A stretch of 64,000 nt of DNA from Plasmodiophora brassicae (taxonomy: Eukaryota), in contig CP145410.1 in NCBI GenBank assembly GCA_036867785.1, positions 186,001 through 250,000 of the forward strand, written 5' to 3'. The notes beneath the pieces are model-generated. The model made no database searches. It had not been told where the DNA came from and was given only the letters and a program-made list of their open reading frames with translations. The translations under genes were made by a program, and so were the position numbers. This document shows, in pieces, positions 1 through 64,000 of the stretch (positions are counted from its first letter, which is position 1; each line of letters opens with the position of its first letter).

Positions 1-420
1 AGATCAGTCATCTGAGCTATTGCAAGAGCCAATATCAGTGCTGACCACAACGAGAAGGAACGCACGTCCACAGTGCAGCAGCAGCACACTGTGTCAGTTG
101 CTTCACGTTGTGGACTCGTGGATTTCTCAGCGTCGTTTGATCAATCAATGAAGCCGGCTGCGGAGTCCGTCGCGCAGTCCGACTCGTCTGACATTGAGCC
201 GCGGCCCGCGGACAGACGATTCTATAGCGCCGCCCCTAATACTGAGGTTCGCAGCGGATTCGAACCTATCTAATGCCTACGAACCGCAACACACATAGGC
301 CATGGTTCGCTCGTCTTAAACCTTCGTACTTAACGCCCCCTTCACTCTCACACGCGCCATCTTGTCCAACTACCTCAGTCGTGGACGATCGATAGCCATA
401 CTTTCATAGGGTTCATTCAT

Positions 421-1776
421 TCATTCATAGCATCCGAGACGGTAAAGCAACACTCTGCCTCGATCGTTTCCAATGGCTAAATGCCTGCTATCAGGGGCGA
501 ATGCAACAGCGGACACGAAATGCAGCGGGGTCTGAGAGGTCGGCCAGGACGGGAACACGGTCCTCGTCGGTACATGCACAATTCGCAGCGCATCCTGCTT
601 CTGGCGAGACGCCATGATGAGCAGATTGCCGTCGTGGTTGAACGTCAGGTGGTCAATAGCTGTTGTAAGCGACATGATGGACTTGACTGGGTTCGGTGCC
701 CCATCAGCGTACAGGTTCACGACTCCCGTGCTGGACCCGGTCGCAACGATGTTCTTCGAATTACCTGCAACAGCCACGCGGGTCGCCTTGACGCATCCGT
801 GATCAGAGAACCGCGTCCTGCACTTTAGGCTGCCGACGTCGAATACGTAAACGTCGCCATCGGCACTGAAAGCCGTCAGTTCCGAGCCATCGCTGGAGAA
901 CGCGACAGATCGAACACTGCCGTTCACACGAACCGTGCCAAGGCACTGCTTCGATTTTGCAGATACAATGGCAACGTAACCGTCCTGGCACAGGAATGCG
1001 ACATGTTTGCCATTAGGCGATGAAACGAACTTGTGGAATGACGAGTCGGGTCGGCCACGAACGCCAGGGACCTTCTCAACAGCACCGCGCTCAATGTCGA
1101 ACGTGTAGAAGAACTTTCGCGGCCCTGACATCCACACCTCGTCGCTACCGACAAACGACGCGCACTGAATCGGCAGGTCAGCAACGTGGACAGACTGGAG
1201 TTTGTTGTTCTGGTGCCCGTCAACGTTGAACAGTCGCAGCGTACGATCCATGCCGGCGGTCAGGAGAAGCTGCCCGTTGCTATGGAAAGCAACGCTTTGG
1301 ACGACGCTTTCCGACACGCCATTAACGTTGGCGTCCTTCAATCGAGCGATACGGAAACTGGTAGTGCCCAGTCGTCCACCGGCGCCACGCGCAAGAAGGG
1401 GCTGCGCGCTACGAAGATATGCATCTTCGTCATCGTCCTCATCAGAAGCACGACCGTTATTGTTCGCCCAGTCTGCGGTCCGGTGAAGCTTCCGGAACTG
1501 GGTTCGAAGACGCTCCACGTATTCTTTGCCTGACACGGTAACCTCGTCCTCTACCTGGCGTAGTTTCCGGTTGCGGGCTGTGCTTGATAAGTCAACGCGC
1601 ACGCATTCGTCATCCTCATCGACCCACGCCGGCTTCTTCTCCAACCTCGTCGCATCCTCCTCGTTACGCCGATCAACATTGTCGGCTACGACATCACCAA
1701 ACAGCTCTTGCTCCAACTGATGCTCAACGAGTTCGTCATAGGAGCGCTTCTCGCCAGCTCGGAGCAGAGCAGGCAT
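421..1776 (-). CDS. UTP18: U3 snoRNA-associated protein 18-like WD40 protein
   Basis: Intronless ORF with KPAWVDEDD, 'SGKEYVERLRTQF', 'RLKDAN' and WD repeats ending TVFPSWPTSQTPL...AIGNDRGRVLLYRL; first ATG at 1776. Confidence 0.9.
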   Translation of the reverse strand: MPALLRAGEKRSYDELVEHQLEQELFGDVVADNVDRRNEEDATRLEKKPAWVDEDDECVRVDLSSTARNRKLRQVEDEVTVSGKEYVERLRTQFRKLHRTADWANNNGRASDEDDDEDAYLRSAQPLLARGAGGRLGTTSFRIARLKDANVNGVSESVVQSVAFHSNGQLLLTAGMDRTLRLFNVDGHQNNKLQSVHVADLPIQCASFVGSDEVWMSGPRKFFYTFDIERGAVEKVPGVRGRPDSSFHKFVSSPNGKHVAFLCQDGYVAIVSAKSKQCLGTVRVNGSVRSVAFSSDGSELTAFSADGDVYVFDVGSLKCRTRFSDHGCVKATRVAVAGNSKNIVATGSSTGVVNLYADGAPNPVKSIMSLTTAIDHLTFNHDGNLLIMASRQKQDALRIVHVPTRTVFPSWPTSQTPLHFVSAVAFAPDSRHLAIGNDRGRVLLYRLGCYE

Positions 1777-2365
1777 GTTTCGGGACAACACGATGCTGGA
1801 TCCCTCACGGAGTCCGCCACGGACTATCAACCACCGTGACCGTCCGCGAGTTCACAGTCACGCCAATGCAGCAAAAATATGTCGCCTCGCGCCCCTGGTG
1901 CAAAATCCACTTGATCAGACTCGAGAATAGACAACGAAGAAGCAGAGCCATGCTCTTTTGACCGTATTCCTGATCGCCATCACGCAGAGCGCTGGCAAAT
2001 GAGCTGTATAGAGCAGACGTTCTTATATGTCCCTATCAAGAGGTTCTTGACGAGACATGTTCGCTGGCCTGACAGGCCGGAACTGCCAGTAGACCATGTT
2101 CATACTCGCCCGCGACAATAAGCATTACGGTGTCAGTCCAGACTGCTAACTCGAGGTGGCTGGCTGCGTCGGGTTTTCGACCAAACTGGTTCGCTGCTGT
2201 CGCTTGCAGCCAGTGATGGCCTACCCGGTTTGGGGGCGGTGGAAGGGGGGCTCCCAGCCTTTTACTTCGGCAATTGGGGACATGAGGGCCGATCGGCGAT
2301 CAACCAATCAGAAAACGTCACATTCCCGCAGTGTGTTTGCGGACCTTCGCAGTCAGCCGATCACG

Positions 2366-3028
2366 ATGGCGGCGCCGGTGCCCATGTCGGTTGAGGCCAT
2401 GCAGCAGTTGCAGCAGGAGACGGCGCAACGGCGGCAGAGTCTTCAGCAGGCAACGACCCCTGCCAGCGTGTGCCATGTCCCGAATGTCGTTCGAAGAACG
2501 CGTGCGCTCATATCATGTCTTTGTCAGGTGGAGTCCACCCCGCGATATGATGTCCTTTCCGTCGATAAGCTTCGCGAGCTCGTACGCAACGTCGACCCAA
2601 ACGAGCGCCTGGACCCTGAAGTTGAAAACGTACACCTGGCAACCTGTTCCCGGCGTTTTGATGGTGATGATGATAATCTACGTACAGGTACTCCTACAGA
2701 TAGCAGACGAGTTCGTGGACAACGTGGCCACGTTTTCCTGTGCAATTGCAAGGCATCGGAAGTCGTCTACGCTCGATGCGAAAGACGTCCAGTTGTACCT
2801 CGGTATGTCGTTCACTTCGGTTTGCCCCGTCAAGGCATTGCTCGTATCTGAAACCGCCGACTCACAGATCACAGCTGGAACATCCGGGTGCCTGGATACA
2901 CCTCAACGCTGACGCCGCCGATGCGGTTCGACACCCAGCAGCGAAGCCGGCTCTCCCAGACGCGTCTCGCAGCCGTGCAGAGCGCCGCGTCCAACCCTCG
3001 CAAACGCAAGGCGCCCCCTCGGCCATAA
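2366..3028 (+). CDS. TAF12: TFIID subunit 12 (histone fold), 4 exons
   Basis: Spliced peptide KLRELVRNVDPNERLDPEVEN|VLLQIADEFVDNVATFSCAIARHRKSSTLDAKDVQLYL|DHSWNIRVPGY; stop TAA at 3026-3028. Confidence 0.88.
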
Positions 3029-3316
3029 TTCGGCCCACAGACAACCCCTAATGTATCATCCGTTCACACGCCTTCTGCTCGCAGTCATGCTCCCAGCAGA
3101 TAGGGTTCCATCTGTCACTTCTCGCTGGCATCTGCGTTCGGCCACAGGCTCAAACGCACGCTTACCAAGGAAGCAGCCCTGGCAGAACGAACTTGTGAGG
3201 AGTGGCGACGGCAGAAAATGGACCATTGGACGTGGAACGCCGCCAGGGCCACAGGGGGACAGAGCGTCGCAGTCCGAGTGCCGGTTGGACGTCGTGGGCG
3301 ACGGACGACGGGACGG

Positions 3317-4583
3317 ATGTCGCAGGAGTGGTGCACGATCGAGTCCGACCCAGGTTTGCCTCCGCAATCGCAATTCAGGTTCGATGTCTGCTCACGTCTG
3401 GGGCGCTCGGTCCCGCAGGCGTGTTCACTGAGCTGATCGAGAGCTTCGGCGTAAAGGGCGTCCAGGTCGAGGAGCTATACGATCTGAGTCAGGTGTACGA
3501 CCTGCGGCCTGTCTATGGCATGATCTTTCTGTTCAAATGGTATTGCTGTTGTCGCTGTATTCCTATTCGGTTTCGCGCCGTGTGTGTGACAGATTGCTTG
3601 CGGCAGGCGACGAGAGGGTGCCCCGAACACGAGCGCGATGGAGGTCGACGACGTACCGGGCCTGTTCTTCGCCCGACAGGTCATCCAGAACGCGTGCGCG
3701 ACGCAGGCGATCATCTCGGTTCTGCTGAATTCGCCGTCCATCGAACTCGGCGAGGAACTGTCCAACTTCAAATCGTTTACGGTGGACCTGCCACCCGATA
3801 TGCGCGGCTTGTCGCTCGCGTCGGCCGAGACGATCCGCGCGGCGCACAACAGCTTCGGCCGCCCTGAAGCATTCGAACTGCCAGACGTCAAGCCCGACGA
3901 AAAGGAAGAAGACGACGCGTTCCACTTCGTGTCCTTCATCCCGTTCAACGGCAACCTGTACGAACTGGACGGGCTGAAGCCCGCTCCGGTGTGCCATGGA
4001 CCCTGCACCGATGACGACTGGCTCGAGAAGGCCGTCCCCGTCATCCAGGAACGGATCCAGTCGCACTCGCACGAAGAGATTCGCTTCAACTTGAGTACGT
4101 ACATCGTTCTGCGTCTGAGCATGATCGCCGCGCTTGCGTCTAATTCGAATCGCAGTGGCCGTTATCGCCAACCGTCAGGAGCAATGCGGCAAACGACTGA
4201 CAGAGATGGAAGCGCGGCGGCAGGAGGCGGTTGCCCGCTTAAACGGGACGGGCCGGACTGCGAATCGGATCTCCCACGACCTTCCACACGGCAAGGACGA
4301 GCTGGCCGTGGCCGTGTCAGCCATGGATGCAGAGATCGAGCAGCTCAAGGATACCATCGTTGAGGAGAAGCGAAAGTTCGAACGCTGGCATAACGAGAAC
4401 ATGCGCCGCAAGCACAACTACATCCCGTTCGTTTTCAACCTCCTGCGCCAGCTCGCTGACAAGGACCTGCTGACTGGCCTCGTCGACCGGGCCCGCGCGC
4501 AGAGGGACGAACGTCGTGCGGCCGCGGCCGCTGCTGCCCTCGCCGCTGCGTCCTCCAGTGCGTCACAACCGCCGAAGCAATGA
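3317..4583 (+). CDS. UCHL5: Ubiquitin C-terminal hydrolase UCH37/UCHL5, multi-exon
   Basis: [24 protein letters not shown] (catalytic Cys), [16 protein letters not shown]-terminal [12 protein letters not shown]. Confidence 0.93.
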
Positions 4584-4634
4584 TGAACAACTGTCACTGT
4601 ACAAACTCACATGTACCGACAGAATAAACGCAGT

Positions 4635-4813
4635 AACGACTGCGAGGACTTGGAGGAACACGACGTGGAACCTGACGCTATTGACGAGAAGGAGATGCGC
4701 CTCGGGAACAAGATCGTTGAGGAGATGGAGCGAAGCGCGCAGAAACAAGGCTGGGCGTCCGCGTCAATAGCTTCAGGTTCCACGTCGTGTTCCTCCAAGT
4801 CCTCGCAGTCGTT
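4635..4813. repeat. Inverted repeat, 52-bp arms (4635-4686 and 4762-4813), 1 mismatch, 75-nt loop
   Basis: aacgactgcgaggacttggaggaacacgacgtggaacctga(c/a)gctattgacg and its reverse complement, read directly. Confidence 0.95.
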
Positions 4814-5054
4814 GTCGTCATCACCAGGCGGCGTGCTCCACCTGCATCGCAGGAGCGCTAATGGAGGCGGCTGCAGAGTCAGCGGCGCTGGACCATGTAC
4901 GTTCGTCGCATTGCCCCCCGGAAACGTGTGTGTGCCTGTGGAGCATCAGTGCCCGACGACGGTCGAGAGAGAGAGGGCGTCCCGTCGCGGCATTCGAACG
5001 ATCCCCGTGGGGAGGGGGACGCCGCGCCAAGCGGCTGCATCGTGTCCGTCGGCA

Positions 5055-8000
5055 ATGGCGCTGGCGTTGCGGGTCGTCCGGGGCGGCTGCAGGACGGTCG
5101 GCGACTGCGCCTGGATTCGCAAGGCGTTCCTGGACGAGATGGTCCGGCAGGAGCACGTCGTCGTGCCGTCGTCGTCGCTGGTCCCGCAGCGCGATTCGTC
5201 GCTGCTGTTCACGAATGCGGGCATGGTGCAATTCAAGGTGGGTGGCGCGCGTGTGCGCTCCTGCACATAGGCTGGTGGGGGTGCTGATGCGCGATCGTGG
5301 TCAGGACGTGTTCCTGGGTGCGGAGCCGGTCGCTCCCCGCGTGGCCACGTCGCAGCTGTGCCTTCGTGCCGGCGGGAAGCACAATGACCTGGACAATGTC
5401 GGGCCCAGCCCGCGCCATCACACCTTGTTCGAAATGTTGGGCAACTTCTCGTTCGGCGACTACTTCAAGGCAGAGGCCATCTGGCTGGCATGGGAGGTGC
5501 TGACTCGAGTGTACGTCGTGCGGCGCGTCCTGTACCGTGAGGCGCGCCCATTGATAGTCCACCGCACCAGATTTAAACTGGACCCGGCCCGCCTCAGTGT
5601 CACTGTCCAAGAAGGAGACAGTACGACTGCCGATTTGTGGACCGACGTCTGCAACGTGCCTATGGAACGTATACGATTCGTCGATGACAATTTCTGGTTC
5701 GTGAACGACCTGTCCGCAGGTGGTCGTCGATTAAAGGCCGTTGCGTAGGACGATGGGCAACGGTCCTGGACCGTGCGGTACCTGCACTGAGATATACTGG
5801 GATCTAGGTCCCCACGTCACCGAAGAGGATAGGTCACGTGCCGCGGCTTATCCTGTCGATGGGCGCGGGTACTGACTGCCCAGTAGGTTTCTGGAGATCT
5901 GGAACCTGGTGTTCATGGCTGAATACCAGACGGAGCTCGGGAAATACGAGGAGCTTCCTCGCTGCTGCGTTGACACTGGCATGGGCCTTGAGCGTCTGGC
6001 ATCGGTCCTTCAGGGCGTACCGAGCAATTTTCACATTGACAATATGACGTCGTTGATTAAGGCCATCGAAGAGTTGGCGGTTCGCATCTCAGGTGTGGAT
6101 GGATGCCAGTTTGTACTTGGGGACCGAACGTGAACGCCGTCCCTATAGGAACATCATCGGGACCCCTGACAGAGCGGAACGATTCGTTCACGGCCCTGAA
6201 GGTGATTGCCGACCACTGTCGTGCCATCACGTGCCTCATAGGAGATGGCGTCACCCCGTCGAATAATGTAAGCCGTCATCGACCTGCTCCGTTTGATGGA
6301 ACAGTCCCCGTAACCGTCCCCTGGTAGGGTCGTGGTTATGTCCTGCGCCGCATCATTCGACGAGCACAGCGCTTTGGCGCTCGCCTTGGTGCCCATGGTA
6401 CTCTAATCGCGTCCTGTCATCACCCATGGTTAATGTCAGCTGATTCGTGCCGCCCTCGTTCAGTCCCGTTTCTGCATGAACTCGTGCCGCACGCCGTTAC
6501 ATCCCTGTGTGGAGCAAGGCCTGAGCTACTTCAGGAGGATCGCATGACGCGGGTCCAGACGTGCTTGAAGGCTGAGGAGGAAAACTCCATCGAGTCCCTG
6601 CAGCGTGGGACAACGCTGCTGGAGCATCACTTCGCACGTGGCTCTCGCTACGTCGATGGCGAGACAGCGTTTCGTCTCTACAGCAGCCACGGTTTCCCGA
6701 TCGACCTGACGTCGTTGATCGCGAGCGATCACGGCGCGTCCGTCGACGTTCAGCGCTTCAATACGTTGCTTGAGGAAGAACGCGAAAAGTCACGCGCGAC
6801 GTGGTCCTCAGCGTCTTCTATTCCCGATGACGTTCGCCTGTGGGGTATCAAACCCACAACGGTTGACATTGACTCTGTCAGTGGCCCGTCAATCGTGTCG
6901 GCCGTGTCCAAGGCAGGCTTCGTTGCTATCGACCCGTGTCCTTTCTACGTAGGGTGCGCCGTCTGACCGCCCATCATTGGTAATCTAACGGAGACGTTAG
7001 GCTGAAGGCGGCGGTCAAGTTGGCGACATCGGACACCTATCGCTTCTCGACGGCAAACAAGTGCGAGTCCTCGACACGACCATCCCGTACTCGGGCGGCG
7101 TCGCCCTGTGTATCGACCCGGCCGATCTGGCCGACGTCAGCGTTATTGGGACATCGGTCGTACCCGTTGTCGACCGGCGCCATCGCCAGGATGTGTCCCG
7201 GCACCACACGGCCACACATCTGCTACACTCTGCCCTTCGTTCCGTCCTGGGCTCGTCCGTGACACAGGCCGGGTCGCTCGTCGGTGCCCAGTCGCTCCGG
7301 TTCGATTTCGTCTGCAACGCCCGTTTGACACCCGACAAGGTTCGTGCCGTCGAGGGCCACGTCAACCAGCGCATCGCGAGCGAGGGCGACGTCATCATCG
7401 ACGAAATGACATACGCCGATGCGCTCCAGCAGGGTGCGCTTACTGCGTTCGGCGAGCGCTTCACCGACGACGATATCGTTCGGGTCGTCCTTGCCGGTGG
7501 CGAGTCGTTCGAGCTGTGCTGTGGCACCCATGCCAAGACGCTGGGCGAGCTGTACCCGTTCAAGATCCTGTCGCAGTCGTCGGTGGCCGCCGGCGTTCGA
7601 CGTATCACAGCGGTCTGTGGACGCCCGGCAATCGACAAGGGCGTGGAAGCATTCGACGAGCTGAGCGCCCTTCGGCAAACGCTTGGGGACAATGCGTCTT
7701 CGTCGTCGTCCGTCGGCGATGCGGTCGCTGGTCTCCTGTCGAGGTCGAAGGCGATGGAGCGCGACAACCTGGCCCTGAAGACGCGTCTCGTGCTGGCGGT
7801 GGCCGATCGACGTGCTGTGAATGGCATCGACTACATCGTCTCGTGCGCCGCCGACGTCGACCTGGCCCCGCCCGACCTGAAGCAGATCTGCAAGCGACTC
7901 TCGCAGGCGTCCGTCGTGGCCATCGTGACGGCGACTTCGCTGACTGTCGCCGTCCCCCGTCAGCTGTCGTCCTCGATTAACGCCCGCGACATCGTTCTGC

Positions 8001-8143
8001 AGCTAGCGTCGGGCGCCGGCGGCGGTTCACCATCGTTCGCAAGCGCGTCGCTAACCGCCCCGGTCGACGCCGAACGCCTGTGGGTTGCCCTTGCCACGAC
8101 CCGCACTCTGTCGAACAGTGGGCAGAACGCGACCGGTACATGA
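5055..8143 (+). CDS. AARS: Alanyl-tRNA synthetase, probably mitochondrial, multi-exon
   Basis: [53 protein letters not shown], editing motifs HTATHLLH and ELCCGTH; Arg-rich N-terminus without acidic residues. Confidence 0.93.
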
Positions 8144-8423
8144 CTACAGCGACCCTCTCGGGACAGAACTGAACGGTGTGCAATTTGGATCGCGAGTCGC
8201 GTCGCAACGCCGACGCTGGTTGTCGAGATGCTCTCCGTCGATCCTGCCAATGTACCTCCCGGTCGTTCGACGTGTGCGCTTTCGCGTACATTGTAGTATC
8301 CCCTTCCGGTGCTCGCGCTTCTGTGCACCGGATTATGGCTTCGACAGATGGGTGATGGCGCGGTTGAGGGGTTTGGCGAGGTGAACCACGCTCGGGAGGG
8401 ACGATGACGCGTTTCAGTCCAGC

Positions 8424-9167
8424 CTACATGGGGGCCACCTTGTTGCGTTTCTCGACCCAGACGACCTCGCACAGGCTCGCGATGGCCTTCGCCGCCTGGA
8501 GCGCCGACTGTCCATCTGGGCAGCAGTCAGGTGACGGCTTCCACATGGTCAAACACAGGCGCGTTCCACCTGCAACGTCTGCCACCATGCGGTCGTTCGA
8601 GTATTCGCTGGCGATCGTGACGGAGACGCCCTGCTGGGCCAGGGTGGCCTTGTAGTATGCGACCAGCTTGGCCATGTCGCGATCGGGGCTGTCGCACAGC
8701 AGGACAATCAGGCGGGCGGCGGCTTCGGCGGCATCGGGCACATTGGGCGACACCTTCTTGGACAGGTCGACTGGCGCGCACGTCACCGACGGTGCATACT
8801 TCTGCTCCAACGTCGCCAGCTCGGCGCGCGTCAGGCCGAGCACGTATCCGTCGGGAGGTACGTACCTGCTCAGAACGTACGTCAGCACTCGGTAAGCCAG
8901 GGCACCTTGCCCCGCCGCCTACTACCGGGTCAGCTGGCGGCCCAGGTCGGCCTCTATGGATTGTCGCACGGAAACGCGACTGGCTGCGTCGACGCCGGAA
9001 AGGCTGACCAGGTAGACGGCGCGGAACCCGGCGACGAAACACGACGAACCGTCACCGTCATCCAATGCCGTGAACGTTCGCGTCGCGTCCGGCATCGGGC
9101 ACGTGTCGTCGGCGGATGCGCTGAGCGCGACAACGGTAATGGCACCGAGGAGGACCCTACCGGACAT
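8424..9167 (-). CDS. Hypothetical protein with predicted signal peptide, spliced; exon structure uncertain
   Basis: MSGRVLLGAITVVALSASADD N-terminus; downstream coding-like ORF 8424-8888. Confidence 0.4.
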
Positions 9168-9521
9168 GATACTGTTGGTTAATGGGACGCGTTCGGAGGT
9201 CATCGCCGGCGTACCGCCCAACAGGTATCGGCATCCGACGAAATCGCGATCGGCCACCTCGACGGATTGGTCAACGACTGAACGGTGTTCTGGAAGCGGA
9301 CACGAGTGGAGGACATCGGCGGCGAGCGGTTCTAGATTCCGCAGGTCGATCATGGCTGGTACTGTCACTTGGAGATCCTCCGACCGCGTCTATCGTTCCA
9401 CGTCTGGTGTGGGTTTATTTAACTCCCGCGCCTGCCGTTTCCCACCTGAGCAATTTTTACCCCACCGATTGTTCGTCGCGGAAGAGCGCGACTGCAGGAA
9501 CTGCACAGGCCGCGTCAGGCG

Positions 9522-12320
9522 GTGACGTGCACTAAATCGAGGCGCCGGCAGTCTCCGTCCGCATTCCCGGACGGCCGTCGTCGTCGTGAGATGTCGGAAT
9601 TCGAGGTTGCTCCTGAGGTTGCTCTGCAGTGTCTCCTGCCAGCAGATGATGCCGAGCGTGCGCCCGTTCCCAAAGCGTTGCACGGTGCGCTCGATTTGCT
9701 AACGCGGTCACGTGCCCTCTGCACCGTGTTGTCGTTTCGCGACTGGCGCGATCTGCTCGCTGTCAGCTATTCCCTGAATCGGTACCTCCAGTTCTCGCCG
9801 TTCTGGCCGTGGCTGTTCAACCACATTGTCGTCCGGCCAGACAGGTTGCCCGCTGGGTTCAGCGTTTTCCGCCTGGTCGCTCGCGTTCTCTATCCTAATT
9901 CTCCCGCACTGAATCGCCCTCTCCTGCATGGGGCGACCGCACCGACGCCGACCCGCCCATCTGCTCCCACTCCTGTTGTCGTCTGCTTGACGCGACAAGA
10001 TTCAATTGAACTCCGAACAGCGTTGGTTCGTCGAGCCCTGTCAACCAGCAACGCCCCCACCGCCACTCAACACGAGGCCGTCATTGTCGCTGTCGACGCG
10101 CTGCTTCAGTTTGGGGTTCCCGCCGAACAGGTCGTCGATCTTGCCGCCAGCGTTGAATCGCCAAACCGCACCTTGCAAGTCTGCATCGCCGCATACCTCG
10201 CGATGAGGCCGGGCGGGCCCCCCGCCAACCTACACACGCTTGTTCGCACGGCAACAACCTTCATCGACTTCGTGGGGCTTTGCGCCGGCGTCGGCGTTGA
10301 CGGTCTTCGCGAGAGCAAGTGGGACCTGCGCGGCACGCGCTGGCCCCAGGCCGTCCGCCGCATGATCATCAAGTCGTTGGCGTCCATGTCCTGGTGGCAA
10401 CTCCTGGACCTATGCACGCAGGGCCGGCAGGGCCTTATGAAGGCTCTGTTCAAGAGCCTGCATTTCGTGACGCTGCTGCGTCCGAGCGACGACGCGGGCC
10501 ACCGACGCCTGTACCTGTTGCAGTCGATCGTTCGCGGTGCGCGTTACCCGACCTGTCCGGACGCGTTCGCCGCCTGGCACAACACGATCGTCACGCCGCT
10601 GATCGACCTGGTCCAGGCCCACCAGGGGCGTATCGAGGTGCCCGCCGAGTGGATCGCAGACCATTTCAATGCGGCGCTTGCTGGCCGACCCCTTGTCCGT
10701 CCCTTGAAACGGTCGATCGATATGCTGCTGGCGCGCTATGGCAACACGAGTGCAACTTGGGCGCTCATAATGGACTCGCCGGCCTTGTTTGCATCCTGGG
10801 GCGACCTGGCCGGCAACCTCGTCTCCATCATATGCGCCGACTGCCCGATCGCATCTGTCCAGCGTCTGGGCCACGCTCTGCTCGCCAAGGGCGCCGCCGT
10901 CACCGCGTTGGCCGTCTACCGGGCGGCGCTGCGGGTGCAGGCCGCCATGGACAATGAGTTCATGAGCAAGGTCAGCGATGCGATCGCGGCATCACCTGAC
11001 GGCGACAGCGTACAGGTAACCGTCGAAAACCTGGTGAAGGACAGGAAAGGCAACTGGACGTCGCTCGACAAGACGATCAATGTTGCGCGTACGTTCGGCG
11101 CCGACACCGTCGCGGCGTACCTAACGTGGCTGTCGGACGTCACCGACGGCTTGCTATCCAGGAGCACGCCGGTCCCTGGTGCATCCTCCATTATCGTGTG
11201 CTCGTCGGAGCTGACGAACAATCCCGTCCGAACGGGCGCCCCGCCCGCCATCCCGTCGTATTCGCCCGTCGCCCTGTGGCGCAACGAAACGGTCAGCCTG
11301 GCGAGGAGCGGCGTCGGCGACACGATCCTGGCTGGCATCACATGGTGCCAGCCCGAAGGTTCGACCGTCCCAGTCGACCTCGACCTGTCTGCCATCTTCT
11401 TCCAGGAATCGTTCGCTTGCCTGGGCAGCTGCAGTTTCCAGACGCCCTCGTTCCTCGCCGAGCACTCTGGCGACATTCGGTCGGCACCGTTCCCGAACGG
11501 CAGCATGGAGTACGTCACGATCGGCATTGAGCGGCTGAGACAGGCCGGGTGCCGGTACGTTGCCCTGACCGTGCACTCGTTCACTGGCCAGTCGATGGAC
11601 ACGCTGGCGGACGCGTCCGTGTTCGTCGCCAACCCGGCTCGGAGCGGTACCGGCCCGAATGGCCTGTCCATTCTAACCGCCGCCCGACTCACCGGAAAAG
11701 GCACCTGCAACGTTGCCGCGTTCCTCACGATCGGCGCCGACGGCGCGGCGTCGTTCACCTGCGTCGACCACACGCTGAACGTGGACGCGCGCACGGCCAG
11801 GTCGTCTTCGAACAGGGCCGGCGACGCGGTCTCCCGGTGCCTGCGAGGGCCATCTGCGATCGGCGCGCTGCGTTCCGTCCAGGTCGCCGCGCTCTACTCG
11901 GCACAGCTATGCGAACGCGTGCACGTGGTCGGCCGCAACGGGGCCGCCGCTGACCTCGTCCGGGCGTCGTCGGAATCGTCGGGCGCGTGGCTGGCGCGGA
12001 TCGTGGCGGCAGTCGACGACGCCGGCGTCTTGAGCGACGTCGCCCCGGCGAACATGGCAGGTGCGCCGTCGAGGGCGCGCCTGGTGTTTGTCGACGAACT
12101 CGTGCCCATTCGGGATGTGGTGCGCTCGACGTGGAGGTCCTGCGCCGACACCCTGGCCGTCGTCATCGTCGTCCGACTGCAGAGCCACGAGACGGGCCTC
12201 GAGGAGTACGCGGGCGGCGCCGATGGACATGGTCCGCGTACCTTCGTCTGCAAGGGCTGGGACACGCTACGCCTCCTGCGACAGGCGTTATCGCTCGACG
12301 GAACAGCGAATCGACAGTAA
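9522..12320 (+). CDS. Intronless protein: F-box-like N-terminus, helical TROVE/ROT-like region and TerD-like domain
   Basis: 932-aa ORF (ATG also at 9591); TerD motifs GITW..VDLDLSA, HSGDIRSAP, EYVTIGIERL, RYVALTVHSFTGQ; middle region RWPQAVRRMII...LMKALFKSLHF. Confidence 0.75.
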   Translation: MTCTKSRRRQSPSAFPDGRRRREMSEFEVAPEVALQCLLPADDAERAPVPKALHGALDLLTRSRALCTVLSFRDWRDLLAVSYSLNRYLQFSPFWPWLFNHIVVRPDRLPAGFSVFRLVARVLYPNSPALNRPLLHGATAPTPTRPSAPTPVVVCLTRQDSIELRTALVRRALSTSNAPTATQHEAVIVAVDALLQFGVPAEQVVDLAASVESPNRTLQVCIAAYLAMRPGGPPANLHTLVRTATTFIDFVGLCAGVGVDGLRESKWDLRGTRWPQAVRRMIIKSLASMSWWQLLDLCTQGRQGLMKALFKSLHFVTLLRPSDDAGHRRLYLLQSIVRGARYPTCPDAFAAWHNTIVTPLIDLVQAHQGRIEVPAEWIADHFNAALAGRPLVRPLKRSIDMLLARYGNTSATWALIMDSPALFASWGDLAGNLVSIICADCPIASVQRLGHALLAKGAAVTALAVYRAALRVQAAMDNEFMSKVSDAIAASPDGDSVQVTVENLVKDRKGNWTSLDKTINVARTFGADTVAAYLTWLSDVTDGLLSRSTPVPGASSIIVCSSELTNNPVRTGAPPAIPSYSPVALWRNETVSLARSGVGDTILAGITWCQPEGSTVPVDLDLSAIFFQESFACLGSCSFQTPSFLAEHSGDIRSAPFPNGSMEYVTIGIERLRQAGCRYVALTVHSFTGQSMDTLADASVFVANPARSGTGPNGLSILTAARLTGKGTCNVAAFLTIGADGAASFTCVDHTLNVDARTARSSSNRAGDAVSRCLRGPSAIGALRSVQVAALYSAQLCERVHVVGRNGAAADLVRASSESSGAWLARIVAAVDDAGVLSDVAPANMAGAPSRARLVFVDELVPIRDVVRSTWRSCADTLAVVIVVRLQSHETGLEEYAGGADGHGPRTFVCKGWDTLRLLRQALSLDGTANRQ

Positions 12321-12399
12321 AACACCTATGCGCCACCTTTCCGTCGACGCATCATGAGGCGGCCGTCGCAGATGGGTAGCCGTCCTGAGACAGTTGGGA

Positions 12400-12484
12400 C
12401 CGGTACCGCTCCGAGCCGGGTTGGTGACGAACACGGACGCGTCCGCCAGCGTGTCCATCGAAGAGGACGACTGCACGGTCAGGG
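12400..12484 (-). repeat. Inverted partial copy of the TerD-coding segment 11563-11653
   Basis: 12400-12461 is the reverse complement of 11592-11653 with 1 mismatch in 62 nt; 12472-12484 matches 11563-11575. Confidence 0.93.
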
Positions 12485-12667
12485 TGCATCCGCCAATGCC
12501 ATGCGTGTTGTAGAACATGGAGGACGTCGCGCTCGACTTGTCTAGTTCGGTTTCCCGTAGTCCCCTCCCTTTCTGACGAAACTGGGACAGCCGACTAACA
12601 CTGCTCCTTGAAGCGTTCATGTCCCAGCGCCGGTCAACGGCTTCTGAGACGAACTGTCGGGTGGATC

Positions 12668-12768
12668 AAAAAATATGCGCAGGCTGGTTCGGGAATTGAA
12701 CCCGAACCAAAAGTGAAACGATAGTCATGGTCGGAGGACGGACGTGTGAGTAATCAATTGTACCAACC
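12668..12768 (-). ncRNA. tRNA-like element (T-arm/B-box, 7-bp terminal stem, T6 terminator); not a canonical tRNA
   Basis: Minus strand reads GGTTGGT...TCGGG-TTCAATT-CCCGA-ACCAGCC-TGCGCATA-TTTTTT; no clear D-arm/A-box or anticodon arm. Confidence 0.4.
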
Positions 12769-12844
12769 ATGTTGGCGTTCCAAAGGTCGGCCCTTCAGTT
12801 GTACTATAAGAACGTTCCAACGGTGTGCCTGCGTCAACATTCGC

Positions 12845-12955
12845 TTGAGTTGAGTTGAGTTTATTTGTTGTTCGCGCTTTTCACGCAGGCGTCTCGGTAT
12901 CGGGTCCGAGGACCGAAGGCTCAACGAGCAGAACGCCAGCATCACTCGGCCTGGC
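12845..12955 (-). mobile_element. Dispersed repeat copy 1, resembling a non-LTR retroelement 3' end with a (CTCAA)n tail
   Basis: Similar to 46798-46912; minus strand ends ...EPSVLGPDTETPA*, then AATAAA, then ctcaactcaactcaa. Confidence 0.6.
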
Positions 12956-13898
12956 AGTGCCGGCCCATCACCTCTGTTCTGGGATCATCGCGTCTGGACG
13001 ATATCGGAACGTGACTTGACTCGCTCGGAATTGCCGACTGCACTCTTTGTCGGGTCAGGGAGCTATAGCTGCTGATGCCGCCAATGGGCGTCAAGCGATG
13101 ATCGGGCGCCGCCGTACAGTCCACTCGATACCTGAAGGATCGCCTGAGCAGTACGCTGCACCGCCGGGCTCAAACCGTTCTCGACGCTCATTTACATATC
13201 ATCAATGATACACAGGTAGAGAACGCTTGGCGGTATTGATGGGGGTGCGGCGGACGTGGTTCCTTCGATATTTTGTCGCGCAGGTGAAGGGGGTTGGATT
13301 CTCCATGCTGCCCACTGAAGCCAATTTGTTGAATGCGCCACGTACTCCGTATGGAGCTCCACAGGAACTCCTTACCTGGGCGATCCATTCGGGCGCGACG
13401 ACCGGTGCCGACGTGTTATGCATGAAATTGCGGATCGACATCGCGAACCCCAACGAGGCATCATCACGGCGCGAAGATGGCGACGGCTCCTCGTCAATGA
13501 TCATTATTGGCACTCACACCGTCGACGGGGATCTCATGGCTACGGCTACACGTTCATTGGATCGGGCATACCGGGCGGAGTCGAGCATCATGACATGGTG
13601 CTCGGCTACAGTTCCAATTTGTGCGCTAGTCTGCGTCCAACCTGTGCGCGTCGCGATTTCGCGCGACGCTGTTGCCTTCGGTGCTGAATGCTGACGGCGC
13701 CATATTTGGTTGCAATGGGTCCATGACCAGGTGACAGCAAGTCCGAGCGGGATCTGCTGCCGTCCGAGCAGCCAGGGCGGCGGGCCAGATAAAGATTCCA
13801 GCGTTCCGAGCGAGGTCGACATCTCAGGCTCAGCTGCTCATCAAAGTCCCGATCGGTCGCCGACAATGCCCATCAGCAATCGTATTGGATCGCATCGT

Positions 13899-15035
13899 AT
13901 GTCGGTGCCGGCGCTGCTGATCCTGACCGCCGCCCTTCTCGCCGGCCGCATCCAGGCTGCTGATGACGTGATGATCCTTCCGGGCGACACCAGTCGCATA
14001 CCAGTCAACCGGTGGCCTACAATCGCAGCCTTGCGCGGCCAGGACGCATTCATGCCGGCTGTCAACAGCGCTCCAGGCCTGGCCCGCCTCAAGTCATTCG
14101 CAATCACCGAGAAGAGGCAGGAGATCGTCAACCGTCTTTTTAGGCACCTCATAAGCGGGTCCGGACAGGACAGCGACGTGGCCTACCAGATTGGCAAGAA
14201 ACCATGGGACAACTGTCAGCCGCTACTGCACTGGGCCGCAAGCGAAGGCGAGGCCGACATTGTCCAGTTCCTGCTGAGTGCTCCGGGCATCACTGCCAAT
14301 GTGGTTGATTCCCGCCTTGGGCGGACGCCATTGCACTGGGCCACTCGTCAAGGGCAGTATATCACTATGGAGTTGCTGTTGGCGGCTCGGGGCATCGACG
14401 TCAATGCACGCGACATTAAGCAGAAGACGCCACTGCATTTGGCCGTGATCTTCGGGCACGACGACGCCGTCGTGGCCTTGGTGCACGCCGACAATATTAA
14501 CGTCACAGCCGTCGACAAGGACGGGAAGGCCCCTCTGCAGCACGCGATGGAACACTGGTCTGCAGACCCGGGGTCTCTTGCGCGTCAGTACATCATCATG
14601 GTCCTCATCGCTGTCGGCGCCGGGTTCGGCCCGATGTCAGACGTCACGCCGCTGTACTGGGCCGTGGATCACGATTATTCCAACATTGTCAAGATGCTGC
14701 TCAAGTTGGGAGGAATCGACGTCAACGAGGGCGGCGGTGCTCGTTCGAGCCCCCTGTGCAAGGCTGTGATGCAAAACCGTCATCGCCTGGTTGAGATGCT
14801 GCTGGAGCACGAGGATATTGATGCCAATGCTGGCGACCCGTTGCTGCTGGCCGTTCAGGAACGCCACATTGGAATCGCTAAGATGCTCGCCCAGCACCCG
14901 AAGCTCGTCATGTCGACAGGTGTCTGGCAGGCAGTGCAGCTGGCCGAGCAGTATGGGGATTCGCAACTCGTGCCCTGGATTATTGCCCCGCGTAAACTGG
15001 CGCGTTCCACGACGGGACTCTTCAAGTACCCGTGA
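13899..15035 (+). CDS. Secreted ankyrin-repeat protein, effector candidate, intronless
   Basis: Signal peptide MSVPALLILTAALLAGRIQA; ANK motifs LLHWAA, GRTPLHWA, KTPLHLAV, TPLYWAV, SPLCKAV, DPLLLAV. Confidence 0.88.
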   Translation: MSVPALLILTAALLAGRIQAADDVMILPGDTSRIPVNRWPTIAALRGQDAFMPAVNSAPGLARLKSFAITEKRQEIVNRLFRHLISGSGQDSDVAYQIGKKPWDNCQPLLHWAASEGEADIVQFLLSAPGITANVVDSRLGRTPLHWATRQGQYITMELLLAARGIDVNARDIKQKTPLHLAVIFGHDDAVVALVHADNINVTAVDKDGKAPLQHAMEHWSADPGSLARQYIIMVLIAVGAGFGPMSDVTPLYWAVDHDYSNIVKMLLKLGGIDVNEGGGARSSPLCKAVMQNRHRLVEMLLEHEDIDANAGDPLLLAVQERHIGIAKMLAQHPKLVMSTGVWQAVQLAEQYGDSQLVPWIIAPRKLARSTTGLFKYP

Positions 15036-15369
15036 TCCTCGATGGACTGCGTCCACAATGTTCATCGCCCTTCGCACTAAAGTTGCACGCCTTTCTGGAT
15101 TGACCTTGCCGCCGTAGTATGGTCAGGGAGATGTGCAACATGGGTGCTGGTGTAGAGACAGTGGCTGGAGGTGCGCACGCAACCGTAGACCAAGCGTCTC
15201 TGCTTGTACTGACGCTAACAAAGCGGGGCGCCACCTGACAGCGTTGACGTCGGACGAGCCGCCGGACGTCGTGTGGCGTGCCACTTCACGTTCGATTGGT
15301 TCGAGTGGTGAACATACGCGATGTTTCGACTCTTGAAGGAGCTACTGGAAAACCGATGGATGCGTCACC

Positions 15370-15726
15370 CGAAAGATGGATATGTTTGTGTATTTCCCCT
15401 GATGCTTCGGATTTGCATTGGTCTGTCTTTCTTACACAGATTCCATATGATATCTCCAGGAACCATTTGCCAACCAACACCATGACCCAATGGCTTTCAT
15501 CTCTGGTTCGCTGCGTCGCAACCAGAGTCGTTGGGCAATCATCGAGAAAGGTTTTGCAATCGTTGAAGGATGTTTCCACTCCCGACACTATTTGCATTCG
15601 GCTGATGCACTTCGTATCTTTACTGATCACCGTAACGTCATGTACATTATGGACCCGCTTCATTTTACTACGAACCTGAGCCGTATGGCTGGTGATCGAT
15701 TTGAGAGATCATCATGGGGGCTATAA
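15370..15726 (+). pseudogene. Degenerate Ty3/gypsy-type RNase H fragment
   Basis: PDASDLHWSVFLTQ then, after a frameshift, PMAFISGSLRRNQSRWAIIEKGFAIV...RIFTDHRNVMYI. Confidence 0.8.
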
Positions 15727-15832
15727 CTGGATTCGCGTCCGACGCCGTTCATCATGGGCCACGATCAGGATCAAGTTGAGATTGGCCGCCAGCACAACGG
15801 GCTCCCGCAAGGGGGCCGCCGCCAGGCAGCTC

Positions 15833-15885
15833 ACCTGTCACCAGTGCGGGCGGCCCCCGGCCACCTACGCCGGGACTACCCTCCG
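15833..15885 (+). pseudogene. Frameshifted gag-like zinc knuckle remnant
   Basis: TCHQCGR then PGHLRRDYP across a frameshift, a degenerate CX2CX4HX4C. Confidence 0.5.
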
Positions 15886-16516
15886 TCCCGTCACGGCGAT
15901 GCGTACGAAGGTACCAACGCGCACGGCACGGAAGCTCAAGCTTGCCCCCCCCCCCCCCCTCACGGACATACGGCGGGCCACGGGCCCACGGCCCACCGCC
16001 CATGCGGCATTGTACAAATGTCATCGTCCATCACGACGTCATATCAGCGACGGGCTATACACCTGCACGTCCGACTTCCACCCAGTCACGTTGTGGGCCC
16101 GTGGTCTGAGCCCGCCCCGCGCTTCGTACCATGCATTGTCTCGAGACACTGTCCTTTAGATTTCTCGACGGGATTCCCCTGTATCAGTCCATCGAACGCG
16201 CCCTAGGCCCGACAAACAAAGTGGACGCGGTTCGACGTCGCTGCTTCGAAAGCGATCGACCGCGCGTTCGCAGCAGACCGAAGGCGTGTTCGGCGGACTG
16301 ACACTGGCGAATCTCGTCGAGACCACGGCTTTTGTCTGGCCCGGCACCGAATATTTAATAGGCTTTCGCGGCCGATGATGATGATGATGACTGATCGATA
16401 TTGCCGCCCTAGGACCAACATCACTACCGTATCGTGGGTGCCGGAGATCTTCGAGTCACGCGTCGGAGTTACGGAGGTGTTGCCGACGCGAAACTCCGTG
16501 ACGGTCTCTCGCCGTC

Positions 16517-17457
16517 ATGGCGACTGCTGCGACGTACGCCCAGTTCGTGCTGGGCACACCAGGCGCTGGCAAGAGCACGTATTGCGCAGGTAGGTATTTG
16601 ATTTGGCAGTCGCGAGTCGATCGTGTGACCCAATTGTCAGGCATGAGCGAGTTTATGCGCTTGTTGAAACGGAAGTGCGTTGTCGTCAATCTGGATCCGG
16701 CGAACGACCGCCTGCCGTACGAATGCGCTGTTGATATTCGCGAGCTTGTTCGCCTAGAAGACGTGATGGAACGGCACACGCCTGAGGCTGGTGATGCTGA
16801 GGAGTCGTTCGGACTCGGACCGAATGGCGGTCTTGTGTTCTGCATCGAGTACCTCGAGAAGAACCTTGACTGGCTGCGCTCTGCGCTAAAGCCCTTCGAA
16901 TCGCAATGGATCTTGTTCGACTGCCCTGGCCAGGTCGAACTGTACACGGTTCACACCTCCATGCGTAACATCTTCCGAGCCATCACCAACGACTGGCAGT
17001 GGCGAACGGCATGCGTCCACCTGGTCGACGTTGCACATTGCTTGGATGCTTCCCGATACATTTCCGCGCTCCTTCTCTCATTGACGGCCATGTTGCATCT
17101 GGAATTGCCTCATGTTAACGTCCTGTCCAAGATCGACCAGCTTAGGCAGTTCGGTAGACTTCGTAAGTGTATCGTCGTTTGAAATATCGGCATCGTGTTG
17201 ACGTACGGCTCCGATTTCCAGCATTGGGCTTGCAGTTTTATTCTGAGGTGCTCAACCTACAGCACCTTGTCATGCTGCTGGAACAGGACCCGATGACCGC
17301 GCGTTTCACGGCATTGAACTCGGCGCTGTGCAACCTCATCGAAGAGTTCGGCCTCGTGCGGTTCGTTCCGCTAAAAATCGAAAACAAGCACAGCGTGTTC
17401 CGGCTGCTGCAGGAGGTCGACCGGTCAGTCGGGTACGCTGACGACAACACAGCTTAA
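16517..17457 (+). CDS. GPN2: GPN-loop GTPase 2, multi-exon
   Basis: GTPGAGKSTYC, VNLDPAND, GLGPNGGLVFCIEYL, FDCPGQVELYT, LELPHVNVLSKID. Confidence 0.9.
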
Positions 17458-17518
17458 ACTTTATTCATTGTCCTCCGATTGTATGCGAGTCCAATCTGTT
17501 CGAAGCGATCGTTTGCGC

Positions 17519-18142
17519 TCACTGCACCTCAATACGATGAGGTTCAGGGAATTCCTTACGGCCTTCGGTCGTCTTTCCCATTGTTATGATCAGGACGCCA
17601 CATTCATTGCGAGCAGAGACCTTGTCGGAATCGGCGCCTAGCGGGATGGGAATCGTACGAACCGATGGCGTTATAGCGCGCTCGGACCACACGACATCCT
17701 CCTGGTCCACCTTGCAGAGGTCGGTTCCAACACCCGGCGATGGGTTCGCATTGATCGTCAGCACGTCTGTTGCGACCTTTACGGCGATCTGATCTTTCGT
17801 GAGGCCGGGTACATCGACAATCAGGATCTACCACGACAGGGTTAGGCCAAGCTTGCCACGGAAGTGAACATCACCGACAAACTGGTCATCCTGCTCGACA
17901 AGCGTGCTCGACAACGGCATGATGCTCGACCCATACTGGGTCGAAGGCGCGTCACGTGGCAGATTCGCCAGCTGCGTCAGTCGGGTACGGTGATGATGAC
18001 GGCGCGCGTGATGGTACCGATGACGGTACCGGTGCGTTTCGGTCGGAAACGGCTCGTTCATGAACGTGTCGGGCATGCCGACATCGAGGGACGGTTCGTT
18101 GTAGTACGTCGCGAACGGGTCTTCCAATGGCACCAGGCTCAT
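17519..18142 (-). CDS. Small heat-shock protein (HSP20/alpha-crystallin), 2 exons
   Basis: LIVDVPGLTKDQI, RTIPIPLGADSDKVSARNECGVLIITMGK, C-terminal IEV motif. Confidence 0.8.
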
Positions 18143-18702
18143 CTTCCGTCCAGCACCCCACTCTTCCTAAATGAATTTTGGAGAATACCCTCCGACGGCC
18201 ACCGGCGGATCCTCAACCCAACGGTCACCAATCTTCCCACGGGGCCCTTTTCTTGCTGTCCTCCGATCCGGCCCTAGGGTGGCTTTTCTAAATCACGGCA
18301 GCCATCAATGTCGATAGGAGGCTGTTGGATGACGGTGCTGAAGGCAGGCCGTGGTATATGGGCCAACACCCTTTTATGTTCCTGCATCAAGCCCATACGG
18401 CATCCGCCCTCGGCAACTCGATCGGCAAATAAACGCCGTCGATTATCGCCTATCGTTCCTGTCGGAGCCGGGTCCAACAGACGCAGCACTGTAACCGTGT
18501 GGCATGTGCCATCGTCTACTGTAACACTGTGACGTTTCCCGTGTGCTTTTCGAAACGCTCCATACGGCGCGCTTTTTGAGAGACTCTGTTTGGGGGTGAA
18601 TTCGCAGCACCCAGGTGGCGGCGGCGGCGGGCGGATTTTCGTGTTGGGAGCGAGCGGGAGCTGTCGTCGTCGTCGACGTCGTTGCGTTTCGCGGCGGCGA
18701 GT

Positions 18703-21700
18703 ATGGTGGTCGCCAACGAGGATGTCGACAAGGAGAACTGGCTGCCGCGCGTCAGCGGCAAGCAGGCGCTGGCCCGACGCCGGTCGACCGGGATCATGAA
18801 AGGCGGCGATTCGACAGGGACGCTGCTGTCGCCAAAGCCGAAGAAACGCCGGCGGGAGAGTTTGAGGTAGGGATTGATTTTCGCCCGATATTGCATGGTC
18901 TAAGCGCGTTTCGGTTAGCAAGCGAGTCAGTTTCGGTGTCGTTGATGTGCGATTGTATGAGAAGGACGAGGACTGGTCGGAGAGCCCAGCGAACGTCGTG
19001 CGATCTGTTGATGTCGGGACTGTACCATTCAATGATCACCCGACACCGAGTCCGGTAAAGCCCCAGGAGGCGCGCACGCTGCTGAGCCTCGTTCAAGACG
19101 ACGACAGCGACGACGACGACCAGACGATGGAGATGACCGTGAACGTTGGGAAGATCATTTCGGCTGGGGAGACACACAAAGTAATTGGCGATGAAGCGTT
19201 GAACAACGCTGACCAGGAACAGACGATGGAGATGACGGTCAACGTCGGAACGATCGTTTCGGCTAGCTCAGTAATTGCCCTGCAGACCACGGCGGTTGAC
19301 AGCGAAGAGACCATGGAGATGACGGCAAATGTGGGTCAGATCCTTTCGGCGAAACTGCCCGACGACGGTGATGAGACGATGGAGATGACAACCAACATCG
19401 GCGAGATCGTGTCATCAAACCCGACCACCGAGGCTGATGAGACTATGGAGATCACGACGAATGTCGGCGCCATCCTGAGTACCGCATCTGAGGTGTACAA
19501 AGACACGAACCCCGCTGAGCGTGACGATGAGGGGCCGGAGGAAGGGGAGATTACCATCCAGATGGACGGCAACTACGACGAAAGTACGGCGGATTTGCAG
19601 AGCGTGAACGGCGAACAGACGATGGATATGACAGTGGCTCATGGAAAGATCCTGGCCGTCGAGAGCGAGCAAACAATGGAGATGACCGCAGTGCACGGAC
19701 AGATCCTGTCAACGAGCGCCCACCCTGTTCTAGACGATCGGGAGAACGTGGAGCACGTACAAGAGCCCGCTAAGGAAGAGTCTGAGCCTGACCCGCCGAA
19801 GGACATCGCTAGCCAACCTGACGGGGTCGTCAGCGGTGTCGTCGAAGAGACCGTCATTCACCCTGCGGTGACACACGACTTCTCTCACCTTCTAGACGAC
19901 GACAACGATGTGTCGACCACTGTAAGGGATTCAGAGCAAGCAGTGTTGGGTGACTCTTATACCTTGTATCAGGTTCCGATCCAGCAGGCATCAGCGGAGA
20001 CACCGGATATGGGCGATATCGATGCTCTGGAGGACCACGAAGTTACTGGTGAGCTGACCAAGAACTTTAAGGCCAAGATGGCTGGGATTTTGATGGGCGA
20101 CATTGATGAGCGCACGGTCGACCTGCGCCAGGCCAACCTGACATCGTCCGAGCTGGCCATCGCGGCCGTGTTCAAGAGGATTCTCGATGATAGCACCAAC
20201 GACACTGTCAATGATGCTCGTGACTCCATGCATGGCAACGACGACAGTAAGGTGCTAGAGAGCGTCGACGAATTCCTGTCCAGGAGGATTATGTCGCCTC
20301 AACGACCGGCTGCCAAACCTGCGCCGAGCAAGGCGGACGAAGCCGTAATCGTTCCCTCCACTGTTCAGCAGCTGCTGGCGCTGGCTGGCATGCGATTCAT
20401 GGACAGTTGCAATTGGAGTTCGTCTCGCAAGACGCTCTCCTTCGGGTTCTGTCCGCCTTCGGTCCGAACGATCAGCGATCACGATCGGCTCAAACTGTCA
20501 TCTGTCGACCAGATTCACCTGGAGCAGTTGAAAGGCAGTTGCGGGCAGATGTCGACCGCTGTTGGACAGCTGAAGGACGACATCGCCAATCTGGAGTCTA
20601 TTGTCGACTCGCAATGCCAAGGCGTTTTCGAGAAGTTGGTCAAGGTTCGCATTTGGATCATTAACCGTGATGCCGTCCTGACACTGAATGTCTCGCAGGA
20701 TGGCCAAAACTCCCTCGCAAGTGTGATGAGGCGCCTGAAACAATTCTGCAAGGCAGAGGCGCGGCTGAAGTGGTTTGACTACCGAATCAAGCAGGCCGAG
20801 CAGACGCGAGATGCTTTTCTAGGTCGAGCTCAGGTTCTCGCTGCCGACGTGTCAAAGATCGAGAGAGCGGACGCTGAGGTCGATAACGGCAACTGTGTTT
20901 GAACGTCACGTATTAACCTATGCCCTGCAGCTTGCTGAAAAGATGCCCATGCGAGCGCAACGAGAAGAAAACGGCCAACTTGCTGTTCTGAAATCCGCAG
21001 TTGCTGAGCAAGCCGAAGCGATCGATGTTTTCCTCTTGCAGCGGGACCAGCTTGTCACCGAGCGCACTGCAGTAACCGATCGCGTTTCCAGTATCAGGCG
21101 GTCCATCGCAGAACACGAAGAGAACCTGCGTAACGCCATTGCGAAACAGGAACTCGAGGTCGTTGGTTCCACCTGTATCTACCGATGCGGTTCGCTGACA
21201 CTGTCGGCAGGAGCGGAGGGCTCGTGCAGATCGTAAACTTCGTCTCGTGAAGGGTGCCGCTGGGTGGGACCTCGTCCATTGCAACCGGCGCTCTCTGTCG
21301 CTCGAGGTCAACCATGGTTACACGCTGTCCATCCGCCTGTCGGCCGTTGCTCGCGGCGTCATCGACCACATTGAGCTGTCATCACCGTCAGCCAAGCCGG
21401 TTGCGGACGAGGGCCTCTCCGTTATGCGCGACGTTCGCGTCGCTGAAATCCGCTCCCTGTGCTCGGAGTGCAAGACGACCCAATCGTTGCCTGCTCTGAG
21501 GGCTAAGGTCCGACATCGCCGTCTATCCCGTACGGCACTGACGGTCTGCCGTTCAGATATCAACCCGGGTAGGGCGGCTGCACAGTCTGGAGCTGGAACT
21601 CCAACGGCTGCGAACGGCGTTCACTGTCGAGATCATGGACGCGTGGACGGTTCTGGTTCGGATATCGTCGATCTCGCCCCTGGAGTGCGTCGAGGTCGTC

Positions 21701-21862
21701 GTCGACCTGAAGAACTACCCGGCGTCGTACACCATCGTGGACGTTCCGTTCGCGTTTGGCACGATCTCTGCCGCGGAATGCAGGCGCATCGCGGCATCCG
21801 CCCGCGGGTTCGGTGCGCTGTCGAAGCTCTGCGCCGCCATCCGCACCCGCATGTCCCAATGA
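18703..21862 (+). CDS. KNL1: Kinetochore scaffold KNL1/Spc105, multi-exon
   Basis: N-terminal GIMK (SILK-like) and KRVSF PP1 motifs, seven ME(M/I)T/MDMT repeats, coiled coil and RWD-like C-terminus. Confidence 0.8.
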
Positions 21863-22015
21863 CCAGAGCAACCTCAACACAGCGTGCACTACTACCACAG
21901 CAATAAATATCGTCGACGTTATTCTACGACAACGACGTCCAACGGTGAGGGACTACTCCTGGTGCCCTGCTTTGAGTCCAACGTGTATGCCGTATGCGGA
22001 CCCCCCAGGCATGGC

Positions 22016-24594
22016 CTACGCGGCGGCGTGTACCACTGATGCCCGATGCTTGCGACCGTCGTATTCATCCGCCATGTCGAGCGCAATCGCTATGGACTGC
22101 TTCATGTTCTTGTTGACGACGTTCTGCAGCGACGGGCTGGCAAACATGGCTCGACCTGGCACCGTTTGAGCGAACTGGAATGACAGACTCCACGAACACT
22201 GTGGCGCGTCTCTATACCGGAGTTGTTTTCTTCATCGATCAGGAAGCAAAGGAATACGGCATCGGTTGTGGCCTCGAAGACGATCATCAGCAGCGAGGCG
22301 ATCACGTAGGACAGTCTGTGGCACCACGGTCAGCCACGCCAAGCCAACACTCCTATAACTGTGGGTCGCGCGTGATCACCCGAAGACGGCCAATGTGGGC
22401 AGCGTGGGCGAAGACACATCCGCGAATGCATCCGTTCTTGTCAGAACGCAATACGCGACAGCGGTCGTGAGCAGCGCCACCAGAACCTGGCAGTATATAG
22501 GAGTTAGAGAGCGTCGGCCCAGATGCATGTACAACGACCGTGGCACCTTGCCAAGCAGGACAATGTAGTGGCTGACGGCGCTCACAGCAGCGACCCGGGC
22601 CAGGTTGCGCCAGAGCAATGCAAAGGCGGCCGATGACGCCGGCAGGAACGCCTTCCCGTACAGGGCGACGAAGACGAACGCGTTCTTCGACACCTTGCCC
22701 AGGACACAATCCAGGCCCCTGTGGCCAGCCGGCAGTCAGATGCCGAGCGACCTGGACGCGTGCCGAACGCGGCTGATACTTTAGGCAGACGTGGACGCAG
22801 GAGTAGACAGCGCGTTGCACCCGATTCTGACGGGCCTTCGTCTTGCGCTCCAGGTAGGTGACGACCGTACGTACGAACCGGATGATGGCAATGATGAGGG
22901 CGCCGAACGCGACAGTGCCCAGATGGTACACGAGCGTGTTGAAGAACCAGCGATTAACCAGGCCGGATTTCACCTTGGCCAGGGGCGTCAGACACCAGCG
23001 CCGGGAGAAACGGTCGTCGCAATCCACCTTCTTGACGCCGTTGGTTCCCGCAGGCGTGAAGTACCAGTCGACGATGACGCCGGCCACCACCAGGTACGTG
23101 AAGTACACAAACACCTGCCACACGGTCACAACGGGCAACCCGACGTATTCGACACGTGACGCGCCTGCATGCACCAGAACAGGTGGAAGAAGTGGTACAC
23201 GATCGCGCGCTGCATGGATGGGTCGAACCTGCGGTCCAGGTACGTCTCGCCGACCAGGTGCCGCAACTGGGCGGGTACCTATCGGGACAAACGCTCATCA
23301 GGCACCGGCCAACGTCGGTTCGGCACCCGATTCAACCTGCTGCGGACGCATGAGCTCTGGGCGCGCCACGTCAGACACGGTCGGGCAAGCGTTTGCACAG
23401 ACGCGCGCGGCGCCTACCTTGCACGCTGAATATGTAGACGGCGGCGCAGATCCAGAAGGCGACGTAGAGCAGGGTGCCGACCAGCGGCACCAGCGGGTAC
23501 AGCAGCAGCGGCGGGATCGCCGTGATCACCTTCGCGCTCTCCCGGACGACTTCGACGGCGGTGCGGATCTGGCGACGCATGGCGTACAGGGCGCTGAGCA
23601 GCAGGGCCGCCAGCCCGGCGGTCCCGTACGCGAACACCCTAAGCCCAAGCGCTTCGTCAGCGCGGCGGCACCACCAGCACGGGCCGACCCGTCGTACTTG
23701 TAGGCGTACGGCGGGAACCTGCGATCCTGTGCGCCGTCGTCGCCGGATCGCTTCAGCAGCGCCCAGCACAGGGCGCCGACCGCCCCGACACCCAGTACGA
23801 TGGCAACGACGACCATTGTGCCGACGAATCTGCCCAGAACGTGTCAGCAGCAGGACGACGACCGGGTCGCCGGGGCACGCGACATTGTCCCTACCGGCGG
23901 CAGACGGACGCGTACAACAGGGACAGGACGACGGCGGCGCCGGCGCTGGCCAGGAGCAGCGTCCAGGACACCTTCAGGTCGCCGAACGCACGGTACGTCG
24001 ACCCCTCGTCGAAACGTTCATAGAAGCCGTCCGCCTTCGTCGGCAGGCAGTAGAACGTGACTATATGGCGAATGCGTCAGATCGGGTTGGGCAGGGCACG
24101 GTGAACGGCGTCGGCGCGCGCGTCCTGTCGTTTACATTTCCTGGATGGGTACGGGGACACGACCACGTCGCTGGACAGGGTCGCATCGCACGACGAGACG
24201 CACGTCTTGATGCTGAACAACGTGATCGGGTTGACGGATCGCAGGCCAGTCTGCCCAGGGACGCCCGGCCACACGGCCAGCGGCTTGTCCTCGACACCGG
24301 GACTAACGCCACAGATACGGTCCTGCGTGTCGACGCCTCGCACCAGCCTGACGAACAGCGACATCCGGGTCAATGCTCCGTCATCAACGCGCGCGCGGTG
24401 CCGTCGTACAGGTTAGGGTCGGCGCCGCGCTTGTGTGCCACCAGGAAGACGCCGACAATGGCGATCCAGGATGCTATCCACAGCGCCAGCATCGGCACAT
24501 CGGTGCATGCGCGGCAGCGTTTCACGCGCGCCTCCGGCGCCCTACGCTGGACGTCCTCATCGTCCCCAGCAGTACACCCACAGCTGTTGCCCAT
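22016..24594 (-). CDS. Choline transporter-like protein (CTL/SLC44), multi-exon
   Basis: RACTDVPML, YHLGTVAFGALIIAIIRFVR, SKNAFVFVALYGKAF, TTDAVFLCFLIDEENN. Confidence 0.88.
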
Positions 24595-25014
24595 CAGCGA
24601 CCGGCACCGAGGGCGAGTGTCCAGCAGCTGGCAACCGCAACCGGCTATTATCTCAAAACAGACGGCGATGCCGGAAATAGCAACGCGGGGATTCCTGACG
24701 TCGCCGACCTTCGCCGCTGGACGTGATTTCCAGCCGCGACATGCCGTTGGTGGATCCCGCTGTATACGTCAAGGTTAACCTCAACGTCGGTCGGCGACCC
24801 ATGGGCCGTTTGCAATCTGCGAGTCGTACGATTTCTCCAACGACAGGAAAGGCCATCTGCTATACACTCTGCGTCGGATCTGGCTGCTGCGCCAACGTTT
24901 GCACGGCGTGCTGCCCGGGAAGCCATGGCGCGGACCTGTCTGTCGTCCCAGTCCAGGGGGGCAAAACGTGTGGCGCGGCCGTGGGCCGTGGGCGTGGCAG
25001 CTTGCAGTTCAGAG

Positions 25015-25620
25015 ATGGATCATGACGGGATCGTGCGCGTGTGCACGGCGTGCCGGCCCGTCTGGCGTCTGAGGGGCGCCGTTGTGCGCGGCCAGGCCCG
25101 TGGTCGCGACCTGGGCTTCCCGACCGCGAACCTCGGCGAGGCGGCCTGGGCCGGGCAGAGCCGCCTGCCTCGGCACGGCGTCTACATCGGGTGGGCGGCC
25201 ATCTCGTCGCGTCCCGGCGTGGCGTACAAGGCTATGGTATCCGTCGGTGACAACCCGTCGTTCGGGAGCGATAACAGTGTCACCATCGTAAGGACAGCGC
25301 TGCGGGCAACAGACCGAACCAAGACAGTTGACACGTGCAAATGCGCAGGAAGCGTATCTGTGCAATGAGTTCAGCAAAGACTTCTACGGAGACACGATGA
25401 GCCTCTTGATCGTCGCCAGAATTCGAGATATGATGCGGATCAGCTTTGGTAATGGGCACAGGCGTATCTGTCGTCATCGTAGGCTAATGGACGTGTTCGT
25501 GCAGACCAGTTGGTGCGCGCCATTCGGAACGATACGGCATTCGGGACCATGGCGTTGGATCAGCCAGAGTTCGCTCAGCTCAGAGACGACCCGTGGCTGT
25601 TCGGTATGAACGACCAGTAG
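25015..25620 (+). CDS. RFK: Riboflavin kinase, multi-exon
   Basis: GAVVRGQARGRDLGFPTANL, GVYIGWA, SVGDNPSF, EAYL..FSKDFYG, LVRAIRND. Confidence 0.9.
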
Positions 25621-25729
25621 TGCGGACCTGCCTTCCGAAATGTGAGGACACCGGGGTCGGCTATCCAGTTAAATATTATCGGCTGCTTTACATACAATAT
25701 TTAATCAACCATGTACAGAAATACAAGGC

Positions 25730-28700
25730 TTACGACGATCCATTCTGGGAGGGTACACAGTAGAATTTGTCAAACGGATTCATGCCCGGGTCTACTTTGC
25801 CTTTCGTTGTCCGATCGATAGCGCCGGCAATGAAACGCAGCTCTGGAAACGCTGCCGCCAATCGCCACAGCACGGCACGAACGGCAATTATCGATACGAT
25901 CGTGATGCAAGACTCGCCGAACCCTCTACACCAACCGTATAAGCCATGGGTAGTAAGCGACGCGAGTTTGCTCGACCTTTGCGCGAGCGCGTTGACAACA
26001 TCGCAGATAACGGCTTCTGACTCGACCATAGCGATGAAGACGAGAATGTTGCAGAGCCCGGACCTGACGAAAATGAATACCCCAATGACGTACGTATGCT
26101 CACATGACGAACCTGCTGCCGTCTGGAATGTCGCCGTATACAGGAACATTGACCGCTTTCAAGACGCCGTCTGCCTGTTTGACATACTCCTCCTTGAACG
26201 AAACGACGCCAGCCGAGATCCGCCCGCAGAGCGAAAATATCGACAGGCTGTGCTCCAAGGCGTGCCGCCCTGCCGAAACGAATCAGCGACGGCGACTAAG
26301 GCCTTGCGTTCTCTCTACCAGCTGAACTTGTTCCAACTGCTACGATGGCGCGTTCGAACCGACGCGCGGAGAATGGAAACCCATTCGCAGATGTTGTCGC
26401 ACTCTCCCGAATTGGAAAATCGGAGACCGCTGCCCGCCAATCCGTCAAACCGAAACGAAACGGCATTGCTGTTCGAGGCACTGACCCTTTGCGACCAGAA
26501 GTGACAGCAGTCTCTGCGCGCACGACGTGTACTGGACAGGGGTGACATTCGTGTCGCGAATGCCGCAAAAGAGCATTTGCGCCTCAACGGATTCGTCCAG
26601 GACGGCTGTCGAAACATGTCATTCACGCAGCGCAGTCATACGAATGTTGATGGCCTACCGCATCGCTGAGGGAGGTAATCGGAACCATACGCGGGGACCA
26701 TGTACGCCGGGTTAGGTGTTCGATTGTCGATTGAAAGATCTGTCAAGATGATCAACCTCTCGCAGCTAGAAGAGACGACGTTCGTGACGAGGACCTGAAA
26801 TACCGCTGCTGAGGACGCTTGCACGCGGCGACTCTAACCTCTATAAGCAACACATTAGATCCGTGCGGGTCCGGCCACAAGAAACCAACGCTATCACATT
26901 CTGAGGAGATCCAACACGAGCTAGAGACATCTTGGACCGAACGGAAGAGAAGAATCCTCGTTTGAACTGAATCGGAGAGTCAGTGGAAGGTACCGACGTG
27001 TTCATGCAGTCGAGGCAGCGCGCAGGATTATGATCAGCCAGGTCGATGTCGGCACTGGAATGAATAACGAGGTCATGGCATGCTAAACCGTATCAGTTGG
27101 TACAAGTCACAATAGAGGACGCACATAACTCGGCATACCGGCGAATCCCCCTTCACATGACGATACGTATTTGAATCCTTTCTGGACAAAGAAAAGTTGG
27201 AGTCCCATGAACTGTTGCCTCGACCTCGAGTCATGTGAATCCAGGAGAAACACGAAATGGCAGCCCACCATGGAAGACAAGGACTCGACTCGTCTAGCAA
27301 GTTTTTCCGGCTCCATGTACTGTGCAGGCATGTCGTGAGCTATCAGTCGCAACAAACAAGACGAACGCTGACCAGTGTCGGATCCAAATGGTACGCATGC
27401 GGAAGATGACCCGAATTGTAGTGGTTGAGGGGACGGCAGTCAATGATGAAGAATTGTAGGGCACTTCTAGGAGACGCTTGTGCAACCCTTGGACTCTGAG
27501 GAGGCGCATTTAGGGCAGGGTAGCAGTGGCCGATGACTTCTTCAGCAGCAATGGATATACACTCCAACGCAGCAATGCGTTGGTACAGGGCAGACTGTTG
27601 AATAAACACTTTCAGCCTTCGAATCCACAACGCGAAATCGCCCTCAACGTACATCCACAGTCACGTTGCGTGATACAACAGATCGGAAGTACGTAACGAA
27701 CGAGACAGGCGTCTGGAAACTAAAAATTAGCATGCAGTAAACCACAGACCAACGATAACAACCGAGCTTAGAAGATTGTTTGCAGTGGCAAACAATTCGT
27801 CAACATTAGCGACGGACACGACACTCAGTTGCGTCAATTTCTCAGGAAGGACAACAACACTTTGTGAGCGGATTGAGTCGGAATTCGATATCAGAAGAGC
27901 AGCCGCCAAGAAATACAGAATCAACGGTTCGTGGTGGAACCTATTTCAAATAACAGGTCACAGGGCATTCCTGGTCGGAGGCAGACGATCTGACATCAAA
28001 CAGTCCCATACGTAGAGAAGAACAGAAAACGGGAGTCTGTTCGCAAATACTGTCATAAACCAGGGAGAAGCGTACAGTTCCGGGCTCATGTCATTATCGT
28101 CGAGGAAGTTTGCTAGCTACGAAGGATTAGGGTCCCGATGACTGTGCAGCGGAAACATCATCACAAACCTTCGGGTCATGATACCTGCGAAACCTGTTAG
28201 ACAGTGGTCATACACATGCTCTCTTAACTCGTGATTTACACCAGAATCGCTCGGAACATTCGAAAAATGCACTGCAGTCCACCGAATTGGTCATCGGTGA
28301 ATGTGTTTGGACAGAACCGCCGAATGAAAGCGGACATGCACGAATAGGCGTCGTGTGCTCTTGAGGTGCCGAACACAAACAAGAACGGAGCAGCGATGTA
28401 GTTCAAACCCTGGATAATAGGGTAAGCTGCATGCAATCACAAACGTGTGCTGCAAGTCTCACGACCTGCTTATAATTGATCAGGTGGCGTTTGCAGAACA
28501 GCGTAAGCATCATCTCCAGAGCGTCTCCAACGGCACTGTCGTTCCGAAAGAAGTCGACGTCGGGTCGGGTCCTCTGGATGTCCATCCGAATAACGCGTTG
28601 GTTGTAGAGGTCAAAATCACATTCAGGCAGCTGAACGTCGGACCCCTCGTTTGGCAGTTTCGCGTTCAGCAACGCCTGCCAAACATCAGCCCTATTGGCG

Positions 28701-29218
28701 GTCGTAATGGACGCGGCCGAACATCGTTCCCTGATGACATTCGCATTCGGGACAGGTTTTCGAAGTTCATCTTCAAGAGAAAACGGCGACTGGTGGCGAC
28801 GCATTCCACTCGAACTGGACAAACCACGTGTCACAAACAGCACCACCAACATGGCCAACTACGAAGGTTCGTCGTACGTTTCAAGTGAGCTTTGGGAAAG
28901 CGACCGAACTCGCGACCGAGCGGATTCCGATCCCGACGACCCCGTCCCCGTAGAAGCCTCCATTCGGAAAGATCGCGATCGTCGAGCAGCATCCGAGCCA
29001 CTCTGCTCCGCTTCGCGGACGAGACTGATCAGCTTGACCCAGGACGGGTGCTGAATATTGAACACGACGCCGTCATCGGTCTTATCGACGGCGCACTCCA
29101 TCAGCATCTCCCTGTACCCGGGCACATGCTTCCGGGACATGACCCGCTCCTCGATCTGCGCCAGCGTGAACGTGCGCAGGTAGCGCCCGTCGACGGCATC
29201 CGCCTCGGCGTCCTCCAT
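25730..29218 (-). CDS. TBC1D23-like protein (Rab-GAP TBC + rhodanese), apparently extending into a UPRT-like C-terminal domain; many exons
   Basis: RVIRMDIQRTR, YKQ|GLNYIAAPF, LYASPWFMT, FFIIDCRP...SGHLPHAYHLDP; C-terminus AAFPELRFIAGAID...DPGMNPFDKFY. The fusion is not proven. Confidence 0.7.
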
Positions 29219-29708
29219 CAGGCGAACAGGTAAATGACGGCAGATCCGCGGCGCATTCGCCGCCTTCCCATGTGATGATGACCTTGCTGCCCAAAACGCG
29301 ACGAGGTCAGGTGGACGCAAAACGATTCACTGCTCGTTTTTGCAGACGATGCCTAATACCTGTACGTACGCCCGCAAGGCCTGCTTCCGACCCACCGCTG
29401 AACGTCACACGCCGACCCGGGACGGACGCGGCAGCCCGGTGCTGTCGCGGCAAACCGCACACTGAAGATAGGATAACTTGTGGGCTCCGGATCTATATTC
29501 TCGACACAGTGTGTGTATTCTATCGCAGATCGTCGCGCCCCTGTGACTGCATGCGGGCCGGGACGACGCGGCTCCGGTGCCTCCACCGTCGCGGACGGAC
29601 CTCACGTTACGCCGGGTGATACGACGTATATGGGCGCTCTTCGTGGGTTCGGAGCGGTTTATTTACCCCAGCGAGCGTCGTGGGCGTTGGGAGGCGGGCG
29701 TGTGACGT

Positions 29709-31982
29709 ATGGAAGGTGGTCCGCCCGGTGCTGAAACGCCGGCGCCCGACACGGCCGGCGTCGTCGCCTGGTTGGGCAGCGTGTCGCGCGATGACCTCGT
29801 CCGGTACGTGGCGTGCGACTACGCCAGCCGGGTGAAGAAGACCGCACTGCGGGCGCGCTCGGCCAGACTACGGTTCCAGCACAATCTGGCGCTGCTGGAT
29901 CAGATGGCGGGCGCCGATGAGTCGGCGGCGGGCGCCCAGATCCAGTCGACGAAAGCGGCCATGGACGTGGCCGCCCAGATCGAATCGGCCCCCCTGGACC
30001 GGATGCCGCTCAGTGAAATCGTCAACGTGCACGCGCGTACCGAAACGCTCTGGGAACAGGCCGTGTCGCAGTTCTGCATCCTCCAGGACTGCGTCCAGAA
30101 ATCGGCTCGGCAAACGTTCGACGATCGCCTGACGTGCGCGCTTGGCGCATTCAGGCGCGCCTATCCCCGCCTCGACATGCTCCGTCAGGCCATCGGCCAG
30201 CGCCAGTCCCTGCACAGCGACATCCTTCGCGAGTGCAGCGCGGCGATGCCGGTGCTGACGATGGGCGAGGTCCAGGAGTCGTGGAACCAGCTGGATCGGC
30301 ACGGCCCTGTCAACGCGGCCGAAGCCAGCGACCTCGAGACCGCGCTGGGCAACGCGCTCAGAGGGGCGATGCGCCCGGACGTGTCGCAGAACGAGGCGCT
30401 CGCGTCGATCGACGCTGTGGGGAAACGCATCGATGCGTCGATCGAGGACCATACGAGGAAATACCGCGATGAGGCGCATAACCGGTCAACCCTAGTCGTG
30501 CACCTTCGTCAGGTTCTGTCGGCGCGCGCGACACCCCACCTCCGTCAGCAACGAGACGCACCCAGCGCTGTTGTGAAGCCTAAGCCGCGATGGGGCTCGA
30601 TGGAGCAGCCGTTGAACCCGTTGAGTTCGACGCCGCGTGCATCGGCCATGCAAACGGCCGCTGTTGCCAGCGAATCAGCGTTCAACCAGGTGCCCCGACC
30701 TCTTCATCGACGAGTATCGAACGTGAGCGGGCGAACGGCTGTTGCAACCCTTAAGCGGTATGTCAAGACGGTTTTGAGCGATGGCGAGCAACGCCTTCAA
30801 CCTGCTTCGACCGCGGGTGACACTTCGCCAGTCAACGTCTGCTTCAGTTCGCCGTCATCTTCAGCGTTCGAGTCCCGCGACCAGTGCCTCGCCGAAGGTC
30901 AGCAACCTGTAGGCGATATGGGCCTGATCACCCTTGCTGCTCCCACCGACGCTCTGATGGCGTCCTCGATACCCTTCGCCGGGCGTGCTGTAACGCCACC
31001 TGCGACTCTCAACGACACGCTGGTCGGAACCAGCCCTTCGCCTGGGTCGGCACGTGATGACGTTCCGTTTATCGGGTCCGTTTCGCATCCGCAGGCGGTG
31101 CCGTTCTCGAATTCGACGTTTCGTTCGAGGGATATTCCCTTCAGCGGTGCACCCAGTTATACGTCCCCGATCGTTGCGTCCAGGGTGCACCCACGAGCTC
31201 CGAGCGAGAACATGCCAGACACGGCCTTGGTACAGGTTGTTCGGCCGGTAGCGCGCGACGCGTCGTCTGCATCGTTGTCACACGATGGGCGTTTGACGAA
31301 CTCCGTCTTTTCCTCGGCTGAGTCGGATAGCTGTGGGGACAATTCTCCACGCATGCCAGTCGATGAAGGTGGCGAGAACATCAACCCGGAAACGTCATCC
31401 AATTCTGGCACTGAGTCCGATGACGTCGACATGCACGACGTTGTCGAGGAGACGCCGGTCACGCGAAAGGACGACCCAACGTACTTCGACGGCGACGCAC
31501 GAGTAAAAACCGTCGTCTGTGCGTGCAAGTTCGACAGCATTCTGCCGGATCCAGAGCCGTTTGTCTGGCTCTACAGGACGTACCAGTCTCCGCGGTATCA
31601 AGAACTGACGTTCTCGTTCACGAAGACGCAGACTCTCTCCGTCGTCGTTCCTCAGCGGCTCATCATCGTTGACTCGATCTGCGAGTGCATGAGCATGATC
31701 CCCACCACCGTGGCGGCACTGAAGAGCAAGAAGAAGAGCTTCTTCCGAGCCCTAACCGGTCTAGGATATGCACGGAAAATGCTCGCCAAGCGGGATAAGA
31801 AGTTCCAGAAGCAGGCCTGGACGGCAACCGTGGCAGGATCGAAACAGTGGATCTCCCGTGTCCGCGGGTTCTCCTCGAACTCACTGAATCTCAACGAATA
31901 CGACCTCCGACGACTCGAGGAGTTCATCGACAAAAGGGTAAAGCGCACACCAATGGGGACGGGGTATCGGATATCGGTCTGA
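29709..31982 (+). CDS. Hypothetical protein (helical N-terminus, low-complexity Ser/Pro middle)
   Basis: 757-aa uninterrupted ORF with coding-like codon bias; no family recognised. Confidence 0.65.
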   Translation: MEGGPPGAETPAPDTAGVVAWLGSVSRDDLVRYVACDYASRVKKTALRARSARLRFQHNLALLDQMAGADESAAGAQIQSTKAAMDVAAQIESAPLDRMPLSEIVNVHARTETLWEQAVSQFCILQDCVQKSARQTFDDRLTCALGAFRRAYPRLDMLRQAIGQRQSLHSDILRECSAAMPVLTMGEVQESWNQLDRHGPVNAAEASDLETALGNALRGAMRPDVSQNEALASIDAVGKRIDASIEDHTRKYRDEAHNRSTLVVHLRQVLSARATPHLRQQRDAPSAVVKPKPRWGSMEQPLNPLSSTPRASAMQTAAVASESAFNQVPRPLHRRVSNVSGRTAVATLKRYVKTVLSDGEQRLQPASTAGDTSPVNVCFSSPSSSAFESRDQCLAEGQQPVGDMGLITLAAPTDALMASSIPFAGRAVTPPATLNDTLVGTSPSPGSARDDVPFIGSVSHPQAVPFSNSTFRSRDIPFSGAPSYTSPIVASRVHPRAPSENMPDTALVQVVRPVARDASSASLSHDGRLTNSVFSSAESDSCGDNSPRMPVDEGGENINPETSSNSGTESDDVDMHDVVEETPVTRKDDPTYFDGDARVKTVVCACKFDSILPDPEPFVWLYRTYQSPRYQELTFSFTKTQTLSVVVPQRLIIVDSICECMSMIPTTVAALKSKKKSFFRALTGLGYARKMLAKRDKKFQKQAWTATVAGSKQWISRVRGFSSNSLNLNEYDLRRLEEFIDKRVKRTPMGTGYRISV

Positions 31983-32157
31983 CGGTTGGGTAATAACAGG
32001 TTGCACCTATACTGCAAAACTGGGAAAACTACATGACGTGCGGCGCATGAACGCGACGACTAACCCCAGCAGGAGGAGCCTGCTGCTAATATACTAATAT
32101 TCTGTACACTGCATGCATGATGCATCGAGTAGCAACGGCTGGCGTACCTCGTGAGCT

Positions 32158-32895
32158 TTATCTCTGCCGAGGAACCAGCCTGATAAAGTCCACCTGGATG
32201 TCCTTCGATTGAAGCTTATGGAAACCGTACGACTGCGGGAGATCGAATCGCAATTCAGCAAGCACTTTAGCTTCGGCTCCCCATTCTCTGGCCTTCTTCA
32301 GGATGTGCTGCTCAACAGCAATGAGTAACATTTGAATGTGACGCCGAGAACGTTAGACGTACCTGACGAGTCGAGGTCTTGTGCAGCGAGTAGACGGCGC
32401 TTGTCGCTAGATCAAGCGCCGTGCGAATAAATGCCATGTCAATGCCCTTACATCTGGTCCCGAACGGGGGATTCATTATGACTGTGTCGAACTTCCTCAT
32501 CCGCAATGTGTTCACGTCGCCCCGCACAAGGTCGATGACATCGTTCAGTTCCAGCTCGTCAACGTTTGCTCGAGCCGATTCCAGGGCAGTCTCATCGACG
32601 TCGACTCCGACGACACACCTGAACGAATGCATTCGATGAGTGCAAACTCGTAAAAGTCCCGAAAATTCATTTGCATCTATCACCTGCTTCCCATCAACGC
32701 GCTGGCCACAGAGAGCATGCCGCATCCGACACCTAGATCGAGCACGCGCCTGTCCTCAATGTCGCCAAGGCCGTGCATGGTGTGCACCATAACAGCCGCC
32801 AGGTGCGGCGATGTCATATACTGCTCCAGTGCAATGTTCGGACACTGGAAACCGTCCACATCGTGCAGGGCGCTCTCCAGGTGCTTTAGCTTCAT
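32158..32895 (-). CDS. METTL5: rRNA N6-adenosine methyltransferase METTL5, multi-exon
   Basis: MKLKHLESAL, LEQYMTSPHLAA, VLDLGVGCGML, MNPPFGT, VYSLHKTSTR. Confidence 0.92.
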
Positions 32896-33673
32896 CTCGG
32901 CGTCTGTCCAGGACGACGGCGCCCCGTCCCTGGGGCAAAACTGCGCGCGGCTTTTCTCTGCCTGGCTAGAATACGACTTACACGAGCCACGCGGGACGGC
33001 CTTGCTCTGGAGAGTGAAATGTCGACACTCGAGCATCAAGTGCCAACAGACTGTCCAACGTGTATTTGGGGCCAGGCCTCATTCAGTGAGTGCTATAGGA
33101 GGCCGTCGGCGGTCGTCTCCAGTCGATAACGGGAGTGCCAGCGAACCATGGGTAAATCAAACCAGTCCCCATCCGACGATTGAGCCATGAACCCGTCCCC
33201 GAGGAATCGATTTAACCTAGCGCGTCACCTCAATCGGGAACCTGTTTGCCTGATAACAGGGGTCTAGTGCTGATGGCGCTGTGGGCACTCTGCATCATAT
33301 AATAACACTGCCCCGCATAAGCTGTCAGCGTGACTATACGGGGTATCGCGGGGCCGATCGCGCCAGGGCCATCCTGGATGACACGCGTCTTCGTGATGCC
33401 ATCGGAAGATGTGACGTCGATGCCCGCCATCATGGAAGCCGCCGGCCTCCATGTCACTGACGTTGTCAACCACAGGAACAAGAACTGGTACACTCCGCTC
33501 ACATGGCGCTCGTTTCTAAGAACCCGGGACAGCTGCGGTTCTCCGGCAGTTGGACCTGGTTCATGAGCTGTCCGCTGCAGAGTAATAGTCCCGCAGTCAG
33601 GAGTGCAGCGGCGGCGCTTCGAGCCGACGCAGTCCCACATGGAGTGAAAGCAGCGTGCCAGGCGCAGTCCGCA

Positions 33674-34557
33674 ATGGAGGCGATGGCACGGTTGTCGCGG
33701 GCGGTCATCGACGAGGTCCTGCTGCACACGCAGGAGGACATCTTGATCGGGCACGACGAGCATGTCGCGCGCGGCATCGTCCGCGACCTGCAGCAGCGCT
33801 GGGAGCGGAAGCTGTCCGAGGCGCAGGCCCAGCGTCTGTCCGATCAGGCGCTGCTGAGCCAGACCGCTCCCGGTCAGGTGATCGACCCAGACTACCAGAC
33901 GCGATCTTCGTCGTCGTCTGCCGCCTCCAATGTACACCACGGGCAAGCCAGCGGGAACACAGAGGACAATGCCACCGCAGACGGGAAGGCTGAAGCCAAC
34001 GGCAATGGCAAAGAAGAGGCCGCAGAGAGCAGCGGTATCAGGGCGCTAAAGAAGCGGCCAGCGTCGAAGTCGCCGCCCAGGAAAGTGAAGAAGACCAGAA
34101 CGGATGAAACGTCGGAAGATGCGTCGCTGGGGACTTCCGATGATGACGAGGCGGAGGTAACGCATCGTCGTCCTCTGGGCGATTCTCTGTCGGACCAACG
34201 TGCTTCCGGTCTAGGTTGTGACCGGAGATCCAAGCACTGATGACCTGCTGCTGTGCCAGTACAGTAAGATACAGGTCTGGGCGGCATTGCTGCGCATCGC
34301 GTCTGCACCGGTGTGACCGTTATCGGGCGACAGAATCACAAAGGCAAATGGAAATGCCAGTTTTCTGGCGGCATCATGCACCTGAGAGGACGCGACTACG
34401 TGTTCCGAGACGCCACTGGGGACTTCCGTAAGTATCGCGGGCTCGCCGATTCTTCGTCTACGTTGAAGAAGTTGCATATCGTTTTCGCACGACCATTTCC
34501 CCGTTTGATACATCCTCGTACTGACTTTGTATTCGGTCAGGCTTTTCCGAAGCATAA
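33674..34557 (+). CDS. GTF2A1: Transcription factor IIA large subunit; 3' end uncertain
   Basis: VIDEV...DLQQRWERKL N-terminus; LLLCQYSK and KGKWKCQFSGGIMHLRGRDYVFRDATGDF C-terminus. Confidence 0.8.
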
Positions 34558-34801
34558 CTAGCCTGCCATCGCTTGGAACCTGTATCATAAACTCACGACT
34601 GGCCCTGGAACATACGCTCTCGTTGCAGGGAGTTTACCTGATCGCCAAAGGAAGCCCGATACACGAGGATCTGCTCTCTGCAGTGCACAATCGCAGCGGT
34701 CGAGCTCCGTCACAGGATCGCCACCCATTACGTCGGCAGTCGGCACTGGGCGCTCTGGTTGAACTCACGGCCGTCGTCGATATTGGTTTTACCTATTCGA
34801 A

Positions 34802-36371
34802 ATGGCCAGTACCGGGGAGCAGACGGGCGACCACGATCCTCATGTTCGCGAGAAACTTCCAGCAGTTGTCGACCCTATTGCACCGCGAGATAGTCTGATC
34901 CACCGGCCCACGGTCGAGTCTGTAGCGGCTAAGGTTCAGCGGATCGTCGTGATACTGAACCCGTTCTCTGGCAATGGCCGAGGTTGGCTCATTGTAATCG
35001 GCTCGTCCCTGCATTCATCCTCTTCACAGGCAACCGGGCTTGGTCTAAGGTCCAGCCCGTGTTTGAAGCCGCCAACATCCACATAACGTTGAGGACGACC
35101 GAAAGCCAAAAGCATGCCGTCACGATCGCCCGCGAACTCGGTGCTGACGCTGGCGATGCGCTTGTTGTTATCGGTGGAGACGGCACCCTGTCGGAAGTGC
35201 TGGCGGGCATGATGACGGCTCCTCACAAGATCGACATACCGGTTGGACTTATCCCGGGAGGGACTGGCAATTCCGTTGTATGCACCCGCCGGATAGTAAC
35301 GGGTCTATGTGATGGCTGATCAGCTGTCAGGCGTGTTCTCTTGGCATCAAGGACCCTGAAGTCGCTGCGCGTGCCATCGTCGGAGGCAGGCACTGCCCGA
35401 TCGATATTGGCAAGATCATCTGCACATCGAATGGGACCAAGCGGGAGCACTTCATGATCAACCTGTGTGGATTCGGCTTGGGCGTCGTAGGTGGCCGTTC
35501 TCGGTACACTCTGAAGGGGCAACTCTGAACAGTCTCCTAAGGATGCCAATGTCACCGCTGCTAACCTGAGATTGTTCGGGAAAATGAGGTCGGGTCCTTT
35601 CTGGACGATCTATAGGCACAGTATGTCCTGTCGTTGATCCCAGGGGGTGTGCAGATACGACGTCGGTGCGTTCTGGCAGATCCTCAAAGGGCGCCGCCGG
35701 AATATGACCATATCTATCGATGGCGATAATGTTGAGGTTACTAATGGCCTCGCTTATGGTCGAGGCGTGCGTGTCTAACTGTCAGCATATAGGGCGACAT
35801 CTGTAGGTGACGCATCGCATGAATCCCTATGACCTCCCGTCTAAGTACGGTTCGCACCAGTAATCGTCATGATCCAGAACAACAAGCACGGTGGCGTTGG
35901 ATTACGTCTGGCACCAGCAGCGATCATGGATGACGGGTTAGTAAGCGAGCGTCGCGTCCAGCTAGGCCGTTCGCTAATGGCTGCCCAATGTCAATCAGGC
36001 TCCTCGACATTGTCGTGTTACCGAATATCGGTCAGGATCTCGAACAGAAGGTGCAGGGATGCCGTTGACCATAACGGACAGGTCGTGCCGGAACCTTGTC
36101 ACTATTCTCTCGATTGAAGGACAACGGCAAGCACGTTAGCGACAAAGCGGTTGTGTATCGACGCTTCAGGAAGGTGACTCTGAAGCCCGACCAGCCACAG
36201 CGGTACAACCTGGGTAGGTGCAATGCCGAACGATATCAGTACCGTAATAGTGATGACTGCAATGTACTCACAACAGACGGGGAGAACTTCGACGAGTACA
36301 CCGAGATGGAGATTGAAGTCGTCCCGAGGGCGATAAACATGTTCGTCGCAACGGAACCGCACTTGTGCTGA
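34802..36371 (+). CDS. Diacylglycerol/sphingosine kinase family lipid kinase, many exons
   Basis: VILNPFSGNG, VIGGDGTLSEV, GLIPGGTGNS, APAAIMDDG, DGE near the C-terminus. Confidence 0.85.
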
Positions 36372-36405
36372 TGAACGCCCACGTCTCGATAATACAAAAG
36401 CCAGT

Positions 36406-37112
36406 TCAGACAGTTTCGCCAGGACGTGCTCGACGCTTAACCTCGTGAATCGATAACAGGAACCGCTTGACCTTCTCGTTCGTCGCCGGGTCCCCCACGT
36501 CAACAATCGCGTTAATGAACGTCGACGCCTGGCTTGGATCCATACCATGGAACGAGCCGCGTGCTGTGCACGTCAGGATAAGCGATGCGAACGGCGCCGG
36601 CAATCCACTCGCTAGACACGTCTTGGCACCGAATGCTGACGCCGGAAGTGGCGTCGTACAGCAGTGAATCAGTATAGCATCAGCACAGTTCCGATCTGTG
36701 CAAGCAAGTTAACCGAATTCAGGCACGTCATCTTCCAATGACGGCTCGTACGGGCGCGCACAGCCATGGCAGGGATCCTCTCCGGGTGCTCCCGACAGCG
36801 CTTCAAGCACGCCATCACCGACATCGGCCTGTCTTCGACGCCGTCACGTTCCAGTGAACCCTCCGCTTCCATACAATCGTCATCACATTCATCACAAGGA
36901 ACCCAGCCCGAATCCTGACACGTTCCCTGTCAACGTTCGGCACATGACCCGCAGGCATACGCACCGACCGGCGGCCTGATCAGCAACCTCGCGACCTCGA
37001 TCTGCGGGATCGTCAGCAGCTGCGGGTCGTCTCGTCCAGGAGGTGGTTCGCTAACGTACACCAGCTGTAACAGGGCGCGCCCGTTCCCGTCGCGCAGGTA
37101 CAGCTCGTCCAT
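36406..37112 (-). CDS. Hypothetical spliced protein divergent from AspRS
   Basis: Coding-like segments MDELYLRDGNG..., ...MACLKRCREHPERIP... and ...NEKVKRFLLSIHEV, separated by short GT-AG intron candidates. Confidence 0.35.
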
Positions 37113-37183
37113 GGGCGGGAATGTAACGCTTGGAGGCGCAGGCCGCGGCGGAGTCCGAAGGCCCTCTTCGGCAGTGTCGATCC

Positions 37184-39062
37184 ATGGTGCAGCCGCAGGA
37201 CATGCAGAAGGAGGCGGCGCCAGCGCCGGCTGGCGAGGCGCCGATCTCGAAGAAGGCGGAGAAGAAGAATGCCAGAGCAGCGATGAAGGAGGCCCGTAAA
37301 GCGAAGGCGACGGAAGCCGCTGTAGGAGCGCGCTTCGACGGCTGCTCCATGGAACCGCGCTGACGTCTTCGTAGAAACGCGCAATTGTTACTGTCACGAA
37401 CTTCGACGAGGGCCAGTACGGAGACATGGTGATGGTCCAGTCGGCCTCCAAGTCGTCCCGCGTGTGGACGCGCATTGAAACGCTGAACGCGAGTGCTGCT
37501 GGCAGCAAGATCTGGCTTCGCGCGCGCCTGGAGTACGTTCGTGACGCCGGTACGCCTGCTCCACACTTGCAAACTCCATTCGCTCTTCTTCTGACGTTAC
37601 GTTTTCTGTAGGAAAACGTGCGTTCCTTGTTCTTCGTCAGACCCCGTTCACGATCCAGGCGATGGTAGCTGAGGACGCCGAGACGCCTCGTGACATGGTG
37701 AAGTACCTGAAGAAGATCCCGCTCGAGTCCATTGTTGACGTCGAAGCCCTCGTCAACGTCGCACCGAACCCGATCACAAGCACGACGCAGTCGGACGTCG
37801 AGCTGTCCATCGCGAAGTGCTTCGTCATCTCGGCGGCTGTCCCCATCCTTGCCATGCAGGTCGCGGATGCCAAGCGTCCTCTTGCGGAGGATGAAGCCGA
37901 GGAAAAGCAGGAGAACGACGTGTCGATGCCTACGGTCGGCCGCGATGTTCGCCTAGACAACCGATGGATCGACATGCGGGCAACGGCGAACCATGCCATC
38001 TTCCGTGTGCAGAGCGCCGTCGCCCAGTATTTCCGCGAGTTCTTCCTCCAACGCAAATTCGTGGAGGTGCACACGCCCAAGCTGATCAGCGCTGCGTCGG
38101 AAGGCGGCGCGGACGTCTTCAAGGTCGATTACTTTGGCCGGCCCGCGTACCTTGCCCAGGTAAGGTTGGCATGGTGAATGCCTACGAGCGTATCAAACTC
38201 AAATGAACGTATGCGTCGTCGGTCAGTCCCCACAGCTGTACAAGCAGATGTGCATGAACGGTGACCTGCATGGCGTGTTCGAGATCGGCCCTGTGTTCCG
38301 CAGTGAACGTTCATTCACGCACCGGCACATGTGCGAATTCACGGGCATGGATTTCGAACATGAAATCTACGAACATTACCACGAGGTCCTGGACACCTTA
38401 GGTACACGCACGCATGGCGTCTACACCATGTCATTCATGCGCTGACCCGAATTTCCTATTCGTTAGGAGATTTGTTCATTTACATCTTCGACAAGCTGAA
38501 CGAGAACAACGCCGTTGACCTCGAGATGATCAATGCTCAGTACCCGTTCGGGAAGTTGCAGTACCCGCGTAAAACGCTCGTCCTGAGCTTCTCGGAGGCC
38601 ATCCAGCTGCTGAAAGCGGCTGGTGACCTTGAAGCCGACGAGCTCAAGGACATCAGCACTCCGCAGGAGAAGCATCTCGGTCAGCTCATCAAGAAGAAGT
38701 ACGGCACCGACTTCTACATCATCGACCGGTATCCCATGAGCGCTCGTCCGTTCTACACGATGCCGTGCCCCGACGACCCCCGGTTCTCGAACTCGTACGA
38801 CGTGTTCCTGCGAGGCGAGGAAATCACATCGGGAGCGCAGCGGATCCACGACCATGCGCTTCTCGTGGAGCGCGCGCTGGCAAACGATCCGCCGATCGAC
38901 ATCTCTACGATCCAGTCCTACACGGATTCGTTCATGTCGGGGTCACCTCCACATGGTGGCGCAGGCATCGGCCTCGAGCGGGTTGTCATGCTCTTCTGTG
39001 GCCTGAAGAACATCCGCCTCACGTCATTGTTCCCTCGCGACCCCAAACGTGTCACACCGTGA
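37184..39062 (+). CDS. DARS1: Aspartyl-tRNA synthetase, cytosolic, multi-exon
   Basis: [69 protein letters not shown]. Confidence 0.96.
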
Positions 39063-39193
39063 AGGCGCCGCTGTCTTCCCCGTATGGTCGAAATACATTC
39101 ACTTGCCAATCCGAGGTTGCTCCGGCCAGGGTGCACATTCACAGGTGGCAGTCATAGAAGGCAACAGGGTCTCTCGACGAGTGCTGTCTGCCA

Positions 39194-39635
39194 ATGTGGT
39201 ACCGAATCGTCGGTCTGTTAGCGCGCCCCGACTCTGGGCGAAAGGGCTTGTCTCGGTTGCCGAATGGATCACGGCCGAAGCGTACGCCCTTGTCGTTGCC
39301 GAAGCCGATGCCTCGTGAAACGCACCTGACCATGCAGAAGTACCGCCTGTCCGAGCAACTTAGTATGGTGTGCGATGGCAAGACCGCCATGACTCGAGCC
39401 GATGTATGCCGAGCGATTCAGGCGCGGGCGCCTCTGACTGATTCCGCAGGTGACGAAGAGTGTGTGGAAGTACATCAAGGAGCGGCACTTGCAAAGGCAG
39501 GACGACAGGCGCGTTGTCCAGTGCGATCTCCTCCTGAAAAATGTGTTCGGCAAGGATGAAATCAGCATGCTCGACATTGGCAAAGGACTGCAGCAGCACA
39601 TATTTGAACGGGTCGGCAAGCCACGACGCCCCTGA
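39194..39635 (+). CDS. Small SWIB/MDM2-domain protein, 2 exons
   Basis: YRLSEQL..MTRAD|VTKSVWKYIKERHLQ..DDRRVVQCDLLLKNVFG; basic N-terminal extension. Confidence 0.82.
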
Positions 39636-39943
39636 TGACTGCCGGATACACTTCTCCACTCGTTTCGGTTCAGTTGACGTTTGCGCGTAACCGAGCGCGA
39701 TCAACTTGGCGGGTGGCAGCACGTACACGGCAGGCGCTGTGTTGGCCGCCGAGGCACTCTGGATGATAACGACCTGGCCAATTGTTCGTCTGCCCAGGCA
39801 CAGCGTGGGTTCCCTTGTTCCGCCATGGGCGGCTCCTGCTGTAGAATTGTAAAACAATAGACGGCTGACTGAACAGGAAACAGCAACCGCGATCCTTCCG
39901 TTCAGCAAAGAGTAGACGACAGGCGTCGCGTTGTACCAGATAT

Positions 39944-41147
39944 TTACTCATCTTTCGTTGCTGCAGGAATCCACAGAGACAGGTGGTCTGCACCGCTTGC
40001 AACCATGGCAAGCGTCGGATGGCACTTCACGCACAGGATGGCACTGCTGTGACCGTCTTGAAGTTCAGCGACTGCAACGAAAGGGCGCATGAGCAAACCA
40101 GCGCAACATGGTGCATCACGACACACACACACACACACACACCTTTTCCAGCGGACGTCGCATCCCAGACATGCAACGAGCCGATATCGGTGCCGGAGAC
40201 AATGAACTTGCCGTCAGGCGAGAACGCAATTGGAACCTCGTACTCGAACGAAGCATTGGCATGTTCCAGCGTTGACCGATGGTCGCCAGAGAACGCGTCC
40301 AGAAGCACCGTCATGTTCGAAGGCGACGACAGCGCCAGGAGCGTGCCATCCGGCGAGAACTCGACTTGATTCCAGTAAGGCGGGCCGATCAGCGAAAACG
40401 ACGCGAACGGCCCTTGTTGGTACGATCGCATATCGAACAGGCGTACGCAGGATGGGTCGGACACGCAGGCAAATACCAACCTGGACGAATGCGACATTTG
40501 TCAGCACCGGCGCGGCAGACGTGGGATGGTACCACGAACCCTTTGGGGTCATACTGAGCACAAGGTTGTCGCCCAGTGAGCAGCCTGGCTTGTGGTTCAT
40601 TCGACCGCAAGTCCCAAAGCATCACCGTGGAGTCCAGCGAGCACGATATGAACGAATCGTCAACAGGCGATAACGACAGGGAGCATACACTAACGAAGAC
40701 GAGCCTAAGTGGCCGACGTTCCGGGACCGCGATACGACACGAACCGGTCAGAATGGCCTCGAAACAGTCGCAGGTACTGATTGTCGACGACGCTGTGGTA
40801 CATGATCAGGCCGCTGGACGGTTTGTTCGAGGCACACAGCACAGCGGAGCTGTGATGCGTAAACTTCACACGCGCCACGCCATGCTCCTTGAACAGCAGC
40901 GTCTTTCGCAACTGCCCGGCGGTCGCATCAACAATGCTCAACGAGTCGTCGTCCGCAGCGGCAACGAGCAGCGACCCGTCTGTCGAGAAATCCACAGCGT
41001 TCACGCCCGACGCCTACAGGGTAGCACGTTCAGGAGCGTGAGACGGCGCGCGCCGGCGACCCGTACGCCACTCACATCGAAGACGGCACCGGTCCGCATG
41101 CGCGACACGAGATCGACATCGAGCGGCACGTTCGCGTCGCGGCTCAT
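39944..41147 (-). CDS. WDR82: WD repeat protein 82 / Swd2, multi-exon
   Basis: DDDSLSI, KEHGVARVKFTH, DNQYLRLFRGH, RLFDMRSYQQGPF, VLLDAFSG, FSPDGKFIVSGT. Confidence 0.9.
40119..40142. repeat. (CA)n microsatellite within a WDR82 intron
   Basis: acacacacacacacacacac run. Confidence 0.85.
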
Positions 41148-41348
41148 GCGGCCGCCGCAGTCCACTGCGCAACTGGGAACTGCACCGCCGTGTTCGTCAC
41201 GAGTCACGCAGCTGCTCCGTCTGCGCAACTGGCAGCTGCACCGGCCACCGCCGACGTTCGCAAACGCGTAGCGCAGCTGCTCCGCTGGTAGTGTATTCAA
41301 CAAGGCGATGGTCCATAGGCAGCGGCAGAGTCACGGCGGCCGGCCTGC

Positions 41349-43424
41349 TTACTCCCCACAGGTTGCCGGTTTGCGGCATGCGGTACGCGAATATTCGCGA
41401 GACCAGACGAGGAGAGGCCCGCCGACGAAGCCACCTTGGACGCTGATTTCATCCCGCATCCTGAACTTGTCGGGGGCGTCGTGCACGCGTTCCAAGGTGG
41501 TGGACGCCTTGACGCTGGCGAACCACTCGGAGGTGACGTGGAATGCCGGTGATGGGACCCCGTGGTAGTCGGCCAGCCAGGTGCTCCTGGCTCGCGCTGA
41601 CAGCGGATCGGCGAACTCGACTTTGAATTCGTGCGCCGACTCCTCGCTGTACCTAACGCCAAGTGCTTTGTCGTGAACGGGTGGTGGGCGATCCCACTGG
41701 GAAACGGATATGAAGGCATCGGATACTGTCGTCTTGCGCCCGGCCACGTGCTCAGATGCAGCAAACATCACCGACGACGAAGGCGTCACGTCGTCGGCAT
41801 TTGGGGCTGCAATGCTCACAGCACGGCAACGGTAAACGATGGGCAGCTCAAGTTTGACGCCACCGAGTGACAGCAGTGGATCAGACCTCGACACCGGGAA
41901 TACCAACGGGAAATAGCTCGTTGAAAAACTGCATAGCAACACGTCAGCAGCAGCATCGAATACGTACCCGACGGCGTTCATGGGCATCGATAGGTGCCCC
42001 TCCTGAAGCGGAAGTTCCGCAATCCCTCTCGAAAGGTGTAGAGCGGGCCCAGCAGGGTTGGAGCGTTTCACGACAGTGAGGCGGGCGATCAATACAGCGT
42101 CGGCGGACGCAGCATAACGGAAACGTAGCACAGGGTTCCCACACAGCGTCACGTTCTCCGAGCCCATCGGCACGACAAAGGTCGACGAGCAGTTGTCGTC
42201 GTGACTCTGGGCACCGGGCCGGGCATTGTAGAGCGTGCGTCCCCAGCGCATCCATCCTCCGCTGCTCTGAGATCCGCATTTCAGATGCCATGGGACAGTA
42301 ATGACGCTCGATTCGGATCCAGGACGACGACCAATGTCCACCACCACATGATCGATGTCATCGATGTCGACGCCGACGAACTCGCCGGCCCATGCAGCGG
42401 CAGCCGGGTCCGGCATGGCCCAACGACGAACGAACACGCGCATTCGTGGCAGGCTTCGTATTCGCCGCAGCGGATCGCGAACGAATTCCACGATCTCGTT
42501 GTTCCAGTCAATGGCGGGTCCGGGTGCAGCGGTATCGGGCCCGTCGTGGCCCCAGGGGCCCACCAGCGCCGTCGTCGGGGAGCGCAGGTCCCGCGCCATA
42601 CGAAACGCGGCGTTGGCGAACCCGTCAGCGAATCCGCCAATCAACAGGACAGGAACATCAACAGCAGCGTAGTCGTTGTCGATGCTGGCGTGCCTCCTGA
42701 ACTGGCCGTCGTCGCCTTCACAGTGGTCCAACCAGCCAGGCAAGTACCAGGGCGTGCGCTCCAGGCGCTCGCGCCACTTGGCAACCCACTCGGCGGCATC
42801 GTCGACGAAATGCGGCAGAGGCGGCCTGGAATTGTACGCGAGCATGCATGACGCCCAGGGCGCGTCCTCGCTGAGAAGGTCGGCGCCGCCCTGGTAAGGG
42901 ATATTGTCCAGGAACCGATTATCGGTCGAATAGGTGGAGATGATGCCCGCCAGACGTCCTGGCGGGCAACGTGCCGCGATCTGCAAGGCGTTGGACCCGC
43001 GCCACGCCGCTCCATAGAGGAACACGCTGTTCGGCATCGCCCAGCGTTGTTCACGAATCCAGCTGATGGCGTCCAAGCCATCGTCCTGGTCCGTTTGCAA
43101 GTACTCGCCAGGCAGGGCGTCGTCACTCTCGCCCGACCCGCGCAGGTCAGCACGAACGGCAGCGATACCGTATCGTTCCGCCAGAACCTTGAACCGGTCG
43201 TCGCGCGATGCCGACCAGACATTCTTCCCATACGGGGCGTACGCCAGCAGGACCGCGTGCCGGGTCGGCGCGTCCCGGTCCGGCCCGGCCGTCTCCGGCA
43301 GGAACAGCCTGGCGCCAAGCCGGCATCCGTCTCGTCCCACCGGAATCCACACGTTCTCAATGACGACAACGGCGCCCGCTGTCATGCACGCCCACGCCCC
43401 CACCAGGACAACGGCAATGGTCAT
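41349..43424 (-). CDS. CocE/NonD (peptidase S15) family protein, intronless, signal-peptide-like start, nucleophile Ser replaced by Ala
   Basis: RDGCRLGARLFLP, YAPYGK, RADLRGSGES, GAAWRG at the nucleophile elbow, GGFADGF, VGPWGH. Confidence 0.85.
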   Translation of the reverse strand: MTIAVVLVGAWACMTAGAVVVIENVWIPVGRDGCRLGARLFLPETAGPDRDAPTRHAVLLAYAPYGKNVWSASRDDRFKVLAERYGIAAVRADLRGSGESDDALPGEYLQTDQDDGLDAISWIREQRWAMPNSVFLYGAAWRGSNALQIAARCPPGRLAGIISTYSTDNRFLDNIPYQGGADLLSEDAPWASCMLAYNSRPPLPHFVDDAAEWVAKWRERLERTPWYLPGWLDHCEGDDGQFRRHASIDNDYAAVDVPVLLIGGFADGFANAAFRMARDLRSPTTALVGPWGHDGPDTAAPGPAIDWNNEIVEFVRDPLRRIRSLPRMRVFVRRWAMPDPAAAAWAGEFVGVDIDDIDHVVVDIGRRPGSESSVITVPWHLKCGSQSSGGWMRWGRTLYNARPGAQSHDDNCSSTFVVPMGSENVTLCGNPVLRFRYAASADAVLIARLTVVKRSNPAGPALHLSRGIAELPLQEGHLSMPMNAVGYVFDAAADVLLCSFSTSYFPLVFPVSRSDPLLSLGGVKLELPIVYRCRAVSIAAPNADDVTPSSSVMFAASEHVAGRKTTVSDAFISVSQWDRPPPVHDKALGVRYSEESAHEFKVEFADPLSARARSTWLADYHGVPSPAFHVTSEWFASVKASTTLERVHDAPDKFRMRDEISVQGGFVGGPLLVWSREYSRTACRKPATCGE

Positions 43425-43789
43425 GACGTTGACACAGTGGTACGTAGGTTTGGGATCACAAAGACACACAGTCGTCCTGCGGATCGGGATTGGCACGTTC
43501 TCGTCCTGCGGATCGGGGACCAGGTGACCAATTTCCACCGCCAGCCTCATCTGGGTGGAGCCAATGCCTTCCTTAAGAGCCACAGCGAGCTTGAGTGGGG
43601 CTATCGAATTTTATTCGGCGATCCTGATATCGACTGAGGTTGCCGTTTCCCAATACTGGCGATCGCGAACGCACATGGCGTGCTTTGGACCGACGCCCGA
43701 CGACACCCAACGGGCATGCACGCCACCAGCGCAGTCTTGTGGTATCGCCGGTTTGCCGCGTCGGAAGGCCACAGAAAGGACAGACGCCT

Positions 43790-43947
43790 AGTAACGTAAG
43801 GTAGATATTGTGCAGACCGGGTTATCGGAGGTTCTTTGAGGGCATTCTCGTGTTTATTCTTGCGAATGAACAAGCTAGACGACGCCTTACGCCCAGTAAC
43901 ATAAGGTAGATATTGTGCAAACCGGGTTATCGGAGGTTCTTTGAGGG
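43790..43947. repeat. Direct repeat, two 53-bp copies (43790-43842 and 43895-43947), 2 mismatches
   Basis: agtaac(g/a)taaggtagatattgtgca(g/a)accgggttatcggaggttctttgaggg occurs twice. Confidence 0.92.
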
Positions 43948-44094
43948 TCGTCCCCAGTCGCATTCCTGTAACTGGAGAGCAGTCAGCGCGAGATGCACGA
44001 ATCTGGAACGCAGTCCTCGCGGCAGGCGGCGGCCAAGTCGCGGCTCGTGGAGCGCGACCGTCGTCACTGTCCATACTCGGCGGCAGCAACCAGG

Positions 44095-46386
44095 ATGCTG
44101 GTCGATGCACGCGAGGAGTTCGCCATGGTCTGCGCCGCCGTTCGCGAGGGTGACGTCGCCAAGCTGAAGAGCGTGTACCGTGGCGTCGACGTCAACCAGC
44201 CGCTGGCGACCTGGGATTCTCGCACGCCGCTGCACTTTGCGGTCGTCAACGCCAACTATGACATGGTCCAGCACCTGCTGACGAGCTGCGGCGGCAACCC
44301 TGCCGCTGTCGACGACAAGGGCCGCAACGCGCTGCACCATGCCATCCTGGAGAACAGCGAGCGCATCATCGGCCTGCTCATCGAACACGGCGGCATCGAC
44401 TATCGCGCCACCGACATCTGGGACCAGAACGCCCTGCACCTGGTCGCCATCGCCGACAACGTGTCGCTGGCCGAGACGATCGTCAAGGCCTGCCCCGAGT
44501 GCCTGACCGCCCGCGAAGCCGATGGACGCACGCCGCTCGACATTGCCGAGATGAACAACCATCTGAAGATGGCGGCGCTGCTGAAGCGCTGGGCCGACCA
44601 GGGCGAACCAACCGGTGGACCCAGGCAACGTCGTCGCCCATCAGGACCCGCCGGTGACGCCGTACTGTCGCAGACGGCGACGGCGGCCCCGTCGATGAAG
44701 AAGAAGTTGATGATCCCTTCGCCCGCGTCGTCGGTGTCCTCGCAGGAGACCGATTCGCCGACGCCGTCCCACGAACGCGTCAAGTCGATCGTGGCGACGC
44801 TCGAGTCTCGTCGCCCGTCCAATGTCGACGGCAAACCGCCCAGCGACCTCAGCGAGTGCGACCACGGCGCGCTGCGCGACGCCTGGCAATCTTTCCTGAC
44901 GCAGTCGAACCAGACACGGGCGACCCTGGAGCGCCAGCTGGACGGCATCGACCTGAACGACAGCAAGGTCGCCGCGTGGACGGCCCCGATCGACAACGGC
45001 GTCGCCCAGCTCGACGAAGGGCGCAACCTGACCGACAACGACGTCGACGCGCTGCTGAACTCCGTCGACGACGCCTGGGGCATCGACGCCGTCCTCGCCG
45101 ACGCCGCCAACCTGAAACGCGACCACCCGGACTACGACGAGGTCGTCGCCCTGCACGCGCAGATCGCCGACCTGGCCGGCCTCGTCCGATCCGGGGCGTA
45201 CCCGGCCGGGACCGTCGACGTGACGGCGCCGCGTGACGCCATCGCCCTGCTGCGCGACCTGTGCGGCTCGGACCAGAGGCGTCGGCTCGGCGACGCGCTG
45301 CGCAGCAACGCCGAGCTGAGCGCCGCCTGCCGCCGCCTGGACACGCGCCTGGAGGCCCTCAAGGCGAGCGGCGACCACGCGGGCATCCCGGTCGCCGAAG
45401 ACGAGCTGTTCCAGGCGTACGACGTGGCGCTCAGCGCCAGCAGGGACCTGCTGGAGTCGTGCGGGCCGACGGACCAGGACAAGATCGTCCAGGAGCGCAT
45501 TGACAAGATTCGGACGGCGGGCGTCCAGATCATGGGGCGCGTCAGCATGGCGCTCCGGCAGGGACGCGATCGTGTTCGACAGACGCTCGGTGTGATGGAA
45601 CGGAACACGGCCGCTGCGAACGACGTGATCTCCGGTGTGGTGAGCGCCCTCCAGAAGCGGAAGGCGGAGCTCAAGGCGGCACGCGACGAGGACCAGCGCG
45701 CACGTCAACGCATCGCCGAGCAACTGCAGGCGATCATTGCCGAGGAGCTTGACCGCCAGGTCAAGTTCATTGACATTGTCGCCGAGGAGCGACGCGTCGA
45801 CCAGGCCATGGGCAAGGTCGAACGGGGGTCGCAGGACCTTCTCGTCGTGCGCGACGTCAAGGTCGACAAGCTGCGGACGCTGAACGACACGTACGATCAG
45901 GCGATGAAGGTCGTCGACTGCGTGCACAAGGTCGGCACGTTCGGGATCGACGCGTCGCAGGCGCTCTGGGCCAAGCGCCGCATGCACCAGGACGCCGTCC
46001 GGCACGACGAGGCGCAGAACTCGGCACGCCTCTACGACCGGTTCGTCAGGAACCTGCGCGATAGCATCGACCGCGAGGAGGTCCAGCTGCGCGACATCGA
46101 CGAAGAGATCCGGCAGAGCGTCGCGTTCCAGCAGCGCGCCGGCCGGCACGGCCGCCTGCAGTACCAGACCTCGCTGGACAGCGTCGTCAACGCCCTGCGC
46201 GACGAACAGCAGCGCGTCACCGAGCGCCGCGACCGCCTGCGATCCGTCCTTGATCGCGTCGACGCGCTCGGCGCCGACGCCCTGGACGCCAGCGACGTCG
46301 TGCGTACGCAGCTGGCGAACCTCGACATGAGCGCCCTGCAGTCGCAGAGCAGCGACTCGCCGACGGGTTCGCCCAGAATTTGCTAA
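44095..46386 (+). CDS. Ankyrin-repeat + long coiled-coil (paraflagellar-rod-like) protein, intronless
   Basis: ANK motifs RTPLHFAV, GRNALHHAI, QNALHLVA, GRTPLDIA; helical C-terminal ~350 aa. Confidence 0.8.
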   Translation: MLVDAREEFAMVCAAVREGDVAKLKSVYRGVDVNQPLATWDSRTPLHFAVVNANYDMVQHLLTSCGGNPAAVDDKGRNALHHAILENSERIIGLLIEHGGIDYRATDIWDQNALHLVAIADNVSLAETIVKACPECLTAREADGRTPLDIAEMNNHLKMAALLKRWADQGEPTGGPRQRRRPSGPAGDAVLSQTATAAPSMKKKLMIPSPASSVSSQETDSPTPSHERVKSIVATLESRRPSNVDGKPPSDLSECDHGALRDAWQSFLTQSNQTRATLERQLDGIDLNDSKVAAWTAPIDNGVAQLDEGRNLTDNDVDALLNSVDDAWGIDAVLADAANLKRDHPDYDEVVALHAQIADLAGLVRSGAYPAGTVDVTAPRDAIALLRDLCGSDQRRRLGDALRSNAELSAACRRLDTRLEALKASGDHAGIPVAEDELFQAYDVALSASRDLLESCGPTDQDKIVQERIDKIRTAGVQIMGRVSMALRQGRDRVRQTLGVMERNTAAANDVISGVVSALQKRKAELKAARDEDQRARQRIAEQLQAIIAEELDRQVKFIDIVAEERRVDQAMGKVERGSQDLLVVRDVKVDKLRTLNDTYDQAMKVVDCVHKVGTFGIDASQALWAKRRMHQDAVRHDEAQNSARLYDRFVRNLRDSIDREEVQLRDIDEEIRQSVAFQQRAGRHGRLQYQTSLDSVVNALRDEQQRVTERRDRLRSVLDRVDALGADALDASDVVRTQLANLDMSALQSQSSDSPTGSPRIC

Positions 46387-46797
46387 AAAATGTCCGCATA
46401 TCTGGCTCATTCATTGAATTACCTACTGTAGATCCAAATCACAACGGGAGCTGGTGCCACAGGTCGGGGAGCGCGGCGGTGTGCCGCGTCAAGGCCGTCC
46501 GGAGTCCTGGATCACACACGGTTGGCGAGTTCTGAGCACCCACGGGGTTCCTCGACGCGAATAGCTGGGAGCGGCGTTAGCTCCGGGTTCCTCGCGTGCG
46601 ACAAGTGCATACGCCATGCCAAGCGGAAAGTAATCGCTTACGCTCACGAGCTGTCCGATGCCGAAGCCCGAGCCGAGCTGACGAAAGCGAAGTCGCGTTC
46701 GTATCGGCCGAGTTCCGCGGTGGTTGACGCGCCAGACACGCCGCAATGGGTGATAACGAAAGAAACCTCAACAATGTCGCCGTTCAAGATCGGTCAT

Positions 46798-46912
46798 TGG
46801 TTGGTTTGGTTTGGTTTTATTTGTTTTTCGCGCTTTTTCTTTTCACGCAGGCGCCTCGGTCTCGAGTCCGAGGATCGAAGGATCAGCAGCAGAACGCCAA
46901 CATCCCCCGGTC
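46798..46912 (-). mobile_element. Dispersed repeat copy 2, LINE-like 3' end with a (CCAAA)n tail
   Basis: Similar to 12845-12955; minus strand ...DPSILGLETEAPA*, then AATAAA, then ccaaaccaaaccaa. Confidence 0.6.
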
Positions 46913-47192
46913 CGGTCATTGACCACATGGAGTACCGGCAGCCACGTGATCTTGCCGCCGTAATTCGCTACCTGGTCGACAACTGGCCGGATTCCGATGA
47001 ATTGGGCCCCTACAAGGCAGAGCTCTGGTGTAGTGCCATATTCGCTGGAGCATAGGCCCATCTGGAGGAGCCGAGCCATTGACTGCGGTCGCTGCAACGC
47101 GACTGCCTCCAGCCTGGGACAGATAAGGCAGGGACCCGAATTCGTAATTCTAAGGTGATGTGCGTTCGCTGTCTTGCCTGGTACTGCACGGA

Positions 47193-47377
47193 GTGTTGGG
47201 TTCTAGCCACACTCTCAGGAATGACGTCAAGGATCCGTACCACCATCACATTTACTGAGAACAACGTTAGGCGAGAGAAGAGACACAAGGCAGAACACAC
47301 CTAACGTTGTTCTCAGAAAATGTGATGGTGGTATGGATCCTTGACGTCATTCCTGAGAGAGGGCTAAAACCCAACAC
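47193..47377. repeat. Long inverted repeat, ~79-bp arms, 28-nt loop
   Basis: 47193-47271 versus the reverse complement of 47300-47377, with only a few substitutions and one indel. Confidence 0.95.
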
Positions 47378-47735
47378 ATACGAGACGATATGTGCCGAGA
47401 CCAGACGAGACGACCGAAGGGTAGTCGGTCAAATGTGACGACAAGGCAAGATGTGTCGAACAGCCGGCTGAGTCACCAAGACAGCGACTCGACCGTGACA
47501 ATGATCCTGCTCACCCTGAGCGTCGCCAACGACACGATCCTGGCCCGCGTCATCGCCGAATACATTCGCTAAAGTGGGACGGCGAACTGCCCCTGGCCAA
47601 GAGCGGCTTCGCACAGGAACCGGACGAGATCCAGGAACGCGCCAAGCAGCACGTCTGCGTGCGCTGGACGTCGCCTGCCTCTGGATGTGTGTCGTTGTTT
47701 ACAAATAGCAGCCTGCCGATCGATGGGCACTCTGG

Positions 47736-49374
47736 TCATGCGAACACCCGGGACGTCTTCATGAACTTGCGGTCGGGGTCGAGGCGCCTGCGAATGTCGA
47801 CGAAGCGGGCGAATCCGGGGAACATGGCGGCGGCGTACGCGGCGTCCTGGCCAACCCATCCAGTCTTGCCCCAGTGCAGGGCGGCGTTGCACGGCGGTGA
47901 CAGATAGATCTGGGTCAGCAGGTGGAACGCCGGCGACCTGTCCTGCGACGCGTCGTCCAGGCCGACGAACATCTTGGGGCCATCGTGCGACATGGCCAGG
48001 TACGCGTCCTCCTGCCCCAGGAACCGGATCGTGAACCCGGACAGGTTCGAGTCGCCCAGCGCGCGCCGAAGGTCGACCGCCGGGTCGTCCATCGCCTTCA
48101 TCACCGCCGCGTGGCACCGTGCCGCGTTCGCCAGCGGGACCGCCAGCTCCCACTGATGGTACTTGACGCCCGTGGAGATCAACGTGATATAAGTCGGCGT
48201 CGAATGGTAGATGCCTTGCGACGTGACGCAGTCCCCGGGGCACCAGAACGACTTCTCGATGCTCGCCTGGGCGAACGCCTCCCATGCGGCCGGGTCCGCC
48301 TTCATCACGGCCGGGATGACGCCGCCCGTCAGGCCGGGCAGGCCCAGGGCCTTGATCGCAGCGTTGAGCGCGGGCGGCAGGTCGCTGGCGCGGTCCAGCG
48401 GGTTCGTGTCACCTGGGGCGACGCCGGTCCCGTCCGGGCGCGCCAGCGTCCAGTTCGCCGGGTTCGCCGCGACGACGCCCGTCGACACCGACCGGATCGT
48501 CGAGAACCAGACGATGGTCTGGTGCTCGATGCCGTCGAACCACGGGTCGCTGATGTCGGTCGCCGACGCCTTCTCGAGGAACTCCATCAGCTGCCGCTCG
48601 GTCCACCGCTGGAGCGTCGTCCGGATCGGCGTGTCCCTGATGATGTCCAACGTGACGGTCACGAGGACGCCCAGGTTGCCGACGCTGATGGCGAACGCCT
48701 GCATCAGGTCGGGCTGTGCGTCGCGGTCGACGACGACGACGTTGCCGTCGGCGTTCACGACGTGCAGGCGGCGCACCGAGCTGGACAGCGACTTGGCGCG
48801 TATCGCCGACCCGTGCGTGCCGGTGGACACCAGGCCGCCGATCGTCTGGTCGACCAGGTTCGCGTACGTCTTCAGGCTGAACCCGTGCTCGTACAGGTAC
48901 CGCATCAGGTCGCGGCAGATCACGCCGGCCTCGACCGTCACCGTCATGCGCTGGGGGTCGATGCCGATGATCCTGTTCAACCGCTCCATGTAGATGGTGA
49001 CCTGACGCAGCCCTGTGCCTAACGCTGCCGACAGGATCGGGACGCGCTTCGACTTGCGGGACGGGCGGACGCAGGCGAACGGCGACCAGGAGTGACCGCG
49101 TCCGACGGCCGTCACCTTGTCGAACCGCCTGACGATCATCTGCACATCGGCCACCGACTTCGGGTACGCGTACGACGACAGGACCTCGCACTGCACTCGA
49201 ATGTCAGCCGTCCCGGGTCCCGTTGGTGCATCACGCGAGGTATACGCGAATGGATCCCGAATAGTTGTCCCAGTGGCCGGCCTTCGGGCGGATCAGCGAC
49301 CCGACGGGCGTCGTCGACCGGACGTCGTCGACGAGGACGCACCCGGCCAGAAGCAGGACGACCCAGATCCCCAT
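47736..49374 (-). CDS. Secreted FAD-linked aldonolactone oxidase (GULO/ALO-like), 2 exons
   Basis: Signal MGIWVVLLLAGC; VGRGHSWS, VTVEAG, QTIGGLVSTGTHGS, C-terminal LHWGK. Confidence 0.88.
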
Positions 49375-49651
49375 CTAGTTCGACGTGTTCGCTTTACGTA
49401 CCCGCTTCGAGCTATGGCGCCACGGGCAGGGGGGACCTCTACCTCTTCCGTTACGATATCTCACAGTGACGCCCTGTGTCGCAACACGTGTCACACGTCG
49501 GGTTGCTTCGCACCCACGTCGGGTGCTCCATGTGTACGAATGACTCGGGATCGTTCATCTCTGTGACCTGCGGGAGTCGTGTACGTACCTCCATTAGGCA
49601 TGCCGTCCCGAACGGCGTGCAAGTAGCCGGCGCTCTTACGAGTCCACACCG

Positions 49652-51105
49652 ATGCGCTCGCCCGTCCTGCTGCTGGCGATCGTCGTCCTTGCCGTCTCAT
49701 GGGCGAGCGCCCGTCGGCATCGTCGGCGCGATCGGGCGCCCGGCCACGGATGGGTGCCCGGCAATGGCCCCGCTGAGATCGCCGGCCAGCGTAGCGGGTA
49801 CGTGGACGTCTCCGACGGCGCCCATATGTTCTACTGGATGTTCGAGAGCCGTCGTCGCCCCGAATCCGACCCGTTGATCCTCTGGCTGACGGGTGGCCCT
49901 GGCTGTGCTTCCGAATTGTAAAATATGAACGTTTGTTGAGACATCCCTCACTGCGGGCGCTGACATGGTTCCCTCCACACACACATAGCGCCGTGTTCTA
50001 CGAGCTCGGGCCGTACCGTTTCCGGGAGGGCTCCGACGACGACTACGGAGCCGTCGAGATCAACGAGTTCGCCTGGAACGCGGTATCCAACCTGCTCTTC
50101 GTGGACCAGCCGCGTTCCACCGGCTTCAGCTGGGTCGACAACGATTCCGTCGACAGGTACGCCGACGGCGAACGCTCGATCGCCGACGACCTGTACGAAT
50201 TCCTGCTCGGGTTCCTGGTCGCCTACCCGGAATTCGCAGAGCGCGACCTGTACATCGCTGGGGAGTCGTACGCGGGCCACTATATCCCTGTGTTCGCCGC
50301 TCGGATCCTGGCCGGCAACGCCGACGACGCCATGCCGACGATCGCGCTGCAGGGTGTCGCCATCGGCAACCCATGGATCAGCCCGAGGCGCCAGTTCGAA
50401 TCGTTGCTGCCGTTCGCCACAGCGCACGACCTCGTTCGCGACGACCGGACGACGCGCGACCAGATGGCGTACCTGTCCAAGGCGTGCGCCGATCTGCTCA
50501 CCACGGAAGGTCGGACACAGGAGTCGCTGCTGACGTGCAGGACCCTGGAGCGGGAGCTGGTCCACGACCCGATGGTCAGGTCGCGCGCGTTCAACTACTA
50601 CGACGTGCGCCTCGACTGCCTGGACGGCCACCCGCAATGCTACGATTTCACGAAGCTCGGCAAGCTGATGGAAGACCCGGAGACGCGCCGCCAGCTGGGC
50701 GTCCGACAGAGGAGTACGCCCTGGCAGACGTGCAGCGAGGACGTCAAGGAGCACCTTGGGCTCGACACGCTCCTGCACTGCGACGTCTTCCTGCCCAGGT
50801 TGCTTGATAGCGGCGTTCGCGTCATGATCTACACAGGCGTCTACGACATGCTCTGCAACCATATCGGGACGGACGCCTGGGCCCACCAGATGCAGTGGCC
50901 GGGCCAAGACGCGTTCGGGAGCCGCCCATGGTCGGGTTGGTATGTGGGCGGCGACCTGGCCGGCCGGTTCAAACAGCACTCGGGCCTGACGCTCGTCGAA
51001 GTGTACGACGCAGGCCACATGGTCCCGATGGATCAGCCGCGCCACGCCCTGGACATGATCTCGGCGTTCATCGGCGATGGGCGCCTGCGGTCGTCGCTTC
51101 AGTGA
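49652..51105 (+). CDS. Serine carboxypeptidase (S10), secreted, 2 exons
   Basis: [36 protein letters not shown]. Confidence 0.93.
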
Positions 51106-51204
51106 ATACAGACGGATTCCGGGGGGTCGGAGGTCACTCCCTCAGCGTGTGTGACGACGCCATGGGCTGACAGACCCGCCTGGGGACGTGGTCGAGTGTT
51201 GCCC

Positions 51205-52878
51205 ATGTTCGGCACAGCGACCTGGTCGCAGCTGAACGCCAATGTCGCCCTGATCCTCGTCTTCAACCTGTTGTGGTCGGCGACCCGGACGCTCTGGGAG
51301 ACGGGCAATATCAGCGCACTGATCTTCCTGCTGGAGGACAGGTGCGATGTCTCCCGTCCCACTCTCCAGCGCTGACGACGCGCGCGCGCCCACCTGCCTA
51401 GGCACAAGTCCTATGTCGGGTTTGCGGCCAGCGTCGAAGGCATCACCCAGCTGGTGGTGGCGATCCCGGGGGGCATGCTGGCCGACCGTTGGCGACGCGA
51501 TACCGTCCTGCGCCTGGCGGCCTGCCTGTCCGTTGCCAGCCTCCTGTTCACCGCCTACGCCGTCCACGCCTGTGTACGTCCCAATGCGTCTACCGACCTG
51601 CGACTGGCCGAGTATCAAAGCGAACCGCCGGCAGGATCTGACACTCGTCTACATGGCAATGGCGGCGTGGGGCGCGTCGTACGCCCTAAACGACGCGCCA
51701 ATGGAAGCACTGTTCGCCGACTCGACGCCGACGGTACGTGCGCGTATGCCGTTGGCGTTGACGGATCCGATCGTGACGCTCAGCGGCAGGGCCTGCGCGC
51801 CGACATATTCGTCGCCAAGTTCGTGCTGATGCAGGTCGGACGAGGAATCGGGTCGGCCGTCATTGCCCTGCTGTTCCTCGTGTTCGGCGATGTCTGGGAG
51901 ATCCACGAGCTGCAGCAGGTCCTGTACGTGGGCCTGGCCTTGACAGTGATCCCGGCCGTCATGCAGGCCTTCGTCAGCGACGACCGAAGCCTGAACGCAG
52001 AAAGCGAGGTGATTCGTTCGTCATCATGTTATGCGTCCACCCTGGGCCCATTGGTGATTGCCAGGCGACGCTCTCGGCAGGCAGCGTTCCACTGCTGTCG
52101 GCAGGAACGAAAGGGCATAGTAATATCGTCGACCCGCCCAGGCTGGATCGATGGGTTGTCACCTTCGTTCCAGCAACCCTGGCAATCAGTGACCTGATGA
52201 CGGCGCTCGGTAAGGAGGGGGCGTCGATGCCCGATGCAGGGGATGCTGACGACGGGGGGGCTGAGTAGGCGCCGGTGCAACCGTGAAGTTCTTCCCCTTG
52301 TTCTTCATCGAGGAGTTCGACATGAAGCCGGTCGAGATCGGCGTCATCTTCGCGATCACGCCCTTCGCCTGTTCGCTGTCATCGCTAGGGTCGGCGTGGG
52401 TCGCACGACGGTTCGGTCGGATCAACGCCATCATCATTGCGCACATGACGGGCACCGTCCTGCTGGTCGTGTTCGCTGCCTGTACAACTGTTCGTATCGA
52501 CCATGGGCGCGAGGTCCCTCCTGTGAACGAACCCACTTACGCGCGTAGGTGACGCTGGCCGTCTTCGTGTTCATCCTACGAGCGGCGACGATGAACTCGT
52601 TCAAGCCGTTGAAGCGGTCGGTCCTGATGGATATCATCCCGAAGAAGTCCAGGGGTACATGGAACAGCCTCGAATCGGTCACGATCTTCTCCTGGACGGG
52701 GTCGGCCGCCATCGGCGGCATCGTCGTCGACCAATGGGGTTACCGGACCTGCTTCCTCGCGACGGCCGCCCTGTACGCCATCTCATGCCTGCCCATCATG
52801 GCGCTGTCCTACTGGAACCTCGACCGGCACCTCGACATCTCCAAACCGGCTGCTGCAGATCCCATCGCCGAACCCTGA
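51205..52878 (+). CDS. Major facilitator superfamily transporter, multi-exon
   Basis: Multiple hydrophobic helices; GMLADRWRR, EALFADS, ARRFGRI, SVLMDIIPKKSRGTW. Confidence 0.8.
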
Positions 52879-53130
52879 TCACCCATAAACTATGGAGAGC
52901 GGCAGCCCTCGTTCCAAGATAGTAAACTGAGGCCTGCGTACGAACTGCCGCTGCGGGCGTTGTGCCGCCGGGTTCACCACGAACACGGGCAGCAGCTTGA
53001 CTGATGAACGTTCGTTCCTCCTTCCAAAAACGTTCATGGGCCGCCTTCAGTACAGCGCGGCGCCGCCGGCATCGTCAGGTCACATTCAGGATGCCTTTTT
53101 GACGTGCGGCCGTCGTTTTTCGTTTTGAGC

Positions 53131-54264
53131 ATGACGGCGGGGAGCGGATGGCGTCTGATCGTCGTGGCGGTTGCGGCGGTCGTTGTCGTCGATGCCCGAC
53201 GGGACTTCGTGGTGTCGTCCGTGGATGCCGATCAGCATACGGCGATGGTGCTTGCGGACGGCACCACCGACCGGATCGGCAGCCTTGCCGATATCGGCGG
53301 GCGTATCGCGTCGTGGTTTGCCGTGGATGACGGGGCGACCGTCGATCTGTTGCGAAAGCGCCCGTCGTCGGTGCTGGTGGTGATTGTGTCGGGCGCGTCC
53401 CCCGAGATGGCCCTACCCAGACTCAATATGGCTGGGAAATCTCAGTTTCCCGTCGACGACCTGCCACAACCTCGCGACCTGCTCTCCATCATGCGTGCGG
53501 CGCTGAATTCGGCCCCGTTCTCCATCGCCGACGTCATCAGACGTTCCTTCACCGGCGAGCACGTTGTCGCCGTCTCTGACTCGGAAGCGGCCTGTGCAAT
53601 CTTGGGAGGATGCGCGTCGACGACTGCATCCAGCGATCTCTCTGAAACGTATCCTGATCTCGTTGATATGCTCCAGAAGCTCGACCGTGAATCCGATGCT
53701 GTTCGGGCATTCGTTTCTGAGCTGACGATGATGGATGAAGCATTGCGGCGCCCTGCTCCGTCCCCATCCCTGGTCGTGTTGCCCATCGCATCGCTTGAAA
53801 AGGTCCAGCGTCAGGTCGGCATTTGGTCGAAGCAGACCGACGCCTGCTTGGCGATTATCGATTACCTAGTCGCTCACTGGATTGCTGGCCGCACGTCCAT
53901 CGTCCTGCTTGCACCTCCTGCTGATTTGGCGTATCTCGGGCCGCACGTCCACGCTGCTGTTCGCCACCTAACCGGTTCAGATCACGCCCACTTCCCGATT
54001 GTCACACTGAGCGACGATACCGATCCTGATACGCTTAGCAGCAAGCTGGGCGACAAGGTTCGTGTCCGACCAGCCTCATCATCGTCGCGTGTTACGGACG
54101 GCACGGAACCCAACCCAGGTCTATACCAAATCGTCCTGTGGACCAGCGTCCTTCTTGTTGTCCTCGTCCTCGTATCCCTTTGCAGCCTGTGCTCAGATAA
54201 CACCCGCCGTGACACTCTGCTATACTCCAAGTTCAACCCCAGCTGGGACAAGAAAACTCGTTGA
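53131..54264 (+). CDS. Type I membrane protein, ATP6AP2/(pro)renin-receptor-like V-ATPase accessory protein
   Basis: Signal peptide; C-terminal YQIVLWTSVLL transmembrane helix followed by RDTLLYSKF. Confidence 0.6.
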   Translation: MTAGSGWRLIVVAVAAVVVVDARRDFVVSSVDADQHTAMVLADGTTDRIGSLADIGGRIASWFAVDDGATVDLLRKRPSSVLVVIVSGASPEMALPRLNMAGKSQFPVDDLPQPRDLLSIMRAALNSAPFSIADVIRRSFTGEHVVAVSDSEAACAILGGCASTTASSDLSETYPDLVDMLQKLDRESDAVRAFVSELTMMDEALRRPAPSPSLVVLPIASLEKVQRQVGIWSKQTDACLAIIDYLVAHWIAGRTSIVLLAPPADLAYLGPHVHAAVRHLTGSDHAHFPIVTLSDDTDPDTLSSKLGDKVRVRPASSSSRVTDGTEPNPGLYQIVLWTSVLLVVLVLVSLCSLCSDNTRRDTLLYSKFNPSWDKKTR

Positions 54265-54583
54265 GAAGTACATTGTTAGGTCGCGTGCGACCGGATGGGT
54301 GGATTGTATTTGGCACGTAGGTGCGGCCTGGTATAGCCATGCAACAGCAGGCCTACATAGATGGTCGTCGGTGTCGTCGCGAACAAACTTCTGGAACGAA
54401 GCCGCACCGCTGACGGGCACTGGCAGCTGCCGCTGGTTTCCAGAGCGGCGCCCGCGCTGCTGGGAAAATATCCCCGATGGGGTCCCGTGCCGCTGGACCG
54501 GTGAATCACTGAACCTGACCGCCGTCCGGGCCGACGCAACATTCAGAACGCAGGAGGCGTCGGACGCGATAGCCTGCTGGTAA

Positions 54584-56001
54584 ATGGTGGCGCACGGAGC
54601 CTCTCGCAAGAAGCAGCAGCCGTCGCTGCGGCGCGCCGCAGCGACGGCCGACACGGACGACGTCGAGTCGCTGTTCAGCGACATCAGCGAGTACATCCCG
54701 GAGGCGACATCCGCAGAGGCGTCCGCTGACCTCCTCACGCAGGCGCTCGACGACATCGCCGGTCGTCGCGCGTCGACCCGCCTCGACGGCCTGAAGTCGC
54801 TGAATCGGCAGCTCGCGCTGCACGTTCACGATGCGTTTCTGATGCAAACCCTGCCGTCCCTGCAGCCGTTACTGATCGGGTGCCTGCGTCACGCGACGTC
54901 GGACGACGAGGTCTGCCAGGCCGCGCACGCCGTCGAGCTGATCGCAATGTCGGTCGGAACGGATGGCGACGAGTTCCTGAACGCCGTCATCCCAGTCTTG
55001 AAACGGATGTGCCTTCGTGGCAGGAACGGGGCAGTCCAGAGCGCTGCGATCCGCGCCGTAGCCGTTGCTGTGGTCATCAGCGTCCAGCACGCCGATGAAC
55101 TTCGCAGCTGGATCAGCTTCATGTCCAAGCTGGTTCGTCGTGCCAACGCGGACGTGGCAACGGCCGCGTTGGACGCGTGGGCGTTGCTGGTGACGCAGCT
55201 GCCGACAAAGGACATCGCTGGTCCGGTTCGAGAACGGTACTTGAAGACTTTGATGGCGCTCCTGCACAGCAGTTCGGTGGAGGTGCGGTCGGCGGCTGGA
55301 GAAGCACTGGCGCTGGTCATCGAAGCAGATTGGCTGGGCAGACGTGCGGCGGACGACGACAGCGAAGACGCGTCGTCGGGCAAGGAGGTCTATTCAGACG
55401 CTGAGCAAGGCGACGACGAGGAAGATTTCAGCGAAGATGACGACGAGTCCGATGATGTTGAGGAGAACGTCGATGATCAGGATTTGCTGTCCGATGAAGA
55501 CGTAGACGAGGACGAGTTGCCGGAGGTCCTGGAGGTATTGGCAACCGATGGCACAAGGTCGCGCGGCCGCAAAGAGCGCTCCATGCAACGATCCGTGTTC
55601 CGGTCGGTGCTTGCGACGGTGACAGACGGCGTCCTGCCCAGGACCGCTCTGAAAATCGGCACCCAGAAAGTCAAGTTCGGAACGTGGCGCGATCTGATCC
55701 GACTGTCGACAGTCCGACAAGTCCTTGCCGAGGGCTTTCACAGGCATATCTCCAGCAACGATCTCGTGCGGGACGTCCTGGCCATCACGCCAAGGGAATC
55801 CGTCTTGGTCGGAAAAGCGTCTCGCAAGGTAAAGCGGTGGCGATAGTTAGGCCCCAAGTGGTCATCCTAACCGGTGTTTGGTAGGGCCCCGAGCCGTCCG
55901 CAAAGGGGATGAGCCAGGCGACAACGAAGATCCGTCACGAAATGATGAAGGCGAGCCGATCGGTCAAGCACCAACTGAAGTTCGCACACGAAGATAAATG
56001 A
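54584..56001 (+). CDS. IFRD (interferon-related developmental regulator) family protein, 2 exons
   Basis: AALDAWALLVT, VRSAAGEALALV, KERSMQRSVFRSVL, VLAEGFHRHISSNDLVRDVL. Confidence 0.82.
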
Positions 56002-56337
56002 TTAATGGCGATACGTCTTGGTATCTGGCTGGCTGGCTTTAGCCGCCGGGAACGCGGATTCTACAAGCAGCTGTTCTGCAAAACCACCCTGACTGGTCGC
56101 CGCGTCGCCCGACCTCGTCCGTCGATTGACGCCGCCCGATCCGAATCCCAGTCGCGAATCTATTTGCGGAGGCGCTGCGAGGTGCTCTCGCCAGTGTAAC
56201 GTCGGTCAAACCGTGTCCGTGGCGAGGTACGCCTGCTGCTGAGTGATGATTGGCCGACGCGTCGGAATTGTAGCAAAGTGGGCGGATCGATCACAACCGT
56301 CCATTTTCGAAAGCAACCACGAAGCAACGTGAGCAGT

Positions 56338-57008
56338 ATGGATCGGGTTACATTCCAGGCAGTAGGCGTCGTTGCGATCGTGGCGATTGCTGGCGCAGTT
56401 GAGGCTCTGCAGGTGACGCAGGCCAGCTTGGTAAGCGCCGTCCGTGTGGTCCACGCTGCACCAACGAACACCATGTTTCAGGGGTCATCGATGGGGTCAT
56501 TCATGGAGGCGGCGACCACCAACTTGATGCTTCGTATAACAAAGCACCTGGGGGCGAATCACTGCGTGAACAATCTCGTGGACTACAGTTCAGCAAGGTC
56601 GGAACCTGGCAGACATTCTGAACTGTGCTCCACTGATGCGCCCGACCAATGATCCAGCTTCTCTGAAATGTTCTCGAACTGCCTAACGTTGTGTCAAACG
56701 GAGTCGGACTGCGTTCGGCATTGCCTGACGTCGCAGGAGGTATCACCGGGGTGCGCGACTTGTTTCTGCAACCTGCTGGAATGCAATCAGCGTATCTGCC
56801 GTGACGCCTGCACATCTGGCAGTTCGGAAAGGTGACTATGCCGCTGAACCTGGGCTCGCCATCGTAAATGCCCATTACGTGCCCCAGATGTCTAAAATGC
56901 CTGAATCTGCACTGCCTCCCAAAGTTCCGTTTCTGCTCTGGTCTCGTATATGTTGGACCCGGTGCTGACTCGGCAAATACGAATAACAATGACCTCCACA
57001 AAGTTTAA
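56338..57008 (+). CDS. Small secreted cysteine-rich protein, 3 exons (56338-56597, 56658-56831, 56888-57008), 184 aa
   Basis: Signal peptide; GT-AG introns of 60 and 56 nt keep the frame; 15 Cys including SPGCATCFC...C..C...HC...FCSG. Confidence 0.8.
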
Positions 57009-57213
57009 CGGGACAGCAAATGAGGCGCAATAACTTAACCTTTCACCATCAGCACATGGCAGATTCTCTGGTCGAACGGAGAGCCACTCAATCCTAATAC
57101 ATCCGTCGTATAGACGTCATTCCAGTGCCACATGCCGAGAGTGGAACGCACTTCCGCCGCGGAGTCCGTCGCGGAATCCATTGCGCGTCGTCGACTGCGA
57201 CACGAGTGGCAGG

Positions 57214-58518
57214 ATGGAGAGCGTTGCGAAATATGACTTGACGGCCGCGATTGCAGCGAACCTGGACCCCCACATGGTGATTCCGCTGCTGGATTTCGCT
57301 GAGTCCCTTTCGACGTTCTCGCCAGAGTCCATTGCGCGAGCGCGACTGCAGGTTCTTGAGTCGACGCAGATGGTGGACTTCTACAATGAGGTTTACCAGG
57401 AGGCATTCGGCGACGATAAACCACACGATGGCATGGCGATCAAGCCCCGAGATGTTGTCGTCGCGAAGTACGCGGAGCTGCATGCCGAATGCAAACCTCT
57501 GCTGGATGTGATCGACCAGAAGAAGGGCGACGCTCGCGAACGCCATGCCGTCAGCCCGACATCGCTGAGCGTTCAGTATGGCATTACCGATGCACACATT
57601 GAGGCATTGTACTCCTACTCCAAGTTCATGTTCGACTGTGGCCGGTACCAGGACGCCGCCGAGTACCTGTACTTCTATCGTATCCTCAGCCGGAACGAAG
57701 AGCGGTGCTTCCAGGCGCTATGGGGACAGCTGGCTGCCGACATCCTGTTGACGCACTGGGACGATGCCCTTGTTGGTTTGAACCAGCTCAGCGACTCGAT
57801 CGAGCAAATGACGTCGATGCCGCAACTGGACCAGCTCAAGTACCGGACGTGGCTGATCCACTGGGGGCTGTTTATCTTCTTCAACCACGAGAATGGGCGC
57901 AGCAGCTTGATTGAGTTCCTGAACAAGGAACGCTACCTGAACACGGTGCAGACCGCCTGCCCGCATATCCTAAGGTACCTGACGACGGCCGTCATCATCA
58001 ACAGGCGTCGGCACAGCGCTCTGAACGACCTCATCAAGCTCGTTTCCAAGCTGTCGTACATATACTCGGACCCGGTCACACAGTTCCTGCAGTCGCTGTA
58101 CATGGACTACGATTTCGAGACAGCGTACCAGAAGCTGATCGAGTCGGAGGCCGTCCTGTCTGCCGACTTCTTCCTCAACTACATCAAGGATGAGTTCGTC
58201 GAGAGCGCACGCCTGTTCTACTTCGAGACGTACTTCCGCGCCCACCAGACGATATCGATCGCCAAGGTCGCCGACGCGCTGCGTACGTCGAACGACGAGG
58301 CGGAACGATGGATAGTCGACCTGATCCGAGGGCTCGGCCTCGATGCGCGAATCGATTCCAATTCCGACTATGTCGTCATGAACAAGAGCTACCCGTCCAT
58401 CTACCAGAACATCATCGACAAGACGAAGAGCCTGACCTTCCGAACGCACCAGCTCGTCGGCGTTGTCGACGTGAAGCTTCAGGCCTCGCGTCGCCTCAAC
58501 AACCCCACCGTCGTATAA
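57214..58518 (+). CDS. EIF3E: Translation initiation factor 3 subunit E
   Basis: YDLT..IAANLDPHMVIPLL, ALWGQLAADIL, RTWLIHWGLF, QTACPHILRYL. Confidence 0.95.
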   Translation: MESVAKYDLTAAIAANLDPHMVIPLLDFAESLSTFSPESIARARLQVLESTQMVDFYNEVYQEAFGDDKPHDGMAIKPRDVVVAKYAELHAECKPLLDVIDQKKGDARERHAVSPTSLSVQYGITDAHIEALYSYSKFMFDCGRYQDAAEYLYFYRILSRNEERCFQALWGQLAADILLTHWDDALVGLNQLSDSIEQMTSMPQLDQLKYRTWLIHWGLFIFFNHENGRSSLIEFLNKERYLNTVQTACPHILRYLTTAVIINRRRHSALNDLIKLVSKLSYIYSDPVTQFLQSLYMDYDFETAYQKLIESEAVLSADFFLNYIKDEFVESARLFYFETYFRAHQTISIAKVADALRTSNDEAERWIVDLIRGLGLDARIDSNSDYVVMNKSYPSIYQNIIDKTKSLTFRTHQLVGVVDVKLQASRRLNNPTVV

Positions 58519-58623
58519 GAGGTTGACCCAAACATCGGAAACCTGACGTATAAACGCCTTTTAGACCGTGATGCGTCGAAAGCAATCGTTGCCGTGTGTT
58601 GTGACTTAGTCGGGCACTGTCAG

Positions 58624-59190
58624 TCATCGACGTCGCCGTTTCACGTTCAAGTTGGCGGGCCTCTCCATTGGCCGACGGGCAACAGCGCTCTGGAGTTCGC
58701 CCTGATTCTCAGGCAACGGATGCCCCAGAGCGACTTCTCGGCGCACCCAACCGTGAATGGCTTGGACGGTCGCGAACTGGCGCATCATCAGGTTGACATC
58801 GGACACCTCGACGGCGCTGGCCAGTGCAATTCGCGCCTTCTCGTCTTTCGACAGGGCATCCATATGCTCGCGCTCGCCTGCCGTCATCGAATCCATGATC
58901 TTGAGCAGGGTAGCCGTCTCCTTCACGCCGACTTGGCCGCTAGCGCCAGGCATGTACGATCGCCACCCGGTCGCGCCCGACTTCTTCGCCTGCTTCGCAA
59001 TCGTGTCGTAGAACACCTGGAACGTGAACCTCTCCTGCTTCGACATAAACTCCATCTGCTCCTTGAACATCTTCTCCTGCGTGTCCTGCGTCTTCTTCAC
59101 CGTCCAGTTCGTCAAGGTCTCCTTCAGCGACATGGCGCGCGCCTGGAACCTCGCCCGCTGCACGAACCGGGCGCCTATCGACGACATCAT
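58624..59190 (-). CDS. Stand-alone SRP54/Ffh M-domain protein with a mitochondrial-type presequence
   Basis: FTF.., KIMDSMTAGERE, KARIALASAVEVSDVNLMMRQF; no NG GTPase domain; Arg-rich N-terminus. Confidence 0.72.
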   Translation of the reverse strand: MMSSIGARFVQRARFQARAMSLKETLTNWTVKKTQDTQEKMFKEQMEFMSKQERFTFQVFYDTIAKQAKKSGATGWRSYMPGASGQVGVKETATLLKIMDSMTAGEREHMDALSKDEKARIALASAVEVSDVNLMMRQFATVQAIHGWVRREVALGHPLPENQGELQSAVARRPMERPANLNVKRRRR

Positions 59191-59293
59191 CGTCAAAACG
59201 CCTCAGCGCATTTCCACTCCGGGCCAACAATAACTTCGTCGACTGCTGCTTGACAGCGGATGCTGCGACACCTTCCATCGCCGAGACTGCAGT

Positions 59294-59767
59294 TTACTGA
59301 CGGCGGATGGCGCACTTGCCCATTGCTACAGTCAGCTGCCTGGCGGTGGCAGCACCCCATTTCTTGAAAGCGGTTTTGCCGCGTCGCATGAATGCAGGGG
59401 GGTTCGGGGCGGACAGGCGCTTGAGCTTTTTGACCATCGGGCACCAGTCCGCCCATGTCTCCACGAGCGCCAGGTCGCGCACGCGACACCAGACCAGGTA
59501 GTCGATTCCGACGTCTTCGTACGTCTCGGGCTGACGCATTCCTCGGAACTCGTAGGGGGCGACAGCGTCCCCAAGGTAGCTGGAGATCGACGTAAGCCGG
59601 ACGTTGGCGACCTCGAAGTCCACTTCGTCGTCCAGCCCGCTTGAGTACATGGCCGTTTCGTGAATGATCCCCGTGGCGGTCTCTAGGAACCGCTGCGCCC
59701 CACAGTATATCTTCACGCGGTCGCCAGCCTTGAAAACATATCCTTCATACGGCGACGACGATGACAT
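59294..59767 (-). CDS. Hypothetical protein
   Basis: Uninterrupted ORF with coding-like codon bias; no family recognised; start uncertain. Confidence 0.45.
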   Translation of the reverse strand: MSSSSPYEGYVFKAGDRVKIYCGAQRFLETATGIIHETAMYSSGLDDEVDFEVANVRLTSISSYLGDAVAPYEFRGMRQPETYEDVGIDYLVWCRVRDLALVETWADWCPMVKKLKRLSAPNPPAFMRRGKTAFKKWGAATARQLTVAMGKCAIRRQ

Positions 59768-60186
59768 CGAATTGCGCCCATATATACGAGGACATGCCGA
59801 CGCCTGCACCACGGGCACGCGGCGTGGGGGACTGTCACCCGGCTTTTCCTCGTTCTTGCCATTCTCCATTGTCGACTGTACCTCCGAACGCAACGGACCG
59901 TGCATGGTTCACACCGGCCGAACCTAAATGTATCGCAATACTGCATGTGGCCGATCTAGACGCCCGTTGTTAAACAGCGGGAACCTGGACACTCGCATTC
60001 CACATGTGGCTACCGCGTACCTATGTAGCACTGGAGTGCATCAATGCCGACAACCACGGCGCTCTGCAGACAGACGGTTTAAAGTTTAAACCGCAATCGC
60101 CAATCGGGAGCCAAAATCAGGGTCGGCCAGGACCGATTTTTGTGACGGTGTCGGCTGTCGGGGTGTGCTGTCCCGTTGTTTGCCCC

Positions 60187-61003
60187 ATGTCAATGGATGG
60201 CGACGCTGCGCATTGGAATCTGCCTGGGACGCCGGCGAGCCAGCTGTGGGCGTGGAAAGTCACCGATCCAGACCAGTCCGAAGGCGCGTTCGCAGCCCAG
60301 GAGTACATTCAGGACCTGATTCGCCAGAATCCGTCCGATTTGAACAAGCTCTTGACGGTGCCGTCAAACCAGGACAGCAGCGTCTGGGTCCTTGAACACA
60401 TCAGGTCTTTCGTAGCATTATTTCGAACAGTTGAACTTTAATTATTCAATTATGTTTATGTAGGCAAATTCTTCTCGAACTCAACCATTTCACTGCCTTT
60501 ATTGGTGATGATTGTTCAGCAGAGACTTGCCCGAAGATGGTTGCCGCCAAATGGGGTACACTGATCACAGCTCCCCTTCATTGCCGCGGTAAACTAACGT
60601 CAGGCTCCCTGCAGAATTCCTCTGTGCTGCTCACAAGAAACCGCAGGACTGCTGCGCGATCGATTACATCCTGCACACTCTGAACGGATTCACTGGCCTT
60701 GTGAACAACAAGAGTATCTTTCCCAGTCGTGGTTAGTGCTGCGACTTGGTTCCTGTGCATCTGATACAATGGTCAGTTTGATGAGCAGTTCGGATTCCAC
60801 CCAAGTCACAGCAGTTCTTCCAGTCGATTCCGCGAAGACTCGCGCGTGTGTTCGCACACGTGTTCTTTCACCATCGTGAGCTCTTCGACAAGTTCGAGCA
60901 CAGGACGTATCTCTGCTCCCGCTTTGTCGCGCTGGTCACCAAGTTCAAGCTGCTCCAGCGTCAGCACATCATCATCCCCGTGGAACAACTTCCTATTTCG
61001 TGA
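60187..61003 (+). CDS. MOB4: MOB4/phocein family protein, multi-exon
   Basis: [58 protein letters not shown]. Confidence 0.9.
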
Positions 61004-61303
61004 ACTCCAACCTAGTCCAATGTACTATAGTACCTATTGCTGCGGATCATGCGAAAGCTTTATTTCATCTGGGGTTTCAGTGGGCACCACGAAGCGGCCC
61101 CTGAACCCTCGACCCACTTTTAGACCAAGCAAAAATTGGTTGCGTAAACCTGCGGCTGTTACCGAAATGGTCGCTCCTCACGAGCTGGATTAATCACATT
61201 CACATCTCTGCATTCAGCCGGCTGATTTTGTTGTCCGAGTCGGTGGGTCCCGGACGTCGTCGTCGGCCACCGACGCCGCATGCCTAGGCGTCGACCCTGA
61301 CCG

Positions 61304-64000
61304 ATGCTCGAAGGCCTCGTCCGGCGCATCCTCGTCGACCGATTCGGGGACTATGTCCATGGAATGGACGAGGCGCGCTTGTCGAGCGGCCTAAGCCGAG
61401 GCGAGTTGCTCTTGTCGGATCTTCGCCTTAAGGACAGGGCCACAGAGGCGCTGGGCCTTGCCCCTTCGTTCAAGTTGCACTATGGCGTTATCGGCAAGAT
61501 GCGAGTGGATCTGCCCGGCTTAACCAGCCTGGGCTCCAAGCCTGTTCTTATTCGTGTTGAAAATGTATATCTTCTGATGGCGGCTTGTCGGCCGGAGGCC
61601 AATCGAAGCGGGAGCCTTCTCGCCGAAGCACAAAAGCTGGCACGTCTCCGCAAGAGGCAAAGTATCGAACATGCAATGACGTCACTTCTTTCCTATTTGC
61701 CGAGTGGGGCTGGCGGTGCAGCATCATCATCTTCTTCCTCCTCTGGTGGGTTTATTCAGTCGTTTGTTCCGATCACTGTCATACTGGCGAACTTACGGCT
61801 CGAGATTATCAATCTGCACATCCGATGTGAGGATTCGTCTGCGACACAGCCTGGTCGCCAATTTGCATTTGGTATATCAGCGACGTTGATCAAGTTACGC
61901 GCCGTGGACCAGGCTGGACGTGATACCTTCGTCAGTGAATCGACTTCGGTCAGCCGTCGCAAGGTTGAGGCTCAAGATCTTTCGATCTATTGGGACTCAG
62001 ACATCAACGACAGCGATAACCCGATGTGGGTTTCTGCGTTCGATGACCAGGGTGGAAGCGAGAACGATGATGAGAGCAGGAGCACAGATTCTCTGCGCGA
62101 TCGAAACGATGCCCTTGAGCTTCGAATGTGTGAAGGCATTGCAACGCAATCGGGGTTCCCAGATTTCTCCTCCATTCGACACGACTGTTTCATCATGCCT
62201 CCCATCACCGCATGCGCATATCTTCAAATCAACAGCGACTTCAGTAATTTCGATACTGGCCGCTGTCGGGTGGACTGTGACATTCCCCGCCTGGCTCTGC
62301 ATATTCGAAGCCATCAGTTCAAGGACGTTAAATCCATTGTCAGCTACCGTGCTGCATTGCAGAAACGATTATCTGCGGCAGAAATCTTGCTGCGGTTGCA
62401 ATCACGCCGTCCCCAGCGTTCTGTACGGGAGAGGCCTATTGTGTGGTTTCAGTATGCTGTCCTTTCTACTATTGAGTTGATTCGGTCTCGTCGAGGTTCG
62501 AGGTATGGTGAGTGTCGTTCCGGCTCTTGGAGCTGGGTAACACAACGAAACATCTGTAATGACCGTCGAGCGTATATGTCTATCTATCAACGGCGCCTAC
62601 GTCGGCAAGGCAAGTCTGAATCGGCCAGGCCTCTGATTGATTCTGCAGTTGTTGCCAACGGCACTGATAATGGTTCAAGTGCGGCTGCACGATCTGCAGT
62701 CGATAAGATCCTAGGGCACGTATCATCTGCTGTGGATATCATCGAGGATGACGCCGAACTCCAACGGCTCGAAGATCGGCTGCCTACGCCGCTCCTTGTC
62801 CTGTTTCGATCTTTGGTGCATGAACATCATGCCGTTGAGCAGACCATCAAGCAGAAACTCGAAGTCCAGAACGCCACTGGCTACTTCTCTTGGTTGTTTA
62901 CCAGTAGCCCTGGAGCTGCAGATCTCAGTGACGATCAGAAGCAAGCCATCAGGAAGGAAACCAACTTGATATCCAAAATGAACACTGGGGTAGTGCCGAC
63001 AGACTTCGAGGTACGTCAGCTCAACCTTGGGCGATGTTGGAGTACATCACTGAACGCCGTTCTAGGTGTTCCACTTGAGCTTCGAAACGGATGTTCTCTT
63101 CACTCTCTATCAAGATCGAAACGGGACCGACACCGGCGACCTGCCTTTGGCTTCGGTTGACGTCAACCTCAACGTAAAATTTATTCAGTCCCCGTCCAGT
63201 CTTCAGTGTCACCTATTTAGCAAGAGGTTTCGTGCTTCTGATTTGACGGCTCCTGAACGACAACCGCTTACAATACTGTCACTTCACCCCTCAAACCCGG
63301 ACGTTTCTTATGTCCTTCAGCTGTTTCTGGAATCATGGTCCGATCCTGGGGCACATCTTGACCTATCCCTTTCGCTCAATTTACAAACCACAAGACTCGT
63401 TTGGGATGGTCGGTTCTTCAAACGGGTGATCCGATTCCTGCACGCCAGCCACAATCGATCTGCTCGTCGATTATTTGACGCCGCTTTCTGGCAATGGACA
63501 GAAGCCCAGCAGGCTTTCTTGTTAAGCTCTTTGACCAGGCATCGTCGACGGCATCTATCGGTTTCTCTCGGTGTACTCAGTATTACAATCGTCGAGGATC
63601 ACCCAGATGTGATCGGCATAGCGTGGAGAGGCATTACCATTCGATCGGAACCCGATGGTACTGGCAATGTGACCGACCGCATTGTTGCCGACCTGGACCA
63701 AGTCCAAATCAGTTTACGCTCTTCAAATACGGTCGATGATTGGATTCTCCTGGAGCCGCTCAACGTTCATTGTGTAACCAAGCTTTCTCTACAGCTTTCG
63801 CTTCTGGATGTCGACGCCCGATTCGACCCAATTCATTTGGCATTTGATATCGATCGTTTACTGGCAGCCCTTCACATTTGCCACAGTGCGTTCATAACTG
63901 CCTTTTCGTTCTTACGACCGGACGACGCTGGTGGCAAACCGCCGTCAGGCCCGAATGTTCTTCGTCAGATAACTGCTCCCCTTTTCTCCGTCCTGTCATC
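61304..64000 (+). CDS. VPS13/chorein-N family lipid transfer protein, 5' part; runs off the window end
   Basis: MLEGLVRRILVDRFGDYV...GELLLSDLRLK...LGSKPVLIRVENVYLL, NLRLEIINLHIRCED...FAFGI. Confidence 0.82.

What the first reader, a model, noticed from the sequence alone, without database searches (positions are those of the whole stretch)
9522..12320. Bacterial-type TROVE/ROT-like + TerD protein in a eukaryote, with an F-box-like N-terminus
Seen: a 2.8-kb intronless ORF among intron-rich genes, with clear TerD-type motifs (VDLDLSA, HSGDIRSAP, RYVALTVHSFTG). Known: bacteria and phages encode proteins in which a Ro60-like TROVE/ROT toroid is fused to TerD, often behind a prokaryotic RING, and these are linked to RNA repair or defence. 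Inference from recalled motifs: the middle region (RTATTFIDFVGL, RWPQAVRRMII, LMKALFKSLHF, DSPALFA) tracks that family. The N-terminal LCTVLSFRDWRDLLAVSYSLNRYL..PFW looks F-box-like, suggesting a horizontally acquired RNA-binding module connected to the SCF ubiquitin system.
Basis: partly seen in the sequence, partly recalled or inferred. Interest (0 to 1): 0.85.

Follow-up and report, generated by a model that had tools for sequence, protein, structure and literature searches.

The report
Ro60-like ring plus TerD protein
A plasmodiophorid protist carries an intact gene for a Ro60-like RNA-binding ring with a built-in TerD sensor domain, a design otherwise seen in bacteria and large phages, and here the bacterial RING finger is replaced by a domain that may be an F-box.

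Summary
The ORF and all quoted motifs are real. The likely start is the ATG at 9591, giving 909 aa, identical to a database protein. The host is a eukaryote: the window's eIF3e is 74% identical to that of Spongospora subterranea.

The AlphaFold2 model is confident (pLDDT 89.8, pTM 0.87). It shows a Ro60/TROVE module, a helical ring plus vWA domain (Z 14-17), with a TerD domain (Z 16-19) inserted into the vWA.

A profile of eukaryote-type relatives aligns with the bacterial MXAN_6230/SCO0854 RING family over 606 columns (probability 100%, E 2.5e-40). The N-termini do not align (probability 0.1%). Jumbo phages carry a form in which no RING pattern was found.

The F-box reading is only weakly supported. 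The best fold match has Z 3.3. Six or seven of the 36 weak matches are F-box proteins. One relative nearly reaches Pfam's F-box threshold. The query itself has no Pfam hit, and SKP1 binding could not be tested.

The gene lies in a clade of 40 proteins with no RING pattern, including one from Thecamonas. It is therefore not a recent private transfer. Verdict: a new variant of a known kind, of moderate to high interest.

The parts
9591..12320 (+). Coding sequence, 909 aa plus stop, no intron
   Evidence: ORF. The exact 909-aa protein is in the public collection. One gap-free, mismatch-free contig covers it in each of the 4 runs laid. It keeps 70 of the 82 positions that are >=80% conserved in its 19 aligned relatives.
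9591..9899 (+). N-terminal helical domain (aa 1-103), F-box-like; the core helices are aa 28-75 (9672-9815)
   Evidence: AF2 of the domain alone: pLDDT 87.4, pTM 0.75. An HMM of it finds it in 28 of 160 family sequences; in 20 of them it starts within the first 20 residues. VIA wide: best Z 3.3 (FBXW8); 6-7 of the 36 rows are F-box proteins. Relative P0037 has Pfam F-box at E 0.002 at the aligned place. No similarity to the bacterial N-terminus plus RING (hhalign probability 0.1%).
9900..9959 (+). Low-confidence Pro/Ala/Thr-rich linker (aa 104-123)
   Evidence: One of only two segments with pLDDT<50 (the other is the last four residues, 906-909).
9960..11165 (+). Ro60/TROVE-like helical-repeat ring (aa ~124-525)
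   Evidence: VIA-align: 9kop (TROVE domain) Z 16.8 with 419 aligned, 9l5y (Thermus phage Ro60) Z 15.6, 9nen (human Ro60) Z 14.3, model range 141..902. Foldseek gives Ro60 rows with probability 0.90-1.00. Pfam TROVE is above its cut-off in relatives P0018 and P0050.
11166..11261 (+). First part of the vWA-like domain (aa ~526-557) and the conserved RxGxPPxxPxYS..LWRxE connector
   Evidence: vWF A1 domains match at Z 8-9 over model range 517-909. Invariant R547, G549, P552, P555, W563 and E566. No DxSxS (MIDAS) motif after strand 531-536, by reading the sequence.
11262..11840 (+). TerD domain (aa 558-750) inserted into the vWA-like domain
   Evidence: VIA-align: 9a6r_B Z 18.8, 3ibz Z 16.3, 2qng Z 16.2, 2qz7 Z 15.9, 2kxt Z 12.9, all at 558-750. 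Foldseek E 5e-7 to 2.9e-5. DLDLS and HSGD motifs are conserved.
11841..12305 (+). Second part of the vWA-like alpha/beta domain (aa 751-905)
   Evidence: The Ro60 and vWF A1 alignments run on to residues 902-909. hhalign with the bacterial family covers up to aa 810 of the query (profile column 858).
12394..12461 (.). Inverted copy of coding bases 11592-11659 (68 nt, 96% complementary), 74 nt past the stop codon
   Evidence: the repeat finder. The minus-strand ORF 12288..12620 repeats the peptide MDTLADASVFV.NPARSGTGPN.

Best explanation
This is an intact nuclear gene of a plasmodiophorid protist, and contigs that look RNA-derived cover it whole.

Shown: the body of the protein (aa ~124-905) is a Ro60-type module, that is, a closed helical-repeat ring followed by a vWA-like domain. 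A TerD domain is inserted into the vWA. This body is homologous end to end with the bacterial MXAN_6230/SCO0854 'RING domain-containing' family and with jumbo-phage forms in which no RING pattern was found.

Shown: in the clade that holds this gene the bacterial N-terminus and RING finger are absent. In their place is a ~100-residue helical domain with no detectable similarity to them.

Inferred: this domain is a divergent F-box. The protein would then be the substrate receptor of an SKP1-cullin ligase, doing through SCF what the bacterial relatives do through their own RING.

Inferred by analogy with Ro60 and with what is proposed for TerD: the ring engages ends of misfolded, damaged or foreign RNA or their ribonucleoproteins. 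The TerD insert senses Ca2+ or a small nucleotide-like ligand. Bound partners are then ubiquitylated, in RNA quality control or in conflict with viruses or hosts.
For: Gene and host.

Fold: the full-length model has pLDDT 89.8 and pTM 0.87. TerD matches at Z 16-19 and Ro60/TROVE at Z 14-17, with alignments spanning both sides of the TerD insert. vWF A1 matches at Z 8-9. Foldseek gives TerD E 5e-7 to 3e-5 and Ro60 probability 0.90-1.00.

Family: NF041916 at E 1.9e-26. hhalign of the eukaryote-type profile against the bacterial profile gives probability 100%, E 2.5e-40, 606 columns, aa 122-810 of the query (profile columns 124-858 vs 179-796). The query keeps 70 of 82 conserved positions.

Domain displacement: the bacterial relatives scanned (P0063, P0066, P0087, P0088) carry Prok-RING_4, and P0055 carries a C3HC4 RING. 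The RING regex hits 15 of 21 bacterial members and 0 of 20 eukaryote-type members. The N-termini are unrelated (probability 0.1%). All 15 rows that carry the new N-domain fall in one clade of 40 (SH-aLRT 99) with no RING-pattern row.

F-box: of the 36 chains with Z>=2 among 48,161, the top two are FBXW8 and FBXO31. Cdc4, FBXO3, Fbs2 and beta-TrCP1 (and perhaps SLY1) follow, each aligned from about the start of its F-box (the domain bounds are recalled). P0037 has Pfam F-box at E 0.002 and F-box-like at 0.017, at aa 36-66, the columns that align with query aa 45-72.

Transcription, weak: run X1 holds a spliced contig of the neighbouring gene and also an uninterrupted 2778-nt contig over the whole ORF. 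Three more runs of other studies hold like contigs.
Against: The query has no Pfam hit at E<=1, neither TROVE, TerD nor F-box. Its N-domain has none at E<=10.

Foldseek finds nothing for the N-domain (best E 2.5). The best VIA Z is 3.3, far below the level at which a shared arrangement can be trusted (tool note). A profile of 17 N-domains finds no PDB chain at E<=10. Only 1 of 29 relatives scanned shows an F-box signal at E<=0.02. The family lacks the Leu-Pro that starts most F-boxes (reading; the motif is recalled).

RNA binding, ligand binding and ubiquitylation are untested. The 'NLRSL' arginine, conserved in most relatives, is valine in the query (R->V411), and R639 in TerD is methionine. 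No MIDAS motif is seen.

No conserved gene neighbours give functional context, either in 2 bacterial loci or in 69 viral-contig loci.
Confidence: 0.5

Rival explanations
1. The body is the same, but the N-terminal domain is not an F-box. It is a clade-specific helical cap or regulatory domain, and the protein acts alone as an RNA- or ligand-binding sensor or chaperone, with no link to ubiquitin. The RING was simply lost, as in the phage forms.
For: The phage and viral-contig forms show no RING pattern (0 of 52 distinct ORFs; named phages), so the body can work without an E3 module. Evidence for an F-box is weak: Z<=3.3, no Foldseek hit, no PDB sequence hit, no Pfam hit on the query. In the full-length model the N-domain is modelled with pLDDT 71-90 alongside the body, which would fit a packed cap.
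Against: F-box proteins are 6-7 of the 36 weak fold matches out of 48,161 chains, and each is aligned at its F-box. P0037 nearly reaches Pfam's F-box threshold at the homologous columns. The new domain sits exactly where the relatives carry an E3 domain.
Confidence: 0.35
2. The ring, vWA and TerD body does not handle RNA. It is a Ca2+/stress-responsive protein-protein scaffold, as proposed for other TerD and vWA proteins.
For: TerD proteins are known as Ca2+-binding stress proteins (title of 2kxt). Some conserved TROVE-region residues differ in the query (R->V411). No tRNA-like or Y-RNA partner was looked for or seen.
Against: The ring matches Ro60 structures, including RNA complexes, better than other helical repeats: Z 14-17 against <=6 for karyopherin-type repeats. 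Pfam TROVE is above its cut-off in two relatives.
Confidence: 0.12
3. It is a recent bacterial or phage insertion private to this genome, or assembly contamination.
For: The nearest large clusters in the ESM Atlas are bacterial (Actinomycetota) and viral. The gene has no intron.
Against: The gene lies between eukaryotic genes on a 1.94-Mb contig. Its G+C is within the window's range. Its closest relatives (33-36% identity) are proteins without a RING pattern, including Thecamonas trahens and EukProt models, not bacteria. Identical sequence stands in 20 runs of 11 studies.
Confidence: 0.03
4. It is the organism's ordinary, vertically inherited Ro60 orthologue.
For: It has a Ro60-like ring plus vWA fold.
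Against: The query has no Pfam TROVE hit. TerD is inserted in the vWA. Full-length homology is to the MXAN_6230/SCO0854 family. No animal, plant or fungal protein is among the few named relatives of the 150 listed.
Confidence: 0.03

Closest known systems
MXAN_6230/SCO0854 family RING domain-containing proteins (NCBIfam NF041916; Myxococcota, Actinomycetota)
   Same: The whole body is homologous: ring, vWA-like domain and inserted TerD. hhalign gives probability 100%, E 2.5e-40, 606 columns. The DLDLS and HSGD..SAP.P.GA.E motifs are the same.
   Different: There is no Prok-RING_4 finger and no bacterial N-domain. The score is 92.5 bits against the family cut-off of 600. The N-terminus is a different, F-box-like helical domain. 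The host is a eukaryote.
Phage members of the same family (Salicola phage SCTP-2, Xanthomonas phages XacN1 and Xoo-sp13, Rhodobacter phage RcXuper and others). These are probably the 'ROT/TROVE' proteins noted in jumbo phages (PMC7824862, passages read)
   Same: They share the ring plus TerD body. tblastn finds 12 phage records, 6 of them covering >=80% of a viral-contig protein. The 69 viral-contig ORFs match the bacterial profile at about E 1e-120 or better in the rows shown. No RING pattern was found in them (0 of 52 distinct ORFs).
   Different: The phage forms keep the bacterial-type N-domain (profile positions about 4-112). The protist protein has the unrelated F-box-like domain. That the phage genes are the ones meant in the paper is my inference.
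Ro60 / Rsr (TROVE, PF05731)
   Same: A helical-repeat ring followed by a vWA domain. Z 14-17 to human, frog-complex and phage Ro60 structures, with 417-448 residues aligned.
   Different: Identity is 10-14%. The query has no Pfam TROVE hit. TerD is inserted in the vWA. No MIDAS motif is seen. There is an extra N-terminal domain. RNA partners are unknown.
TerD / SCP2-type stress proteins (PF02342)
   Same: The same beta-sandwich fold (Z 16-19, rmsd 2.6-3.1 over 158-175 residues). It has the DLDLS and SGD motifs.
   Different: It is an inserted domain, not a free-standing ~190-aa protein. The acidic GDGDDE-type stretch of classical TerD (recalled) is replaced by SAPFPNGSME.
F-box proteins (PF00646, PF12937)
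   Same: A three-helix core followed by a conserved aromatic-Trp, at the N-terminus of a large binding module. F-box proteins head the list of weak fold matches. One relative has Pfam F-box at E 0.002.
   Different: No family threshold is reached. No Leu-Pro start. Extra N-terminal strand and helices (aa 1-27) and an insertion between helices 1 and 2. SKP1 binding is untested.

Membership tests
NCBIfam NF041916 (MXAN_6230/SCO0854 RING family) | Whole-protein score above the curated cut-off (600 bits) | tested here: not met
   92.5 bits, E 1.9e-26. Only profile positions 562-793 of 842 are matched.
NCBIfam NF041916 (MXAN_6230/SCO0854 RING family) | N-terminal prokaryotic RING finger (Prok-RING_4) | tested here: not met
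   No Pfam hit at E<=1. The RING regex hits 0 of 20 eukaryote-type members against 15 of 21 bacterial members. hhalign of the N-termini gives probability 0.1%.
NCBIfam NF041916 (MXAN_6230/SCO0854 RING family) | Homologous body (helical ring, TerD, C-terminal alpha/beta domain) | tested here: met
   hhalign probability 100%, E 2.5e-40, 606 aligned columns, aa 122-810 of the query (profile columns 124-858 vs 179-796).
Ro60/TROVE (PF05731) | Pfam TROVE match above the gathering score | tested here: not met
   The query has none at E<=1. Of the 21 members of alignment A2 (20 relatives plus the query's N-terminal piece), 11 match at E<=10. Two relatives are above the 23-bit cut-off: P0018 at 31.7 and P0050 at 32.2.
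Ro60/TROVE (PF05731) | Closed helical-repeat ring followed by a vWA domain | tested here: met
   VIA Z 16.8 (9kop), 15.6 (9l5y), 14.3 (9nen) and 10-11 (1yvp, 2i91), with 417-448 residues aligned over model range 122-905. This rests on a predicted model.
Ro60/TROVE (PF05731) | MIDAS motif (DxSxS) in the vWA | tested here: not met
   The sequence after strand 531-536 reads CSSELTNN. The family consensus is T.EL..N. This was judged by eye only.
Ro60/TROVE (PF05731) | Binds Y RNA or misfolded RNA ends | not testable with these tools
   This needs CLIP/RIP or in-vitro binding.
TerD (PF02342) | Pfam TerD match above the gathering score | tested here: not met
   The query has none at E<=1. Relative P0007 reaches exactly 25.3 bits.
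TerD (PF02342) | TerD beta-sandwich fold | tested here: met
   Z 15.9-18.8 at aa 558-750. Foldseek E 5e-7 to 2.9e-5, TM by target 0.66-0.72.
TerD (PF02342) | Ca2+ binding | not testable with these tools
   DLDLS and HSGD are present, but the acidic loop is replaced. This needs ITC or a structure.
F-box (PF00646 / PF12937) | Pfam match above the gathering score | tested here: not met
   The query N-domain has 0 families at E<=10. The best relative, P0037, scores 18.4 bits against a cut-off of 20.5.
F-box (PF00646 / PF12937) | Three-helix F-box fold | tested here: inconclusive
   Best Z is 3.3 (FBXW8, 63 aligned, rmsd 3.0). Six or seven of the 36 rows with Z>=2 are F-box proteins. Foldseek finds nothing.
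F-box (PF00646 / PF12937) | Binds SKP1 | not testable with these tools

The most novel reading that the evidence does not exclude
A small eukaryotic family took over a bacterial or phage Ro60-TerD conflict protein and swapped its built-in RING for an F-box. This would create an SCF ubiquitin-ligase receptor whose 'substrate pocket' is an RNA-threading ring gated by a TerD ligand sensor. It would be the first direct coupling of Ro60-type RNA surveillance to cullin-RING ubiquitylation. It would also be a natural experiment showing that the prokaryotic RING in this family acts as an E3.
Probability: 0.35. Interest if true: 0.8.

Novelty: new variant of a known kind. Interest (0 to 1): 0.6.

Why it matters
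The bacterial RING-TROVE-TerD proteins and their phage cousins are named but uncharacterised.

A eukaryotic branch where a candidate F-box replaces the RING gives a testable prediction: SKP1 binding. If it holds, it would argue that the whole family couples recognition of an RNA or ligand to ubiquitin-type tagging. It would also document a prokaryote- or phage-to-eukaryote transfer followed by re-wiring to the host's own ligase system.

Eukaryotic members are known only from a plasmodiophorid, an apusomonad, EukProt gene models and environmental sequences. The family has therefore escaped model-organism biology.

In a plant-parasitic protist lineage, such a protein could bear on RNA-level conflict with host or viruses. 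That is speculation.

Tried and rejected
- Sequence searches on the query alone gave little. Pfam: 0 hits at E<=1. PDB sequences: only a chance transaminase at E 0.76.
- The search for homologous proteins found only the protein itself and one Streptosporangium protein, with the single sequence and with the family profile A3. This is a limit of the word index.
- N-domain searches found nothing usable. Foldseek pdb: best E 2.5. pdb_via had only 4 chains to look at, none with Z>=2. A profile of 17 N-domains against PDB sequences: 0 at E<=10. The ESM Atlas on aa 1-103 gave nothing usable; its own model is poor, pLDDT 0.56.
- SKP1: no whole genome is held for the window. The Skp1 Pfam family rang in none of the genomes searched. 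No co-fold was therefore run.
I then used the single protein P0072 and a tighter alignment, A5.
- Gene neighbourhood gave no shared neighbours, either between the Myxococcus and Longispora loci or among the 69 viral-contig loci beyond near-copies.
- Expression: no RNA holder is listed on record. In the runs laid, 9102-9403 and 12424-12574 had no cover, and 9404-9554 almost none. I draw nothing from that.
- Earlier findings of this scan: nothing.
- Literature: searches for TROVE+TerD+RING, TROVE/F-box/TerD, MXAN_6230/SCO0854/Prok-RING_4, Ro60+TerD, ROT TROVE+RNA repair, and TROVE/RNA repair/RtcB/vWA found no description of a eukaryotic F-box-TROVE-TerD protein.
- The two papers most likely to mention the family are not held and were not read: Burroughs et al. 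2011, PMC5938088, and Anantharaman et al. 2012, PMC4104200. Prior description there cannot be excluded.
- First guess rejected: the neighbours (Spc7/MELT, IFRD, eIF3e) made me think of a fungus. The eIF3e comparison showed a plasmodiophorid instead.
Full report
**Observation.** One search confirms a single long ORF at 9522..12320 on the + strand (932 aa from a GTG). No other frame over 8500-13500 exceeds 292 aa. The first ATG is at 9591. The resulting 909-aa protein is, letter for letter, a protein of the public collection, seen on 3 contigs, the longest 1,943,040 bases. I number residues from this ATG.

**Host and surroundings.** No whole genome is held for the window.
- The long ORFs around the gene encode eukaryotic proteins: a WD40 protein, part of alanyl-tRNA synthetase, ankyrin-repeat proteins, a Spc7/MELT kinetochore protein, IFRD, eIF3e and the VPS13 N-terminus.
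- The window's eIF3e is 74% identical over 97% of its length to that of Spongospora subterranea. The next relatives stand at 47-48%. The window therefore comes from a plasmodiophorid (Phytomyxea, Rhizaria), not from a fungus as I first guessed.
- The G+C of the ORF (0.655 for 10001-12000) lies inside the window's range of 0.51-0.68.

**Family.** On the query itself Pfam finds nothing at E<=1, and PDB sequences give nothing.
- NCBIfam matches the 'MXAN_6230/SCO0854 family RING domain-containing protein' model NF041916 at E 1.9e-26. The match covers only profile positions 562-793 of 842 and scores 92.5 bits against a cut-off of 600.
- The exhaustive HMMER search found 543 proteins at E<=1e-3, 93 at <=1e-10 and 27 at <=1e-30. 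The best are 33-36% identical over residues ~130-800.
- Few of these carry names. P0004 is AMSG_10594 of Thecamonas trahens. P0010 and P0014 are EukProt gene models. The rest are metagenome proteins on short contigs.
- Pfam sees weak TROVE and TerD signals in these relatives: TROVE in 11 and TerD in 4 of the 21 members of alignment A2 at E<=10. TROVE is above its cut-off in P0018 and P0050.
- The more distant hits are full-length members of NF041916 (up to 1105 bits) with Prok-RING_4 fingers.
- A profile of 20 eukaryote-type proteins aligns with a profile of 21 bacterial members at probability 100%, E 2.5e-40, over 606 columns, covering aa 122-810 of the query (profile columns 124-858 vs 179-796). 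The kinship therefore covers the whole body, not just TerD.
- The query keeps 70 of the 82 positions that are >=80% conserved among its 19 aligned relatives.

**Structure.** AlphaFold2 with a 71-row alignment gives pLDDT 89.8 and pTM 0.87. Only residues 104-123 and 906-909 fall below 50.
- Foldseek against the PDB lists TerD-like structures first (9a6r_B, 3ibz, 2qz7, 2qng, 2kxt; E 5e-7 to 2.9e-5; TM by target 0.66-0.72). Ro60 structures follow (9l5y from a Thermus phage, 1yvp, 9nen, 9kop; probability 0.90-1.00).
- VIA-align gives Z 15.9-18.8 for TerD at residues 558-750.
- It gives Z 16.8 (9kop), 15.6 (9l5y) and 14.3 (human Ro60), with 417-432 residues aligned across model range 141-902.
- It gives Z 8-9 for von Willebrand A1 domains across 517-909.
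- The Ro60 and vWA alignments run on both sides of the TerD block. I therefore read the TerD domain as an insertion into the vWA domain of a Ro60-type module, after its first strand and helix (531-543).
- No DxSxS MIDAS motif follows that strand (by eye). These folds rest on a predicted model.

**N-terminus.** Residues 1-103 are conserved among the eukaryote-type relatives (alignments).
- An HMM of the domain finds it in 28 of 160 family sequences; in 20 of them it starts within the first 20 residues. Twenty-one of these were in the training alignment.
- It shows no similarity to the bacterial N-terminus plus RING (hhalign probability 0.1%, three comparisons).
- Modelled alone it is confident (pLDDT 87.4, pTM 0.75), with helices at 28-39, 41-46, 49-58, 60-68, 71-75 and 92-100.

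The tests for an F-box gave mixed results.

Against:
- Foldseek finds nothing (best E 2.5).
- A profile of 17 N-domains finds no PDB sequence at E<=10.
- The query has no Pfam hit.
- The Atlas gave nothing usable.

For:
- Only 36 chains reach Z>=2 in the exhaustive VIA search of 48,161 chains, none above 3.3.
- The top two are FBXW8 (Z 3.3, 63 aligned, rmsd 3.0) and FBXO31 (Z 3.0). Cdc4, FBXO3, Fbs2 and beta-TrCP1 follow, and perhaps SLY1, whose chain identity is uncertain.
- Each is aligned from about where its F-box begins. The F-box bounds are recalled, not checked.
- F-box proteins are a very small fraction of the PDB (my estimate), so 6-7 of 36 is a strong enrichment. The tool warns, however, that such Z values alone show no more than a common arrangement.
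- One relative, P0037, matches Pfam F-box at E 0.002 (18.4 bits, cut-off 20.5; residues 36-66 against profile 12-42 of 43) and F-box-like at 0.017. It is the only one of 29 scanned. Those residues stand in the columns of query residues 45-72.

I put the F-box reading at about even odds.

**Distribution and history.** Three forms share one body.
1. Bacterial proteins carry their own N-domain and a RING. Examples come from Myxococcaceae, Myxococcus and Longispora and Streptosporangium. The nearest large ESM Atlas clusters are mostly Actinomycetota.
2. Forms of about 700-840 aa keep the bacterial N-domain, but no RING pattern was found in them. They occur on 69 IMG/VR loci. They match the bacterial profile at about E 1e-120 or better in the rows shown, mostly skipping profile positions ~112-168. 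The RING pattern is found in 0 of 52 distinct ORFs, against 15 of 21 bacterial controls. This form is in isolated phages: 12 phage records, 6 of them covering >=80% of the query, including Salicola phage SCTP-2, Xanthomonas phages XacN1 and Xoo-sp13, Rhodobacter phage RcXuper and Rhodococcus phage Weasels2. Where annotated, they are labelled hypothetical or cytoplasmic protein. [quoted passage not shown] That these are the same genes is my inference.
3. The eukaryote-type form carries the F-box-like domain.

A quick IQ-TREE tree of the TerD-centred region was built from 93 rows. These were the family sequences whose match covered at least 170 profile positions, 97 in all, less 4 duplicates.
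- All 15 rows with the F-box-like domain fall in one clade of 40 (SH-aLRT 99). The other 25 rows lack a detected N-domain (many are fragments or N-terminally truncated), and no row has the RING pattern.
- The main clade of bacterial-family rows holds 47 rows, 20 with the RING pattern (SH-aLRT 96).
- Six rows branch beside the 40-row clade (P0106, P0107, P0130, P0151, P0077, P0135); three of them have the RING pattern.
- The query sits inside the 40-row clade, next to a group containing P0007.
- The root is not known, and most rows have no taxon. A prokaryote- or phage-to-eukaryote direction is therefore likely but not shown.
- What is clear is that the gene is not a recent acquisition private to this genome.

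No conserved neighbours were found in bacteria or on viral contigs.

**Transcription.** Twenty runs of 11 studies hold at least 77% of the sampled words of the stretch. None is on record as RNA. I laid four runs from four studies. In each, one contig of 2761-2805 nt lies on 9548/9557/9567/9582 to 12324-12347 with no gap and no mismatch. In run X1 another contig skips 8863-8922 (60 nt, CT..AC, which is GT..AG on the minus strand) in the upstream neighbour. This is a spliced form, so that run at least contains RNA-derived contigs. This is weak evidence that the gene is transcribed and unspliced.

**Mechanism.**
- Shown: a conserved, intact protein with a Ro60-type ring plus vWA, an inserted TerD, and a new N-domain where the bacterial relatives carry a RING.
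- Inferred: the N-domain recruits SKP1-cullin. The ring engages RNA ends or ribonucleoproteins, as Ro60 does. TerD senses Ca2+ or a nucleotide-like ligand, as proposed for TerD domains (PMC7159879, passage read). Bound partners are ubiquitylated.
- Main rival: the N-domain is a private cap, and the protein works without ubiquitin, as the phage forms must.

**Novelty and limits.** The body belongs to a named but uncharacterised prokaryotic family. The eukaryote-type branch with its replaced N-terminus was not found in six literature searches. The two papers most likely to mention it could not be read. I file it as a new variant of a known kind. It fails the formal thresholds of NF041916, TROVE, TerD and F-box on sequence, and it meets the fold criteria for TROVE and TerD.

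Noticed in passing
window 11592-11659 and 12394-12461: A 68-nt piece of the TerD coding region is repeated in inverted orientation (96% complementary) 74 nt after the stop codon. A read-through transcript would fold into a long hairpin. The minus-strand ORF 12288..12620 carries the copied peptide. It could be a remnant of a partial inverted duplication or a regulatory hairpin.
   Followed up: partly
window 8863-8922 (minus strand): A contig of run X1 skips these 60 bases, with CT..AC ends (GT..AG on the minus strand). This is a short intron joining the minus-strand ORFs 8424..8888 and 8922..9368 of the upstream neighbour.
   Followed up: no
L005-L073 (IMG/VR contigs); phage records: A subfamily of the MXAN_6230/SCO0854 body, about 700-840 aa and with no RING pattern found, is widespread on viral contigs of 25-66% G+C and in isolated jumbo phages (SCTP-2, XacN1, Xoo-sp13, RcXuper, Weasels2, RpAliso, LpeD, WXIN). 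Where annotated, the genes are labelled hypothetical or cytoplasmic protein. No conserved neighbours were found.
   Followed up: partly
P0017 / P0158 (metagenome proteins, 1262-1273 aa): These eukaryote-type relatives carry an extra canonical vWA domain with an intact DxSxS motif (Pfam VWA E 5e-12, residues 952-1110) in the C-terminal part. One source names them YegL.
   Followed up: no
window 19127-20902 (+): An ORF has MELT motifs and a weak Spc7 match. It looks like a KNL1/Spc7-type kinetochore protein in a rhizarian.
   Followed up: no
window 4861-5748 (+): The alanyl-tRNA synthetase ORF covers only profile positions 42-161 of 552, so the gene is split by introns or continues in other frames.
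   Followed up: no
PDB 7jtk_A against model residues 157-756: A chain of the Chlamydomonas radial spoke 1 structure matches the model at Z 14.5 with 186 residues aligned. A TerD-like domain in a flagellar protein may be behind it; this was not examined.
   Followed up: no
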